Source of the DNA: Podarcis vaucheri
Taxonomy: Eukaryota
Length of the DNA: 64,000 nt
Assembly: GCA_965113315.1 (NCBI GenBank)
Contig: OZ220364.1
Strand: one strand, 5' to 3'
Shown: positions 1-64,000 of the stretch, piece after piece
Layout of the letters: every line of letters starts with the position of its first letter
How positions within the stretch are numbered: the first letter of the stretch is position 1
Program-made: the position numbers and the translations under genes
Notes under the pieces: generated by a model
Database searches by the model: none
Told to the model about the DNA's origin: nothing
What the model saw: only the letters and a program-made list of their open reading frames with translations

Positions 1-1741
1 CTTCTTTTGGAGTCTGTTAACTATTTAAAGTCTACAATTATATTTGACAGAATTATAACAGTGTTGCACACCACCCCAATCTCTGAGCGGTGCGAAATTC
101 CCGGTGTTCCAGGTTTCATGTTTTCTTTTGGAATGAGGCACAGCAGAGATTTTGGTGTCTTTATGATTTATGGTTTATTTACACAACCTGAGCCTGTGAT
201 GGAGGGGTTCACAGCATTAACACCCCAAAAGGGTCTTATTTCTCCCATAGCTGCAGAAATCAAACATTGCTCTCAAACATTGCTCTGGCTCTCTCCAGCT
301 TGCTGCTTTACTTCTGGGTCACATCACTCTGAAATTTTACTGAAAGTCTGGCTCTGTCTGTTACATACTGAGCCCCTTAATTCCTCATCACCTCACCAAG
401 AAGTTATTTTGGCTATTCCAGGTATTAGAAGGCTCAATTAGCTTTTAGCACTTGCTGGATCCAGGGATTAGAGGGGTCTAGCATATTAACACCCCAAACT
501 CATAGCAATAGTTTTATCCTATCAAAGAATGGAAAGATCAATCTCTGTGGAAACAGTAAATTGCAAGGAATTGGGGGGGGGGAGGCACCTGAAAGGCTCA
601 GTTTACATGTAACGCTAAAATAGACCATGGCTTAAAGCAAATGCATGTGGGCTCTGGGAGACAACATCATGTCACTTTTGACCTTCCTTTGGTCTTTTTG
701 TTGTTGGTTTAGCATGTTTGACCTAGCTCAACTCTGTGTGGCAGCAGGACTGAAGTAGGAGCAAAATAGGCACAATCTCCTCTCTGAAAACCTATGTATA
801 GTAAACCCCATGATTTGGCTTAGTATTATACCTTAACTGGGTCAGTGACAAAAAAAAAAATTCTTCAGACACCTCATAGAATTACTTTGCCTGCATTTGA
901 CAACAATTTCAATGATGAAAATAATAGGTTCTCATGAATGTCAATACAGCAGAAGGGCAACTGCTTGGGATACATAGCAAATTCCCAGCTGCTTGAATTA
1001 AATATTTTAATATCTCCACATCAGCTTTTTTTATCATTTGCAGGAGAGACATTGCCAGATGTAGCTGATGCACAAATTGATGCCAGCCTGGTCTGGAGAT
1101 AGCTATTTATCTAAAGGAACAAAGTTGGCAGGGTGAACTTGCTGAGCAAAGCAGAAATTGGGATATTAGTTTGTTCAGAAATCCTGCCTTTCACAGTTTC
1201 TTACTTCTGTCAACAAAAGAAAATAAAAGGGCTTATTTTGTAGTGGTAAACAGATTGTGTCTGTCAAGGCCTGCATTTCCTCAGAGGTAGCCTATGGGAA
1301 GCCACATGCTGGTACATTGGAAGACAAGTGGGCAGGATCACCCCTTTTCTCTCTCTGCCCCCTTCTCAGCTTAGCAGGCCATTGAATCACTTTCACCAGG
1401 GGTCAAAACTGATTGCTACATTTTGAAAGGGCTATTGAAATTAGGCTGAGAGGGGTGGTCTCATGTGGCTCTATGGCTGCAAGTCCTCTTGTGTGTTAAG
1501 CACCCCAGTTCAGCAAACCTTTTACTCCTTTAAAAATTTAAACTACCAAGGTTAAACAGGAATAAACGAATATGGCTCTAACAGTGCAATCTTCTATTTG
1601 TCTGCTTAGGAACATAACTCTTATTGACTTCAGTGGAATTTGCTCCCTGATAAGTGCATACAGGACTGCAACCTCAGTTGCGAATATTATCTTTGTATCC
1701 TCTATTGCATGATTTCTTCCTTTCTAGGTGGCTACTGCAAA

Positions 1742-1782
<41 letters not shown>

Positions 1783-1795
1783 TTTGTGTGTGTGT
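1742..1795. repeat. (GT)n(GA)n compound microsatellite
   Basis: Direct reading. Confidence 0.95.
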
Positions 1796-2289
1796 ACAAC
1801 AAAAAATAAAACACAGATTTTCTGATTTCTGAAATCAGGTAACAAAATATTTCTAAACTAGGAGCAATGAAAAAGTCTGCTTTCTTGCCTGCATAATTAC
1901 AGTCCATCTCTGATAATGTCACCTTGATCTCAGGTATTTAAGAAGCATACTCACATTTCTAATTCATTGTACACATCTAGCTTAGCAGTGCTTGGGATGA
2001 AGGGAGGGAAAAGAAAGAATTTTGCTGAACTCTGGGCACCCTCGATCAGCATAGTATGAAAAGACTGTGAAAATTATTTATCATAACGCTCTTTTTCATT
2101 GCTTGGAGGATATACCATTTAGTAAGCATTTGTGGCAGCTGAGTTTGACAGGCAAGTTAATATCCAAGAAGTTAGCAAACAATTGGTTACAATAACCTGC
2201 AGAAGACACTGCAACAGCCAGCAGCACAACAATTTCAGCCTCTGGTAGGAACGCACAGGTCACAGTCTGGAGCGAGTCCTAAATGATTC

Positions 2290-2390
2290 TGTGACAATTT
2301 TACTGCCTGATAAATATGATTCCTACGGGAGAGCTTAGAATCAAATAGGACTCCAAGGTTATGGGCCATGGGCATAGGATAAATACGATT
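2290..2390 (-). mobile_element. Ancient L2 RT fragment
   Basis: HNLGVLFDSKLSRRNHI resembles L2 RNLGV.FDS.LSF..HI. Confidence 0.5.
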
Positions 2391-5266
2391 ATCATCAAGG
2401 GAAACAAACAGGAAGGTCTGATAAATGTTTCTTATTCCCTTTCCCCATCTATATATTATTCCTCTCATTGTCGTCTCTTTAGATGCCTCCATCATTTCAC
2501 ATGATTTCTTGTTCTTTATTTATGAGAAATTCTGCTTATTATTTATCTTAATGTTTTTGCTGGCCTTATTTACAGTTTCCACTTTTACTCATCTTATCTT
2601 TTATTGCACTCCCTGAACTTCATTTGTCCTTTGTGGGTGATGTTTCACAGCTCACACATCTGTCATTAAAGCCTGTATTCCTTTCACAAAACATTTTTAC
2701 CTTTACTAGTTTCCTTCTGTTAGCCTTGATGTTGTAATGGAAGCTGGAGCTGAGGGCACATTTGAGACAGGTTGCAAATAAAGCTGAACCTGTCAGCCTT
2801 GCATTCTGATACCAATTTTGGCCATAACACTTTTATCTTTGGTTGCTTCCAGAGAGGCTGATCTTAGTGCTCCCCAATCATTGCTCCTCTCTTGTAAACT
2901 ACAAGTAGAATTGCAATAGACCTTCCACACTAGCAAGAATATTGCACTTTTTCTGTGTGTACATCCTGCTATGTTCCATCCATGTCAGCTTGTGTGTGGC
3001 ATACCTGCTGTGGATGGAGAAGTTCACCTGAGTGCCATTTGAAGGTACACATCCACTATAACTCTCATGGTGGATGGCATTTTTATCACCATCTTTTAAT
3101 TGGAGCAAAAATGCATTTACACACACACGTAGTGAGCTGCTATAGTACTACTTTTACACAAGGGAGAAACTATCTGAAATCATAGCTGCTGACACTCAGT
3201 GTAGTGAGTACTGAGGACTGAGCTTTAAGAACCGATGGTCTGATGAAATATAAGGCAGGTTCCAATATACTGACTACAGTATTTCTTCAGGAGAAAAGGA
3301 AAACTTTTATAATCCTTCTGTGCTATGCAAGCTCCAGCTAGCTTCCAATTATTTATTTGTTGATATGAATTGCAATTGTAGTCACTTTAATGTTGACGCT
3401 TGCTATAAAATATACCAGCAGAAACAATTCTTTTGGTATTAGTTTTGTTTAGTAAATTACAATGTAGTGATTAGGTTTCTGTATTCAGGGTTATTTCTTC
3501 CTCTCAGTTGGGTAATATAATCAATATGATTGACTGCATCCTTCTCTTTTAAGAGGATGTAGATAAATAAACTCCCTGATTTGTTATTATAATGAATTTC
3601 CCTAAATGTGGACTTTCATTCTCATGCCCTTCCTCTCCCCTCACTAAACAAATATGTATTATTCGTACCAGCAGAAGCATATTGATGTTCCCGGTCCCTT
3701 ATCATAATGTTTCACAAGTAGGAATAATTGACCTTAACTCAAGACTAGCCTATCATCAAGTGCTGGCTGACAGTCACCCTTTTATGCAGTATCCTATGGA
3801 CCTATTTGCCCCAGAAAGTCAATTAATTCCTAAGCAGAAAAAAAAAGTCTGAGTTGGAATAGGCCCAAGTTCTTCCTCACCTTCAGAAGTCGTATTGCTA
3901 CAGTATCTGTGAAATCAAAGGCAGTCCCTTTTGCTGCCACAGCTAATACAAGCTATGCAAATTCTCAAAGGGATGAAAGTTGAGGAGTGACACTTGGGCC
4001 CCCATGAGGAATTCATGAATTTATAAAACCCAGCTTTTGGGGAACCTACAACGAATTCTTTGGGTGTAGAATAACTTTGGAGTCTTCTTGACCATGTGTT
4101 CAATGGAGTCCGATGCATGAGGGGACTCCATAGAGGCCAGTGATACACCGTCAGAAGCCCTCAGGAGACAATGAAAGCCTCACCATAGTTGCCCAGAGAT
4201 TCCCTAGATTAAGTGCTTTGTTTTGCTTGAGCCAAGGTGATAATCCTTTGATCCCAGGGCTTGTGCCTGCCTGCAGGCCATCTTTTTTCTCTTCTGCTGT
4301 TTTCTAGTAGCATGCTGGAAGAGGCCATGTGCAACCCTTGTTTGAGGGATAGGTAGATGTTATTTCAACCTCCTGTTTTTTTAAAGCAATAGTAAGAAGT
4401 CTCTTCCATTAGAAGAGACCCCCTCCTATATTCTCTGACATTTCCAGTAAATAATACAGTTAATAATAGCACCAATGATAGCACAAATGGCACCAATATT
4501 TGTAATCACCTGGTTCAATATATGAACTTGTACAGCCTCATAATACTTGGCTGCATTATAAAACAAACACTCGCCACTGCCACCACCACCTAAGTTCTTC
4601 TCTGGCTTGGAATGTTACTTAGATGAACTAGCAATGTTGAGTGGATCAGACAGCCAAAGCCAATCACATTGTGGATGTATGAACTGAAGTTATTCAACAT
4701 GAATCCTTTTGATGAAACTCTTGTCAAGGAAATGAACTATGTGCCCAGACTATACTAACAAGTGTGACTTAGTAGCAGGGCAGGGCGGCTATGGTTGATA
4801 TTACAATAGATCTAGAACTGGTAGGTAGGTGTCAGACAGGAGAAAACCAGACTGCAGTCCCAGGGCATATGTGTAGCACCATCAACCAATGATGCAAACC
4901 TGGAGAGAACTATCAGAAAGCAGACAAGGCTTTTCTGAACACACAACAAAAGTCTTGTAAATCCTGAGCCAGTTCTGAATTGAGCTAAAGGGAGATCCCT
5001 TATCACAAATGAATAATGGAGAACCTTCAGAAACAAGAAGCCATACTATACACACTCCTTATTTACTATCTTGAAGCAAAAAGGTAGCTTATCTCCCCCC
5101 CCTCCCTTGAGGAAAAGTATGAAAATACACAACTGAATAAAAGAGGGACTTAAAAAAAATTGGCTGGATGAAGAGTTTAGGTGTAGCTTGATGCTTTAAA
5201 TTCTGTCAGCATGAAGCAAAAGCAGGAGAGTCAACGATACAGAATCTTACTCCACCAGAAGAACTA

Positions 5267-5521
5267 CTGTATTTTTTGCTCTATAAGACTCACTTTTTCC
5301 CCTCATAAAAAGTAAGGGGAAATGTGTGTGCCTCTTATGGAGCGGATGCAGGCTGCACAGCTATCCCAGAAACCAGAACAGCACAGCTTTCACTGCGCAG
5401 CGATCCCTCTTGCTGTTCTGGCTTCTGAGATTCAGAATATTTCTTGTTTTCCTCCTCCAAAAACTAGGTGCTTCTTGTGGCCTGGTGCGTCTTATAGAGC
5501 GAAAAATACGGAAAAATACGG
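5267..5521. mobile_element. Tc2/pogo-like MITE
   Basis: TIRs C(C/T)GTATTTTT.GCTCTATAAGAC.CAC, TA on both sides, 10-bp tandem duplication at the right end, internal 20-bp inverted repeat. Confidence 0.8.
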
Positions 5522-6337
5522 TAATTGTTGTGAATTTAGAAGCAAAGGACAGAAATGTTCCAAGGTCAGATTGCCGAGAAAGCAACTATGTATTGCATGA
5601 GACAGCTCCTCCTTTTCCTGAAGTTGGATCTTACATCTGAGAAATCCATACCGATTGATACATTAATTGAGCTGGCAGTTAGAGAAGTAAAAAAATTAAT
5701 GATCCTGGGTGCAGAAAACACAGTTCAAGTTGTGGCTCTGCTGCACAGAGGATATTTCAAGGGGGAAAGTATATAAAGAGTCTTTCCCCTCCCCACATCC
5801 TTTCAGGCAGCCACATAATGATTTACACAAGGTGATCATCCCCTCAAACACTCAGAGAAATGCAGAGCTGTTCCGTTTTGGGGAAAACAGTCTGAAGACA
5901 ACTATGCATCACTTTTCCCCTCATTGTGAAGAAGTACAGCACTTAAGAGAGTTGTATTTTTCCATGCCAGCCTTTAAAAGATTTCTTACTATGAACACTT
6001 GGGCTTACATGATGATCCTGGCATCACACACTAACAAGGCTCTGTTTATTGCCCCAGATAAACATTAATATCTTTTATTATTAGCATAGAAAGGAAGACA
6101 AATGGGAGAACCCTTTCAAGGGAGAAAAAAAGAATTCATAATAGGAAACTCTAGTCTATTCAATCAATGCAAACTTATCTTTTTTTGGCAGCATTAAAGA
6201 CAGAGAGTCTTCTCATTAACTGGGTCTCCAGGAAAGAGATCTTAATTGATAATGGAATGATATTCTTCTCCAGCACATCAGGGTGAATTAAATTAGAACC
6301 TATCCTTTATTACCATATTTCATTTTTCTCTTTTTAG

Positions 6338-6466
6338 ATTTATTTACACCCCATCTTCAAAAGCAGGCATCTGTTTCTCCTCACACAAGAAGTCATGATG
6401 GGGTGTCTTTTTGTCAGTTTCCCTTGTGTAGTGGCAACCACTGCAAAGAAAACTACAACCAAAAAC
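6338..6466 (+). repeat. Source copy of a ~130-bp local direct duplication (second copy at 7567-7697)
   Basis: ATTTATTTACACCCCATC...ACAACCAAAAAC recurs at 7566-7697 with about 3 substitutions and a 3-bp indel. Confidence 0.95.
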
Positions 6467-7695
6467 CCTCCTATGAATGAGTTCAGTGTGTGCGAAGAGT
6501 GTAGGAATGATCACTTTTCACAATTTCGCTAAGATTTCACTGGCCTTATCATGGTCTCAGATCCTTGAGACCACGGAGACAACTCTGATGAAGATAAGGA
6601 TCAGATCTTTTTCTCAAAGGCAAGAACCACCAGTAGTTTATTCAGGGCATTCTTTGGTAGAGGACAAAGGCACAACCTTTTAACAACCCACTACTGTGGT
6701 TATCACACTGCAGGTCTTGTTAGCGTACATAGGGCTTAAATAGGTTTCAGTTTCCTTCTTGCAAACAGCTTTCTTGGTAGGATAGCACTTTAATCATCAG
6801 GGCTCAAATGGAGCTATCCAAGATCCTGTTTGGTCTGCCTTCTGTGTAAAATACCCTTTGGCCATACATTTCTTGATCTCACTTTACGTGCTGTGACTTG
6901 ACTTCCCCTTCCTTACCCAGCCTTAATCTGCCTGTTTTTCTGGTGAACCGTTAAGCAGCCATTAAGCAGGGTAGGCATTGTAGCAGATGCTAAAAGCCTG
7001 CAGCAGTTTAAACAAAGCCTCTACTTCTATTATTTTTAAAAAAGATTCTACCCACCTTTAATTTATACAAAATGCTTCTAGCTCTCATTATCTCATGTTA
7101 AACACTTACCTTTTTAACATACACCAGAGATGAAACCTTTGTTTAATTTTAAGAATTTTAGAGCTAAAACAGACAAATGACAATTTTATACTGAATTGAA
7201 AGTAATATGAATGACAGAGTCTCTATTGTGGTATGCACACTCATCCCAACATTAACATTGTTTGCAAGGCTTTGTGGCACTTCTCTTTGATAACAGATGA
7301 CATAAAATTAGTGTACTTACTACAGAAAATGATGCCCTCGTACCACACTCCCTCACTTCTTAGATCTGTATGATCCCCAGAGCTGGCAGTTAATTATTAC
7401 TTATATTTTCTGTTTTCCCCCCACTAGAAAATTGGAGGCCTGAGTTTGTTGTCAAAATCTAGAGCCAGTCATGTACTAAGGTAAATTTGAAACTTGGAAT
7501 ATTGTGATCTCCTTGCCAAAATTACAACACAGAAGGTTCATTTGCATGATGCTAAAGCATAGTTTATTTATTTACACCCCATCTTCAAAAGCAGGCATCT
7601 GTTTCTCCTCACACAAGAAGTCATGATGGGGTGTGTTTTTGTCAGTTTCCCTTGTGTAGCAGCAACCACTGCAAAGAAAACTTGCACAACCAAAA

Positions 7696-8053
7696 ACATG
7701 GGTGGTGCTGTGATCTAAACCACTGAGCCTAGGGCTTGCTGATCGGAAGGTCGGCGGTTTGAATCCCCGCGACGGGGTGAGCTCCTGTTGCTCGGTCCCA
7801 GCTCCTGCCAACCTAGTAGTTCGAAAGCATGTAAAAGTGCAAATAGATAAATAGGTACCGCTCCAGCGGGAAGATAAACAGTGTTTCCGTGCACTGCTCT
7901 GGTTCGCCAGAAGCGGCTTAGTCATGCTGATCACATGATCTGGAAAAACTGTCTGCGGACAAACGTCGGCTCCCTCGGCTAGTAAAGCAAGATGAGCACC
8001 GCAACCCCAGAGTTGTTCGTGACTGGACTTAACTGTTAGGGGTCCTTTACCTT
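7696..8053 (+). mobile_element. Sauria SINE
   Basis: tRNA-like head (GGTGGTGCTGTG...GGTTTGAATCCC), diagnostic body (GCAAATAGATAAATAGGTACCGCT) and CCTTTACCTTT tail. 14-bp TSD TAAAGCATAGTTTA at 7553-7566 and 8054-8067. Confidence 0.95.
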
Positions 8054-9659
8054 TAAAGCATAGTTTAGCATTGTGCTCAAACAAGGTCACTGAGTAGCAA
8101 GAGACAATGACCGTTGTCAGGTCTTCTCTGCAGGGAAGCCTTCTTAGTTTCTGAATAAGCATCTATGTAAATTTATCATAATTATGTAAGCTTTTCCCTT
8201 CTCCATTAATTAATTATTTTTTTTAAAAAAATAATATATCAAATAATGTAAACGCTACAGATGAGCAATAAGATTTAATGTTAATTCTCAAAATGTTTTC
8301 TATGGGCATTTTTTCACCTGGCTGTATGCATCTTTGGACATGTCCATCAAGTTTTAAAGTCCCCTCTTTCTGTTTCATCACATCAAGTGAAGGAGAATGA
8401 AAATGTCCCTTTCTAATGCTTGCTTATACACCTGAAGGAATACCTTTCCTTGACTGTCATGCTTTGGCTCAGTTTGCCATAAAAATCTTGCTAAGGTACA
8501 TGTGACCAACAAGAGAATCCCTCTGGCCAATGGGCAATATTGTTAGATTACATGCAACTCACTTTGAAGGAATCAGTAAAAGGAATGCCTTCACTTAGTA
8601 CTGGGCCAGCTCTTTCAATGATCATCATGCCACTGGGTCACAATTTTTACTTGAATGACATTATCTTTTAAAGTAGGATCAGAATGTGAATTTGTAATGG
8701 CAAGTCCATCTTCAAAGCTGCAAAGCATTTAGCACCCTCCTTGCCTTTTGCTTACTATCCCTGTAACTGAATCTCGTTTGATTCTTCTGACTGCTCAGAT
8801 GCATAAAATAGCTTCTTTGAACTTTTTGCCTTTTTTCATTTTCAAATCCTTCTTGACTGTAACTAAGTTCACAGCAATTCTTCATCAAGGGAATTAATTA
8901 TATCTGGGTGAGTCATTGAGAGGAGGGTGCCTGCTCCTGGTCATTTCAATAGAAGTTTCATGTCTGAGTTATTCTTCAGTATAATATGGTAGGCCATTCA
9001 GCTTGCTAATGACAATTTCCCCACTTTTTATCTTTAAAGGTGCTCAGAGTATCTGATAGCTTGGCTAGGGAAAGGTCCAGCAGGGCTGTCTCAGGAATCT
9101 GGAAATTAAGATGTAGTCAGGAGATCAGAACTCAAATTACTTGATCAGGTCAGAATTTTGTTTGCAAAAAAACCCACACACACAAAAACACATACCCCTG
9201 GAGACTATCAGTGATATCATCTAGAAAAGAATGGATAGGAAAAATGTCAGCGTTTGCTTCAGTGGCTCAGTTAACACAGTATATCCGTTCCAAAGAAATA
9301 CGATGACAAAAGAGATTCATAATAAGCTGAATCACTTTTATTGAATACAATAAGAGCTCGATGTTACTTAATATCTGCAACTGTTTAACAATGTCAACCA
9401 CTGAACTTTTGGCCCTTTCTCATTATTTATATTGTTTATAGATTTATTTATTAACCCTCGCTGTAAGGGCAGGTTACAACAATGTAATATAGAATTATAA
9501 AACCATTACAATTATAAAACACATAAAACCATTCCAAATGCCACAGAACACTATAAATAATGAGAAAGGTCCAAAAGTTCAATGGTTTCAAATCATTGTT
9601 AAACAATTACATATATTAGGTAACATAAACTAACTAGCTAACCATTGAAATTTGTTTTA

Positions 9660-9910
9660 CAGTGGTACCTTGGTTTAAGAACAGCTTAGTTTATGAACAA
9701 CTTGGATTAAGAACGCTGCAAACCCGGAAGTAGGTGTTTTGGCTTGTGAACTTTGCCTTGGAATAAGAACATGTTTCACTTCCTGTTGAGTGTGTTCCAT
9801 TTGTAAATTGAGTCCCCCGCTGCTATAGGAAAGCATGCCTTGGTTAAGAATGCTTTGGTTTAAGAACGGACTTCCAGAACGGATTAAGTTCGTAAACCAA
9901 GGTACCACTG
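9660..9910. mobile_element. Tigger/pogo-like MITE
   Basis: TIR CAGTGGTACCTTGGTTTA, TA TSD. Confidence 0.9.
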
Positions 9911-10824
9911 TATTAGTTAGACAGTTGTAGAACTTAAATCACTCCACCTCATTTATTACTCAAGGCATTCTACAATGATATACCTCTGGATATTTGCAAG
10001 ACTATGGCTGCCCACCCTACTATAATCCTTTTAAAACAGATTTCAGTTTGCACTGAAGCTATGAAGTTACATGACTTAGAAGAGGAGGGGTTGGCACATG
10101 GCACAATCACTGATTGCCTGTTTGGTGTGGCTCTTACCTGGCTTGCCCCTCCCCCTCCCCTGTACCTTCCCTTGCCCAGAACCACTGCAATTGGGGTCAT
10201 TTTTATAAATGAAGCACATTTTTACAATAAATGCACAAATAAGAGCAAAATTAAATTATAATGAATTCGAAAATGCATCTAAGTGTTCAGCTTCCAGATA
10301 TTGTTGGACTTCAACTCCCATCAGCCTCAGCCCACATGAGTAATGGCCCAGAATGATAGGAGCTGTAGTCCAGCAACATATGGGGGGTGTGCACTAGTTC
10401 TCCACCTGAGCCTTAAAGAAACACAGAGCCAGAGCTTTCTGATATTTGTTTGCACTGTGGTGTAGCCTCCTCGCTTTTCCCAGCACCACCCTATCGGCCA
10501 GCTTTACTGATATTTGTGTTTTTAGGTTTACTCCCCCTCCCAAATATTGGCTGTTCATAAGGGCAAGAGAGTTTATTTTTATGTCTTCATTTCCCCTCAT
10601 TTCTTTGGTTTCATTTCCTGCTTTAGTCTCCAGAGGAACATCAAATCTATAGTGTCAGTTCTTTGACTGAACTTTTGAACTTCCTAGTCAGAACAGCTGT
10701 GCAGTAAAAAAAGAAAGGAGAAGGGGCTAAGGTAATCCCTTTCTACCAACTATAAGTTTACGTGGGGCGGTAGTGAGAAGCAGGAGTAGTGGTGGAGCAA
10801 TTCAGTTGGGGAGGAACAGAGGCT

Positions 10825-11045
10825 GAAAATCGTCTTCTGCAGCTATAGCAGCGACCAGAGGAGGAATGACCACTAGGAGGAGCACAGAGAGAAGAAACAC
10901 CGTGATGCAGCAGCAGAACTGGTTGCTTTTATCTGCCCCAGCTGCAACAAGACCTGTCTCTCCACAGCAGGCGTTGCAACCTTCCAACAGTTTGCACCGC
11001 CAAAGGCATACTCCTCCATTGTCTCCTGAGACAGAAGAATGCCAG
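10825..11045 (+). mobile_element. RTE-clade LINE 3' end
   Basis: Translation FICPSCNKTCLS..HSRRCN (RTE C-terminal zinc motif with a deletion), then CCATTGTCTCCTGAGACAGAAG as 3' UTR hairpin. Confidence 0.7.
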
Positions 11046-14000
11046 CCAACAATAAAATGGGTTGATCAGCTTAAAGTGCTCAAAAGGATGCCCCACTGAG
11101 TTCACCGGGGCTTCTTCCCTAGCAAGTGATTTTAGGATTGCTACTGTAGTATAACTTGAGAGGTTAATAATCTTTTTGCAATTGCAACAGAGTGGATGAC
11201 AGAATATATATAGTATATTCCAGGGGAAATGGGGTGCTTTCGGATAGATTCTGCTCAGAAATGCATAAGCTTTCAATTCCTATGGCGCCTTTGACCGCTT
11301 TCGGCCTTTTCTTAATTCTTTCATAATCTTTTCATTAGTTTTTGCCAAATAGCTCTGATTGCTATAGCAACTGTAATGAAATCACTTTCCTTAAATAGCC
11401 ACCCCTATTTCACTAGGTCAAAATCTGCCTTTTCCATCTAAGTCTCTACCTTTTGTGGGATTCCCACCCCCTTCTCTTCTCCAAGTAGAAAATGTGCTAT
11501 AATGGATATACCAGAATTATTAATCCATTTCCCCTTTGCCTTTGTCTTAAACAGTATTTTACCATCAGTGAATTAAACCGTACATATGCAGGGGAAATTT
11601 TAAACACCCTCTTGAGATGTAATCATCCAGTTTCATGGCATGCTATCATTGGCAGCACTGTATATATTTCACAATGAAATAAATGAAAAATTCATCATAA
11701 CAAGCACACAAAATGATATAGTGGAGACACTTTAAAATAAAGCTATGCAGAGATTTCTTCTCTCTATAAAGTCTAGATAAGAATGACTCTGTGGACACAA
11801 CAAGCTTCCTGTTGGTAGTTGATGAAAAATGAAACTCCTGTGATGAATACAAAAAGCTAACGTCCAGATGTACACTAGTGTCTATTAATCAAATTGCAAG
11901 GCAGCAGGCATGCTAAGTGGGTAGAATGAAGTGACTGCCTCTGGCAGCTGGCTTTGGGTGTCATGAAAAGGCATTTGACCTGCAGGCTGGAGACTACCCA
12001 TCCCTGCCCTAGTGGTTTAAGACTTAAACACTTAAGAAAGTGCACACCCCAGTACTAACCAGTTCATAGTCTGAGACTGGCCAGGGAGGGCCTGCTGATT
12101 ATTCTGCTAATAGGCTTGCAGTGCAGTGACCTTTTTAGGGACGGCATCCCCATTGTGGAATTTTCTTCTTGGGGAACTACCATCATGGCACTTTGCCCCA
12201 CCAAGAGATTATAAAAGATGGGGCTGCCTACTCCAGTTGTGGCCTTATTGACAGGAGTATCAATAAATGAACTTAAACATGTGCCTACTGATGAGAAGAT
12301 TCTTCACCTTGAAACAGAGATGGGCTCACCAGGTCGCTCTGAATATGAGAGACATGCTGGAGCTATAAAAGCACTGGGGGCCTACAAGGAAGTAAGGCTT
12401 AGCTTATCCTTGCTTAGCTCCCAACAACAGTAGCAGGACTCATGCAGGAGCAAAGCAGCAGTGATCTCTCTGGGAGCCTGAACCGTGCTAAGCCATAGTT
12501 TGTTATTGTGTTACATGTGAACTGGGTCCGTGAGTAGATGCTACCAGAAAAAGGTGGAAGAAATTAGTGGTAGCCCCATGTCTGCCTGGATATTGTCTAG
12601 CTCCCTCTCCTGACTGCTCAAAGGAAGATTACATCTGGGAACTCATCTCCCTTGGGAATTTGATAGTTGATTAATTCTTGAAATGAATTATTGTTCACAA
12701 ACCAGTTTTATGATCAATCTGGCCATCTTTAATTTTCTTTTTGGGAATGTGTCGGATATATTTTTTGTTGTACTGATACACACAGGCATACGCACAGACA
12801 GTTCTCTAAGGATTGGACTAAAACTCAATAAATCATTAAACCCAAGTGGCTGAATCATCATTCCTATTTTTTGATGCTTGTATTTGAAACTGTCAAACAT
12901 GCATATAACATTAACAGCCATCTCAAGGCATGCATTCGTCTTTTTATTTCAAACCTGGAAACAGAATGTTTCCTCTTGAAGATAAGTGGGGTCTCTGTGT
13001 GTGGGTGATAGAATGTTTTGCCATTTTGGCTTCAAGAATTAAATCTTTTGACTCAAAGAGAAATCCCCTACTAGCACCTTCTGTTGAAAGACTTTGCAGA
13101 CTGGGTACTTTCTTTTAAAACTTTTAATTTTCTGGGATGTAAGGCATACGATGAAAGTAAGAGATCAGGGCTACATAATTCTACATTTGGATTGGCTGAC
13201 TGCACAGGAGTAATTTATAAATTCCATAAATGTACAAGACTGAACTGTTCCTGAAACTAAATTATTCTCTTCTGCCTGACAAATGATTTTTTTTTTTTTT
13301 GGCCAAATGAATAGCCTTAGTTGGGCCTATAAATGACAGTGCTCTAATCATAAAAAAGCCACATTTCACAGGTTATAACCAATAGTCAAAGGAAACTTGA
13401 AGCAGAGAAAGTCTAGCTAATGTGTACTAGGATGCTATGAAAGGGGCATTGTGAAACTTCCATTATATCCTCTTACATTTTACATGAAATAAATCTTTGT
13501 TGCCGAATCCTCTTGTGTTCTTCTTCCATCCTTGGGAGCCATGTACAGTATTTCCCCCCAGGCTATAGACTTTGGGTAGGTAAATAGTTTGGCAGCTTAT
13601 AGGGCTCAAATAAAAGGCTTGCTTTATCAGCATACTACCATGTAGCTAGATTTAAATTAACCCTATTGGCCTCACTTTTATTCATGATGACTAAAATACT
13701 AACAGCCAGAATGTGGGTTTCATTAGCCTTTGGGTTCTTGAAAGTGCCAAAGAAAGTTAGATACTCAGAATGTTTTAGGCACCCAATTCGATTAAACTCA
13801 TATGGGAATGTTAGTAATTAAGTCAAAGGGTCCTAGGTATCTCAGTTAATTTGCAACGTTTACCATTTTAAAATATAGACTTATACACCTAATGATATCC
13901 GCACGTTCACTTTCATAGTAGGGTGTTTTACTTCCATCCTAGCAAAAGAAAAAGGGAAAGACAGGCATCACACTACCATCCAAAATCCTGTAGAAGTTTT

Positions 14001-14506
14001 CTGGACATTACTAGGGGTTCCTAGGCTTTCTTATTTATATGCCATATATGTTGAACCAGAAATGACTTACTGAAGTTAACATTTGCAGATGTGGGAGGTC
14101 TGTGCAATTTCCCAACTTGCAGAAATGGAATGTGAATTCCTAAATATACAGAACTAGAGCAGGAGCAGGGAATTTTAGGTCTGGCAGGTAAACACAGCTC
14201 TCTGTGCCCCATCCCTGATTCTTGGGACTCTTCCCAGGCTAACTTCAGGCCACATTCTTCTTGAGTGTTTTTTGTCTGGTCAGAATTTGTCCCTGAGTTG
14301 AGATAATGCTTCCTTCTTGCCTGGATGGAGAGCTGAATGTGTATGTGTGCGTGTAGAATCTTTTGACTCTAGTGGAACTTGAATGTACAAAGGCTTGACA
14401 CACACACATCCTGTCATTTTGCCTCTGGCCACATCCATCACTGGAGCTTAGAATGTGGCTCTTGGACTGAAAAAGATTCCCCACCTCTCACCGAGAGCCA
14501 TAACTA

Positions 14507-14586
14507 CAGGGTGAGTCCTTTAAAAGAGGCCCCAGGGATACAGAGTACACATGCTCCATGGGGCCTCTTTTAAAAGACTCACCCTG
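14507..14586. mobile_element. 80-bp mariner-type MITE
   Basis: 28-bp TIRs CAGGGTGAGTC(C/T)TTTAAAAGAGGCCCCA (27/28 identical), 24-bp spacer, TA TSD. Confidence 0.88.
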
Positions 14587-15034
14587 TATAAGAATATAAG
14601 CAGAAGGAAGTTGTTCTACACTCAGCTTTAGCTCCCTTGGCCTATCCTGGAATCTTTTGTATGCAAGGCAGGGCCAGAGTAAAAAGCCACTTCAGAGAAG
14701 TCAAATCAGCACCTTTAAAAGAGATGCTTCCATAGGATGTCCAAGCAATTTGATTTGAGGCTTTCAGATAGTATTGTGAGACTTGGCAATGGACACAGTG
14801 AAGCAGGCATTTATAAAATGATAAATCTGTTCTTTATGACATTAGTATCTATCCAGCAGCTGTCTTCCATAATTTAGACTTTGAAATTACATTTCAGCAT
14901 TGTGTACCCATATGTGTCCCATATTTCAATGCCTACCCTAAAATGGAAGTAGTGTCCTCATTGACAGTTGTGCTAAAATGTGTCTCCTATATAGGGAGTG
15001 AGTGCATCTTTGGGACTTTTTAAAAAATATCACA

Positions 15035-15269
15035 ATAAAGCTGGTATTCAATAACCTAGGTACATAATTTAGGTACATAATCTTGGTTGGGCTGATTTTT
15101 TTGTCTGTCTCCTTGATTCAAAATGGTGCCTGGCACCCAAACATTGACATAGGTTCCCATTCCTACCTCTGAAATCCCCATGCCAAATTTGGTGATGATA
15201 TCTCAAGAGGCGTCCAAATGTATAGAGAACAAACAGACAAACAAGCCACTTTTCAAAATATATAGTAGA
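15035..15269 (-). mobile_element. Possible non-autonomous Helitron-like element
   Basis: Minus strand starts A|TCTACTATATA, followed by TGTTTGTCTGTTTGT and CCAAATTTGG, as in small Helitron families. A 3' CTAG end is not clear. Confidence 0.4.
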
Positions 15270-15940
15270 TTTATTTAAGTACCACTAAAAGCAACAGCTG
15301 TTGAAGTGTTTTTCCCCCAGTCAGTTTTTCTTCCAAAATAGATTTATGAATTCCATTTATATAACCCAACATTGAAAATAGTTTTATTAAATGGTTCTGT
15401 AATTTCCCTCTGTCACTAAGTGCAATCTTTTAACATGATACCAACGTTTAACTTATTAGGCTATACTAAATTTTTGAAAACTTTTATTGACATTCTTGCT
15501 TTCTGTGCTGTCCATGAGTGGATTGCACACAGTATAAATGTTAATATGACTTTTTAAAGAGTTTAATTATTCCGAATTAGCATATCATTCTTTTATGTTG
15601 GCTAGCTATTGCTAATCATGTCTAAAACTAGCATAAATGAACTTGCAATCATATGCACATTAACCTGGGAGTAATCCCCACTGAACTCAAGAGAACTTGT
15701 TTTTGAGTAAGCATGCACAGGCTTTAATTTCAGTTTGCACTACATGTACAGAAATCTCATCAAATTAGTCTGTGATACTCTGGAAAAACAGATTAAGGCC
15801 AAAATTCATTCCTCATTAACCAAATGAAGACTGAACATTCTACTTAGAGTGCACTTCCATATTTAGTAACCTTTCTTTGTGGGGATTCACATACTTGGCA
15901 GTGTGGTGCAGAAAAGTAATTAATTCTATTATTCTCAGAA

Positions 15941-16316
15941 AGACAGACCTGTTAGTTTGTTGCAGTGGAAACAACAAAGAATCTTGTGGCACCTGAAAGA
16001 CTAACACAATTATTGTGGTAAAAGCATTTGTGAACTGTATCACCAATGCACATCATTTGGGTGGGGAGTTTGTAAACAATGAGGTCAGAGAGAAATGAAA
16101 TGCAAAAATTATAGTGACAGGGATATTTGCCTGATTAACAATTGTTGATAAAAGCAGTCAATACATTCATAGTGTGATACTGTCTTAGTTCAGTTGTGCC
16201 ATTGGACACCAGCAGTTTATAATTGCAGAGTTGCTTTGAAATGCCTTTGTTCCAGCATGGCCACCTTAAGGTAAATTACAGAGTGTCCTCAGAGGCTGAA
16301 ATATTCCCCCACTGGG
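15941..16316 (-). mobile_element. Old Neptune-type Penelope-like element, 3' part (split by insertion)
   Basis: Minus-strand translation PVGEYFSL*GHSVIYLKVAMLEQRHFK resembles reptile Neptune PVGEHFNLPGHS..DLKVAIL. 15941-16050 resembles the Neptune terminus (CTTGTGGCACCT..AGACTAACA..TTATT). Confidence 0.75.
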
Positions 16317-16339
16317 TATATATATATATATATATATAT

Positions 16340-17119
16340 GCTTTCGTAGATTTTCACGGGTACAGGAATGCAGGTTTTGGTGTCTTCGGGTGTCTTCCCG
16401 TGTAAGAGTCGGGGTGTCTGTGCGACGTTTCGACGAGGTCTCACTCGTCATCTTCAGGCTGGTGCTTTCGGCTTCTTGTTACTGGAACAGAGCAGAATCT
16501 GGTGTTTGAGTTCCTATAAATACTGTTGAGGGGTGTGGTGTATAGCCTCCAACGTTCTGGGCAGAGAGGAAGTTCCTAGATTAGTGTGCCTCTTCTTCTT
16601 TTGTTCCTTAATTACTTGAGGGATATCTTGAGTGATTTCATGAGTGATATTCTGAATACCACTGGGTGGGTCATTAAGTGTAGATTAGTTGCTAAAGCTT
16701 TTGTGTCTTGACCTCTTGAGCTTGTGAAGAGTTTTTCTGAGAAGATGGCTGTGCTGCATTTAGTTGTGCTCTGGCTTGGCTTCGTGTATAGGGGCGAGCT
16801 GTGGTTTTGTGCCTTGTGCCAGCCAGATCTGTGTAGGGATTGCAGGGGGGTGCAGCATCCGGAGGTGCCAATATAGTTTGGCTACTGGATGGAGTCTGTA
16901 ATATGTCTGTGGAGAGGGTCTGGGTTTGGGTCTGGTGTGGTTGATTGGTGACGGCGTTCTGTGTGCCTCTGGTTCTGGTGTCGGTTTTTGTGGGGAGGGC
17001 TAATTTCCAGATGTCTGGCAGGCGGGACGTGTCGTCACGCTTGTTCATGTTGTGAGGGTGTTTCTCTATCTCGATGGCTTCCATGATTATTCTCTTGTGG
17101 TGATGTTCCATGTTAAAGA
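16340..17119 (-). mobile_element. Penelope-like element (Poseidon/Penelope-type), 5'-truncated 3' half; left arm of palindrome
   Basis: Minus-strand ORF end reads NMEHHHKRIIMEAIEIEKHPHNMNKRDD, the C-terminal part of a Penelope GIY-YIG domain (R..xEAIEI..N). It is followed by a 3' region with a hammerhead motif and ends in (TA)n at 16317-16339. Confidence 0.9.
16422..16459 (-). ncRNA. Minimal type I hammerhead ribozyme (Penelope-associated), intact stem II
   Basis: Minus strand reads GC-CUGAAGA-U-GACGAG-UGAGAC-CUCGUC-GAAA-C-GUC-GC. It has the conserved cores CUGAnGA and GAAA, a perfect 6-bp stem II, a palindromic ACGU stem III and a GUC cleavage triplet. Stem I is only 2 bp. Confidence 0.75.
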
Positions 17120-17947
17120 AGAAAAAACTTCCTCTCTTTTCCAACACATGAAAGAAACAGGACACGAAATTAATTTTGCAGATTCCAAATTGCTCTTTAA
17201 CATGGAACATCACCACAAGAGAATAATCATGGAAGCCATCGAGATAGAGAAACACCCTCACAACATGAACAAGCGTGACGACACGTCCCGCCTGCCAGAC
17301 ATCTGGAAATTAGCCCTCCCCACAAAAACCGACACCAGAACCAGAGGCACACAGAACGCCGTCACCAATCAACCACACCAGACCCAAACCCAGACCCTCT
17401 CCACAGACATATTACAGACTCCATCCAGTAGCCAAACTATATTGGCACCTCCGGATGCTGCACCCCCCTGCAATCCCTACACAGATCTGGCTGGCACAAG
17501 GCACAAAACCACAGCTCGCCCCTATACACGAAGCCAAGCCAGAGCACAACTAAATGCAGCACAGCCATCTTCTCAGAAAAACTCTTCACAAGCTCAAGAG
17601 GTCAAGACACAAAAGCTTTAGCAACTAATCTACACTTAATGACCCACCCAGTGGTATTCAGAATATCACTCATGAAATCACTCAAGATATCCCTCAAGTA
17701 ATTAAGGAACAAAAGAAGAAGAGGCACACTAATCTAGGAACTTCCTCTCTGCCCAGAACGTTGGAGGCTATACACCACACCCCTCAACAGTATTTATAGG
17801 AACTCAAACACCAGATTCTGCTCTGTTCCAGTAACAAGAAGCCGAAAGCACCAGCCTGAAGATGAGGGGTGAGACCTCGTCGAAACGTCGCACAGACCAC
17901 AGACACCCCGACTCTTACACGGGAAGACACCCGAAGACACCAAAACC

Positions 17948-17952
<5 letters not shown>
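17120..17952 (+). mobile_element. Penelope-like element (Poseidon/Penelope-type), 5'-truncated 3' half; 74-bp spacer plus right arm of palindrome
   Basis: Translation KTSSLFQHMKETGHEINFADSKLLFNMEHHHKRIIMEAIEIEKHPHNMNKRDD matches the Penelope GIY-YIG C-terminal pattern (S..H....GH...F.......R...EAIEI.....N). Stop at 17621. Ends in (AT)n at 17951-17984. Confidence 0.92.
17854..17891 (+). ncRNA. Minimal type I hammerhead ribozyme (Penelope-associated), weakened stem II
   Basis: GC-CTGAAGA-T-GAGGGG-TGAGAC-CTCGTC-GAAA-C-GTC-GC. Two substitutions relative to the left copy give a G-G mismatch and a G-U pair in stem II. Confidence 0.65.
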
Positions 17953-17984
<32 letters not shown>

Positions 17985-17987
<3 letters not shown>

Positions 17988-18165
17988 ATTTCTGAAAACA
18001 TTCTTTGGTGTAGAGGTGAGCATGTTTATCCTATGTAGAATGCAGAATGACACTGTTGGAAGATTAAATCCTGTATCACCTTGGAAGATGTGCTGGTGAA
18101 TTAATTCTGGATGTTGCAGATGACATTATTAGGCCCTGTAATAGCTCCAGCATTTATTTTTGTCT
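17985..18165 (-). mobile_element. Old Neptune-type Penelope-like element, GIY-YIG catalytic part (5' side of the split)
   Basis: Minus-strand translation ITGPNNVICNIQN*FTSTSSKVIQDLIFQQCHSAFYIG*TCSPLHQRM is a decayed copy of the Neptune motif GPN..FTC.S.NVIY.I.CQQC.A.YIGQT..L..R. Confidence 0.8.
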
Positions 18166-19192
18166 CCTACAAACATGTTGTTTGCAATACCATACTGGCG
18201 GTGCAAATTCTGTATCATTTCTTTACCTTTGCCTTAAATAAATCCCACATTTAAGATGTTAGGCCATTTTGCACATTATGCGAAGGCAAACATGGGCTTG
18301 TTATCAACTCTACAAGGAGTTTCAGGGAATCATATGCTCCTGATAAGTTATCCAACTAAGTAATACTCAGAACAGACCCTCTACTCTGAATGTGACTAAC
18401 ACTGGATGTCACCTAATGCAACAGGGTACACAGTCAGGCTCACTTAAATTCATGAGAGCAATGGGTTTAGGTGCACTTAATTCTGCACAGGTTTGGACTG
18501 AAAATGTACAGTGAATCAGAGAAACAGCACAATCTTATGCATGCCTGGGGCTTACGTCCAGTAAGTATGTATAGAACTGCAGCCCAGATCTGTCCTGTGG
18601 GGATTTTACTACCTCCTCCCTTCCTCATTTTGCATTAAAATATAACAACTATAAGAGTAAGTCAAGCATTGATATCGGTATAGTTTTACACTGAAATTAA
18701 TACATTGTTTTCCAAGAGCATCTCAACAGGGCTTTCATATCAGCTCTCAGGTCTAATTTATATGGAAAGCTCACATTACGGTGAGGTAGATAGTGATTAT
18801 ATATATATATATATATAATCACTATGATGACTGCAAAACAAACAAAAGGATTCAGTGAAAAGTTTACTCCCAGCTCTCTTTAATTCAAGCTAGGGACACG
18901 CTCCTTCCTGCCCACCTTATGCCCAGTCTTTCAGGATACTTGTTTAGTGTCTTCTAAAAAAAGAAAAGAAAAAAAGAATTAACTGATCACAGATGTCTGA
19001 ACTGGTAGTAATTAGGAACCCAATTAACCTTGATAATGAATGCATTCTCTTTTGTGAATTGACAGATTATTCTGATCATAAACTCTGTAGCCACTCAACC
19101 CTATCAAATGCCCTTGCAACACTGCTATGGGAATGCAGGTAGGATAGTGAAAAAGTATTTAATATCTATACATCAACACAAACAGAATTTAG

Positions 19193-19233
19193 CTAATCTA
19201 ATCTAATCTAATCTAATCTAATCTAATCTAATC
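19193..19233. repeat. (CTAAT)n microsatellite
   Basis: About 8 units. Confidence 0.95.
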
Positions 19234-21849
19234 CACTCATTCTATGTTTAAGAACAGCTGTGCAAAATTCCAACAGCCCTGTCACCTCCGTTGATTGTTT
19301 AATGAGGTATGGCAACTATGGAAAGGACACAAGTTTCTTTGTTTCCTAAGGCATACTGAAAAAACACCATTCTCCAGTGGTTAACAGCAGAAGTTATATT
19401 TAAATTTATTATATTTATTTGTTGCTTGTGATACACACAAGAGTGCCCCAAAGTGACTTATGGCATAAGACATAAAGACTCCTTATAAAACAACCATAAA
19501 ACACAATACTCACCAAGGAATGTTTATAACCCCCCCGCCCCCCCCGCCCCCGCAAAAGATGAGAACTAAAAGGCCAGAAAATGTAAGTCACTACCCTCCC
19601 AATAAAAGTCATGGGTAACAGAAATGTTTTAGCTTGATACTGAAAAGCAAAAACTGATGGTGCCAGGTGTACTTCCCTGGGTAAAACATTCTATAAATAA
19701 AGCCTGTTATTGTTTTGCCAGTTTCTTCACCTCCATCAGAGACATTTTGAGCAGATAGATCCATGGCATTGGAAGAGAGGACATGTAAGTTTTCCCCAAT
19801 GAGATGTTTTTCTGGTCTAACCCCCAGTAGCTGTACCCCCTTGATTTCCAGCTGCACATTTACCTCAGGTAATAAATCTGGGCTCCCACAGTGAAAATCT
19901 ATCATGTGTACTCAGAAGTAACATTGATTTCAATCAGAAAGGCTATTCCACCCTTTGGAAGCTAAGAGCAGTATAGACTATAATTAAATCATCACCATAA
20001 TATAAATAAAACCAATGACATAGAATTAAATTTCTAACATCAATCAACTAAAATCAAGAAACATCCTTATAACACCAGAGTCCCATTCGTCCCTATAAAC
20101 AACTGCAGTGCTTGATTGCACAGAAGATGAGGAGGGCCTTTCTGCTGGATGGATGGAAAGTGGAGTATAGTTTTGTTCTATTAAGTTCTTTTCCCCATAG
20201 CAAACGAGATTTTCCACGCTTACCTGTTAGCCCTCCCGTGCCCTTCCAAACCTCCTGGCAAGCACAGTTTCTAGACAAAAAAGCAACCATTCTGAAAGTG
20301 AAAACACATACACACACAAAATAGCTTCTGTTACATTTTCTATATCACAAGGAATGAAAGATTATTGTGACCTCCAATGGTGACAACATGGTTATTATTC
20401 TCAGGATTGAAGTTATCAAGAAAAATAGTGATAGCAAATCAAAATCAAATACTGACTACTGATAGTTAAGGGTTTTTTTTGGCATTTTTTTTGAGGTTTA
20501 GGGGAAACTGCACAAAACATTCAATTAATTTTAAGGCATTCTGACCTATAAACCTGTACACAGTTACTTGGAAGTAAATTCTACTAGATAAATGGGAAAT
20601 TATGTCTCAGTATGTATGCACAGAATTGAAGCCCCAACCTATTTGCTTAAATGGGAGTATTTTTGTCCCTGTGCAGCCACTCAGCTTTGTGGATCCCAGC
20701 CTTCTTCCATTGTCATTAACTTTTTGTTTTTAATTTTAAAATAGTGCTTCAATGAAAGCAAAATAAAGGTGAAGCTCTTTCACTAGTTTGATTAAAATAC
20801 AAGAAGTGCAAATTACAATCAAAGGAAACTGTTTTCTACATCTACTATTGGAAGTGAAGGCAAAGTCTGCAGGTGTACAAGTGTACATTCCCAAATGGTT
20901 GGCTATAAACCCTGATCTGCAGCACAGCGAAAAAGCCATTGATTTACATATATTTCAGATGTTTGATTTAAGCAGCAACCCTAGCTACACTTACTTGAAA
21001 AGAAATCTCATCAAATTCAATAGAATTTACTTCGGAGCAGACATACATTGGATTGCACTATTAGTTTATATTTTTGGCTGTTTACTGTAGTTACACTCAC
21101 ACCAATTTAACCTCATGAGCAACAGCACTGCCATTCAAACACAGACATAAGCATACTTGAGCACAGAAATAAATAGGGGTGCCTTGCATGTTACATTCAA
21201 TGAGTGTGTAATCTCTGTACTGTACATAAATAATTGAGCTATACACTTGCACAGTTATTCACATATAACTTTCAATGAGTGTCCAGTCTGTTTACACATT
21301 AGTTGAGCTGTACAAATCAGCATGCATACAAAGCAGCTGAACACACACAGGAGCAGCATAATGTGGGAACATTGGACTGAATTTTGAATTTTGGGCCACA
21401 GTGTAAAGCCACGGGATTATAAAGGTGCGATATAATGTTCAGGTCTTTCCCAACGTCTTTTAATCACCTTATATGGTATGTCTGGAAAGGGATTTGCAGT
21501 AATCTGACAGGCTTTTGAACCACTGGCTGCCCATTGAAAAGCAGCTCAAACTTAACACCTGTCAGATTATGAGAAGGGATTCTGCTCTTTCATTTGTATT
21601 GCTGAAGATTCTCTCCTATCATCTCTCTTTCATATTGAATGTGAATACTGTTTTCATTTCCTGTTTGGCTAGATCACATAAGGGATGATCTAGGTAGCAC
21701 AAATGTATGCATCGTTCTTGGAGAATGGGAAAAAAAGCAGGAATTTCTGCTAGGGAAAAAATATTACTGAAAGCCATGCCCCCAGATCTCCATGCAGGCT
21801 TTCTTAGAAGCCTTCTGAACTACTTCAGATCACATGATGAATAACTTGA

Positions 21850-22155
21850 GCAGAATCCTGCTGCATCAGCCCAAGGGCCTATCTAGTTTACCATCCTGTT
21901 TTCAAAGCGGCCAACCAAGTAAGAACAAAGGAAGAGCTTGCTGGATCAGGCCAATGGCCCATCTAATCCAACATCCTGTTCTGACAGTGGCCAAGCAGAT
22001 GCCTATGGGAAGCCAGCAAGCAGGGTCTGATCACAACAGCCCTCTTCCCACTTGATTCCTAGCAGCTGGCATTCAGAGGTTAACTGCCTCCAACAGTGGA
22101 GGCAGAATATACCCAGCATGACTAGAAGCCATTGACAGCCTTGCCCCTCCATGTT
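21850..22155 (-). mobile_element. Two adjacent CR1 3' ends
   Basis: Squamate CR1 3' UTR motif (GCTGGATCAGGCCAATGGCCCATCTA.TCCA.CATCCTGTT) appears twice, at about 21850 and 21925. Confidence 0.7.
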
Positions 22156-23514
22156 CCACAGTAACAGGTATTTAGAGAGATGTACTGGAAAAAAACACCA
22201 CCAGGTGTTAAGTGCCTAACTAAAATAATTAATCTTTGCCCCCCTCTAGCACAATCCTTATTTCTTTAAATCATGAGCCCCTTGGAGACAGATTTAAAAA
22301 ACTGCTGTAAACTGCTCTGAACCCACAAGATAAAACAGGACATCATATAATTAAACTAGCTTCCAATTTGTTATTGTCCAAGATACAACACACACACAGA
22401 GATTTTTGCAGTAGACCTGCATAGCAGCACAGACGAGTATCCTTCAAAATCATCCCATCATCTTGCAAGAACAGATCATTTAAACAAGGTACTTCTGAGA
22501 AAATTAACATACAAAAATCAGTTGAAAGGTATTCCCTTACTGACTACTTTACCTACATTAAGAACCAAAAGTTATCTGAGAAATTGTGTTTTCAAGCAAA
22601 ATGTGTCATGTGAATGGTGATCTGGAAAGTTTCAGCTTAATTAGTCATAAGCCTATGGTGTCTATTCAATTAACTATTGCTGCTTAGGGATTTGAGTCTA
22701 ATAGTCCTCTTAGCCTAGGATTTATGAAACACACATATAATTTATGTTTCATCTTTTTGGAAATAATGTAGAATATCACACCCTCTAATTATACCTCAGG
22801 ATGTCTCTAGGTGAGAGCCAACTTAGAATTTCTATAATACAGTTTGAAATAAAACATGACTTCTCTTCCTGCACATGGGAAGCTTGCTGCTTGTGATTTA
22901 GTGGAATGGTTTGCACATAACAAAAAAGTATGATTTATCACTGGGATTTGGAATCTGTGGCTCTCCAGATGTGAAACTACCACTCCCTTCTCAAACTGTA
23001 TTAATACTCAAAAGGTACTTAAAAGTGAGATACTCTCTCTCTCAGCTCTTTTACTCATTCTTCACTGTGGGGCAATATTAACCTATAGTACAGGATTTGC
23101 TTCAGGATTACAAAACAAGCCCAAACTCAATGTTAACATATCATACCATATCCCTATTTCCAAATAATTCATCTGTTATGCACATGGTCATTAAAAGCTG
23201 CAATTTTCCAGCATTATGGAGCTTGAGTGAACATAGAAAGCCCTTAAAGCAACATGTTAACTTAAGAAGTTGATTGTTAATTGAATATATACCTCTCACA
23301 GTTTACTGCTTCTGTTGAAGAGGAATCTTGCTTATGGAACCACAAAGCATTTTGCAATCTGAATAAGCACATAGTGGTGGGAGGTGAGGTGGCTGGGACC
23401 CTTTCGGTTTTCAATATCTAATGTATATTTTAAAATTAAGGCATTTATATAAGTATATAAGAGTATAGCACAGGATCAAATGTGTTTTTTATGGTAGCAG
23501 TGAAAGTGAGGAAA

Positions 23515-23905
23515 TCTTTCATTCTTTCATTAGAGTTGTGGAGACAGGAAGTCTGGAATATAACACTTTTGGAGAAGCTGTCAGTGAAAGTAGAAAAGGC
23601 CTAAAGGATAAGCAAACACTGAAGAATTTGAAGAGACTTGGTATAACTTTATTACGTTTGTAACAGAGAACAGAGCAGTTGGAATCCTCCAGAGACCTAT
23701 GGATTGTTGTGGCAGGACACATTTTGAGACTGCAGGCAGGTCATGCAACAAAGTGTATATGCAGGAGGGAACGAACAATTTTCATCTTTTTGGAGCAAAA
23801 AAAGAGAGAGGAAAGTATGTTAAAGTATTTCATGTCAATATTGCTTTCTGTGCATTTGATGGTATGTTTACTTTGCATTTGAAAACTCAATTAAAATGAT
23901 TTATT
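23515..23905 (+). mobile_element. Degraded L1-type 3' end
   Basis: Frameshifted translation LWRQEVWNITLLEKLS...EEFEETWYNFITF, followed by a TG-rich 3' UTR. Confidence 0.55.
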
Positions 23906-26066
23906 TTTTAAGCTAAGAGTGTACAGTTAACAAAGATCTTAATTATAGTTGGCACAGTGTTCAGATATTTCCTGAACTGAAAATATATCAATTTCTGACT
24001 TCAAGTGAGTCTTGGCAGTTAAAATCATTAACAGGTGGAGAGTAGTCCTTTTATAAGCCAGTGTGCTAATTCGGGCATTCATTTATTTTAGCATCTTGCA
24101 CACAGTGTATGTAAAGATGCTTGAGTCAGGGGATTAGATTATAACAACTGCTGATTCGTTGGGGACTAAGTAGACAGAGGTGTATGGATAAGAGACTACA
24201 GAACAAAGGTGGCGTAGTTTGATGCGTTGAGTTCATCATGGTAGACTTCCCAGAAAATTGCAGTGATTTTGTAGTGGGATTTAAAAAACATTGCTGTTAA
24301 CTACATTATGACAGTAATTTAGTTTGTTCTGGCTGTAAGATATATCTTCTGGGAACAGTGTCACTTATTAATTGCAATGTTTATTTAAAAATCATTTCCC
24401 AGAGTTCCCTGTGATGAGGACTTGTTCGTTAAACCACCCTGGGAATTGTAGCTCTGTGAGGGAAATAGGGGACTTCTAATAACAACTCTCAGCATCTTTA
24501 ACAAGCTAAAGCTCCCATGACTGTTCAGAGTAGCATAATAGTCCTTTAAATGTGTGGTGTGAATGTGACTCTAGTCAGGGAGGGTAAGCATGTAGAAATC
24601 GGTGTATCTGGATTTGAATGGGGATTTTCATATGGGTTTGGATACTGCCTGTACGTTTCTTCAGCCTTGTTCAGCTGAAGAATACAGTTCCTCCACCTGG
24701 CAACCAGTGACAGTGCTGATCTGTTGTTTTGAGAGAGCTGTGTGCACCAGGCTTGGATTCTTCCCCTTGCCTCTCTTTCCAAGCAGGATGACTGGTGCAA
24801 TTGCTTCTTATCTGACAGGACTTCAGAGCACAGTAGGATAAATAAATAGGTATTTTATTTATTAAATTTTGGGAATGAATAAGGAAATCACTTATATTAA
24901 AAGAAATACTTTGATTAATATGCCTGGCTTCCTTAGACTTCTATAAGAAGAGAATTTCTTCAAACAATAAGTAATTATGGAGTGATGAGCATCTTTGTGT
25001 TTGTTGTCATGGTTTATAAGCTCTGATCACAGCTTGCTTGGTTGCTCACAGTTCCTGTAACCTTATGCCTCACCAACACCTACTGTAGTCTTATATCAGC
25101 TTATGCATTTGACAGAAAGGAATATTTGGTCATAACAGGGGGGAAAAAATCACATGTTCATCCAGGGTTGAGCATGTAAAATGCATGGTGAGATTGATTG
25201 GCCCTGTCTATCTAATCGTACCATCCACAGCCAACGATTTTCCCCCTCAGTTATAGAGTTTTTAAAAAAATGCTTTACCATTTGTATAATCAACACAATT
25301 CAAATAGGTCACAGAAAAGTTGAAGCAAAATAATACAAATCTTAAAAACAATAGCAAATGTTGGAATTCTATATGAAACACATTTTGGGTGTTCCAAACG
25401 TTTTGGACATTACCTCAGTGATCTTTACAACATTCCTCTGCAGTAGGCTTGTGTTATCATCTTCATAACACAAATTATACAAATCCAAATACATGGGGTG
25501 GAATTCAACATTAAGTGGATGGAATGAGGTCTCCTCATGCAACAAGACTTTTGGCCCTCTTCCCCTGTGCACACTCTAAACCTGTTATGGGGGTTCCCCC
25601 AATCCGCCAGAGAAGATTTAGGGTTCATGGGAGGAGAGAAGGAAATCCTGTTGCACAAGCAGACCTCATTCTGTGCACACAACAACTTAGCTGAATCCTC
25701 CCATGGCCAAGATGTGATAGAAAATTCCCTGTTTCCCCTCTCTCTTCCACTTCCTTGTTTGCCAAATCCCTTGCACTGTTCCTCATGCTATGCAGTGGCT
25801 GTCAGTGAACAGTCATGCAGCAGTGCCACTCAGAGCAGCTGACCTGCATTTTGGAGCAAAGGAATAAGTTTTTTCTTTGCAGAGCTGTGCGTCACTATTG
25901 CATCTCTTTTCCCCCTCTCTGCAGCTGTATGATGAGCAGAGGTTCATTCAGTTACAGCACTCTTAGTTCATGTATCCTTTTAGCAAGGAAACATTATGGC
26001 TACTTGACTAATAGCTTTTTCCATGTAACCAGCAGCTGTGCTTGTTCATTACAGTAGTTCCAAATG

Positions 26067-26068
<2 letters not shown>

Positions 26069-26100
<32 letters not shown>
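26069..26100. repeat. (CT)n microsatellite
   Basis: Direct reading. Confidence 0.95.
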
Positions 26101-26103
<3 letters not shown>

Positions 26104-28245
26104 CTGCAGTTCTACGGCATGTAAAGGAAGTTTTCATTAAATGGATGTTGCTATGCTAACATTCGCTGTCTGTTTTACAATGCCAGAATTTAAGATGAAT
26201 TCATAAGCATACACATACCTGTCAGTGAACAGCATGGGGTAGAATGCTTCAATATGATCAAGACTATGTGAAGCTGTACTTACTGAAAAGTGTTGTGGAA
26301 ATGGAAGGTTGTCTTACATTTCCCTTAAGGAGAGATACATTCAGTATATCTTTTTGAAGTCCTGTTTGTTCACAGTGACATTATACCATCAATATGATAC
26401 CACCTACTGCTATTCTAACAGAAAAACAGACAAGTTGCTGAGTATTGTACAAATACCCAAATATTTTTATATCAAATCCTTTGGATTATTTGTAGCATGC
26501 TAGGCACCTCAACCTCGAATGTAACAGGAAAAAACTTAACATCAGAGGTATATAACATATTTCTCACTAAATAAATACATACCTATATGATACCTTTCTC
26601 CTTGCCAATCTTGTAAGACTAACAAATGTACTTGTAAGTTGTTCCACTGAATGTAATGGGGCTGATCTAATATTGATGAACATGCATGGTAAAAGGGAAC
26701 TTGTTGTAAACATAGATACTTGGCTGCCAGAGAGCTCTGCAAGTGTTAAACTACTTGAATTATCTTACATTCCATAAAACTAAGCTTGCACATCCATCTA
26801 TTGGGTGTATTTTAACTGATGTGGTTTGTACCACTGAGACCTGGATGGGGGAACTAGATACTAGTTTACATTGGGCTTTCTCCCTGTAATTGTTTCATTA
26901 TTTAGAAGATCATAATCTGCTTGATCAACAAACTCTTCAAGCTGCATACAAATAAAATGATAAAATCCACAAACCAGTTAAAAACTCCAGCTATACGCAA
27001 AACCATCATTATTACAACACAGATAAAATAAACCCTTAAAAAACATAGCTAGCTAAATTATAGGTCTGACTGATGTTGAGGGCAGATGGAATGATTTTTA
27101 TTGTTTTTCAGTTCATCAAAGTTCTGACAAATGTCACTGTTTTAAATAATAGCTTGTTGTTCCTAGCAGATTTGTCAGAGGTCCAGCTGTTGTCTTTGCT
27201 TCTGACTCCCCGAGCCAGCTTTGCAAAGGTTTGAACTCTGGCTCATCGAGCCTTTATAACCTGCTTCGCTATAAAAATTCATGGGGGACAATGCATTATC
27301 AAGTTGGATCAATTTGCTGCTCTTAGCACATTATCACCTATGGGAAAGGAATAAGGCTGCATTTGAAAAGGGCAGGGAAGCGATAAGATCCCAATTTTAC
27401 AATAGTACAAGGTGAGCAAACAATAATGGTGCAGCCAGTCTGACTAAAATCAATGAGACAGACAGGAAGAGAATAATGGTGCTCCAAGATCGGCTGCTAA
27501 AATGGATATTTGCCCACTCGTAACAGGCATTTAGAGCCAAAGGGAAGCTGTGTAACACTGGAGTGGCAGCAGAGCTAAGGTCTTTTGCTCAGGAGCAACT
27601 CTGTGGGCATCAGGGAAGGGTGGGGAAGAAGCCTTCATTTTATATTTATCAGACGTTCCACAATGTAGCCTGAGAAGAATAAGCACCTAGCAGTATCTTT
27701 CAGTATTCTTAACTCTGCATAGCAACTGGGGGTAGTAAGAGGCATTGATAATTTGAGCAGGGGTTGCAGGGAGTTAAGGACTTGAAGAAAATATGGGAAG
27801 TCTCTGTATTTAAGTCAGCTAAAGTCCATGCAGTTACTCCATTTGGCATTTGCTTATATATCTAGATAAGCAATCCTATATTTTCATTTTGCTGGGCCTG
27901 GAGATCTACTGGTTGTGTGCAGCAAATCCGGTGTATGCTCAGCCCAGGAAGGGAGGGGAATAGCACATAACAAGAATATTCAAATCCACCAGGGAAACAA
28001 CAGACACACCCACAGCATTCCTGGGAATGCCACCCATACCCACTGATAAGGGTCTATGGATTTTGGATTCTAAGGCAGTAATATTGGTTTGTAATCATCT
28101 ACTGATTAATACATCCTGCCATTTGAAATTGGCCTTGATTCCTATGCACCATGAATAGAAGCACATAACATTTTAGTTTCCCTCTGCTGGAAGTCAGGGT
28201 AGGGGAAAGGAAGAAGCGTTTTTGATGTAGGCTTTGTTATAAGTA

Positions 28246-28491
28246 CAGTGGTACCTCTGGATATGAACGGGATCCGTTCCGGATCCCCGTTTGCATCCTG
28301 AAGCGAACATAACCCACGCCTGCGCAGGTCGCGATTTGCCACTTCCGCGCATGCGCATGACATCATTTTGACCGTCTGTGCATGCGCGAGTGGCAAAACC
28401 CGGAAGTAATGCGTTCCGTTACTTCAGGGTCGCTGCGGAGCACAACCCGAAAGTGTTCAACCTGAAGCATATTTAACCCGAGGTATGACTG
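28246..28491. mobile_element. Tigger/pogo-like MITE (CpG-rich subfamily)
   Basis: CAGTGGTACCTC...GAGGTATGACTG, TA TSD. Confidence 0.85.
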
Positions 28492-28865
28492 TATACCACT
28501 CTGTACACCAATACCTTAATCCTGCTAAAGTCAAGAGCTCTTTGAGGCCCATTAAAATTGTAAGTTAGTAATGACTAACTTGTCACTTTGGGACTTCAGG
28601 GCAAATATTTTTTCTCAGGATTAGTGCCAGAAGGTATATCTTAGGGAGATGAAGCTCAGTATTATGGAGCTTTTGCCCATATATGTACAGTACTTCTAAG
28701 CAAATCAGTGCTGATTTCAGCTTTGAGGAGGGGGCTTGAGCAAGATGTCCCTTGAGGGGGCACCTTTCCATAAATAGCTCTACCTCCTGGTAATTCACTT
28801 GCCCTCTGCCTCTGGGCCTAATTTGCATCATCTCCCAGTGGAACCAGACAAGGAAGGGAGAGGAG

Positions 28866-29043
28866 AAAAGCTGTAGCTCAGTGGCAGATCACCTGTGAAA
28901 TTGCCCAAGTTCAGTCTCCAGCATCTGCATGTAGGACTCAGGGAGAACCCTGTCTGAAATTTTTGGAGAGCCACCACCAGATAATGTAAATACTGAGCTA
29001 GATGGACCAACAGTATGACTCAGTATAAGGCAGCTTCCTATGA
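28866..29043 (+). mobile_element. Squam3-like tRNA-derived SINE
   Basis: GTAGCTCAGTGG A-box, degenerate B-box, and end ACTGAGCTAGATGGACCAA..GACTCAGTATAAGGCAGCTTCCTATG. Related copies at about 3185-3268, 31400-31552 (minus), 49046-49200 and 62761-62900. Confidence 0.8.
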
Positions 29044-32000
29044 GGCTACTTCTCATTGCTCTTCTCACTGCTTGCATGCTCACAGTGGCCAGTCAACAGG
29101 GCCATGGTAGCAAGGAAGACAAGCAAGAAAAACAAGGTTCCAGGAGTTGGTGTTGGACCCCTGTTGAGTGAAGACTGGTAGGCACCCAGCGATGCTGAGC
29201 CCTGATGCCATCCCCAATGTAAGGTAAAAGATAGAAATTCAGAGTGCAAAATTTCTCATGCTGCTCTGAATTTGCTCTAAGGCAACTTGCCAAATAAAAT
29301 CATAGTTTTGTTGAGAAGGCAATGGTCCTTTTGGAATCTCAGACTAAGTGCTGGGCAAGAAAGAGGTCAGAGAAGCAGGCATCAGAATGCTTACCAATGA
29401 AGCAATCATTTTTTTAAAAAGCTTCTCTGGTTCCTCTTCACAGCAGTGAGATGAACAAAATCCCAAAGCTATCCCTTCCCAAACAAAGCATGTTTAATTC
29501 AGTCACTCTGTAGCCTTGACTTGTATAGATTTGAAATGCAGCAGTCGAGGAGCACTCGGCAGGGAAACCGCCACTCATGGAGCCCATTTGCAAAGGAGCC
29601 AGACAGACTGACAGGAGGGGAAGTCTGAGTCATAGAAGAGGATGATACAGAAATAAGTCAGTGCGATTAGAATTAGTAGTTCAGCAGGTCTCTTAGGAGG
29701 AAGAGAGGGTGTTGAGATACTGCATACAAATAAACAAAATGTTTTGCTCTGTGGAGATAAAGACTAGTGAATGAGAAGACGAAAGCAATAATATAATAAA
29801 CCATAATAAGAATAAGAGTGACTCTTCGACATTTGCTGTTCTGGTGCATTCCTCTTCTATTCCCAACATGTTTCATGAGGGAGCTGTATTGTTCCCCAGT
29901 TAGCCCCAGTTTCCTAGTCTTGGGTGGGAAGAGATGTGCAAGCCCTGAGCTAGGACTAGCAGAGGGCAAATCTGTCATTTTCGGTTCCTTGCAGTGTCTC
30001 TGGCCTCACCATTGATTCTCCACATTTCTGCATCAGTTAGCTTTTAAAAATGAAGTGTATGTATTGTGGTATATGTTGGTGTAAGCCTAGTGAATATAAT
30101 TCTGCTAAATGAATGTCTTCTGTGGTGAATTTAACCACTTGACTGAGCTTCCGTGGCACGTACACCCAACACATCAACATATATATACCCCCCCTAAATA
30201 AAGAAAAAGAATAAAACTTGGATTAGGCTAGAATCTTCTATTCCCTGGGCTCATAGGATACAAGGAACCTCCTGTTCTGCAGGAAGAGAGTAAGGTTTGC
30301 CTTCAAGTGCCTCCTCAGCACGGTGGCAGAAAGCTCTGCCACCATCATACCAATGCCATCTGCATTCTGTTGATGGTTTGAACCTCCAACAGAGGCATTC
30401 TGGGAATGTGTCGGGGTAAATCAGGAGAGGTGTTGATTCTGCCAGATCCGCATCTCTGGACACTCAGTGTAAGTTTCAGGCCTGTTTGGTTTGTTGCTTT
30501 TGATACTGCATTGGTATATTCTTGTTGGTCCCTTTAGACGTCCTCCTTTTTTTGGAGGAAAAATGAGGTAAAAACACAAAATGAAATGTCTCTAGATCAG
30601 GGAACAGGGGCCTTCTTGTGTTTGGCTGAGATAATATACACTGAAGCTGCATGGTAGACACGCTTTATATCTTTCTACTTGCACCTATTATTCAACAGTG
30701 GGGAGGGAAGCGCATTGTGCAAACATATCAGAAAAGGTAGTACAGCAGAGGGGGAAGACTAAAGCTTATTTGTGTTAAATGAAGCTCCTGGATTGGGGTG
30801 CATACTATTAAAATTGAGTACTGATGTGATTCGCCATATTTGCAATTAGTTTTATGTTAGAAAATATTTCTCAAAATACCTTGTTTTGAAATAAAAAGGA
30901 GAATGCTGTGGTATTCATTTTGTTCCAGTTTTGCTGAGTTTGGAATCTGTAGCATTCATTATCCAAATGTTATATTTGCTTTTTAGAGAAAACAAGCCAT
31001 TAAAGAAAGTTATTATATGGAAGTAGCCAGGCTCTTTATCTTAAAACGCATGCACACATGCAAACCCCCCTGAGCCTCGGAGGACCATCTGCTGTATATA
31101 ATGGATGAGGAAATGTTACAATGTGAACTGCATTCTCTTTGATTTAAAGCTTTTGTGCTGGCAAGCAAATACGTTTGATATATATTTTTAATATTGTATT
31201 TGAACGTAAGCTACCAAAGGGAGGAGTGAATTAACGTACGGTTTAGGGTGTCTCCACTCCAAAATGTTCATCTTGCACAAGAACCACAGAAGCCCAAAGA
31301 TAATTCCTTTATTTATTTCCACCCATACTGCAACTTGACACGGTTGCAAGGCAATTAAGAGCAATTTTCATATCTATTCAATTCAATGGAATATGACACT
31401 GGAACGTAATACTGCCTCCCCTGACTAGTGGCGACTCTGCAGTGTCTAAGAAAGGAGATATTCCCAACCTTACATGGACATGCTGGGGGCTAAACCTGGG
31501 ACCTTCTGTATGCAAAACAGATTTTCTACCATCAAGCTTTGGCCTTCCCCCTATTAATCATATGCTCAGGATGACATTTGGTTCATTTGTGAGATCAGAG
31601 AGGTTGAATGGATATGATATAACTCCATGTGTGGTCAAAATAAATGCCTCTCAGCTTGTTACCTAAGTCCAGCAGGATGTTGCTTTCTGTGAATAGCTCC
31701 ATACCATGTAGTCAGCATACAGTCGCTGGTGGCTCCGGTGTTGTGAAATTCCATCCTTGCTGACGTACCAGAGACCCCTTCTATACTGATGTTCCACAAC
31801 TTTTGAAGACATGCCTATATCCATAGGCATTCTCTTGATTTCTTGAGCTGGATCTCCTCTTTTACCCATTGTGTTATTTTAATGGGATTGTTTTACTGTG
31901 CATTTTAAGCATGGTGTATTTTCATGGTGTATTTTTATTGCATGTTTAACAATGCTGTGTAATTGATTTTTATATTTTGTTAACTGCTTGGAAGCTGATT

Positions 32001-32319
32001 TTGACAGTTAGTGGTATATAAATTTAGCAGCAACAACAATGCACTCTGACTTATCTCTACTGAAGTCCAGGAACCTAAAACTACAAGCACCCCCCTAGAT
32101 ATTTTGTAAGGTGGGTGCTTATAGTCTAGTTTTGGTTATTGGTAAATTACATGTTTGGACATCTAGGCAGTAGGTGGCAATGTGCAAATGCACAGCTTCT
32201 GACTTATCAGGATCTGATGTAGCATTCTGTTACACTGACACTTTAAAATCTCTTCCAGTGAAATGACCACATTGCTAAAATTGTGTGTTGTGGAAGGCGC
32301 ATGATGTAGCAACTTTGCT

Positions 32320-32448
32320 GAAACTAAGCCTGTCTGGGTCAGATCAGTGCCTGGACTGGGGTGAGTGGACCACTTAGGAACTCTGATCGTACTACCTTGG
32401 GATCTGTCATGGAAGAAAGGTGGAATATAAAGGCAATAAAATGAATAG
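32320..32448 (+). mobile_element. 5S rRNA-derived SINE fragment with L2-type tail
   Basis: GAAACTAAGCCTGTCTGGGTCAGATCAGTGCCTGGA..GACCACTTAGGAA resembles the 5S internal promoter region, followed by GAAGAAAGGTGGAATATAAA..AATAAA. Confidence 0.5.
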
Positions 32449-32458
32449 AATCCAAGCC

Positions 32459-32497
32459 TTTGTTTGTTTGTTTGTTTGTTTGTTTGTTTGTTTGTTT
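32459..32497. repeat. (TTTG)n microsatellite
   Basis: Direct reading. Confidence 0.95.
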
Positions 32498-33812
32498 CTG
32501 TCAGTTATCTGTAGGAAATGATGCGTCCTAGTGTTGAATAAACCAGCAGAATTGTGTTGCATTCCTTGACAATGCCCTAAAGTTCAGGGTGGCCATAACG
32601 GACTGACTGCCCTGATGTTGTTGTTTTTGATGTTGGTGTTGGTGAGGGACTTGGGGGAAAACCTGAGAGAACTTGCCTAATAAGCAAACTTTCTTATGTT
32701 ACAAACTACTCTAGAATGTGACTAGGTGGGTGCATCTGGTTGATTAATGGACTTTGAGAAACTGCTGCTTTCTGTATTTTGCTCTCATTCCCATCTCTAA
32801 TTATACCACTAATATATCACTGACTCTTGTCCCCTACCCAAACATGCACTCAGCATAAAATGATCCCTCTCCAACTCAGGTTTACCATACTGACAAATTT
32901 TAGGAACAAGCCTGCGTGGAAAAACAAACTCCTCCAATTTGGTACACTCTGATTTGGATGGGCCAGCATGTAGCGTCCGAGTGTTGCAGCACTAACAACA
33001 CCATTTACGTGACTCCATTTCATTGTTTGCTGAAAACTCCCTTCCCACCAAATGTACTTAAAATAGATGTTGCAACATATCTTACATTCAAAGGCAAAGG
33101 GTTATGCAGAGTGTTTTCCATAATAAGAAAAAGTCCTCTTGGGATTAATAAGGGTCATGCTGGATTTATACTAGATGCAAGAAAGGTACTTGTTATAATG
33201 CAATTGGGAGGGGCAGACAGTCTTCAAAACCTTCAGATGCCCTAATCGCTGCGTAATGTTTAGGCACTTAAATATGATGTGGTCTTGCTTTATAAGTCCT
33301 GAGGATGGCATTTTTGTGTGTGTAGTCAGATTGTTGCACTTGACTTTCTGCTTTCAGGCTAGGCTCCCTGTTTTGCATGAAGCTGCTTGGGCTTGTGAGA
33401 TGAGAGGGAGATGTTGGGAAGGGGTCTGGCAGTGGAGCCACGTGCCTACCACATAGTAGACCCTGTGTTTCTCTCTTTGGCTGGATGGCCTATTACTAGT
33501 TAGCCGTGGAGGGAGCAGGGCTTGGAGTTGACCACAGCGAAGGCTTCCTCCATCTGGTCAGCTACTGGGCTGTTTATTGGGTCTCTGCCCAGCCTCATTG
33601 GAAATTGAAATGGTCAGTGGCGGTGGGAGGGAAAGGTAGGCTGACCCAGCTGACTCCAGGTGCCCTTTAGAATGCAAGCGAAGGATGCCAGCAAGAGAGA
33701 GAAGGTGGCCTCAGTGGCCTACTCTCTTGCTGTCCACAGGAGCCAGGAGGGATGGTTTCTGGCAACAGTAACCAAAGGCTGGAGAAGCCTGGACACTGAG
33801 GCATGCTTGGTA

Positions 33813-34040
33813 CAGTGGTACCTTGGGTTAAGAACTTAATTCATTCTGGAGGTCTGTTCTTAACCTGAAACTGTTCTTAACCTGAGGTACCACTTTAGCT
33901 AATGGGGCCTCCCGCTGCCACTCGATTTCTGTTCTCATCCTGAAGCAAAGTTCTTAACCCGAGGTACTATTTTTGGGTTAGCGGAGTCTGTAATCTGAAA
34001 CGTCTGTAACCTGAAGTGTCTGTAACCTGAGGTACCACTG
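33813..34040. mobile_element. Tigger/pogo-like MITE
   Basis: TIR CAGTGGTACCT, TA TSD; same family as 50020, 58858 and 60030. Confidence 0.9.
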
Positions 34041-36082
34041 TATTTTATTTTCAGGATAAACAGGACTCTGTTTTTACACCCAGCCACCATTTTTTATTGT
34101 TCTCTAAGGTGTGGAGGGAAGGAAAAACTGGGACATTCTGGGATCAAATCAAAAACTGGAACAGCTTCTGTTATTCCGGGACTGTCCCTGGAAAATAGGG
34201 ACACTTGGAGGGTATGACAGGATGGTGTTTCCCTTAACTCTCTGTGTGGTGCTTGTTTGAGATTTTAGCAATCCTAACTCTGCCCCCCAGCTTAATGGCC
34301 GCTTGAGGGCATTCCACTATTTATCTACCAGCAGTACTTCTGTCTGCACATTAGTGGGGAGGAAGGAGGAGCTGCACACCAGTTGAGTGATGCTGGCATT
34401 ACTCTGCAGTTAGTAGCCAGTGAGAGACTGGCAGGGCTGAGCAGAGGGATGTCTCCATTCAGTTCAGCACAAGGCTTTTGGATTGTTCTCTTAGTCATCT
34501 CTAGCCAGCTTTTCAACAGCTGTATCAGATAGGGATGCAGGGGAAAAAAAACTCCTTCCACTTTTAAAGCAAACAGACCTAATGTGCTGGCCCTCAACTT
34601 AGTTGCATTCCCATCTACGTAAATCAATCAGATTATGCACTTCAGTAAATTTTGCAATGCAGCAATATCATTTTAACAAGAGAGAGCATTTTACATAAAA
34701 AAATATGTACCAGTAATGTTGCCTGCATACACAGCTGCCAGAATGGATGATATATTTATAATTGTTTCATGGCTTCATGGTGCTTGATTGCCTTTTTAAA
34801 ATATAATTTTATATTGTACACCTCTTTTGATTTTTTAAAAAAGATATAAAATGGGATGTAAGTATTACTAAATAAAATTAATCATTACAAATATATGTAT
34901 ATTTTAGAGCAGAATGCTTTGAAAAGCATACAAAATGCAAATTTTAGAAGAAGAATGCATATAAAATATGCACAATTTAAATGCAAATTTTCTGTACTTA
35001 TTATTATTATTTTTTTACAAAACATGGGATGGAACAGACTTGAGTGCATGCAAAATGGACAAAGAAGGAGAATGGGATGATGCATCTGTCCTTCGTCTCA
35101 GAGGATGGGGCTGCCTTAGCACAAGGAACAGCATTGCCTTCCAGTCACAAATAAGTAGAGAGGCATATTTGGTAGAATATTCAAGTACGCTTATTATGAC
35201 CCAGTACATGATTTACATGCACTACAGAGGGAATATATTGGAGTTTAGACACCGCAGGTCACTGGAGCCAGAACAACCCCTATGAGATGAATAATTCTCT
35301 TGGCTTTTTCTGTAAGATTTGCAAGCACTGTTGTCAAACTGGCAATGAACTGAGGCTAGCAATGGGATCTTCTGTCTAGCTGGATATACAAGTGACCTTT
35401 TTCTTGATACAGTTGGCCTGAAACCACTTGATGATGTAGCACCTGTACCATCCATCCACACGTGGGGAGAATGTGCCACTTCTATGCTTCCCTAGATAGC
35501 TCATGAGGTGCGGGTTTGTGGTAAAAATGGTCCCGATGCCTGAATTTACAGTGGAGATTATCTGTTCCCTCCTTGCTAATAGACTCACATCCATGTTTTG
35601 GATTGACTTCTGGAAGCAGGTGAAATTTAAATCAAGGACTAAACGATTGCTCTGCTTCCCAGTATATGAAAAAAATCCTGTAATCAGCATTTTCCTCACC
35701 CTTAACGCTGGAAACACTCTCCTCTACTAGGTATATAAAAACTTCTTATTCTGTCAAACATTTAATAGATGGATATTTGTTATCTTTACACTGCAGTGTA
35801 ATGATCACTGCTAAAGCTGAGAGGGTTACTGGCTACTGACAAAAGGTAAGAGGATAAGACACTGACAAACAAAGTGTTGCTTAAGCTTGATGGCTCTCAG
35901 TCTCTTCAGCTCAGCTGTAAATTTGCTTTCAAAGAGAACAAGCACAAACAGAGATACCCTGGATAAAGAAGCCAGGCTCAGTAAGAGGCTTTTGAAAATT
36001 GGTGCAGATGCTTACATGAAACATGTGACATCCAGTTGTTTGTGGTTCTTTGAGGGAAGAGAAGAAAAATGTTGAATAGGCT

Positions 36083-36244
36083 CATGGGCGTAGCCAAGCA
36101 GGGGGCAGCTCCCCCCAAATCAAGTAAAACAATAGAAATAACTAACTAACCAATTACATTGGTTCTGCCCCGCCCACAAAAGTCCTGCCCCCCCCCTTAA
36201 CCCAAGTCCTGCCCCTCCTAATAAAAATCCTGGCTATGCCCATG
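36083..36244. mobile_element. hAT MITE
   Basis: TIR CATGGGC(G/A)TAGCCA; 8-bp TSD AATAGGCT/AATAGACT. Confidence 0.85.
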
Positions 36245-36607
36245 AATAGACTGCAAGAAGAAGAAGGGGTTATAGTGGCAAACCTCATTATGTGTCTGCT
36301 GAAACTTCATTGCCAAGTCAACATATGATGTATGAACATGTGTTTCAAGGTGTGCAGATTATAACAGGGCCACACATGCTTTTCCTCAGACAAGGTTAAA
36401 ATCTGCTTGTCTTCTTCTTGTTTCTGATGATTGCATTCTTTCAAGATAGCCACTGCTCCCTTCTTCTCTCTCCATTCTGTATCGGCCAGCCCTAGGCATA
36501 AAGGGAGTGGCGTGCAATGGGTGGAGCTGTGACCTGTAGAGCACAAGAAAAGAATTATTTAGTGCATGGACCTCCCACCTTTTCCTCCAAGGAGCACAGG
36601 GCAGCAC

Positions 36608-37745
36608 CGCAGGTTAATTCTGTGTCCAGGCTGGCTGTCTACCTGCTCCATCTGGTACGCAGGCTGAGACCTTACCTGCCTGCGGACTGTCTTGCCAGAG
36701 TGGTGCATGCTCTCGTTATCTCCCGCTTGAACTACTGCAATGCACTCTATGTGGGGCTACCTTTGAAGGTGACCTGGAAACTGCAGTTAATCCAGAATGG
36801 GGCAGCTAGACTGGTGACTGGGAGTGGCAGCCGGGACCACATAACACCGGTTCTGAGAGATCTGCATTGGCTCCCAGTACATTTCCGAGCACAATTCAAA
36901 GTGTTGGTGCTGACCTTTAAAGCCCTAAACGGCCTCGGTCCAGTATACCTGAAGGTGCATCTCCACCCCCATTGTTCAGCCCGGACACTGAGATCCAGTG
37001 CCGAGGGCCTTCTGGCGGTTCCCTCATTGTGAGAAGTGAGGTTACAGGGAACCAGACAGAGGGCCTTCTCGGTAGTGGTGCCCTTTTTAAAGACATCTGA
37101 AGGCAGCCCTGTTTAGGGAAGTGTGGTGATCACACACAGGGCCCCCAGACGTTTGACGGTCTATTGACCCTGTGCTGCCACTGCGATTGCTTTTTCCACT
37201 GCCACCACCCCGTATCTCACGGGGACACATGGAGTCCAGTCAGTTGTTAACATAAAATAACATAAAAATAATCAAGTTTATTTTTAAATGCAGGAACAAG
37301 CTTATGGTTTCAGTTAGTTTTTCTATTGTCAGTTTCTTATTCTTAGTTCCTAACAACTCCAAACTGATTATTCCAACTATCTATCTGACTCCACCTAACA
37401 ATTCCTCTCACTCTCTCACAATACAACTCTACCAACCCACACCTAAGCCTCCCTCTTCCTTCTTCAACTCCCAAACCTCAATTCACAACTCAACTGACTT
37501 TCAAAACCTTCCATTGTAACTTTTATTCCCCCCTTGCATTCTCACTGGCCAATCACATCACACCTATTTTAACCCTTTCCTTATGACCCATCCTAGGAGG
37601 CAAACGCCACAGGAAGTTTTTAATATTTAATGCTGTATTGTTTTTAACACTTGATTGGAAGCCGCCCAGAGTGGCTGGGGAAACTCAGCCAGATGGGCGG
37701 GGTATAAACTAATAAATTATCATCATCATCATCATCATCATCATC
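36608..37745 (+). mobile_element. L2 LINE 3' fragment (interrupted by solo LTR)
   Basis: RRLRPYL...VHALVISRLNYCNALYVGLPLK..KLQLIQN.AARLVTG..DHITPVLRDLHWLPV is the L2 ORF2 C-terminus. The 3' UTR resumes at 37612 and ends in (CAT)n. Confidence 0.93.
37122..37611 (-). mobile_element. Solo LTR (Gypsy/ERV-type)
   Basis: TGTGG...CCACA termini, 5-bp TSD GGAAG (37117-37121 and 37612-37616), AATAAA on the minus strand. Interrupts the L2 3' UTR. Confidence 0.85.
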
Positions 37746-38070
37746 CATGGTTCTCTACCTTATTTAATCCCCACATCAATCCTGCAAGGTAAGTTAGGCT
37801 GAGAGGCAGTGACTGGCCCAGGGTTCAAGTCCCCTTTTGGCCATTTCAAATTACAAATTTATGTCAGAAGCAAGGGATTATTTGGTTAATGCATCTGGTC
37901 AGTGCAATAACTTCTTCTTGTGCAATGAGACTTTCCCTCCTCTCCCGCCTTCCCCTTTCCAAATCTGTTCCAGAGACAAAGGTGGTGCATGAGGAGAGGG
38001 GAGAACATTCTGCTACACCAGGAGAAGTTATTGCACTGATGGAGCGAGAGACTTAGCACTGCTTTGAATT

Positions 38071-38356
38071 CGTTATGTACTGAGTTGAATAGGATCCAAA
38101 ATACAGCAGTCTGATTGGTCCTAGAACAATGCAGCAGTATGATTGGTCTGCAGGAGCCACCTAATCCAGCTCCAGATGGAAGTGAATCCACAACCTGATT
38201 GGCCTACAGGAGAATTCCGGAATTAGCCAATCACATGCAGCCCATTGTGTAAATAATATCTATAAAGCAGATACTTTGGAGGAACTTTCATTCCTCCTCA
38301 CCACTATGAGCTGAATAAAGAGCATAAAATCCACCCTCGACTCTGAGTATATTTAA
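38071..38356 (+). mobile_element. Solo LTR-like element with CCAAT cluster
   Basis: Flanked by GAATT direct repeat. Three GATTGG, one CCAATC, TATAAA and AATAAA occur in U3-R order. Termini are degenerate (CG...AA). Confidence 0.7.
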
Positions 38357-38611
38357 GAATTCCACCCATAATCTTGGATATTTTCAAATAAATATAAAAT
38401 TTTAACCACAAATGAATCTAAAGAAGGTACGCTACACACTGGGACATTAACAGTGTACAGTATGCATCATTTCATTGCAATATTTATGGATTGTTTCCCC
38501 CCACTTCTATTCATCCATGTTAGGTGGTTCCTCATAACTCTTACTCACCAACAACGAGGAATAGCAATAATTCCCCAGAATCATCAAACTGCATTCGTAC
38601 ATACATCTACC

Positions 38612-39869
38612 TAGTGATGTTAAATTCTTGAGAATAATCTTTTGGAGAATATTCTCAGTTAATGAGAATTTTAGAGAATTTTCATTTAAAATAGGAGAAT
38701 ATTCATTTTAATGCATTGAAAATGATATAATTTTAATGCACTGAAAATGATATAATTAGTTAATATACATGTTTATTCATGGGTAAACTTGTTCAGATGG
38801 CAACCAAAAACTGTGCAGATACTTTAATTCAATGGGGAAATGCAGTGAATTCATATTCTTTGATTTTTTGCACCAAACTTGAAAACATGTTTTATAGTTA
38901 AAATTAAACCATTTTAAAGTTAAAAGGTGATGGCACCAGTAATTGTCATGTTAAGGTTTGGTATAAGGAAACTCAGTAGTTAAATCATATTTTATTCTTC
39001 CATTAGAATATGTACATGTTATAGGACAAGTCAAAAAATACAATTGGCATGTTAAGGTTTGATACAAGTAAATTCAGTAATAAGCTATCTTGTGCTTCTA
39101 ATAGCTCTAACACTTAATAACTGTTTTGGTGACTAAAATGCAGCTTGATAAACAAAACTATATGGATACATATAAAAAAGAAGCCATTAACATTAAATAT
39201 ACCTGTATTATCACTATATGATAATGTATTTCAGTATGTCAGTCTCTGGTGAATGGCACCTTGTACCATGGAGTGGCACTGCAAAAACTAGTTACTGGCA
39301 CTAATTAAAAATATAGAAACGTCAACTGTTTAAATTAAGGCCACCTCACATGCTGTTACACATAATTGTTTAGGCCTAGGTACTTTATAAAGCATTAAAG
39401 CTACTTTCTGTAAAAAATAAATAAATCACACTGTATGGCCAAGGGTGTAGAATTGCTAAGAATAAGGCCACAGCAAAATAGAAAAAAGGCTATTACATAT
39501 AGTTGAAATACATACGAATTAAATATTCATCAAATTAAATGAATAGCATTTTTAAAACAAAAAATAAAAACCAATAAAAAACAAAAAATAAAATAAATGT
39601 TTCCTGTAGCTCACATTTCAGAACTGCCAATGGTGAATGACACAATGCCCAGTAATGTAACTGGATAAAAAAAAATCATTATTCATTACTTACACTGGCA
39701 ATATCACAGCTTGACTTATTATTTACTAGATTTTTAAAATGTGGGTTGTAAAAGTGGTTCTTACATTAGCGTTTACAGTTTGTGGAGAATATTCTCTGGA
39801 GAATTTTCTAGCAGAGAATATTCTCAAGAATATACTCATTCTCAAGAATATTCTTACCTCACCTCACTA
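38612..39869. mobile_element. Non-autonomous hAT-like element, AT-rich, with subterminal GAGAATATTCTC palindromes
   Basis: Termini TAGTGATGT / ACCTCACTA; 8-bp TSD CATCTACC/CGTCTACC; GAGAATATTCTC-like motifs cluster only near the two ends. Confidence 0.75.
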
Positions 39870-40554
39870 CGTCTACCTAATGAATTCGGCCCTTGAAACA
39901 GCTATACTACTACTACTTTTTTTCAGGTGTAGTGCTGGAGAATTTTGTGAGGTTTTTTTTATTTTATATTAAGAAAATCACTTTGCTGCACAAACCTAAT
40001 TGCTTCCCATAAGGATAGGAAATGAGCACTTGTGTGAGATGAGCTCCTTCTGTAGAGGGATGAAGTTAAATCTGTGCATTCCTAAATGGCAACCATTGGC
40101 TGTTATGCTTTTCTGCTCCAGCAAAGCCTAAAGGGTCACATTTCTCCAAGACGTAGAAGCCAAAATACGTGGGGCTTGTTTGCATCAAACTGAGAGGATT
40201 GAAGGCAAGCCTGTCGCTCCAAACAGAATACTAAATAGTAGTGCATACCAATACCAAGTTCAGGGGGAAGAGCAGAGATGAAAATTACATTCTAGACTGC
40301 AGTTTTCATGCAGTTTGCAGTTTCCATACATTAAAAGAACCTTCTTTTCCTTTTTCTACTGACCATTCCAGTGAAGGTGAATCTTCACTGGGAGTAAGAA
40401 CCTTCTTATTCCATTTCCTTTTTTATTGACAAACATTAATCAATGACTGGTATTGACCATTCCAGTGAAGGTGACAGGTCCACACTAGTTCAGTGAAGTT
40501 TGCTTGTAAGGCTAGATTGCAAATGACTGAACTATAGAGTATCATGAGATGTTG

Positions 40555-40555
<1 letters not shown>

Positions 40556-40606
<51 letters not shown>

Positions 40607-40608
40607 TC
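40556..40608. repeat. (CTTT)n microsatellite
   Basis: Direct reading. Confidence 0.95.
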
Positions 40609-40964
40609 ACTAATGCACATGGTTAATTGGCAGCAATGGCATCAGTGTTAGATCTTGATTTCCAGTTCTAGAGAAAGTAACAGATGCTAGGTTTATAAAG
40701 GCTTCTGACCCCAAAGAACGAACACTTTCAATTAAGGAATCTGCATGTTTTGCTTACTGAAACAACAAAATGCTATTTGGGCTACAATCATTTCCTCGAA
40801 CCATGGTCACTACGTCTTTGTTCATAAGATATATGAATATTAACACAAGCTGTATCAGGGCACCTCATGTTTCTGCTTGCCTGCATATTAAAATAATATG
40901 CATTCTGTCTTTAGGAGAAGTATACTTTGTATGCACAAAATAGGGCAGGATATCGCAAATGTGT

Positions 40965-41222
40965 TCCCCTGTTGTTGAAGGAATTGCACTGGCTACCAAT
41001 CAGCTGCTGGGCTAAGTTCAAGGTGCTGTTTTTGGTGCATAAAACCCTATGCAGCCTGGGACCAGGATACATGAAATATCATATGACTCCCTATATACCC
41101 AGCTGATTACTGCACTCTGCAGGTGAGGTCCTCCTGCAAATGCAATCTTATCAAGAGGTCCGTCCCACACAGTGTAGGACTTGGGCCTTTAGTGTGGTGG
41201 CACCTCCCCTTTGGAACTCTCT
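40965..41222 (+). mobile_element. L2 fragment
   Basis: Reading LKELHWLPISCWAKFKVLFLVHKTL, then GCCTTTAGTGTGGTGGCACCTCCCCTTTGGAACTC. Confidence 0.75.
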
Positions 41223-42190
41223 TTCCGTTCTTTGCTGTCAGTCGCTGGAGCTTCCCCCTTCACTTCTGTGTCAGAGAGGGCTCTGTGAAGGTCAAAATAA
41301 TGGTGGTAGAAGCAACCACATGTAGTGCTGTTTCAGGGACAGTTTGAATGGGAAACATTCTCTCAGGTCACAGGCTGGGTAGGGTGCAAGCTGGCCCATG
41401 GGCAGAAACCTGCAGTCCTCCATGTGCTACTGGACTACAACTCCTGTCATCCTTGAAGATTGGCCATCCTTCATTGGCTGGTGGGAATTGGATTCCAGCA
41501 ATGCCTGTGGAGCCAGATGTTCCCTGTTCCTGCCTTAGGAGCTACAGTGTGATGTCAGAACATGAAAGGCCTATACTGAGCCACATACACTCAGACTATC
41601 ATGCTTGCTGCAGCCTTTCAGCAGACTTTGTAGATGAAAATGCTCTGAGAACGTATTTTTCTTCAAACAAGATTATCCCAATGTCGTATCCTTTGAAATA
41701 CGTTTCCATTTCACCGATTTGCGTCCATAAACAATAAATATGTAGAAGCAGCCACCATCTGTCTGACAACATTATCTTAGGTTATTGGTTTGGAGCCTGA
41801 ATGCATTTTGTGTTCAGAAGATCAGACAAGCTGTCAATTTAATTGGACTTTTTATCAAACCTGTTTCTTTCCTTTCTCTTCCCTCTCTCTCTCTCTTGGC
41901 AATAGCATGACTGTAAAGCCCAGTTTTATGACTCCCCTCTGTGGAGTTCTTCACCACAATGGTTTGTGCACATGGTGATTCATGGCTGTGTTATTGTTAA
42001 TATTGATCTTTGCTTCTTTCCCTTCTGAAGTGATTTGTTGAAAGTGTAGGAAGACTGAAAGACACCTGGGCAGGATGCTTTCTTGCTTTTTATTAGAAGC
42101 ACAATGGGGGGGGGGACAGAATTGTGTTTTGGGGCACATGGCACACACTTTCACAACAAGCACAGATATTATGCATAGCAAGTTAAACAC

Positions 42191-43593
42191 TTCTCCTTTT
42201 TTGGTGATCACTCGTAGCTGAGTAAGATTGTTTTCTATGACATGGTCTTAACAGTGAGTCCGTAAGTTACTGTGGAGGCCAATTCTGGATCTACACATCC
42301 TTCCACAGTGGGAACATAGGTTTCCAGGTAGAAGTTGATCACAGTCAGGGTTTGCCAAATGTGCCTTTCTCTTAGCACGTTTCTCCCTTTCGTCCTGAGT
42401 TTGAGCGTCTTCAAAGTCCATGACACCTTTGGTAAAGGCTGTCTCCAGTTGGAGCGCTTGCAGCCCAGTGTTTCCCAATTGTCAGTGTTTATACTACATT
42501 TTTAAAGATTTGCCTTCAGAAAGTCCTTAAACCTCTTTTGTTTAAGGCATTACATTTTCCATTTTTAAGTTTGGAATAGAGTAGTTGCTATGGAAGATGA
42601 TAATCAGGCATCCGAACAACATGACCAGTCCAATGAAGTTGATGTTGAAGAATAATTGCCTTGACACTGGTGATCTTTGCTTCTTCTATTACACTAGCAT
42701 TAGTTCACCTGTCTTCCCAAGTGATGTGTAAATTTTTTCGGAGACCCTGTTGTTGGAGTTGGAGATGGCATTTATTAGTGGTCCATGTTTCACAAGCATA
42801 CAGTAAGGTTGGCAGTACAATAGCTTTGTAAACAAGCATTTGGGTTTCCCTGCAAATGTCCCAGTCCTCAAACACTCTGCACTTCAATCGGGAGAAAGTT
42901 GCACTTGCAGAGCTCAGGCGATGCTGGATTTTGGCATCAAAGTCGGCCTTTGTGGAAAGATAACTGCCCAGGTAGGAGAAGTGACCAACACTTTCCAATG
43001 TTACACCATCGAGTTGGATTTGTGGCACTGCAGAGGGGTTATTTTGTGCTTGTTGGTGCAGCGCTTTGTTTTTTTTTGATGTTGAGCGATACGCCAAGCT
43101 TTTTGTAAGGTTCTGCGAAGATATTTAGGATGGTTTGGAGATCATCCTCTGAGTGTGCACACACTACGTTGTCATCAGCATATTGAAGCTCTATGATGGA
43201 AGTTATGGTAACCTTACTCTTTGCTTTCCGCCCACGCAGATTAAAGAGCTTTCCATCTGTTTGATATATAATTTCTCCTCCGGTGGGGAGTTTCCCTTCG
43301 ATAAAATGTAGGATCATGGCAATGAAAATAATAAATAGAGTTGGGGTGATAACATAACCCTGTTTAACACCTGATCCCACTGTGAATGGTTGACTTTGAA
43401 AGCCATTGTTATCTGCGACTGTTGCTGTCATATTATCCTGGAGAAGCCGAATGATGTTCACAAATTTATCTGGGCATCTGATTTTACGATTTACAGTGTC
43501 GAAGGCCTTAGTCAGTTCAATAAACACCATATACAAGGGTTGGTTGTGCTCTCTGCATTTTTCTTGAAGCTGTCGAGTGCTGAAAATCATGTC
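42191..43593 (-). mobile_element. RTE-clade LINE, 5'-truncated, frameshifted reverse transcriptase
   Basis: Consecutive broken ORFs: MIFSTRQLQEKCREHNQPLY..F..L.KAFDTVNR, GVKQG, LQYADD, F.YLGS, LPTLLYACETWT, and C-terminal CSHCGRMCRSRIGLHSNLRTH. Possible TSD AAGTTAAA on both sides. Confidence 0.95.
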
Positions 43594-43712
43594 AAAAGTT
43601 AAATAACACAGTGATTAAAATATTAAAATGCACATCAGAAAATGTGAATAGGATACAGAGGAGAATGGAGCTGAATTTCTCTGACCATGCAGGCTGAGGC
43701 CATTAGAGAGAG

Positions 43713-43750
43713 AGTAAAGGTAAAGGTAAAGGTACCCCTGCCCGAGCGTA
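43713..43750 (-). mobile_element. Sauria SINE tail fragment
   Basis: (GTAAAG)3 followed by GTACCCCTG. Confidence 0.6.
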
Positions 43751-44628
43751 TCAGGTAGTAAATGCTGTGGGGCAGCAGTGTCAGTCTTCTCTCTTTCTCC
43801 TTCTCTCAGCACCTTCTTCTCCATGGCTGCTCCATTTCCCCCCATCCTTATCTCCAAGCTTTCCCTGCTTTTCCTCTTATTCGCCACTTTCCTTTTCTAT
43901 CCGCTTGGTTGTTCTGGTTTGTGTTCAACTTGTCAGGAGCTGATTTGAGCTGTGAAACGCACACCAAAGTGAAAGAAGAAGCGGAAAAGAGCTCTCCCGA
44001 CCTGCCCTCCCATTTGCTGTATTCCATATAAAGCCATAAACAACTCTGGACTAGGTTACCTGAAAATCTCTCTCCACTGCCCTGTGTTAAGATCAGCAAA
44101 CGGAACCTACTTCATTTTGCTAGGACCTGATGATGATCAGTTTGTGGTAACGCAGAGGTGGGATTCTTCACTGAGGGTACCAGTGTTGTGGAATACCCTC
44201 ATTGCTAAAAACAGAGATGTGTCAGTGGTGCTGACATCCTGCCAGCTCCTGAAGATTTACCCATTTAAGCAAGCTTTCCTCTGAACTTGAACTTCCTCGG
44301 CCTGACGCCACCTCTCCGCCTCCTCATTTACAACCAGTCCAGGGGAGGCTACTGACAGTCAGCTTCCTTCTCCTCCTTAGTTTCGGTCTTGCCTTTGTAG
44401 ATCTCTGCAGGGAGAGTGATGGGGACCTGACTTCCCTGACTTCTGCCCTACCAGTCCCAATGAGGACCCACCTCCACCAGTTCCAGGGAAAGTCCTCAAG
44501 GGAGCCACTGTGTGATGGGTACCACATTTGTGACCCCAAGGTTAAGTTATATTTGTTTGTGTTGCACTAGCAATTGGAAACTTCCCCTTTAAACCGTTGC
44601 AGCTGCTTAACATATTGATTGCTGGTGC

Positions 44629-45298
44629 CAATGGCGTAGCGTGGGTTGTCAGCACCCGGGGCAAGGCAAGTAATTTGCGCCCCCTAACCGGGGGCAAGGC
44701 AAGTAATTTGTGCCCCCTAACCCTACAAATCTATGCCTATGAATGATGGTCCCTCTCTCTCTCTCTTTCTCATATTCCAATTGATTCCCATTTCCGCCGA
44801 TCGATCCCCGAAGCTCTCACCCAGCGAAATTTGTGCGTAATTACGCTTCGCCATCCCTAATCCTGCCGCTTCCACCGGGAAATCCTGACGGTGCGTTTCT
44901 CCCCTCCAAACTTTCCCCGGCCCTTTGCCGGCCGGTGCAGCCCTTTTGGCTACGAGCTCCCCTCCTTCTCTGCCCTCTTCCGACCCCACCTCCCCGTCCA
45001 GCCTCCCTACCTCCTGAAAAAATGCGCCGGCGCCGAGCAGGACACCCCCGCGGCCATCGGAGAGAGGCGGGGCCGAGGGAGGCAAGCCAATGGGCGAGGC
45101 GGGGGTAGGTGGCCACGGGGGCGGGCGCTGCCGCAGTCCTCGGGTGGGCAAGGTAGGAGCAGGCGGAGGCTGGCCAGCCGCTCTGACAATAGGGGCGGGC
45201 CGAGGGCACGATGGGGCTGGGCCCTCTGGACTCGCGCCCCCCCAGATGTTGCGCCCGGTGCGGCCGGCACCCCTGGCACCCCCCACGCTACGCCACTG
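44629..45298. mobile_element. Non-autonomous hAT element with GC-rich cargo
   Basis: 17-bp TIR CA(A/G)TGGCGTAGCGTGGG; perfect 8-bp TSD GCTGGTGC (44621-44628 and 45299-45306). Confidence 0.92.
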
Positions 45299-46194
45299 GC
45301 TGGTGCTGCTGTTTTTAGATTGATAAATTGTGTCTTAATGGTTGAATCATTGTTGATTTTATGCTTGTTCCTTATTTGTAAGCGGCTTTGAACTGAGGTA
45401 AGCAGGGTGGAATTTTCAACAAACAATTATATGTAGGCTGATTTCTTTGGCTTTAATTTGTTCTGTGGAAGTGGGATAATGCTGTAGAAATTCCTCCCTT
45501 GGGTCAGGGGATGGAATGAGTGACTCTTTGATCCACTTCTATTTTTATAATTGATACATTGTAAGCTGCCCAATTTCTGCTGCCCTTCTAGTCTCAGCAT
45601 ATTCCGCAAACCAGAATAGAAGTCCCATGTCTTCTAGCATCACTTTGATGCTGTATTTCCATGTAATTAGAAGGGGAAGTGTTTCTGTGATGTGTATGTA
45701 TTGGTCTTTTTTATTTTATTGATTCAGACAAGCTAAAATAGAATTGACAAAAGCCTCTCTTCTCAGGAGTTGTTCTAAAAGGAGAGTAACCTGTTGTGAC
45801 ATTCTTACTTCAAACTACAGCCTTTCAATTTAACAGGAATTTATCAGGCCTCTGGAAACTATAAAGCTAAAAGACATATTTCTGCTGAGCTAAAGGTCAG
45901 AATTAGGGCTAAAGGTATAAGCTCTGCAAAATTAATGGTAAGTGAATGTAGTACTAAGAGCAGAGGGAACTGAATCATTTCATAAAAAGGAGGTTGGATA
46001 AAACACTGTCAGAACGCTAAAGGAGCAAAGACATGGAATACGCAGCCTCTTATCTTAGATAAATGTAAAGCCATGCTTCTGAGTCACAGTAATATAGACA
46101 CACACACTCATATAGGGATGGGTAAATCCATTTTAATTTCTCTCAGGTTATATTTTTGTCTTACGTTTTATTCTTTGCATCTCCATGTCAGCTT

Positions 46195-46500
46195 GTTGTT
46201 GTTGTTGTTTCTTTACCACCCTCCATCTGAGGATCACAGGGCTCTTTACAATATAAAAACACAAGAAAACATACCATAGCAACAAACAAAAGTAATACCC
46301 TCCCAGTTTAAAAGGTTATAGATTGTTTACTTAGAGAAGAGGCATGAAGATGTAAGGCAAGCCTCCCTGGGGAGAGCATTCCACAAACAGGGAGCCACCA
46401 CAGAAAAAGCCTGTTCTTTTGTTGCCACCCTCCAGGCCTCTCATGGAGGAGGCACACAAAGAAGGACCTTGGGTGATGATTGCAGAGGCCAGGTCAGTTC
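46195..46500 (-). mobile_element. L2 3' end nested in an older repeat
   Basis: (GTT)n tail and CCTCCCTGGGGAGAGCATTCCACAAACAGGGAGCCACCACAGAAAAAGCC. The flanks (46113-46190, 46510-46760) resemble repeat pieces at 52660-52807 that end in CCCATCCCTA. Confidence 0.65.
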
Positions 46501-47306
46501 ATGAAAATTGATCAGTATTTTTGTGCACATTTTTCCTGATATACACATCTGCATGCAATGTTACCTAATATATACAGTACACATTTTTGCAAAGCAATCC
46601 CCCCTAATATATGTATGCACACTTTACCCTAGACTATGCAATTTTGTATACGTTACTGGGCTGGAGAACCACACTGCCAAATTTAGATAAATGCTGCGAT
46701 TCAGTAATATTGTTTCAGAAAGTGCAAATTAGATAAATTCATCTGTAAACGCAAACTGAATTGGGAGCCTGAATCTAGCATAATCAGCCAGGAATATATG
46801 ATCCTATTGTTTGTCTTAAAATTTGCTTGGAAATGACAAGGAACCCTGAATCCACTTCAAAATGTTCTCTCTCTCTTCTAATTTGTTTTATTCTATATTA
46901 TTTTGTGTATGCGTGTTTTCTAACAGCTGCTTGGGAATTGGGGTGGGAGAAAGGCAGTTTGTTTCCCAGGCAACCAAACAAGGCATTCTTAGTGGCTGCA
47001 CCAATATCGTGGAACAACTTACCCCATGAAAAACAGATGACCCCCCCCCCCTTCACTTGTCTTTTACCAATCACTAAAGACATTTTTTATTTTGGCTGTC
47101 TCTTTGCCTGATCTGTATCTGCTATCAAGGCCATATTTTATTTGTGGACTCTGCTTTTCTTGTTTATTTAATGTTATTTTATGACATTGTCATCTTAAAT
47201 TGCTATAATCTGCCCTGAGTGAAGCACAGGCACTTCAAGGGCAGAGAAGCCCTAAATAAATAAGTAGTAGTGGGAATTGCAAGCATACACACACTATTAC
47301 TTTTGC

Positions 47307-47505
47307 TTTCTTCCAGTTGCACCTTAGAGACCAACAACCAAGTTTGTTATTGGTATGAGCTTTCATGTGCATGCACACTTCTTCAGATACCTACACGAAA
47401 GCTAATACCAATAACAAACTTAGTTGGTCTCTAAGGTGCTACTGGAAGAAATTTTTAATTTTTATTTTGACTTTGGCAGACCAACACTGCTACCTACCTG
47501 TAACT
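47307..47505. mobile_element. Short fold-back Neptune-type Penelope-like remnant
   Basis: Inverted arms about 47307-47368 and 47393-47451 (CCAG.TGCACCTTAGAGACCAAC..AAGTTTGTTATTGGTAT.AGCTTTC and its complement). The Neptune-like terminus continues to about 47505. Confidence 0.85.
47353..47390 (-). ncRNA. Minimal type I hammerhead ribozyme (Neptune-type)
   Basis: Minus strand reads GUAU-CUGAAGA-A-GUGUGCAUGCACAU-GAAA-G-CUC-AUAC: 4-bp stem I (GUAU/AUAC), stem II, palindromic AGCU stem III and a CUC cleavage triplet. Confidence 0.8.
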
Positions 47506-48827
47506 AGAACTTTTGCTTTCATATGACTGCTTGCCTGCTTGCCAGCTGACAATGATGTTTGACTTTCAACAACAGAAATCACTACCTCCATCCTACCTCT
47601 CAAGTTGGAATAATTCAGCCACTGAAGAAAGACATGCACAACATGTGTCAGATTGAAACCACGCAATATCCAGTAGCTGAGGAAAATGTTCCCACAATGT
47701 ATGGGAAAGGATGTAACATTCATGAAACCTTCAGGAGCCAATTTTTGTTATTGTTTCCAAAGAGTCTGGAAACAAGTATAAAACGCCTTTCATTCATTTC
47801 TGAACCATCTGCATCTGCTTTTGTGAAGGTTGCCGCATTAACATGGCACAGATACATGCCACCACTTTGGGACATCATGGCTTCCTCAGGCTTCCATGTG
47901 GTGGAAGAAATTGGGCCAAGAGTTGCCTTGCCTGATGAATGCCAGCCACAACAGTATCAAAAGCAGGAAATTGACTCCAGACTCCAGTTTAAGTAATTTT
48001 GGGCATTTAATCATTTAAATGTGTTCTATGCTATAAATGCGGAACACTTGGGGAGGAAATAACATAATGGGGACAATAATGAGCTTCTCCTGATTTTTCT
48101 GCAGCTCTGAAAAGCCCCTTACCTGAGTCCTTGTAGTGATGAGCCCCATTAATGCATTTAATATTCATTTCTCTCCTCTCCTCTATTCCTCATTAATTTC
48201 AACATTATTCACTTTGGTCCTGTATCTGATCAGGAGCATCTCACTGTAAGCTGGTTTTATTGGAAAAGAGTGAAACTCTTCAGCAGGAAAGATATAGGTA
48301 ATGCTTCATATTCCTTTCTCTGATTGCTTAGCAACAGTGGTTGAGTGTCCTTGGCAACATTGCTGCCTACCAAAGCCTCATAACAGCATCTCCACATTTA
48401 GCTTTCTAACTTTCCTTATCAATGTTAGACTGACTTACCTTTTTTTGAGAAAAACAATAATGAAAGCTAAGAGTCTGGGTGTCCTATTGACCTGGGGCCC
48501 AGTACAAGTATATCCTCCTGTCAAGCCTGACAGGGAATGCAGGAAAAACCAGGAAATGAGCAGCAACTTCTTAAGCACCTCCAGTGAGAGTGAGCTGGTT
48601 GGGGAGATATGACTGCTGTTGACATTTATGAGATTTTGGTGGCAGTTAAAGAACTAGATTTTGGCTCAGCCTTCACTGGAGCTTATTGACAAATTTCCAC
48701 TACCCTGCCTCCAACACCTTAGGCTGCCACACTCTGCTTAAATCTTGGCCTGACCTGGTCTTTCCCCCTCCTATCAATTTCTCTGGCATGGCAATGTGGT
48801 GCTCCCTGATGCTACCTTACTCTAGAT

Positions 48828-48963
48828 CAGGCTTCCTCAAACTTGGCACTTCAGATGTTTTGAGACTACAATTCCCATCATCCCTGACCACTGGTCCTGC
48901 TAGCTAGGGATCATGGGAGCTGTAGGCCAAAAACATCTGGAGGGCCGAGGTTGAGGAAGCCTG
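48828..48963. mobile_element. hAT-Charlie-like hairpin MITE
   Basis: TIR CAGGCTTCCTCAA, TSD CTCTAGAT; the whole element folds back. Older relatives at about 10289-10395 and 41405-41530. Confidence 0.9.
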
Positions 48964-50019
48964 CTCTAGATCTTCAACTTGTGTCCTTTTGATATACATT
49001 TCAGGATAAAGGGGACTTCTAAAGCTAATTTTAAGGAAGGCAAAAGGGATGTAGCTCAGTGATTTTACATGCAAATAGTCCTAGGTTCAATTTCTTACAA
49101 CTCTAGCTGGGAAAGATGTCTGTCTGAAGCTTTTGAGAGCTGCAGCCAGTCGGTTAGTTAAAGCAGTTGTCTTAACAGATTATAAGGAAGCTTCATATGT
49201 ACTATCTGTAGCAACGGGTACCAATGAATAGATAGTCTAAGAAAGGTGTCTGACCCCCCCCTCGAAAAGGACTGCATAAACATCTGGAGAGAATGTTTAA
49301 TCCTACTTGAGGGTGGGTGTTTGAAATATAAAGTTCTTGTGAACATCTTGTGATCCTTGACATTTCTGTGATCTCCAGGCTTCACAAATGAATGCAGTTT
49401 ATTTTGCTTCACTTTTCCGGAAAGCAGATCAGAGTCACCAAAATTGTTATCTTTTACAAATAGGATAATTGTCTTGAATGAAGTTCCCAGTGGCTTACTG
49501 CTTTTGATCACACAACTCTGTCTAATACTTAGGTGTCTTGAGGGAGTAATCTTGCCCTCTGGTAATTTGTATGCATCACTGCATAATTTTGTTAATTAAT
49601 TACTGTGTGTCTAGCTGCTGCTCCCCCACCCCGGTGTGTGGGGAAATGGAAACACCAAAAGAGAGATATAACAAATAGGGATCTGGATGGGACCTTAGAA
49701 AAGTTATTTGTAGAACATGATTAGTATACCTTTTTTCTTCTTAGACTGCATGGAATTTATCAAGATAAGATCTGACAGTGATACCTAATTGTGCTCACCC
49801 ACTAGCAGATCAAAGGCGAGGAAGGGAGAAGAATCCACTTGTAGAATGTTACACCTCATCCTAAATATATTCACACTGTGCATGGGGACTCAAAAGTCAT
49901 ATTATGACATGATACAAGCCCTGCCCTGCATTGCTCCAGTGTTCAGCAGGTAAGCTGCAGTAGGAATGGTGGTGCTGGGAGGACAGTTCCACAACCTTGT
50001 CTGACAATTCCAGCCACTA

Positions 50020-50261
50020 CAGTGGTACCTCGGGTTACAGATGCTTCAGGTTACAGACGCTTCAGGTTACAGACTCCGCTAACCCAGAAATAGTACCTCG
50101 GGTTAAAAACTTTGCTTCAGGATGAGAACAGAAATTGCGTGGCGGTGATGCGGCAGCAGCGGGAGGTCCCATTAGCTAAAGTGGTACCTCAGGTTAAGAA
50201 CAGTTTCAGGTTAAGAACGGACCTCTGGAACGAATTAAGTACTTAACCCGAGGTACCACTG
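50020..50261. mobile_element. Tigger/pogo-like MITE
   Basis: TIR CAGTGGTACCTCGGGTTA, TA TSD; opposite orientation to 33813. Confidence 0.92.
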
Positions 50262-53200
50262 TACCATGGAGTCTGCAGCAATGCTCTCCAGAGATAAGTT
50301 ACATAAATTGGAATGGATTTAGGAAGTTACAACCAACAGCAACCTTAAGATGAACAGAACTGTTTTTTTCCCTGCAGCATTTTGTGCTGCTTGCTTGATT
50401 TAAGGAGTTTGAAGCCTGGCTCCAAGTGTATTAGAACCTTGAAACTTTTAATTGAAGTGAGAATGGAGGCAAAACAGGATAGTATCACAGGGTCTCTGAA
50501 GCTAATAGCTATCCTTGAGTTCAGATAAGGACACAGCATTCCCATGGTTGGGACGAACACAGGATGTCTTGCTGTATGCCTTATTTCAAAAGGGTGTGTG
50601 TGTGTGTGCTAGAGAGAAATAATGCTAGGATAATACAACGCTGCAGGCAAACAGAAGGATAATGTATTTTCTTGGCAAAAGTCTGCTGTAAAAACTGTGG
50701 ATGGACAAACCTCAATTTCTGCTGTCTCTGTGGTGCCTCTTAACTCACTGAATGTCCTCTCTGCCTTACATGACCACTTTGCATTTAGATTTAGAAATGC
50801 CCTTCAAACTTTCACTGTATGCTATTGCTATCCATCTTTCAGGAACTTGCACTACCCCTCATGGACCAATAGCAGAAAGCAACAGAAGTCAGTAGGTTTG
50901 ATTGTCCTTTTTCTCCATCCCTTCAAAAGGAAGTTTTTATACACCCCTCTTTTTTTGAAAGGAGGGGGGAAATTGTTAGGGATAGCAACTAAAAGCTACT
51001 ATGGCTCCAATATCAAGAGAGCTGGCTAGATCACATGGCAGCTACCACAAGTACTCGTTGATCACCTGTGTGCCAATCCCAGCTACTGCCGTTCTGTAGG
51101 ACAGCTCGTTTGCAGTTATGTGGGCAGTGCTGAGAAACCAATAGCAGGTCACATGGGGAGATCACATGGGGAGAGCGTAAGACTCTGCCCCTGCATTGCT
51201 TGTTGGCTTGCTCCCCAGGCTATCTGTGAGTCAGGGGCTTGTCAGTAAAGGGGAGGTCTGCAGGGCAGGCATGTATGTGTGGAATTGCTCGCTCCTCCTG
51301 GTTGATCTGAACATGAACAAACATCAAAATACAATTAGTATTCCCCACCCCACAACGTTTCACAATCAAATTCTGAATTTATCTCACAAGAGCAACATTC
51401 CTTCTATGTTGTGATATATTGACTTGGTTGAATATTCATTGCCGGCTTTTATTTTTATTACTTACAGAGATAGCAATAGAGCTAGAGCTAGACAGAGAGA
51501 GGGAGGGAGAGATAGAGGATAAAACACTAATTCAAATGTCTAAAGTGGCAGCTAACATGACTGACCTGCTTTAGTTTTCAAATGGGGTGCTGTACTCCAT
51601 CACAAAATCTACTACCTTTGAGAGAAGTCAAGTTTTCAAGCTCCCCCCACCCCACGTTTTGATAACAGGTTTTGACTATCATAAACTATTGTTATTATTA
51701 GATAATGTATTGTATATAAATGGTAAAATGAATATGATAAATAATAACATTTTATTTTATTCCATTCATGAATTGCTTCTTTCCTATAAAAAACATAGAA
51801 GCAATTTAAGAATGAAAACACTGATAATATAAACCTATATAAAACAATTTCATTGTAAAACTGTTCCAGAGTCAACACAGATTTTTGACTTCTTAAGTTA
51901 TTTATTACATGAGGTATTCATTAAGAGCAAGTCTTAGAAGTGAGGTAGTTCAGACATAGGGGAGAGAGAGAGATATATATGTTAACGACTAAAGCTAGTA
52001 AGCATTTGAATTACTCCTTAATTTAAATGGGTGAAATGGAAGGTGGAGGTGCATCTAGCAAGGGGGTAGACTTTCTATTTGCATTTTGTTCCCTTCCAGT
52101 TGTCTTCCTACATGAGTGGAGTGGGGCTAGGATAGATTATGTAGCTGGATGAGTGATGCACATAATCAACAAGGACACAACCTTATTGATCAAAATGTTT
52201 CTGTCTAGCCAAGCACAAAAGATTTACTCTTTGTGATTTTAAACTCATCTGTCTATAGACTTGAGCGAATCATTCCCCACCCCCTTTGCGTGTTATCAAG
52301 CAGGAGATGCCATCCTTTCATGTTGAAACTAATGAGTGGAGTTTCTGCTTTAGAAAATTAACGCTCTAAGTTGTGATGAAGGTTTTGTTTAATCACGCTG
52401 CTCATTTAAATGAGCTTTTGGTGGGGGGGGGTTGGTCATAAGGCTGAATTTCATGAGAACATGTATTTAATATGCATGATAATTGTGTTTTGGTTACAAG
52501 GCAACATGATGAAAAGCCATATTTTTTCATAATGATCATCTCTGGAGCAGGTATTAATTAGAAAAAGACTTTGGGAAAAACAACCTACGCTAGTGGGATG
52601 GGGGAGAGGTGTAATACTTGACAATAATCACCAGGATCCTTTTCAACAGGGTCATTGTTACTTGGCTGGAGAAGTATATAGAAAAAAATAGAAACATCTG
52701 GATTTCAAAGGATGATTGCATTTCAGTTCATGTATTGTTTCAGAAAGTGCAAATTAGGTAGAGTTGCCTTAAAATGTGAACTGAACGGAATTTCTCTCCC
52801 ATCCCTACTGTTGAATTACTGAAGCTGTTGAGACCAGGAGGAACCTATGCCAATGTTTCATAAGTTACTTTGCCATTACAGAAAAAAAATACAAATAACA
52901 TGGTAAGCGAGCGATCTTGCTTTCTCTTTATCATTCCTGCATATATTTCCCATTCAAATTTTAGTGTCTATGAAATACTAAAGAAAGCCAGCTTGTGCCA
53001 TTAACTGCAAAGGATACAATCAACTGGGTGGCCTGAGAGAAATGTTGGGACAGCCTCTCTGGGGTTACTTGCATAGGCATCCACAATATTATTATTGGGG
53101 GGGCAGTAAATACTCCACATCATATCTACAAATCAATATATATGCATACATATACAAGAAATTGCGAACAAGTATAAGATTTCGAATAGATCAGGTAACT

Positions 53201-53522
53201 GAGCAGTGAGGAGGCCTTGTTGGTGAAATATATATATATATAGAGAGAGAGAAAGAGACAGAGAGGGAAGAATACTTGGGTGCCTGGGTGTGGTGGCAAT
53301 ATACCATTTGTTTGCTTTTGCATTTAAAATTTTTAAAATCATGATAGCTGCCTTGGTAGTGTGCAAATGTATTAGATGGATACATACCACCTTAAACATC
53401 AAATCACAATGTTTTGAAAGTTGCTAATACAATGCCAACTCATGTAAACTCAAGCAGTATGGATAAATGGTCTCCACATAGGTCTGCAGATCCAAAGACA
53501 ATACCTAAAGAGCTGGTAATTC

Positions 53523-53566
53523 ATAGATAGATAGATAGATAGATGATAGATAGATAGATAGATAGA
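53523..53566. repeat. (ATAG)n microsatellite
   Basis: Direct reading; abuts the L1 3' end. Confidence 0.95.
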
Positions 53567-53572
53567 GTTATA

Positions 53573-54545
53573 CAATTTTTATTAAATTTTCTGCTTTACA
53601 TTTTTGAATATTCATTTAAAGGTAAAGGGTAAAGGGTAAAGGGACCCCTGACCATTAGGTCCAGTCGTGGCCGACTCTGGGGTTGCGGCACTCATCTCGC
53701 TTTATTGGCTGAGGGAGCCAGTGTACAGCTTCCGGGTCATGTGGCTAGCATGACTAAGCCGCTTCTGGCGAACCAGAGCAGCACATGGAAACGCCGTTTA
53801 CTTTCCCACCAGAGCGGTACCTATTTATCTACTTGCACTTTGATGTGCTTTTGAACTGCTAGGTGGGCAGGAGCAGGGACCGAACAATAGGAGCTCACCC
53901 TGTTGCAGGGATTCGAACCACCAACCTTCTGATCGGCAAGTCCTAGGCTCTGTGGTTTAACCCACAGCACCACTCACGTCCTGAATATTCATTTAGACAA
54001 CCTTAAAATACCAATGACTTCCCTTCTTCTCTTTCCATGGTTCATTTTGCATGTAAAATCCCTGCATATTTTACATAAACTAAACCAATCAGTATTCCAT
54101 TATTACATCCATCAAAACTTATTTACACTGTTGAATTTATCTTAGCTGCCAATGTTTTCAAGTGTACACAATTCCCCCCATATATTCAATAAATATTTCC
54201 CAATATTCTTTAAACTTATGTTCTTCTTGTTCTTTTATTCTATATGTTAGGTCTGCAAGCTGCGCATATTCCATCAGTTTAAGTTGCCATTCTTCTTTAG
54301 TTGGGATCTCTCTCGTTTTCCATTTTTGGGCTAACAAAACACAGAGCAAGGTAGTGGCATACATAGATAACTTTTTTTTTGACACCTGGGAATTTCCGTC
54401 TGAATCATCCCCAGCAAAAAGGACTCTGGTTTTTTGTTTTTTTTAAAAAAGTACTTTTAAACATTTATTTCAATTCATTATGAATTATTTCCCAGTGCTC
54501 TTTTATGCTTTTATAGGTCCACCACATATGAAAGAACGTACTCTC
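53573..54545 (-). mobile_element. L1 LINE 3' end
   Basis: TFFHMWWT..IKEHWEII (zinc-knuckle region) and LLAQKWKTREIPTKEEWQLKLMEYAQLADLT..FKEYWEIFIEY are typical of the non-mammalian L1 ORF2 C-terminus. T-rich end on the + strand. Confidence 0.85.
53619..53981 (-). mobile_element. Sauria SINE inserted in L1 3' UTR
   Basis: Full body in reverse with a (GGTAAAG)n tail. 14-bp TSD TGAATATTCATTTA at 53605-53618 and 53982-53995. Confidence 0.95.
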
Positions 54546-56552
54546 AAGAGCTGATGGTTCCTGGTATAGAGTTTCTTGGACATAGAACAATAAGAATTTC
54601 CAGGCTGGGGTGGGGAAATCTTTAATGCAAGGTTCCTTCTCTCCCCTCCGTCCCCTGCCTGGGTATGGACTTGCATGAATAGTTTCAAGTCTGCAGTTGA
54701 AGCAGCAGTACATAATTCTGTGGGTCTATGCAGGATTGGAATGGGGAAAGGACACAATTAACAGGGCTAATTAGGAGTCTTGATTTATCCCTGACAATTA
54801 GAAGAGAATTTTGCCCCCCCCCCCCCCGTGGGAGAGTAGTTGAGGGAGAAAGGCCTTATGATGATTTGCAATAATATTAAATATGGGACAAAATATTGAG
54901 CCTTGGCTGGGCCAATGTACAAATTGTTTATTTCCAGCTGAGTCTGATAATTTCTCCAAGGATCCAAAATAATTAAAACATACTTGTACCATGAATGAGA
55001 TGACAAGACCATCAGTTTGCGCTTCACAGCACTTTCCTATCCTCTTGTCCCAATTCAGGGTCTGAACATATTTCAGAATAACAATGTTTACATACAAACT
55101 AGGGGAGAGAGGGCTTTGGCGTCGGTGGCAGCAGCAGGGACCCACTCCATTTCCTCACTGCATGGCGTGTGCACAGCATTTCAGTATTGTTTTCCTCTCT
55201 CCAAAGTGATCATATTTCCCACACTGGTGTATTGGACTTTAAATTCTCATACAGCAAAGGGGGCAATTCACATAAACCATTGTGTGGAAGTGGTGGGTGA
55301 CTGTGTTTGTGATGAATGGTGTATCGGCAGAAAATCAGTTTTCTGTTTGCTTAGCCACCACCACGGAAAGCAGGTCACTATACCAATGATAAATGTGCTT
55401 TGGGCAGTTTTGCAGTGGTGCAGTGACCTGCTTTGTGTGCTCATGTGCGTGTGGCAAAACAACCAACCACAGATCCAGGCAGGGTTCAGTAAACAAGGTA
55501 ACCCACAACATTGCACTGCGGAGAGGAAGAACTCAGGGAGTGTAGGATATGGCTGAATTTCAATCTTGAAATTATTGCATGAATAATCTCAAGAAGTGAA
55601 GCTTTTGGGGGAATAACAGCACTTGGTAAATTCTATACAAAACGCCATATTAACTAAGACCATTTGAAAATAGCAACTTATTAAGACTCACAGTATTCAT
55701 TGTAGATATCGCCAAGCTTGCCCATGCTCACCTTGGGCTGATTCTGGAAAAAACCTGAGTTTCCCCCCAAAATGAATTGGGGATAGCTTAGTCTATCTCC
55801 TAAGTCAGTCTGGGGTTTCTGAAAATGAACATTCTGTGGACCCTGTAAACCCAAGTTTTCCCCACGGAGATGAGTGAGTTTTTAGCCCCACACTAAAATT
55901 CTCAAAATGGTTCTTCAAAATGGCCCCATCTGCATTTGAATGTCCAATACAAGACACATTCTGAGGTGCATTATTAGATTTAGAGCCACAGTCTTTGATT
56001 ATGCAATAGGTATGCACACGAAAAGCTACTTCCATACACGGATCTCTTTAGCCAAATGGGGCCACTAATGCCACATGCTTGATCTAATCAGTGCTCTGAA
56101 AGTTCACTGGCATCACTAAGTTTCGTTTGCAATACATTCTTACACCACTATGTGCAGACTTGCATCCCATCCCAAAAGTGGGGTGGCCTATCAGATGATC
56201 TGTGAGATTTCCAAGCAGTACTATAGTGTCTGGATGGTTCTGTTTTGGTGGGTACCTTGAGGCACATGAGTCCACTGCCATGTCCTGAAGCTCACAGGGT
56301 GATAATTGATGTCAATTCTTCAGTAATATCAGGGACATTGTTGACTGGAACCCTGTGAAATCTATTATTCTGATTATTATTACTATATTTATCTATACTC
56401 CACCTTTTCCCCTGATGGGACTCTAGGCAGCTTCCAGATAAAAACACCTTGGGCATGTATGCGTGTGATTCATTGCAGTCTTTTAAAGCTTCAAAGAATG
56501 GAAAGAATTTGTGGTGATTCATCTTATGAGTGCTGTTGAGTATTCCTTTTAA

Positions 56553-56933
56553 GGGAAGTGGGTGGCGCTGTGGTCTAAACTACTGAGCCTTGGGCTTGCC
56601 AATCAAAGGGTCGGCGGTTCAAATCACCACAACGGGGTGAGCTCCCGTTGCTCGGTCCATGCTCCTGCCAACCTAGCAGTTCAAAAGCATGCCAAAAGTG
56701 CAAGTAGATTAATAGGTACTGCTCCGGCAGGAAGATAAACGGCATTTCTGTGCACTGCTCTGGTGTCAGTGTTCCGTTGTGCCAGAAGTGGCTTAGTCAT
56801 GCTGGCCACAGGACCCAGAAAAACTGTCTGCGGACAAACGGCAGCTCTCTTGGCCTGTAAAGTGAGATGAGCGCCACAACCCCAGAGTCGTCTGTGAGTG
56901 AACTTAACTGTCAGGGGTCCCTTTACCTTTTAC
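56553..56933 (+). mobile_element. Sauria SINE
   Basis: GGG..GTGGGTGGCGCTGTGG head, GGTTCAAATC B-box, CCTTTACCTTTTAC tail; collinear with the copy at 7696. Confidence 0.95.
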
Positions 56934-57466
56934 ATGGGTCCTTCTGAAGGCATCAGTGCCAGGGCACAGTCCAGTGCAATCAGCCTTGCCCATGCAGTTG
57001 GGTTATTTAGCTGCAGCTCCCTAAACATGATCATAAATAAGCACTCTCATATACTACACTACATTTAAAAGAAACCTTTGGGTGAATTTACTACACTCAT
57101 GGAGGAGGTGATATATCTGGGTTTGGAATCAGAGGCAGAGAAAGTTAGACATGACTAAAGTCCCATTGATTTCAATGGAATTATGGCACAACTGGTGGGT
57201 TTCCTGTTTTTATGCTGCCTAGCGACAAAATATGCCCTCATTGAAGAAGCATCTATTTCGCTTCAAAAACACTCACTCCTTCCACCCCCTTCCTACAGTG
57301 TGTGAGAGGGGGAGGAGAGGCAAACCATTCCTTGGGAGAGGAGGAGAATGAATATATCTTACACAGCCAAGCAGCCACAAGCGAGAACAGCACAGCCCCA
57401 TTGGTGAACAGTCCCAGAATAACAATTACTCTATATGAATAAGAAAAGGTTTCACATCCACTAGGC

Positions 57467-57956
57467 CAGTGTTTCCCAACCTTTTTTGGGCAAAGGCACA
57501 CTTGTTTGATGAAAAAAATCTCGAGGCACACCACCATTACAGCCCCGTGACGTCAGCGCGCAGCGTCACGCCGGGAGGGACGCGCGAAAGTGTAAGTTTC
57601 AATTTTTTCCCCTCCCCCTTGCCGGGGAACCTCCAAGCTTTGGGGGTGGGGGGGGAGGAGGCAGCATAGCGAGGCAGGAAGGAGAGCGTGGCTTGGCTGG
57701 GTGAGCTTTGGCAGGGGCAGGGAATGAGAGCCGCGAGGCGGGCGCTGCGGACGGAGGCGCTGCCCGCCGAGCTTGCAGGCAGCCAGGCAGGCAGACAGAC
57801 GGTGAGAGCCCCGCGCTGGGCGGCCTCTCCTCGCCGCCGCCGCCCCGCCTCTCGCCGCCCGACTCGCCCGCCTCCCTCCAGGCAACATCTCGCGGCACAC
57901 CAGGCAACATCTCGTGGCACACTAGTGTGCCACGGAACAGTGGTTGGGAAACACTG
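57467..57956. mobile_element. Non-autonomous hAT-Charlie-like element with GC-rich cargo
   Basis: TIR CAGTGTTTCCCAACC; perfect 8-bp TSD CACTAGGC (57459-57466 and 57957-57964). Confidence 0.93.
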
Positions 57957-58857
57957 CACTAGGCTTCTTTCATTACTAACAGCCAAAATTCTAGACAGAA
58001 TAAAAGTTACTTATAGTAAATGCAAAATGCATTACATTTTACAGTTAGGAAGATGAACCCCATGTTCACAGTGGGGGTTTTTTAAACAGGCTTTAAGAAA
58101 ATTTGTGTTTTATGTAGTCGGTTTCTTTGAACAGCACCTCTATACTCCTGTCAGAGAAGCTTGAATGAGAGGAAATACCCCTCTTTGGAATGGCTTGTTT
58201 TCTAAGCTATCTTTTTGTGTATGTGAAGCCCAAGAGATCCAATTGTATGGCTTCTTTCTATCCATTCCTGTATGGCTTTTCTTTATCTGATGCACATAAA
58301 AATCTACTTCTGTTAAAAAAGAAAAAAAAAGTACTGCAACATACCTGATGTCAATAATGTTAGACACCAGGAGCCTGAGCTAACTTTCAGACAAAGCTTT
58401 CCCATTTGTAAAAAAAGCTTTGGCAGTGTGAATCACAGTTGGTTTTCATGGAAATCAAGCTTTTCGGGAGGATTTGCAAGTGTGCTTCAAAGAGGTATCC
58501 ATCCTGCTTTTCGTCCCAACAGGCTTTTCTGCCGCTGTTTTTGGGTTTGCCCAGAAGTGTTGAAAATACATCTGGCAGCACTGAGTGACTATAAAAGTGC
58601 ATCTTATTAATATCAGAGAGCGATGCCTGGTGGCATCTCTTTTGTTCAGTCTGGTAGCCTACAGGATATTTGCTAATATGAAATTGCCTTGCGAATGAGG
58701 CAAACCTAATAAAAATAGTGCCTGATCGCTCAAGTTCAACAGATGCCATTAAATAATTGAGATGAAATATTGACCAACAGCCAACTTACGTATGTACTTA
58801 TTGGTACGAGCTTCCTTCTCTGTGTAGTTATATGTTTGCACCTTGCCTATAATACCT

Positions 58858-59099
58858 CAGTGGTACCTCAGGTTACATAGACTTCAGGTTACATACGCTT
58901 CAGGTTACAGACTCCACTAACCCAGAAATAGTACCTTGGCTTAAGAACTTTGCTTCAGGATGAGAACCGAAATCGCACAGTTGCAGCACGGCAGCGGCGG
59001 AAGGCCCCATTAGCTAAAGTGGTGCTTCAGGTTAAGAACAGTTTCAGGTTAAGAATGGGCCTCCGGAACGAATTAAGTACGTAACCAGAGGTACCACTG
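58858..59099. mobile_element. Tigger/pogo-like MITE
   Basis: TIR CAGTGGTACCTC; right TA present, left TA absent. Confidence 0.9.
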
Positions 59100-60029
59100 T
59101 ACAAAATGTGGTGGAGGCAGTATTCATGGCTATATATACAGCTTTCCTGGTCCCTTTTTCAGTGGGGATGATCTTGCAAATTATTCACATGGCAGGCCCT
59201 TGACACCAGTTAGCTTGTAAGCACGGCCTGGGCAGATGGAGTGTTCATATAATCCAAAATATTCATGAAAGCTTCCAACTACCATGGCGGCGGGGGCGGG
59301 GTGGTGGAGAAATGCAATTTCACTAAGTGTGACTTAGCCACAGGTGTGGCTTAGCCACAGATATGGCCAAATTTGCACCATGCATTTAACACACTGTTAT
59401 ACCACTTTAACAGTCATAGCTTTCCCCACCCAAAAGAACCATCTATTTTGGTGACTTGCTATAGATCTGCTCATGCAATATGACCCACCCTGTGCCCACA
59501 GGTGCACAACATATAAGTATCTGAAGATCAAATACTGTACTGATTGATTCAAGCAAGTGAGCCAAGCCAAGCTCCACACAGGAAGCAACAGACCCAAGAA
59601 ATTTGAGAGGAGATAGTATCACTTCACACTGCTAACTAAACTTTGCACTAAAGAACAATCTCTTCCAGCAAACTGAATTTTGCACTTACAAACCTGAATG
59701 ACATGACCCACATATTTTTGCAAAATGAACAGAAGTGCATGATTTCTCTAATTTTGCATAATCAATGGCTCAATTCCTTTTAATATTTGCATAATTTACC
59801 CCCCCCCGTAACAATAACAAGAATCTATGCGAGCCATAGAATGCCCTCCCACCTTTCTGGCTTCTGAGATTTCAGCGCGTATTGATTTACAAACATCTCT
59901 TCAAAACCACAAGGACTAGAAATTTGTTTTTGTTCTTAATGAAAGCAGAGAGTTTGCAGAATTCTGCATCTGTTACAGGATTATACGTGTCCTCACAGAG
60001 AATCACAGCAAATCACTGTTCTCCCAGTA

Positions 60030-60255
60030 CAGTGGTACCTTGGGTTAAGTACTTAATTCGTTCCGGATGTCTGTTCTTAACCTGAAACTGTTCTTAACCT
60101 GAAGCACCACTTTAGCTAATGGGGCCTCCTGCTCCTGCCGCACCACCAGAGCACGATTTCTGTTCTCATCCTGAAGCAAAGTTCTTAACCCGAGGTAATA
60201 TTTCTGGGTTAGCGGAGTCTGTAACCTGAAGCGTATGTAACCTGAGGTACCACTG
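60030..60255. mobile_element. Tigger/pogo-like MITE
   Basis: TIR CAGTGGTACCT, TA TSD within a palindromic target CAG-TA-CTG. Confidence 0.92.
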
Positions 60256-60884
60256 TACTGTTTGCTTAGTTTTTGAAACTTCCAGAAGGGTAACCATGAT
60301 GGTTTATCAGTTAAGCACAGCAAAAGACTTAATGGGGTCAGATAGCAGTATTAAATCCAAGCAGTGGCATGCATGTGACAATTCAATGTGGCAAAACAAT
60401 TAAATGAAGGAAGGAAGGTACCAATAAGAGGAAAAGGGCAGGAGGAGGTTAAATCTCAAGTGTGCATGCAAAAAAGCTGCTATTGGCTCAGTGTATTTCG
60501 AAGAACATTTATTCAAGTGCACTACAAATAAGAAATAACATACATAATACTTTTTTTAAAAAAAATAATCTACAGTATAGGAAGGGGAAACAATTGTTTA
60601 AACTGCCAATGTAAAAGGAGAACAAGATCTATTTAAAACTTTGATAATAGGAAAAATAATATCCACATTAGTATGATGGGCTGATCTGTCAGTCTTGGTT
60701 CTTCTCTGTTTCTCATTTTCCCAATCTTAACTTCGGTTCTCCAGTCTTAAATTCAGTGCTCACAAGGGTGATGTTCATGTGAGAAGGAAGACTTGATTAA
60801 TGTAGACTGTGAGGTCAAGAATGAATATAGGAATCATTCTGGTCTGTCACTAATACATACTTCACACATTGCATAATTAAACTA

Positions 60885-61115
60885 TGGAAAAGACAAATTC
60901 ATGGATGGTCAATCTCTTAATGGCTATTAACCCCAATGTTTATGTTCTACCTTGATTGCTGGAGGCATTATGTCTCTGAACACCACAGGAATCACAGGTA
61001 GGGAAAGTGTTAAAGCACTCAGGTACTGTTGTGGGGCTTCCCAAGGGCATCTGGCTGTCCACTGTGAGAACAGTGTGCTGGACTAGATGAGCAGATGGGT
61101 TCTTCTAATGTTCCT
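60885..61115 (+). mobile_element. CR1 3' end
   Basis: GACAAATTCATGGA..AATGGCTATTA...CCACTGTGAGAACAG.GTGCTGGACTAGATG...TTCTAATGTTC. Confidence 0.7.
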
Positions 61116-62911
61116 GTCTGATATTTTAGTCCATTTGCACCATGCATTACACAATATTAAAAGGTTTTGCCTCATATCTATATACTTTCTGTATTTGGTC
61201 CTCTGCAAGGACTAGCTGACATGATGAAAAGTCCAAAGACAGGTATGGCTACTGTGTGCAGTTTTCCTCCCTGCTGTCCTACTGCTGAACCTCCATTTTT
61301 GCTGATTCTATAAAATGAGTTGAGACTATAGAATCCTTTGGATACCCTCTAGCAAGAAAATGCTTTTGTAGCTATGACACCTCAAATTTATAATTCTATA
61401 TATCAGAACAATCATGTCGGAAATGTGAAAATTGCCTGAGTCGAATTCTGTCCTTTATGACAACAATAAATTAAATAAAATAGGTGTGCATATCTGTGAT
61501 TTCTAAATACATTTGTTCAAAAATGATATTATTATTTGATTACCTATACATACAAACTTATGGAGTTAATCTATGTAAAAAACCCCAATACTTTAATGAA
61601 TCTGTAGCTCCTTGCCATATAATAATAATGATTTTAAAACATCAGTGCAGTAGCACCTTCAAAAAAGCAGCTATAGTAGAAATGAACTGACTGAGGAAAG
61701 GAGATGTTGAGACTCAAAATCCCCCATATAGAGGTTGACTCCTTGTTGATACCAGTGTTATGTCCTGTGATCAGACTATTGTCATGTTAGTTTCTGCATG
61801 ATGCTCAGTTCAAGAGGTATGTCAGTGAGCCTATTTTGTCTTTCAATATATTGCAGCCACCAAATATTAACACAGGGCAATTCAGGGACATTTTTTTCTC
61901 TTTCCATTTGCAGGTAGGTTGGTGCATAAGGTTGAATGACTTTGTTAGGGTCACATTATCAGAGGTTGTCAAAAATCAAAATGAATCATAAGTGAAAGAC
62001 TGAGCGGAAAAACTGTAACACTCCAGAGAGGATGACCATTGAAAGCACTTTTGTATGCATTTAAAGAGGTGGTTTCTAATGGTTAAATTGTCATTTTCCC
62101 AAAATGCAAAGAAAAATAGAGCCTGCTAAAATATCCTATTCAGCGTAGGAAGATTTGATGGATCATAATTTCCACTTCCACCCCATACCACATCCCAATG
62201 TGCCAAGTTTAAATATAATCATCAACTGATAAATGAAAGCACTTTTGTTTAGAGTTATATTAGACACAGTGCACATTATGCCATTGCAAAACCAGAAAGC
62301 ATCATGCAATGCTGCTCACTTAAATCGGTGCCAGTCCTGACAGAGTAAGAAGCTTGCAAAAACAATACTTCTGCTGAGATGAATGCCCACCATTCTCCCT
62401 GGGTTATGTATAACACATTCTCAGATCCTCTGCAATGAGTGTTTCAGGAGAGAATAAGCACACAAAATAGCTTTACGTGTCAAACAGTGGCATATGGTAA
62501 TTGCTAGGTGATGTTTATGGCTAAATCTTAACAGGAAAAGAATTTGGTGCATCAGTCAGTCATTTTGCTACTTCCCTTGATGCTTTTTTGAGGTGACTTG
62601 AAACAGGAACAGAAAAGCACTCCTGATTTTATATGGATTGCAACCAAATCACAAACAAGTTCAATGACAAATGACTTCATTTCAAGTGAAGACGAGTCCT
62701 CCGCAGACATTCAAAAGAGGAGATAATGAGTGCATGGAGGTCTATATATGGCATCCTTATGACTGTAGCTCAGTGGTCAAGCATCTACTTTGCATACAGA
62801 AGGTTCTAGGTTCCCAGACAGGGCTGGGAATGTCACCTGACTGAACCCCTGGAGAGCTGTGTCAGTCAATGTAGACATTACTGTGCTAGATAGACCAATG
62901 TGGCACTCCAC

Positions 62912-63330
62912 TTTGGTTTTTTTTTTAATTATTAAAAATTAAAACAAAACATATTATCCAGAAACATATCATCCTTATTCTCACCCCCATTTTTCCTCCC
63001 TCCCTCCACCCTCCCACACAACCCCCACCCCCGACTTCCCTCAGTTCCATTCTTTGATTTCTCTGAGAATGCTGATTTCTGCATGTTACAAAGTTGTATA
63101 GATTCTCAAACTATTTAGCTGATTATTATCAATAAAGAGTTTGTGAATGTTTATTCAAAGCCAGCCAAGGAGTCCAGTCCGCTTTGTTGTGTCTTCAAAG
63201 ACTTTGACTCCTCAGCTAGCACCTCTAGCTCGTGTCTACGTTCTTTTCCTCCACTCAAAAAATTTAATAGGTTCATCCTGCCTGACAAACCCCCTAAGCA
63301 CACCTAGCTATTTTTATAGCCAGGCCCTCT
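62912..63330 (-). mobile_element. L1-type 3' UTR fragment
   Basis: Poly(T), C-rich tract and the GACTTCCC motif shared with the L1 3' UTR near 54016. Confidence 0.5.
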
Positions 63331-63514
63331 CTGCCAGTTAAACTGCCAAATTCCCTTTACTGTCTCACTTTCTCCCAAGTAGCAGTCGTCCCCCCCCCCC
63401 CCGCCGCCATGATTAGCTAAGGATCTCCATGGTGAAGACCCAATGGTCTGTCCATCACAAGGAGAAGGTAACCTGGTACTCACAATATTATATGAAGATG
63501 CAAACACTGTCCCT

Positions 63515-63522
<8 letters not shown>

Positions 63523-63566
<44 letters not shown>
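63523..63566. repeat. (AC)n microsatellite
   Basis: Direct reading. Confidence 0.95.
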
Positions 63567-63571
<5 letters not shown>

Positions 63572-64000
63572 GCTGAGAAAAAGAAGTAGATAGACAGTGC
63601 TATGGAGTCATGCAAAATATCCTCTGTGTAAGAAACCAAGACGGAGCTTAGAGCTAAGATCTATGCAATGAGGTGTGATTATTGCTTGTCTGGCAGCTTG
63701 CCTGCACAATGTGCACCTTACTCATTTCAGCAACCCCTGGTTTTCATGATAACCAAATTAGCATATTTTTCAAGAGGAACAAATGGAACAAATGTCTAGG
63801 AAAATACCAAAGCAGGGCATTAATTCAATTCCCATCTGTTTGTAATCTTTAGATAGCACATGTTTCCATTAGTGAATAGTGATAGGCCCAAGCACACCTG
63901 ACTTTGCTGTTGGAAAGGGCCCTATTCTAGTCCCAGTTGTTTTTGCTACAGCCTTTTTTTAACTGTCACACATTTAGAAAATTCCAGATTCCCTCTTCCT

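What the first reader, a model, noticed from the sequence alone, without database searches (positions are those of the whole stretch)
16340..17952. 1.6-kb near-perfect palindromic Penelope-like insertion with a hammerhead ribozyme in each arm
Seen: arms 16368-17119 (752 bp) and 17194-17952 (759 bp) are reverse complements around a 74-bp spacer. Both point outward and each carries the GIY-YIG C-terminus, 3' region and a CUGAAGA...GAAAC-GUC hammerhead. No RT is present. Established: Penelope-like elements make inverted pseudo-LTR arrangements and carry minimal hammerheads thought to act as dimers. Inference: transcription from either side gives a ~750-bp dsRNA hairpin whose ribozyme is base-paired to its own antisense copy. 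Such a locus could be a self-silencing endo-siRNA source, an A-to-I editing substrate, a non-autonomous mobile unit or a cruciform-prone fragile site.
Basis: partly seen in the sequence, partly recalled or inferred. Interest (0 to 1): 0.85.

Follow-up and report, generated by a model that had tools for sequence, protein, structure and literature searches.

The report
Head-to-head Penelope retrotransposon insertion
This 1.6-kb palindrome is real, but it is an ordinary young insertion of a very abundant lizard Penelope-like retrotransposon: two truncated copies placed head-to-head in a (TA)n microsatellite, a habit already described for these elements.

Summary
Arms 16368-17119 and 17194-17952 are reverse complements. 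They differ by two substitutions and one 7-nt duplication.

The "74-nt spacer" is not a spacer. It is in-frame coding sequence of the longer right-hand copy. Each copy holds only these parts of an RT + GIY-YIG Penelope-like element (PLE):
- the last 140-166 codons of the ORF
- a roughly 235-nt pseudo-LTR
- a minimal hammerhead motif that overlaps the next ORF's ATG
- the first 84 nt (right copy) or 112 nt (left copy) of that ORF

The two outer ends fall where the optional "tail" (nt ~85-119) begins and ends in Poseidon_Ac of Anolis. That tail was shown in vitro to lie between two internal reverse-transcription start sites. The Poseidon_Ac protein also cuts and extends both DNA strands.

A contig from a closely related organism joins the two flanks with only 34 letters between them, so that organism has an empty site. 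The family is extremely high-copy, and it is expressed in that related organism.

Best reading: one insertion event primed on both strands of a (TA)n target. The inverted 5'-truncated copy, one-sided tail and (TA)n target are all published PLE features. No evidence was found for or against hairpin-RNA function. The scan's unchecked notes list similar fold-back PLE insertions elsewhere in this genome. Interest is low.

The parts
16317..16339 (.). Left (TA)n target microsatellite
   Evidence: Sequence. The empty-site contig of run X5 has only 34 letters between 16305 and 17993.
16340..16367 (-). 28-nt 'tail', present on the left copy only. It equals nt 85-112 of the next-unit ORF, and its outer end is the long-form terminus.
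   Evidence: Alignment of the arms and coordinates. It matches the position of the Poseidon_Ac tail, nt ~85-119 (PMC11167929 Fig. S2 legend).
16368..16451 (-). First 84 nt of the PLE ORF (ATG at 16451-16449). This is the pLTR part downstream of the start codon.
   Evidence: ORF listing. The ATG sits at the start of hammerhead helix II, as described for Poseidon_Ac.
16424..16457 (-). Minimal type-I hammerhead motif, left copy. It has the CUGAAGA core, a bulged U, a 6-bp helix II (GACGAG/CUCGUC) and GAAAC-GUC. The predicted cut is after 16424.
   Evidence: Pattern search, fold and comparison with the Poseidon_Ac consensus. Not detected by Rfam.
16458..16691 (-). Pseudo-LTR / 3' untranslated region of the left copy
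   Evidence: It lies between the stop codon and the hammerhead.
16692..17119 (-). C-terminal coding part of the left copy (endonuclease C-terminal half plus tail, stop codon 16692-16694), 5'-truncated at about 17119
   Evidence: tblastn of P0001, P0003 and P0012.
17115..17119 (.). AAAGA, a 5-nt overlap that fits both copies (microhomology at the head-to-head junction)
   Evidence: Loose ends at 17115 show that longer family copies continue upstream from this point. The tblastn match of P0003 starts at 17115.
17120..17621 (+). The stop codon is at 17619-17621.
   Evidence: In-frame ORF. phmmer gave 176 hits. BLASTP to P0012 residues 734-816 gave 49% identity.
17622..17855 (+). Pseudo-LTR / 3' untranslated region of the right copy
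   Evidence: Mirror image of 16458-16691.
17856..17889 (+). Hammerhead motif of the right copy. The helix II 5' strand is changed to GAGGGG (17866, 17868). The predicted cut is after 17889.
   Evidence: The variant looks derived, because a divergent relative (P0001) keeps the left-arm version.
17891..17897 (+). 7-nt tandem duplication (CACAGAC) starting 1 nt after the predicted cleavage site. It shifts the frame of the next-unit ORF start.
17862..17952 (+). First 84 nt (+7) of the PLE ORF, ending at the short-form terminus with no tail
   Evidence: The mirror terminus at 16368 is joined directly to (TA)n in many other family copies (loose ends: X1 18 contigs, X6 7 contigs, X23 7 reads).
17951..17984 (.). 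Right (TA)17 target microsatellite
   Evidence: Tandem Repeats Finder.

Best explanation
This is one retrotransposition event of a young, very abundant Poseidon-type Penelope-like element into a (TA)n microsatellite. The element's dimeric RT-endonuclease cut both DNA strands, and each 3'-OH primed reverse transcription of element RNA. One priming started at the distal internal start site (ORF nt 112, left copy, with the 28-nt tail). The other started at the proximal site (ORF nt 84, right copy, no tail). Both cDNAs ran inward for about 780 and 830 nt and stopped early. Their 5'-truncated ends were joined at a 5-nt microhomology (AAAGA). The result is a dead, RT-less head-to-head pair. The palindrome is therefore a by-product of integration. 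The hammerheads are passenger parts of the pseudo-LTR. Shown here: the anatomy, the homology, the empty site in a relative, and the family's abundance and expression. Taken from published in-vitro work on a related element: both-strand priming and the two start sites. Inferred: that a single event made both arms.
For: (1) Anatomy: two outward-pointing 5'-truncated copies abut with no target DNA between them.
(2) The coding part is homologous to the C-terminus of RT + GIY-YIG proteins.
(3) The outer ends lie at ORF nt 84 and 112. The Poseidon_Ac tail spans nt ~85-119 and lies between two RT start sites, and the Poseidon_Ac protein cleaves and extends both strands (PMC11167929).
(4) An inverted 5'-truncated copy, a 30-40-bp tail at one end only and (TA)n targets are listed as standard PLE features (PMC8557442).
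(5) Empty site: one 1446-nt contig of run X5 covers 15800-16305 and 17993-18500 with 34 letters between them. Flank divergence is about 0.6%.
(6) The short-form end joined to (TA)n recurs in many other copies (loose ends at 16368).
(7) The arms differ in termini, in one indel and in two bases, so neither arm is a simple copy of the other.
Against: No read or contig was seen to span the central junction or a flank-arm junction. Logan contigs break in (TA)n and in the repeat. The best holder, X1, may be the assembly's own sample. A target-site duplication cannot be read in a microsatellite. About 65% of laid family contigs are at least 99% alike in X1, so 99.7% arm identity does not by itself prove one event. 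The clustering of all arm differences in the hammerhead region is not explained by this model alone. The both-strand priming evidence comes from a different PLE family, studied in vitro.
Confidence: 0.8

Rival explanations
1. Two separate insertions of the same family hit the same (TA)n hot spot in opposite orientation at different times, and happen to abut at their 5' ends.
For: (TA)n is a preferred target and the family is very abundant and young. Two independent copies could therefore be about 99.7% alike. The arms carry different hammerhead variants and different termini.
Against: No (TA)n or other target DNA remains between the two 5' ends, and the junction shows a 5-nt microhomology. Both arms are absent together in the relative's empty site. 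Adjacent inverted truncated copies are a known single-unit outcome for PLEs.
Confidence: 0.08
2. A single cDNA snapped back on itself. Hairpin-primed second-strand synthesis, or an RT template switch onto its own product, made the second arm as a copy of the first.
For: The arms are nearly identical over 752 nt and the unpaired centre is short.
Against: A self-templated arm should share the tail, the 7-nt segment and both bases. Instead one arm has a 28-nt tail and the other ends at the recurrent short-form terminus, which is joined to (TA)n just as in many other copies. The 74-nt offset is ordinary upstream element sequence, not a loop.
Confidence: 0.05
3. This is an assembly artefact, either a fold-back chimeric read or a mis-join of two repeat copies.
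For: PLE complex structures are known to trouble assemblies. No spanning read was seen here.
Against: The palindrome does not extend into the flanks. The two flanks are different single-copy sequences that are contiguous in a relative's contig. Each end is a bona fide element terminus in (TA)n. The arms are asymmetric. Run X1 holds 0.91 of the sampled words of the stretch, though it may be the same sample as the assembly.
Confidence: 0.04
4. Whatever its origin, the locus now works as a hairpin-RNA gene. Read-through transcripts fold into about 750 bp of dsRNA that is diced into small RNAs against the family, or is A-to-I edited.
For: A read-through RNA of either strand is predicted to form 751 inter-arm pairs, at -1586 kcal/mol against -155 for one arm alone. 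The family is expressed (X23), so targets exist.
Against: No RNA reads lay on either flank in the one RNA run laid. That animal lacks the insertion, so this is not a real test. The insertion is very young and absent from a close relative, so there has been no time for selection to show. Many such pairs appear to exist in the genome (notes, unchecked; a second one in this window). This locus is therefore not special.
Confidence: 0.1

Closest known systems
Poseidon_Ac (PAc), the Penelope/Poseidon-clade PLE of Anolis carolinensis (Frangieh et al. 2024, PMC11167929)
   Same: The pLTR layout is the same. The hammerhead core lies just before the ORF, with the ATG formed by core A9, the bulged U and G10.1. 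The predicted cut is 28 nt from the A of the ATG. An optional tail begins at ORF nt 85. Targets are AT-rich. The C-terminal endonuclease motifs are alike (H..GH, EAIEI.KH, N.N), as seen by eye.
   Different: It is a different family. The nucleotide sequence is unrelated outside the motifs. All six helix II pairs differ while pairing is kept (GACGAG/CUCGUC here, GCCUGC/GUGGGC in PAc). The tail is 28 nt here against about 34 nt. No alignment was run, because the consensus exists only as text in the paper.
Generic complex PLE insertion unit (Craig et al. 2021, PMC8557442; Evgen'ev & Arkhipova 2005, as cited there)
   Same: It shows strong 5' truncation, an inverted 5'-truncated copy adjacent at the 5' end, a 30-40-bp tail at one end only, a (TA)n insertion bias and a hammerhead in the pLTR.
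   Different: There is no full-length or partial-tandem copy here. Both members of the pair are short, so the unit is almost a pure palindrome.
Minimal hammerheads of metazoan PLEs (Cervera & De la Pena 2014, PMC4209133)
   Same: The core boxes are present. [quoted passage not shown] That paper already notes pairs of minimal hammerheads 100-700 bp apart on opposite strands.
   Different: Only 2 bp of helix I can be drawn here. The two motifs are about 1.4 kb apart. Activity was not tested, and Rfam models do not score the motif.
L1 twin-priming inversions (Ostertag & Kazazian 2001; recalled from memory, not checked here)
   Same: The second DNA strand is used as a primer during target-primed reverse transcription, which gives an inverted segment joined at microhomology.
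   Different: In twin priming the inverted part comes from a more upstream, non-overlapping stretch of the same RNA. Here both arms cover the same 3' region and both start at the element's own RT initiation sites.
Hairpin-RNA (endo-siRNA) loci of Drosophila and mouse oocytes (recalled from memory, not checked here)
   Same: A long inverted repeat with a short loop could give dsRNA if transcribed.
   Different: No transcription, small RNAs or conservation are shown for this locus.

Membership tests
Penelope-like element (canonical EN+), truncated insertion | ORF homologous to PLE RT + C-terminal GIY-YIG endonuclease proteins | tested here: met
   phmmer gave 176 hits at E<=1e-3. The long hits carry RVT_1 and, in P0050 and P0002, GIY-YIG just upstream of the matched part. 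Identity to P0012 residues 734-816 is 49%. P0003 shows GVYEIPC...YIGQT directly upstream of the part kept here.
Penelope-like element (canonical EN+), truncated insertion | RT domain and GIY / YIG motifs present in this copy | tested here: not met
   Both copies are 5'-truncated downstream of the YIG motif. This makes them dead fragments. It does not exclude them from the family.
Penelope-like element (canonical EN+), truncated insertion | Pseudo-LTR carrying a hammerhead motif | tested here: met
   The motif is found once per arm, with 0 expected by chance. Its position relative to the ATG is the same as in Poseidon_Ac.
Penelope-like element (canonical EN+), truncated insertion | Optional 30-40-bp tail at one end only | tested here: met
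   A 28-nt extension at 16340-16367 is present on the left copy only, at ORF nt 85-112. The PAc tail is at nt ~85-119.
Penelope-like element (canonical EN+), truncated insertion | Inverted 5'-truncated copy adjacent; AT-rich / (TA)n target | tested here: met
   Empty (TA)n site in a relative. Literature.
Hammerhead ribozyme (type I, minimal PLE variant) | Conserved core CUGANGA ... GAAA ... UH | tested here: met
   Both arms.
Hammerhead ribozyme (type I, minimal PLE variant) | Helix II closed by G10.1-C11.1 | tested here: met
   The left arm has 6 Watson-Crick pairs. The right arm has one mismatch and one wobble in that register, and its predicted fold shifts to a 7-bp helix that takes in core G8-A9.
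Hammerhead ribozyme (type I, minimal PLE variant) | Helix I | tested here: inconclusive
   Only 2 pairs (GC/GC) can be drawn by eye. MFE and cofold predictions do not return the hammerhead fold, and z-scores are about 0. A 2-bp helix I is reported for D. virilis PLEs.
Hammerhead ribozyme (type I, minimal PLE variant) | Match to the curated Rfam hammerhead models | tested here: not met
   No hammerhead family was reported at gathering score or at E<=10. This is expected for loop-less helix III variants, but it is still a negative result.
Hammerhead ribozyme (type I, minimal PLE variant) | Self-cleavage | not testable with these tools
   Published minimal PLE hammerheads cleave poorly, as dimers or with protein help.
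Hairpin-RNA / endo-siRNA locus | Transcription through the inverted repeat, and small RNAs from it | tested here: inconclusive
   No reads lay on the flanks in run X23, but that organism has the empty site. No small-RNA data are available.
L1-type twin-priming inversion | Inverted segment derived from a different, more 5' part of the template | tested here: not met
   Both arms cover the same 3' region.

The most novel reading that the evidence does not exclude
The arm differences are the two helix II substitutions and a 7-nt duplication that begins 1 nt after the predicted cleavage site. These could be a scar left when reverse transcriptase crossed a ribozyme-cleaved or tightly folded template and switched templates there. 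If so, paired arms made in one event would be natural records of hammerhead action during PLE retrotransposition in vivo. They would also help explain the reported hypervariability of PLE hammerheads.
Probability: 0.1. Interest if true: 0.6.

Novelty: already known. Interest (0 to 1): 0.2.

Why it matters
Mainly as a clean annotation. The locus is a dead, recent PLE insertion and not a new kind of element or gene. It does have a modest use. It is a natural example in which the two ends of one insertion sit at the two reverse-transcription start sites defined in vitro for a related anole element. That supports both-strand priming in vivo. Paired arms of this sort could be mined genome-wide to measure errors made during a single retrotransposition event, including the excess of changes in the ribozyme. 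Long perfect inverted repeats are also expected to be unstable (general knowledge), so the locus could serve as a presence/absence and rearrangement marker between close lizard lineages.

Tried and rejected
- Rfam at gathering score and at E<=10 gave no hammerhead. It returned only generic miRNA-hairpin models matching the palindrome centre and the (TA)n.
- Pfam on the arm ORFs gave nothing significant. The kept piece lies downstream of the GIY-YIG core.
- MFE folding and cofolding of the motif did not return the hammerhead or the ACGU-mediated dimer. Energies were no better than shuffles.
- BLASTP of the 37-aa ORF start against P0012 gave no alignment. The similarity of ENLRK to ESLRQ of Poseidon_Ac is by eye only.
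- No other copy of this family is in the window.
- An exact look-up of the two ATG-started ORFs that cross the central junction found them absent from the protein collection. This says nothing either way.
- The many 'joints' between arm positions in run X1 may be head-to-head junctions of other copies. Their sides are under 30 nt, so I do not count them as evidence.
- No alignment to the Poseidon_Ac consensus was made, because it exists only as text in a paper and was not to be retyped.

Full report
**1. What is there**

The window holds an inverted repeat with arms 16368-17119 and 17194-17952, separated by 74 nt. A global alignment of the two copies finds three differences in 752 aligned positions:
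- substitutions at 16447/17866 and 16445/17868
- a 7-nt tandem duplication (CACAGAC) at 17891-17897 in the right arm

The left copy has 28 further nt at its outer end (16340-16367). Outside lie (TA)n tracts, at 16317-16339 and 17951-17984. No other copy of the sequence is in the window.

**2. The 'spacer' is part of the right copy**

The + strand frame that runs through 17120-17193 continues without a stop into the right arm, up to the stop codon at 17619-17621.
- A phmmer search of this 166-aa piece against 1.8 billion representatives gave 176 hits at E<=1e-3.
- The long hits have an RVT_1 reverse-transcriptase domain. In two hits a GIY-YIG match lies just upstream of the matched part.
- The piece aligns to residues 734-816 of the 841-aa protein P0012 at 49% identity.
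- P0003 shows the GVYEIPC...YIGQT motif immediately before the point where the right copy begins. Its tblastn match starts at 17115.

Each arm therefore keeps only the C-terminal half of the endonuclease domain and the ORF's tail. It keeps no RT and no GIY or YIG motif.

Loose ends of contigs and RNA reads at 17115 show how longer family copies continue upstream. Positions 17115-17119 (AAAGA) fit both copies, giving a 5-nt microhomology at the head-to-head junction.

**3. The outer parts are a pseudo-LTR with a minimal hammerhead**

About 235 nt after the stop codon comes this motif: CUGAAGA, a bulged U, a 6-bp helix II (GACGAG/CUCGUC in the left copy), then GAAAC-GUC. The pattern occurs twice in the window, once per arm, against 0 expected.

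It shows three features that Cervera and De la Pena list as characteristic of PLE minimal hammerheads and that were not built into their search:
- the G10.1-C11.1 pair
- a palindromic 15.1-16.1 segment (ACGU) without loop 3

The published Poseidon_Ac consensus of Anolis carolinensis has the same layout, with a different and fully compensated helix II (GCCUGC/GUGGGC). Its start codon is in the same place, formed by A9, the bulged U and G10.1.

Against this:
- Rfam models do not score the motif at all.
- Only 2 bp of helix I can be drawn.
- Thermodynamic folding does not recover the hammerhead.

The motif is thus a PLE-type minimal hammerhead by homology and pattern. Its activity is unknown. Published members cleave weakly, as dimers or with protein help.

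**4. The two outer ends match the two known reverse-transcription start sites**

Counted from the ATG inside the hammerhead, the right copy ends at ORF nt 84 (plus the 7-nt duplication). The left copy ends at nt 112, so the left-only extension is nt 85-112.

For Poseidon_Ac, Frangieh et al. report the following:
- Reverse transcription starts at two adjacent internal sites.
- The optional genomic 'tail' is the sequence between those sites.
- The tail spans roughly nt 85-119.
- The main start lies 111-118 nt into the ORF.
- The full-length protein, predicted to be a dimer, cleaves and extends both DNA strands at AT-rich sites.

Craig et al. list three standard PLE features: an inverted 5'-truncated copy adjacent at the 5' end, a 30-40-bp tail at one end only, and (TA)n targets. 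Every structural feature of this locus is on that list.

**5. Evidence from public reads**

- **Empty site in a relative.** A single 1446-nt contig of run X5 (organism D) covers 15800-16305 and 17993-18500 with only 34 letters between them. The flanks differ from the window by about 0.6%. The 1.6 kb is therefore an insertion into a short (TA)n and is recent or polymorphic.
- **Best holder.** In run X1 (organism A, possibly the assembly's own sample) the flank contigs stop inside the (TA)n.
- **Abundance.** The element part has summed word depths of 1e5-1e6, against about 50-70 in the flanks. The family is therefore extremely abundant, although the tool warns that this figure is not a copy number.
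- **Recurrent short-form end.** At 16368, many contigs and reads are preceded directly by (TA)n (X1 18 contigs, X6 7 contigs, X23 7 reads). The short-form terminus and the (TA)n target recur across the family.
- **Expression.** Stranded RNA reads of organism D map to the family in the orientation expected for sense transcripts. They peak at the pLTR-ORF junction and at the ORF's C-terminus, as reported for Poseidon_Ac. None map to the flanks.
- **Limit.** No contig listed spans a junction of this locus, so the reads neither prove nor contradict the assembly there.

**6. Origin**

The best-supported account is one integration event with priming on both strands, one priming at each RT start site. 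Both cDNAs stopped early and were joined at a microhomology.

A snap-back copy is unlikely, because the arms differ in termini, in an indel and in two bases.

Two separate insertions are possible but need an exact abutment with no target DNA left between them.

An assembly fold-back is unlikely for three reasons. The flanks are distinct single-copy sequences that are contiguous in a relative. Each end is a proper element terminus. The arms are asymmetric.

**7. The arm differences**

All three differences lie within 32 nt, in or next to the hammerhead.
- Under a uniform model, three independent events would cluster within 32 nt with probability 0.005. If the two substitutions count as one event, the figure is 0.08.
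- The probabilities that the events all fall inside the predefined 42-nt hammerhead segment are 2e-4 (three events) and 3e-3 (two events).
- A divergent relative (P0001) reads HQPEDDE through this region, as the left arm does. RNA reads of organism D covering this segment lie on the left-arm version. The right-arm version is therefore probably derived.
- The right-arm version weakens helix II, and its duplication shifts the frame of the next-unit ORF start.

Possible causes:
- two template RNAs from different source copies
- reverse-transcription errors at a structured or cleaved template
- chance

I cannot separate these with one locus.

**8. Function**

A read-through transcript of either strand is predicted to form 751 inter-arm base pairs (-1586 kcal/mol), which would bury the single sense hammerhead. 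That follows from the sequence.

Nothing shows that the locus is transcribed. It is absent from a close relative, so no conservation argument is available.

Similar fold-back PLE insertions are noted elsewhere in this genome by the scan (unchecked). I confirmed a second, much smaller one in this window. This locus is one of many.

The siRNA, editing, mobile-unit and fragile-site ideas remain open, but they are not supported.

**9. Verdict**

This is a real, young, ordinary PLE insertion in its textbook complex form. The kind is already known. The only points of mild interest are the exact match of the two termini to the in-vitro RT start sites and the ribozyme-restricted arm differences.

The junction-spanning test therefore remains to be done.

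Noticed in passing
window 47307-47505: A second, much smaller fold-back PLE remnant of another family. Inverted arms lie at 47307-47368 and 47393-47451. A minimal hammerhead motif (CUGAAGA ... GAAAGCUC) sits on the - strand near the centre. There is a roughly 50-nt extension on the right side only. It is flanked by a direct repeat, ACTTTTGCTTTC, at 47299-47310 and 47509-47520, which is a likely target-site duplication.
   Followed up: partly
window 17817-17911 (and the mirror in the left arm): In run X1 several contigs join various upstream positions (16895, 17184, 17575, 17817) to one fixed position, 17911. That position is 21 nt after the predicted hammerhead cut. This could mark a recurrent breakpoint or template-jump site in other family copies. 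The matching sides are under 30 nt, so it may be noise.
   Followed up: no
window 16421 (left arm, third nt after the predicted cleavage site): A common family variant (T>G on the + strand) is seen in 26 contigs of X1, in all 18 contigs of X6 laid at that position and in all RNA reads of X23. The window's state here is therefore the minority form in the family.
   Followed up: no
window 16034: The contig of organism D (run X5) carries a 27-nt insertion relative to the window, just left of the locus. This is an indel polymorphism or divergence in the flank.
   Followed up: no
window 16615-16650 and mirror 17663-17698: A short 12-nt tandem repeat (about 3 copies, CTTGAGTGATAT) lies inside the pseudo-LTR of the element.
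   Followed up: no
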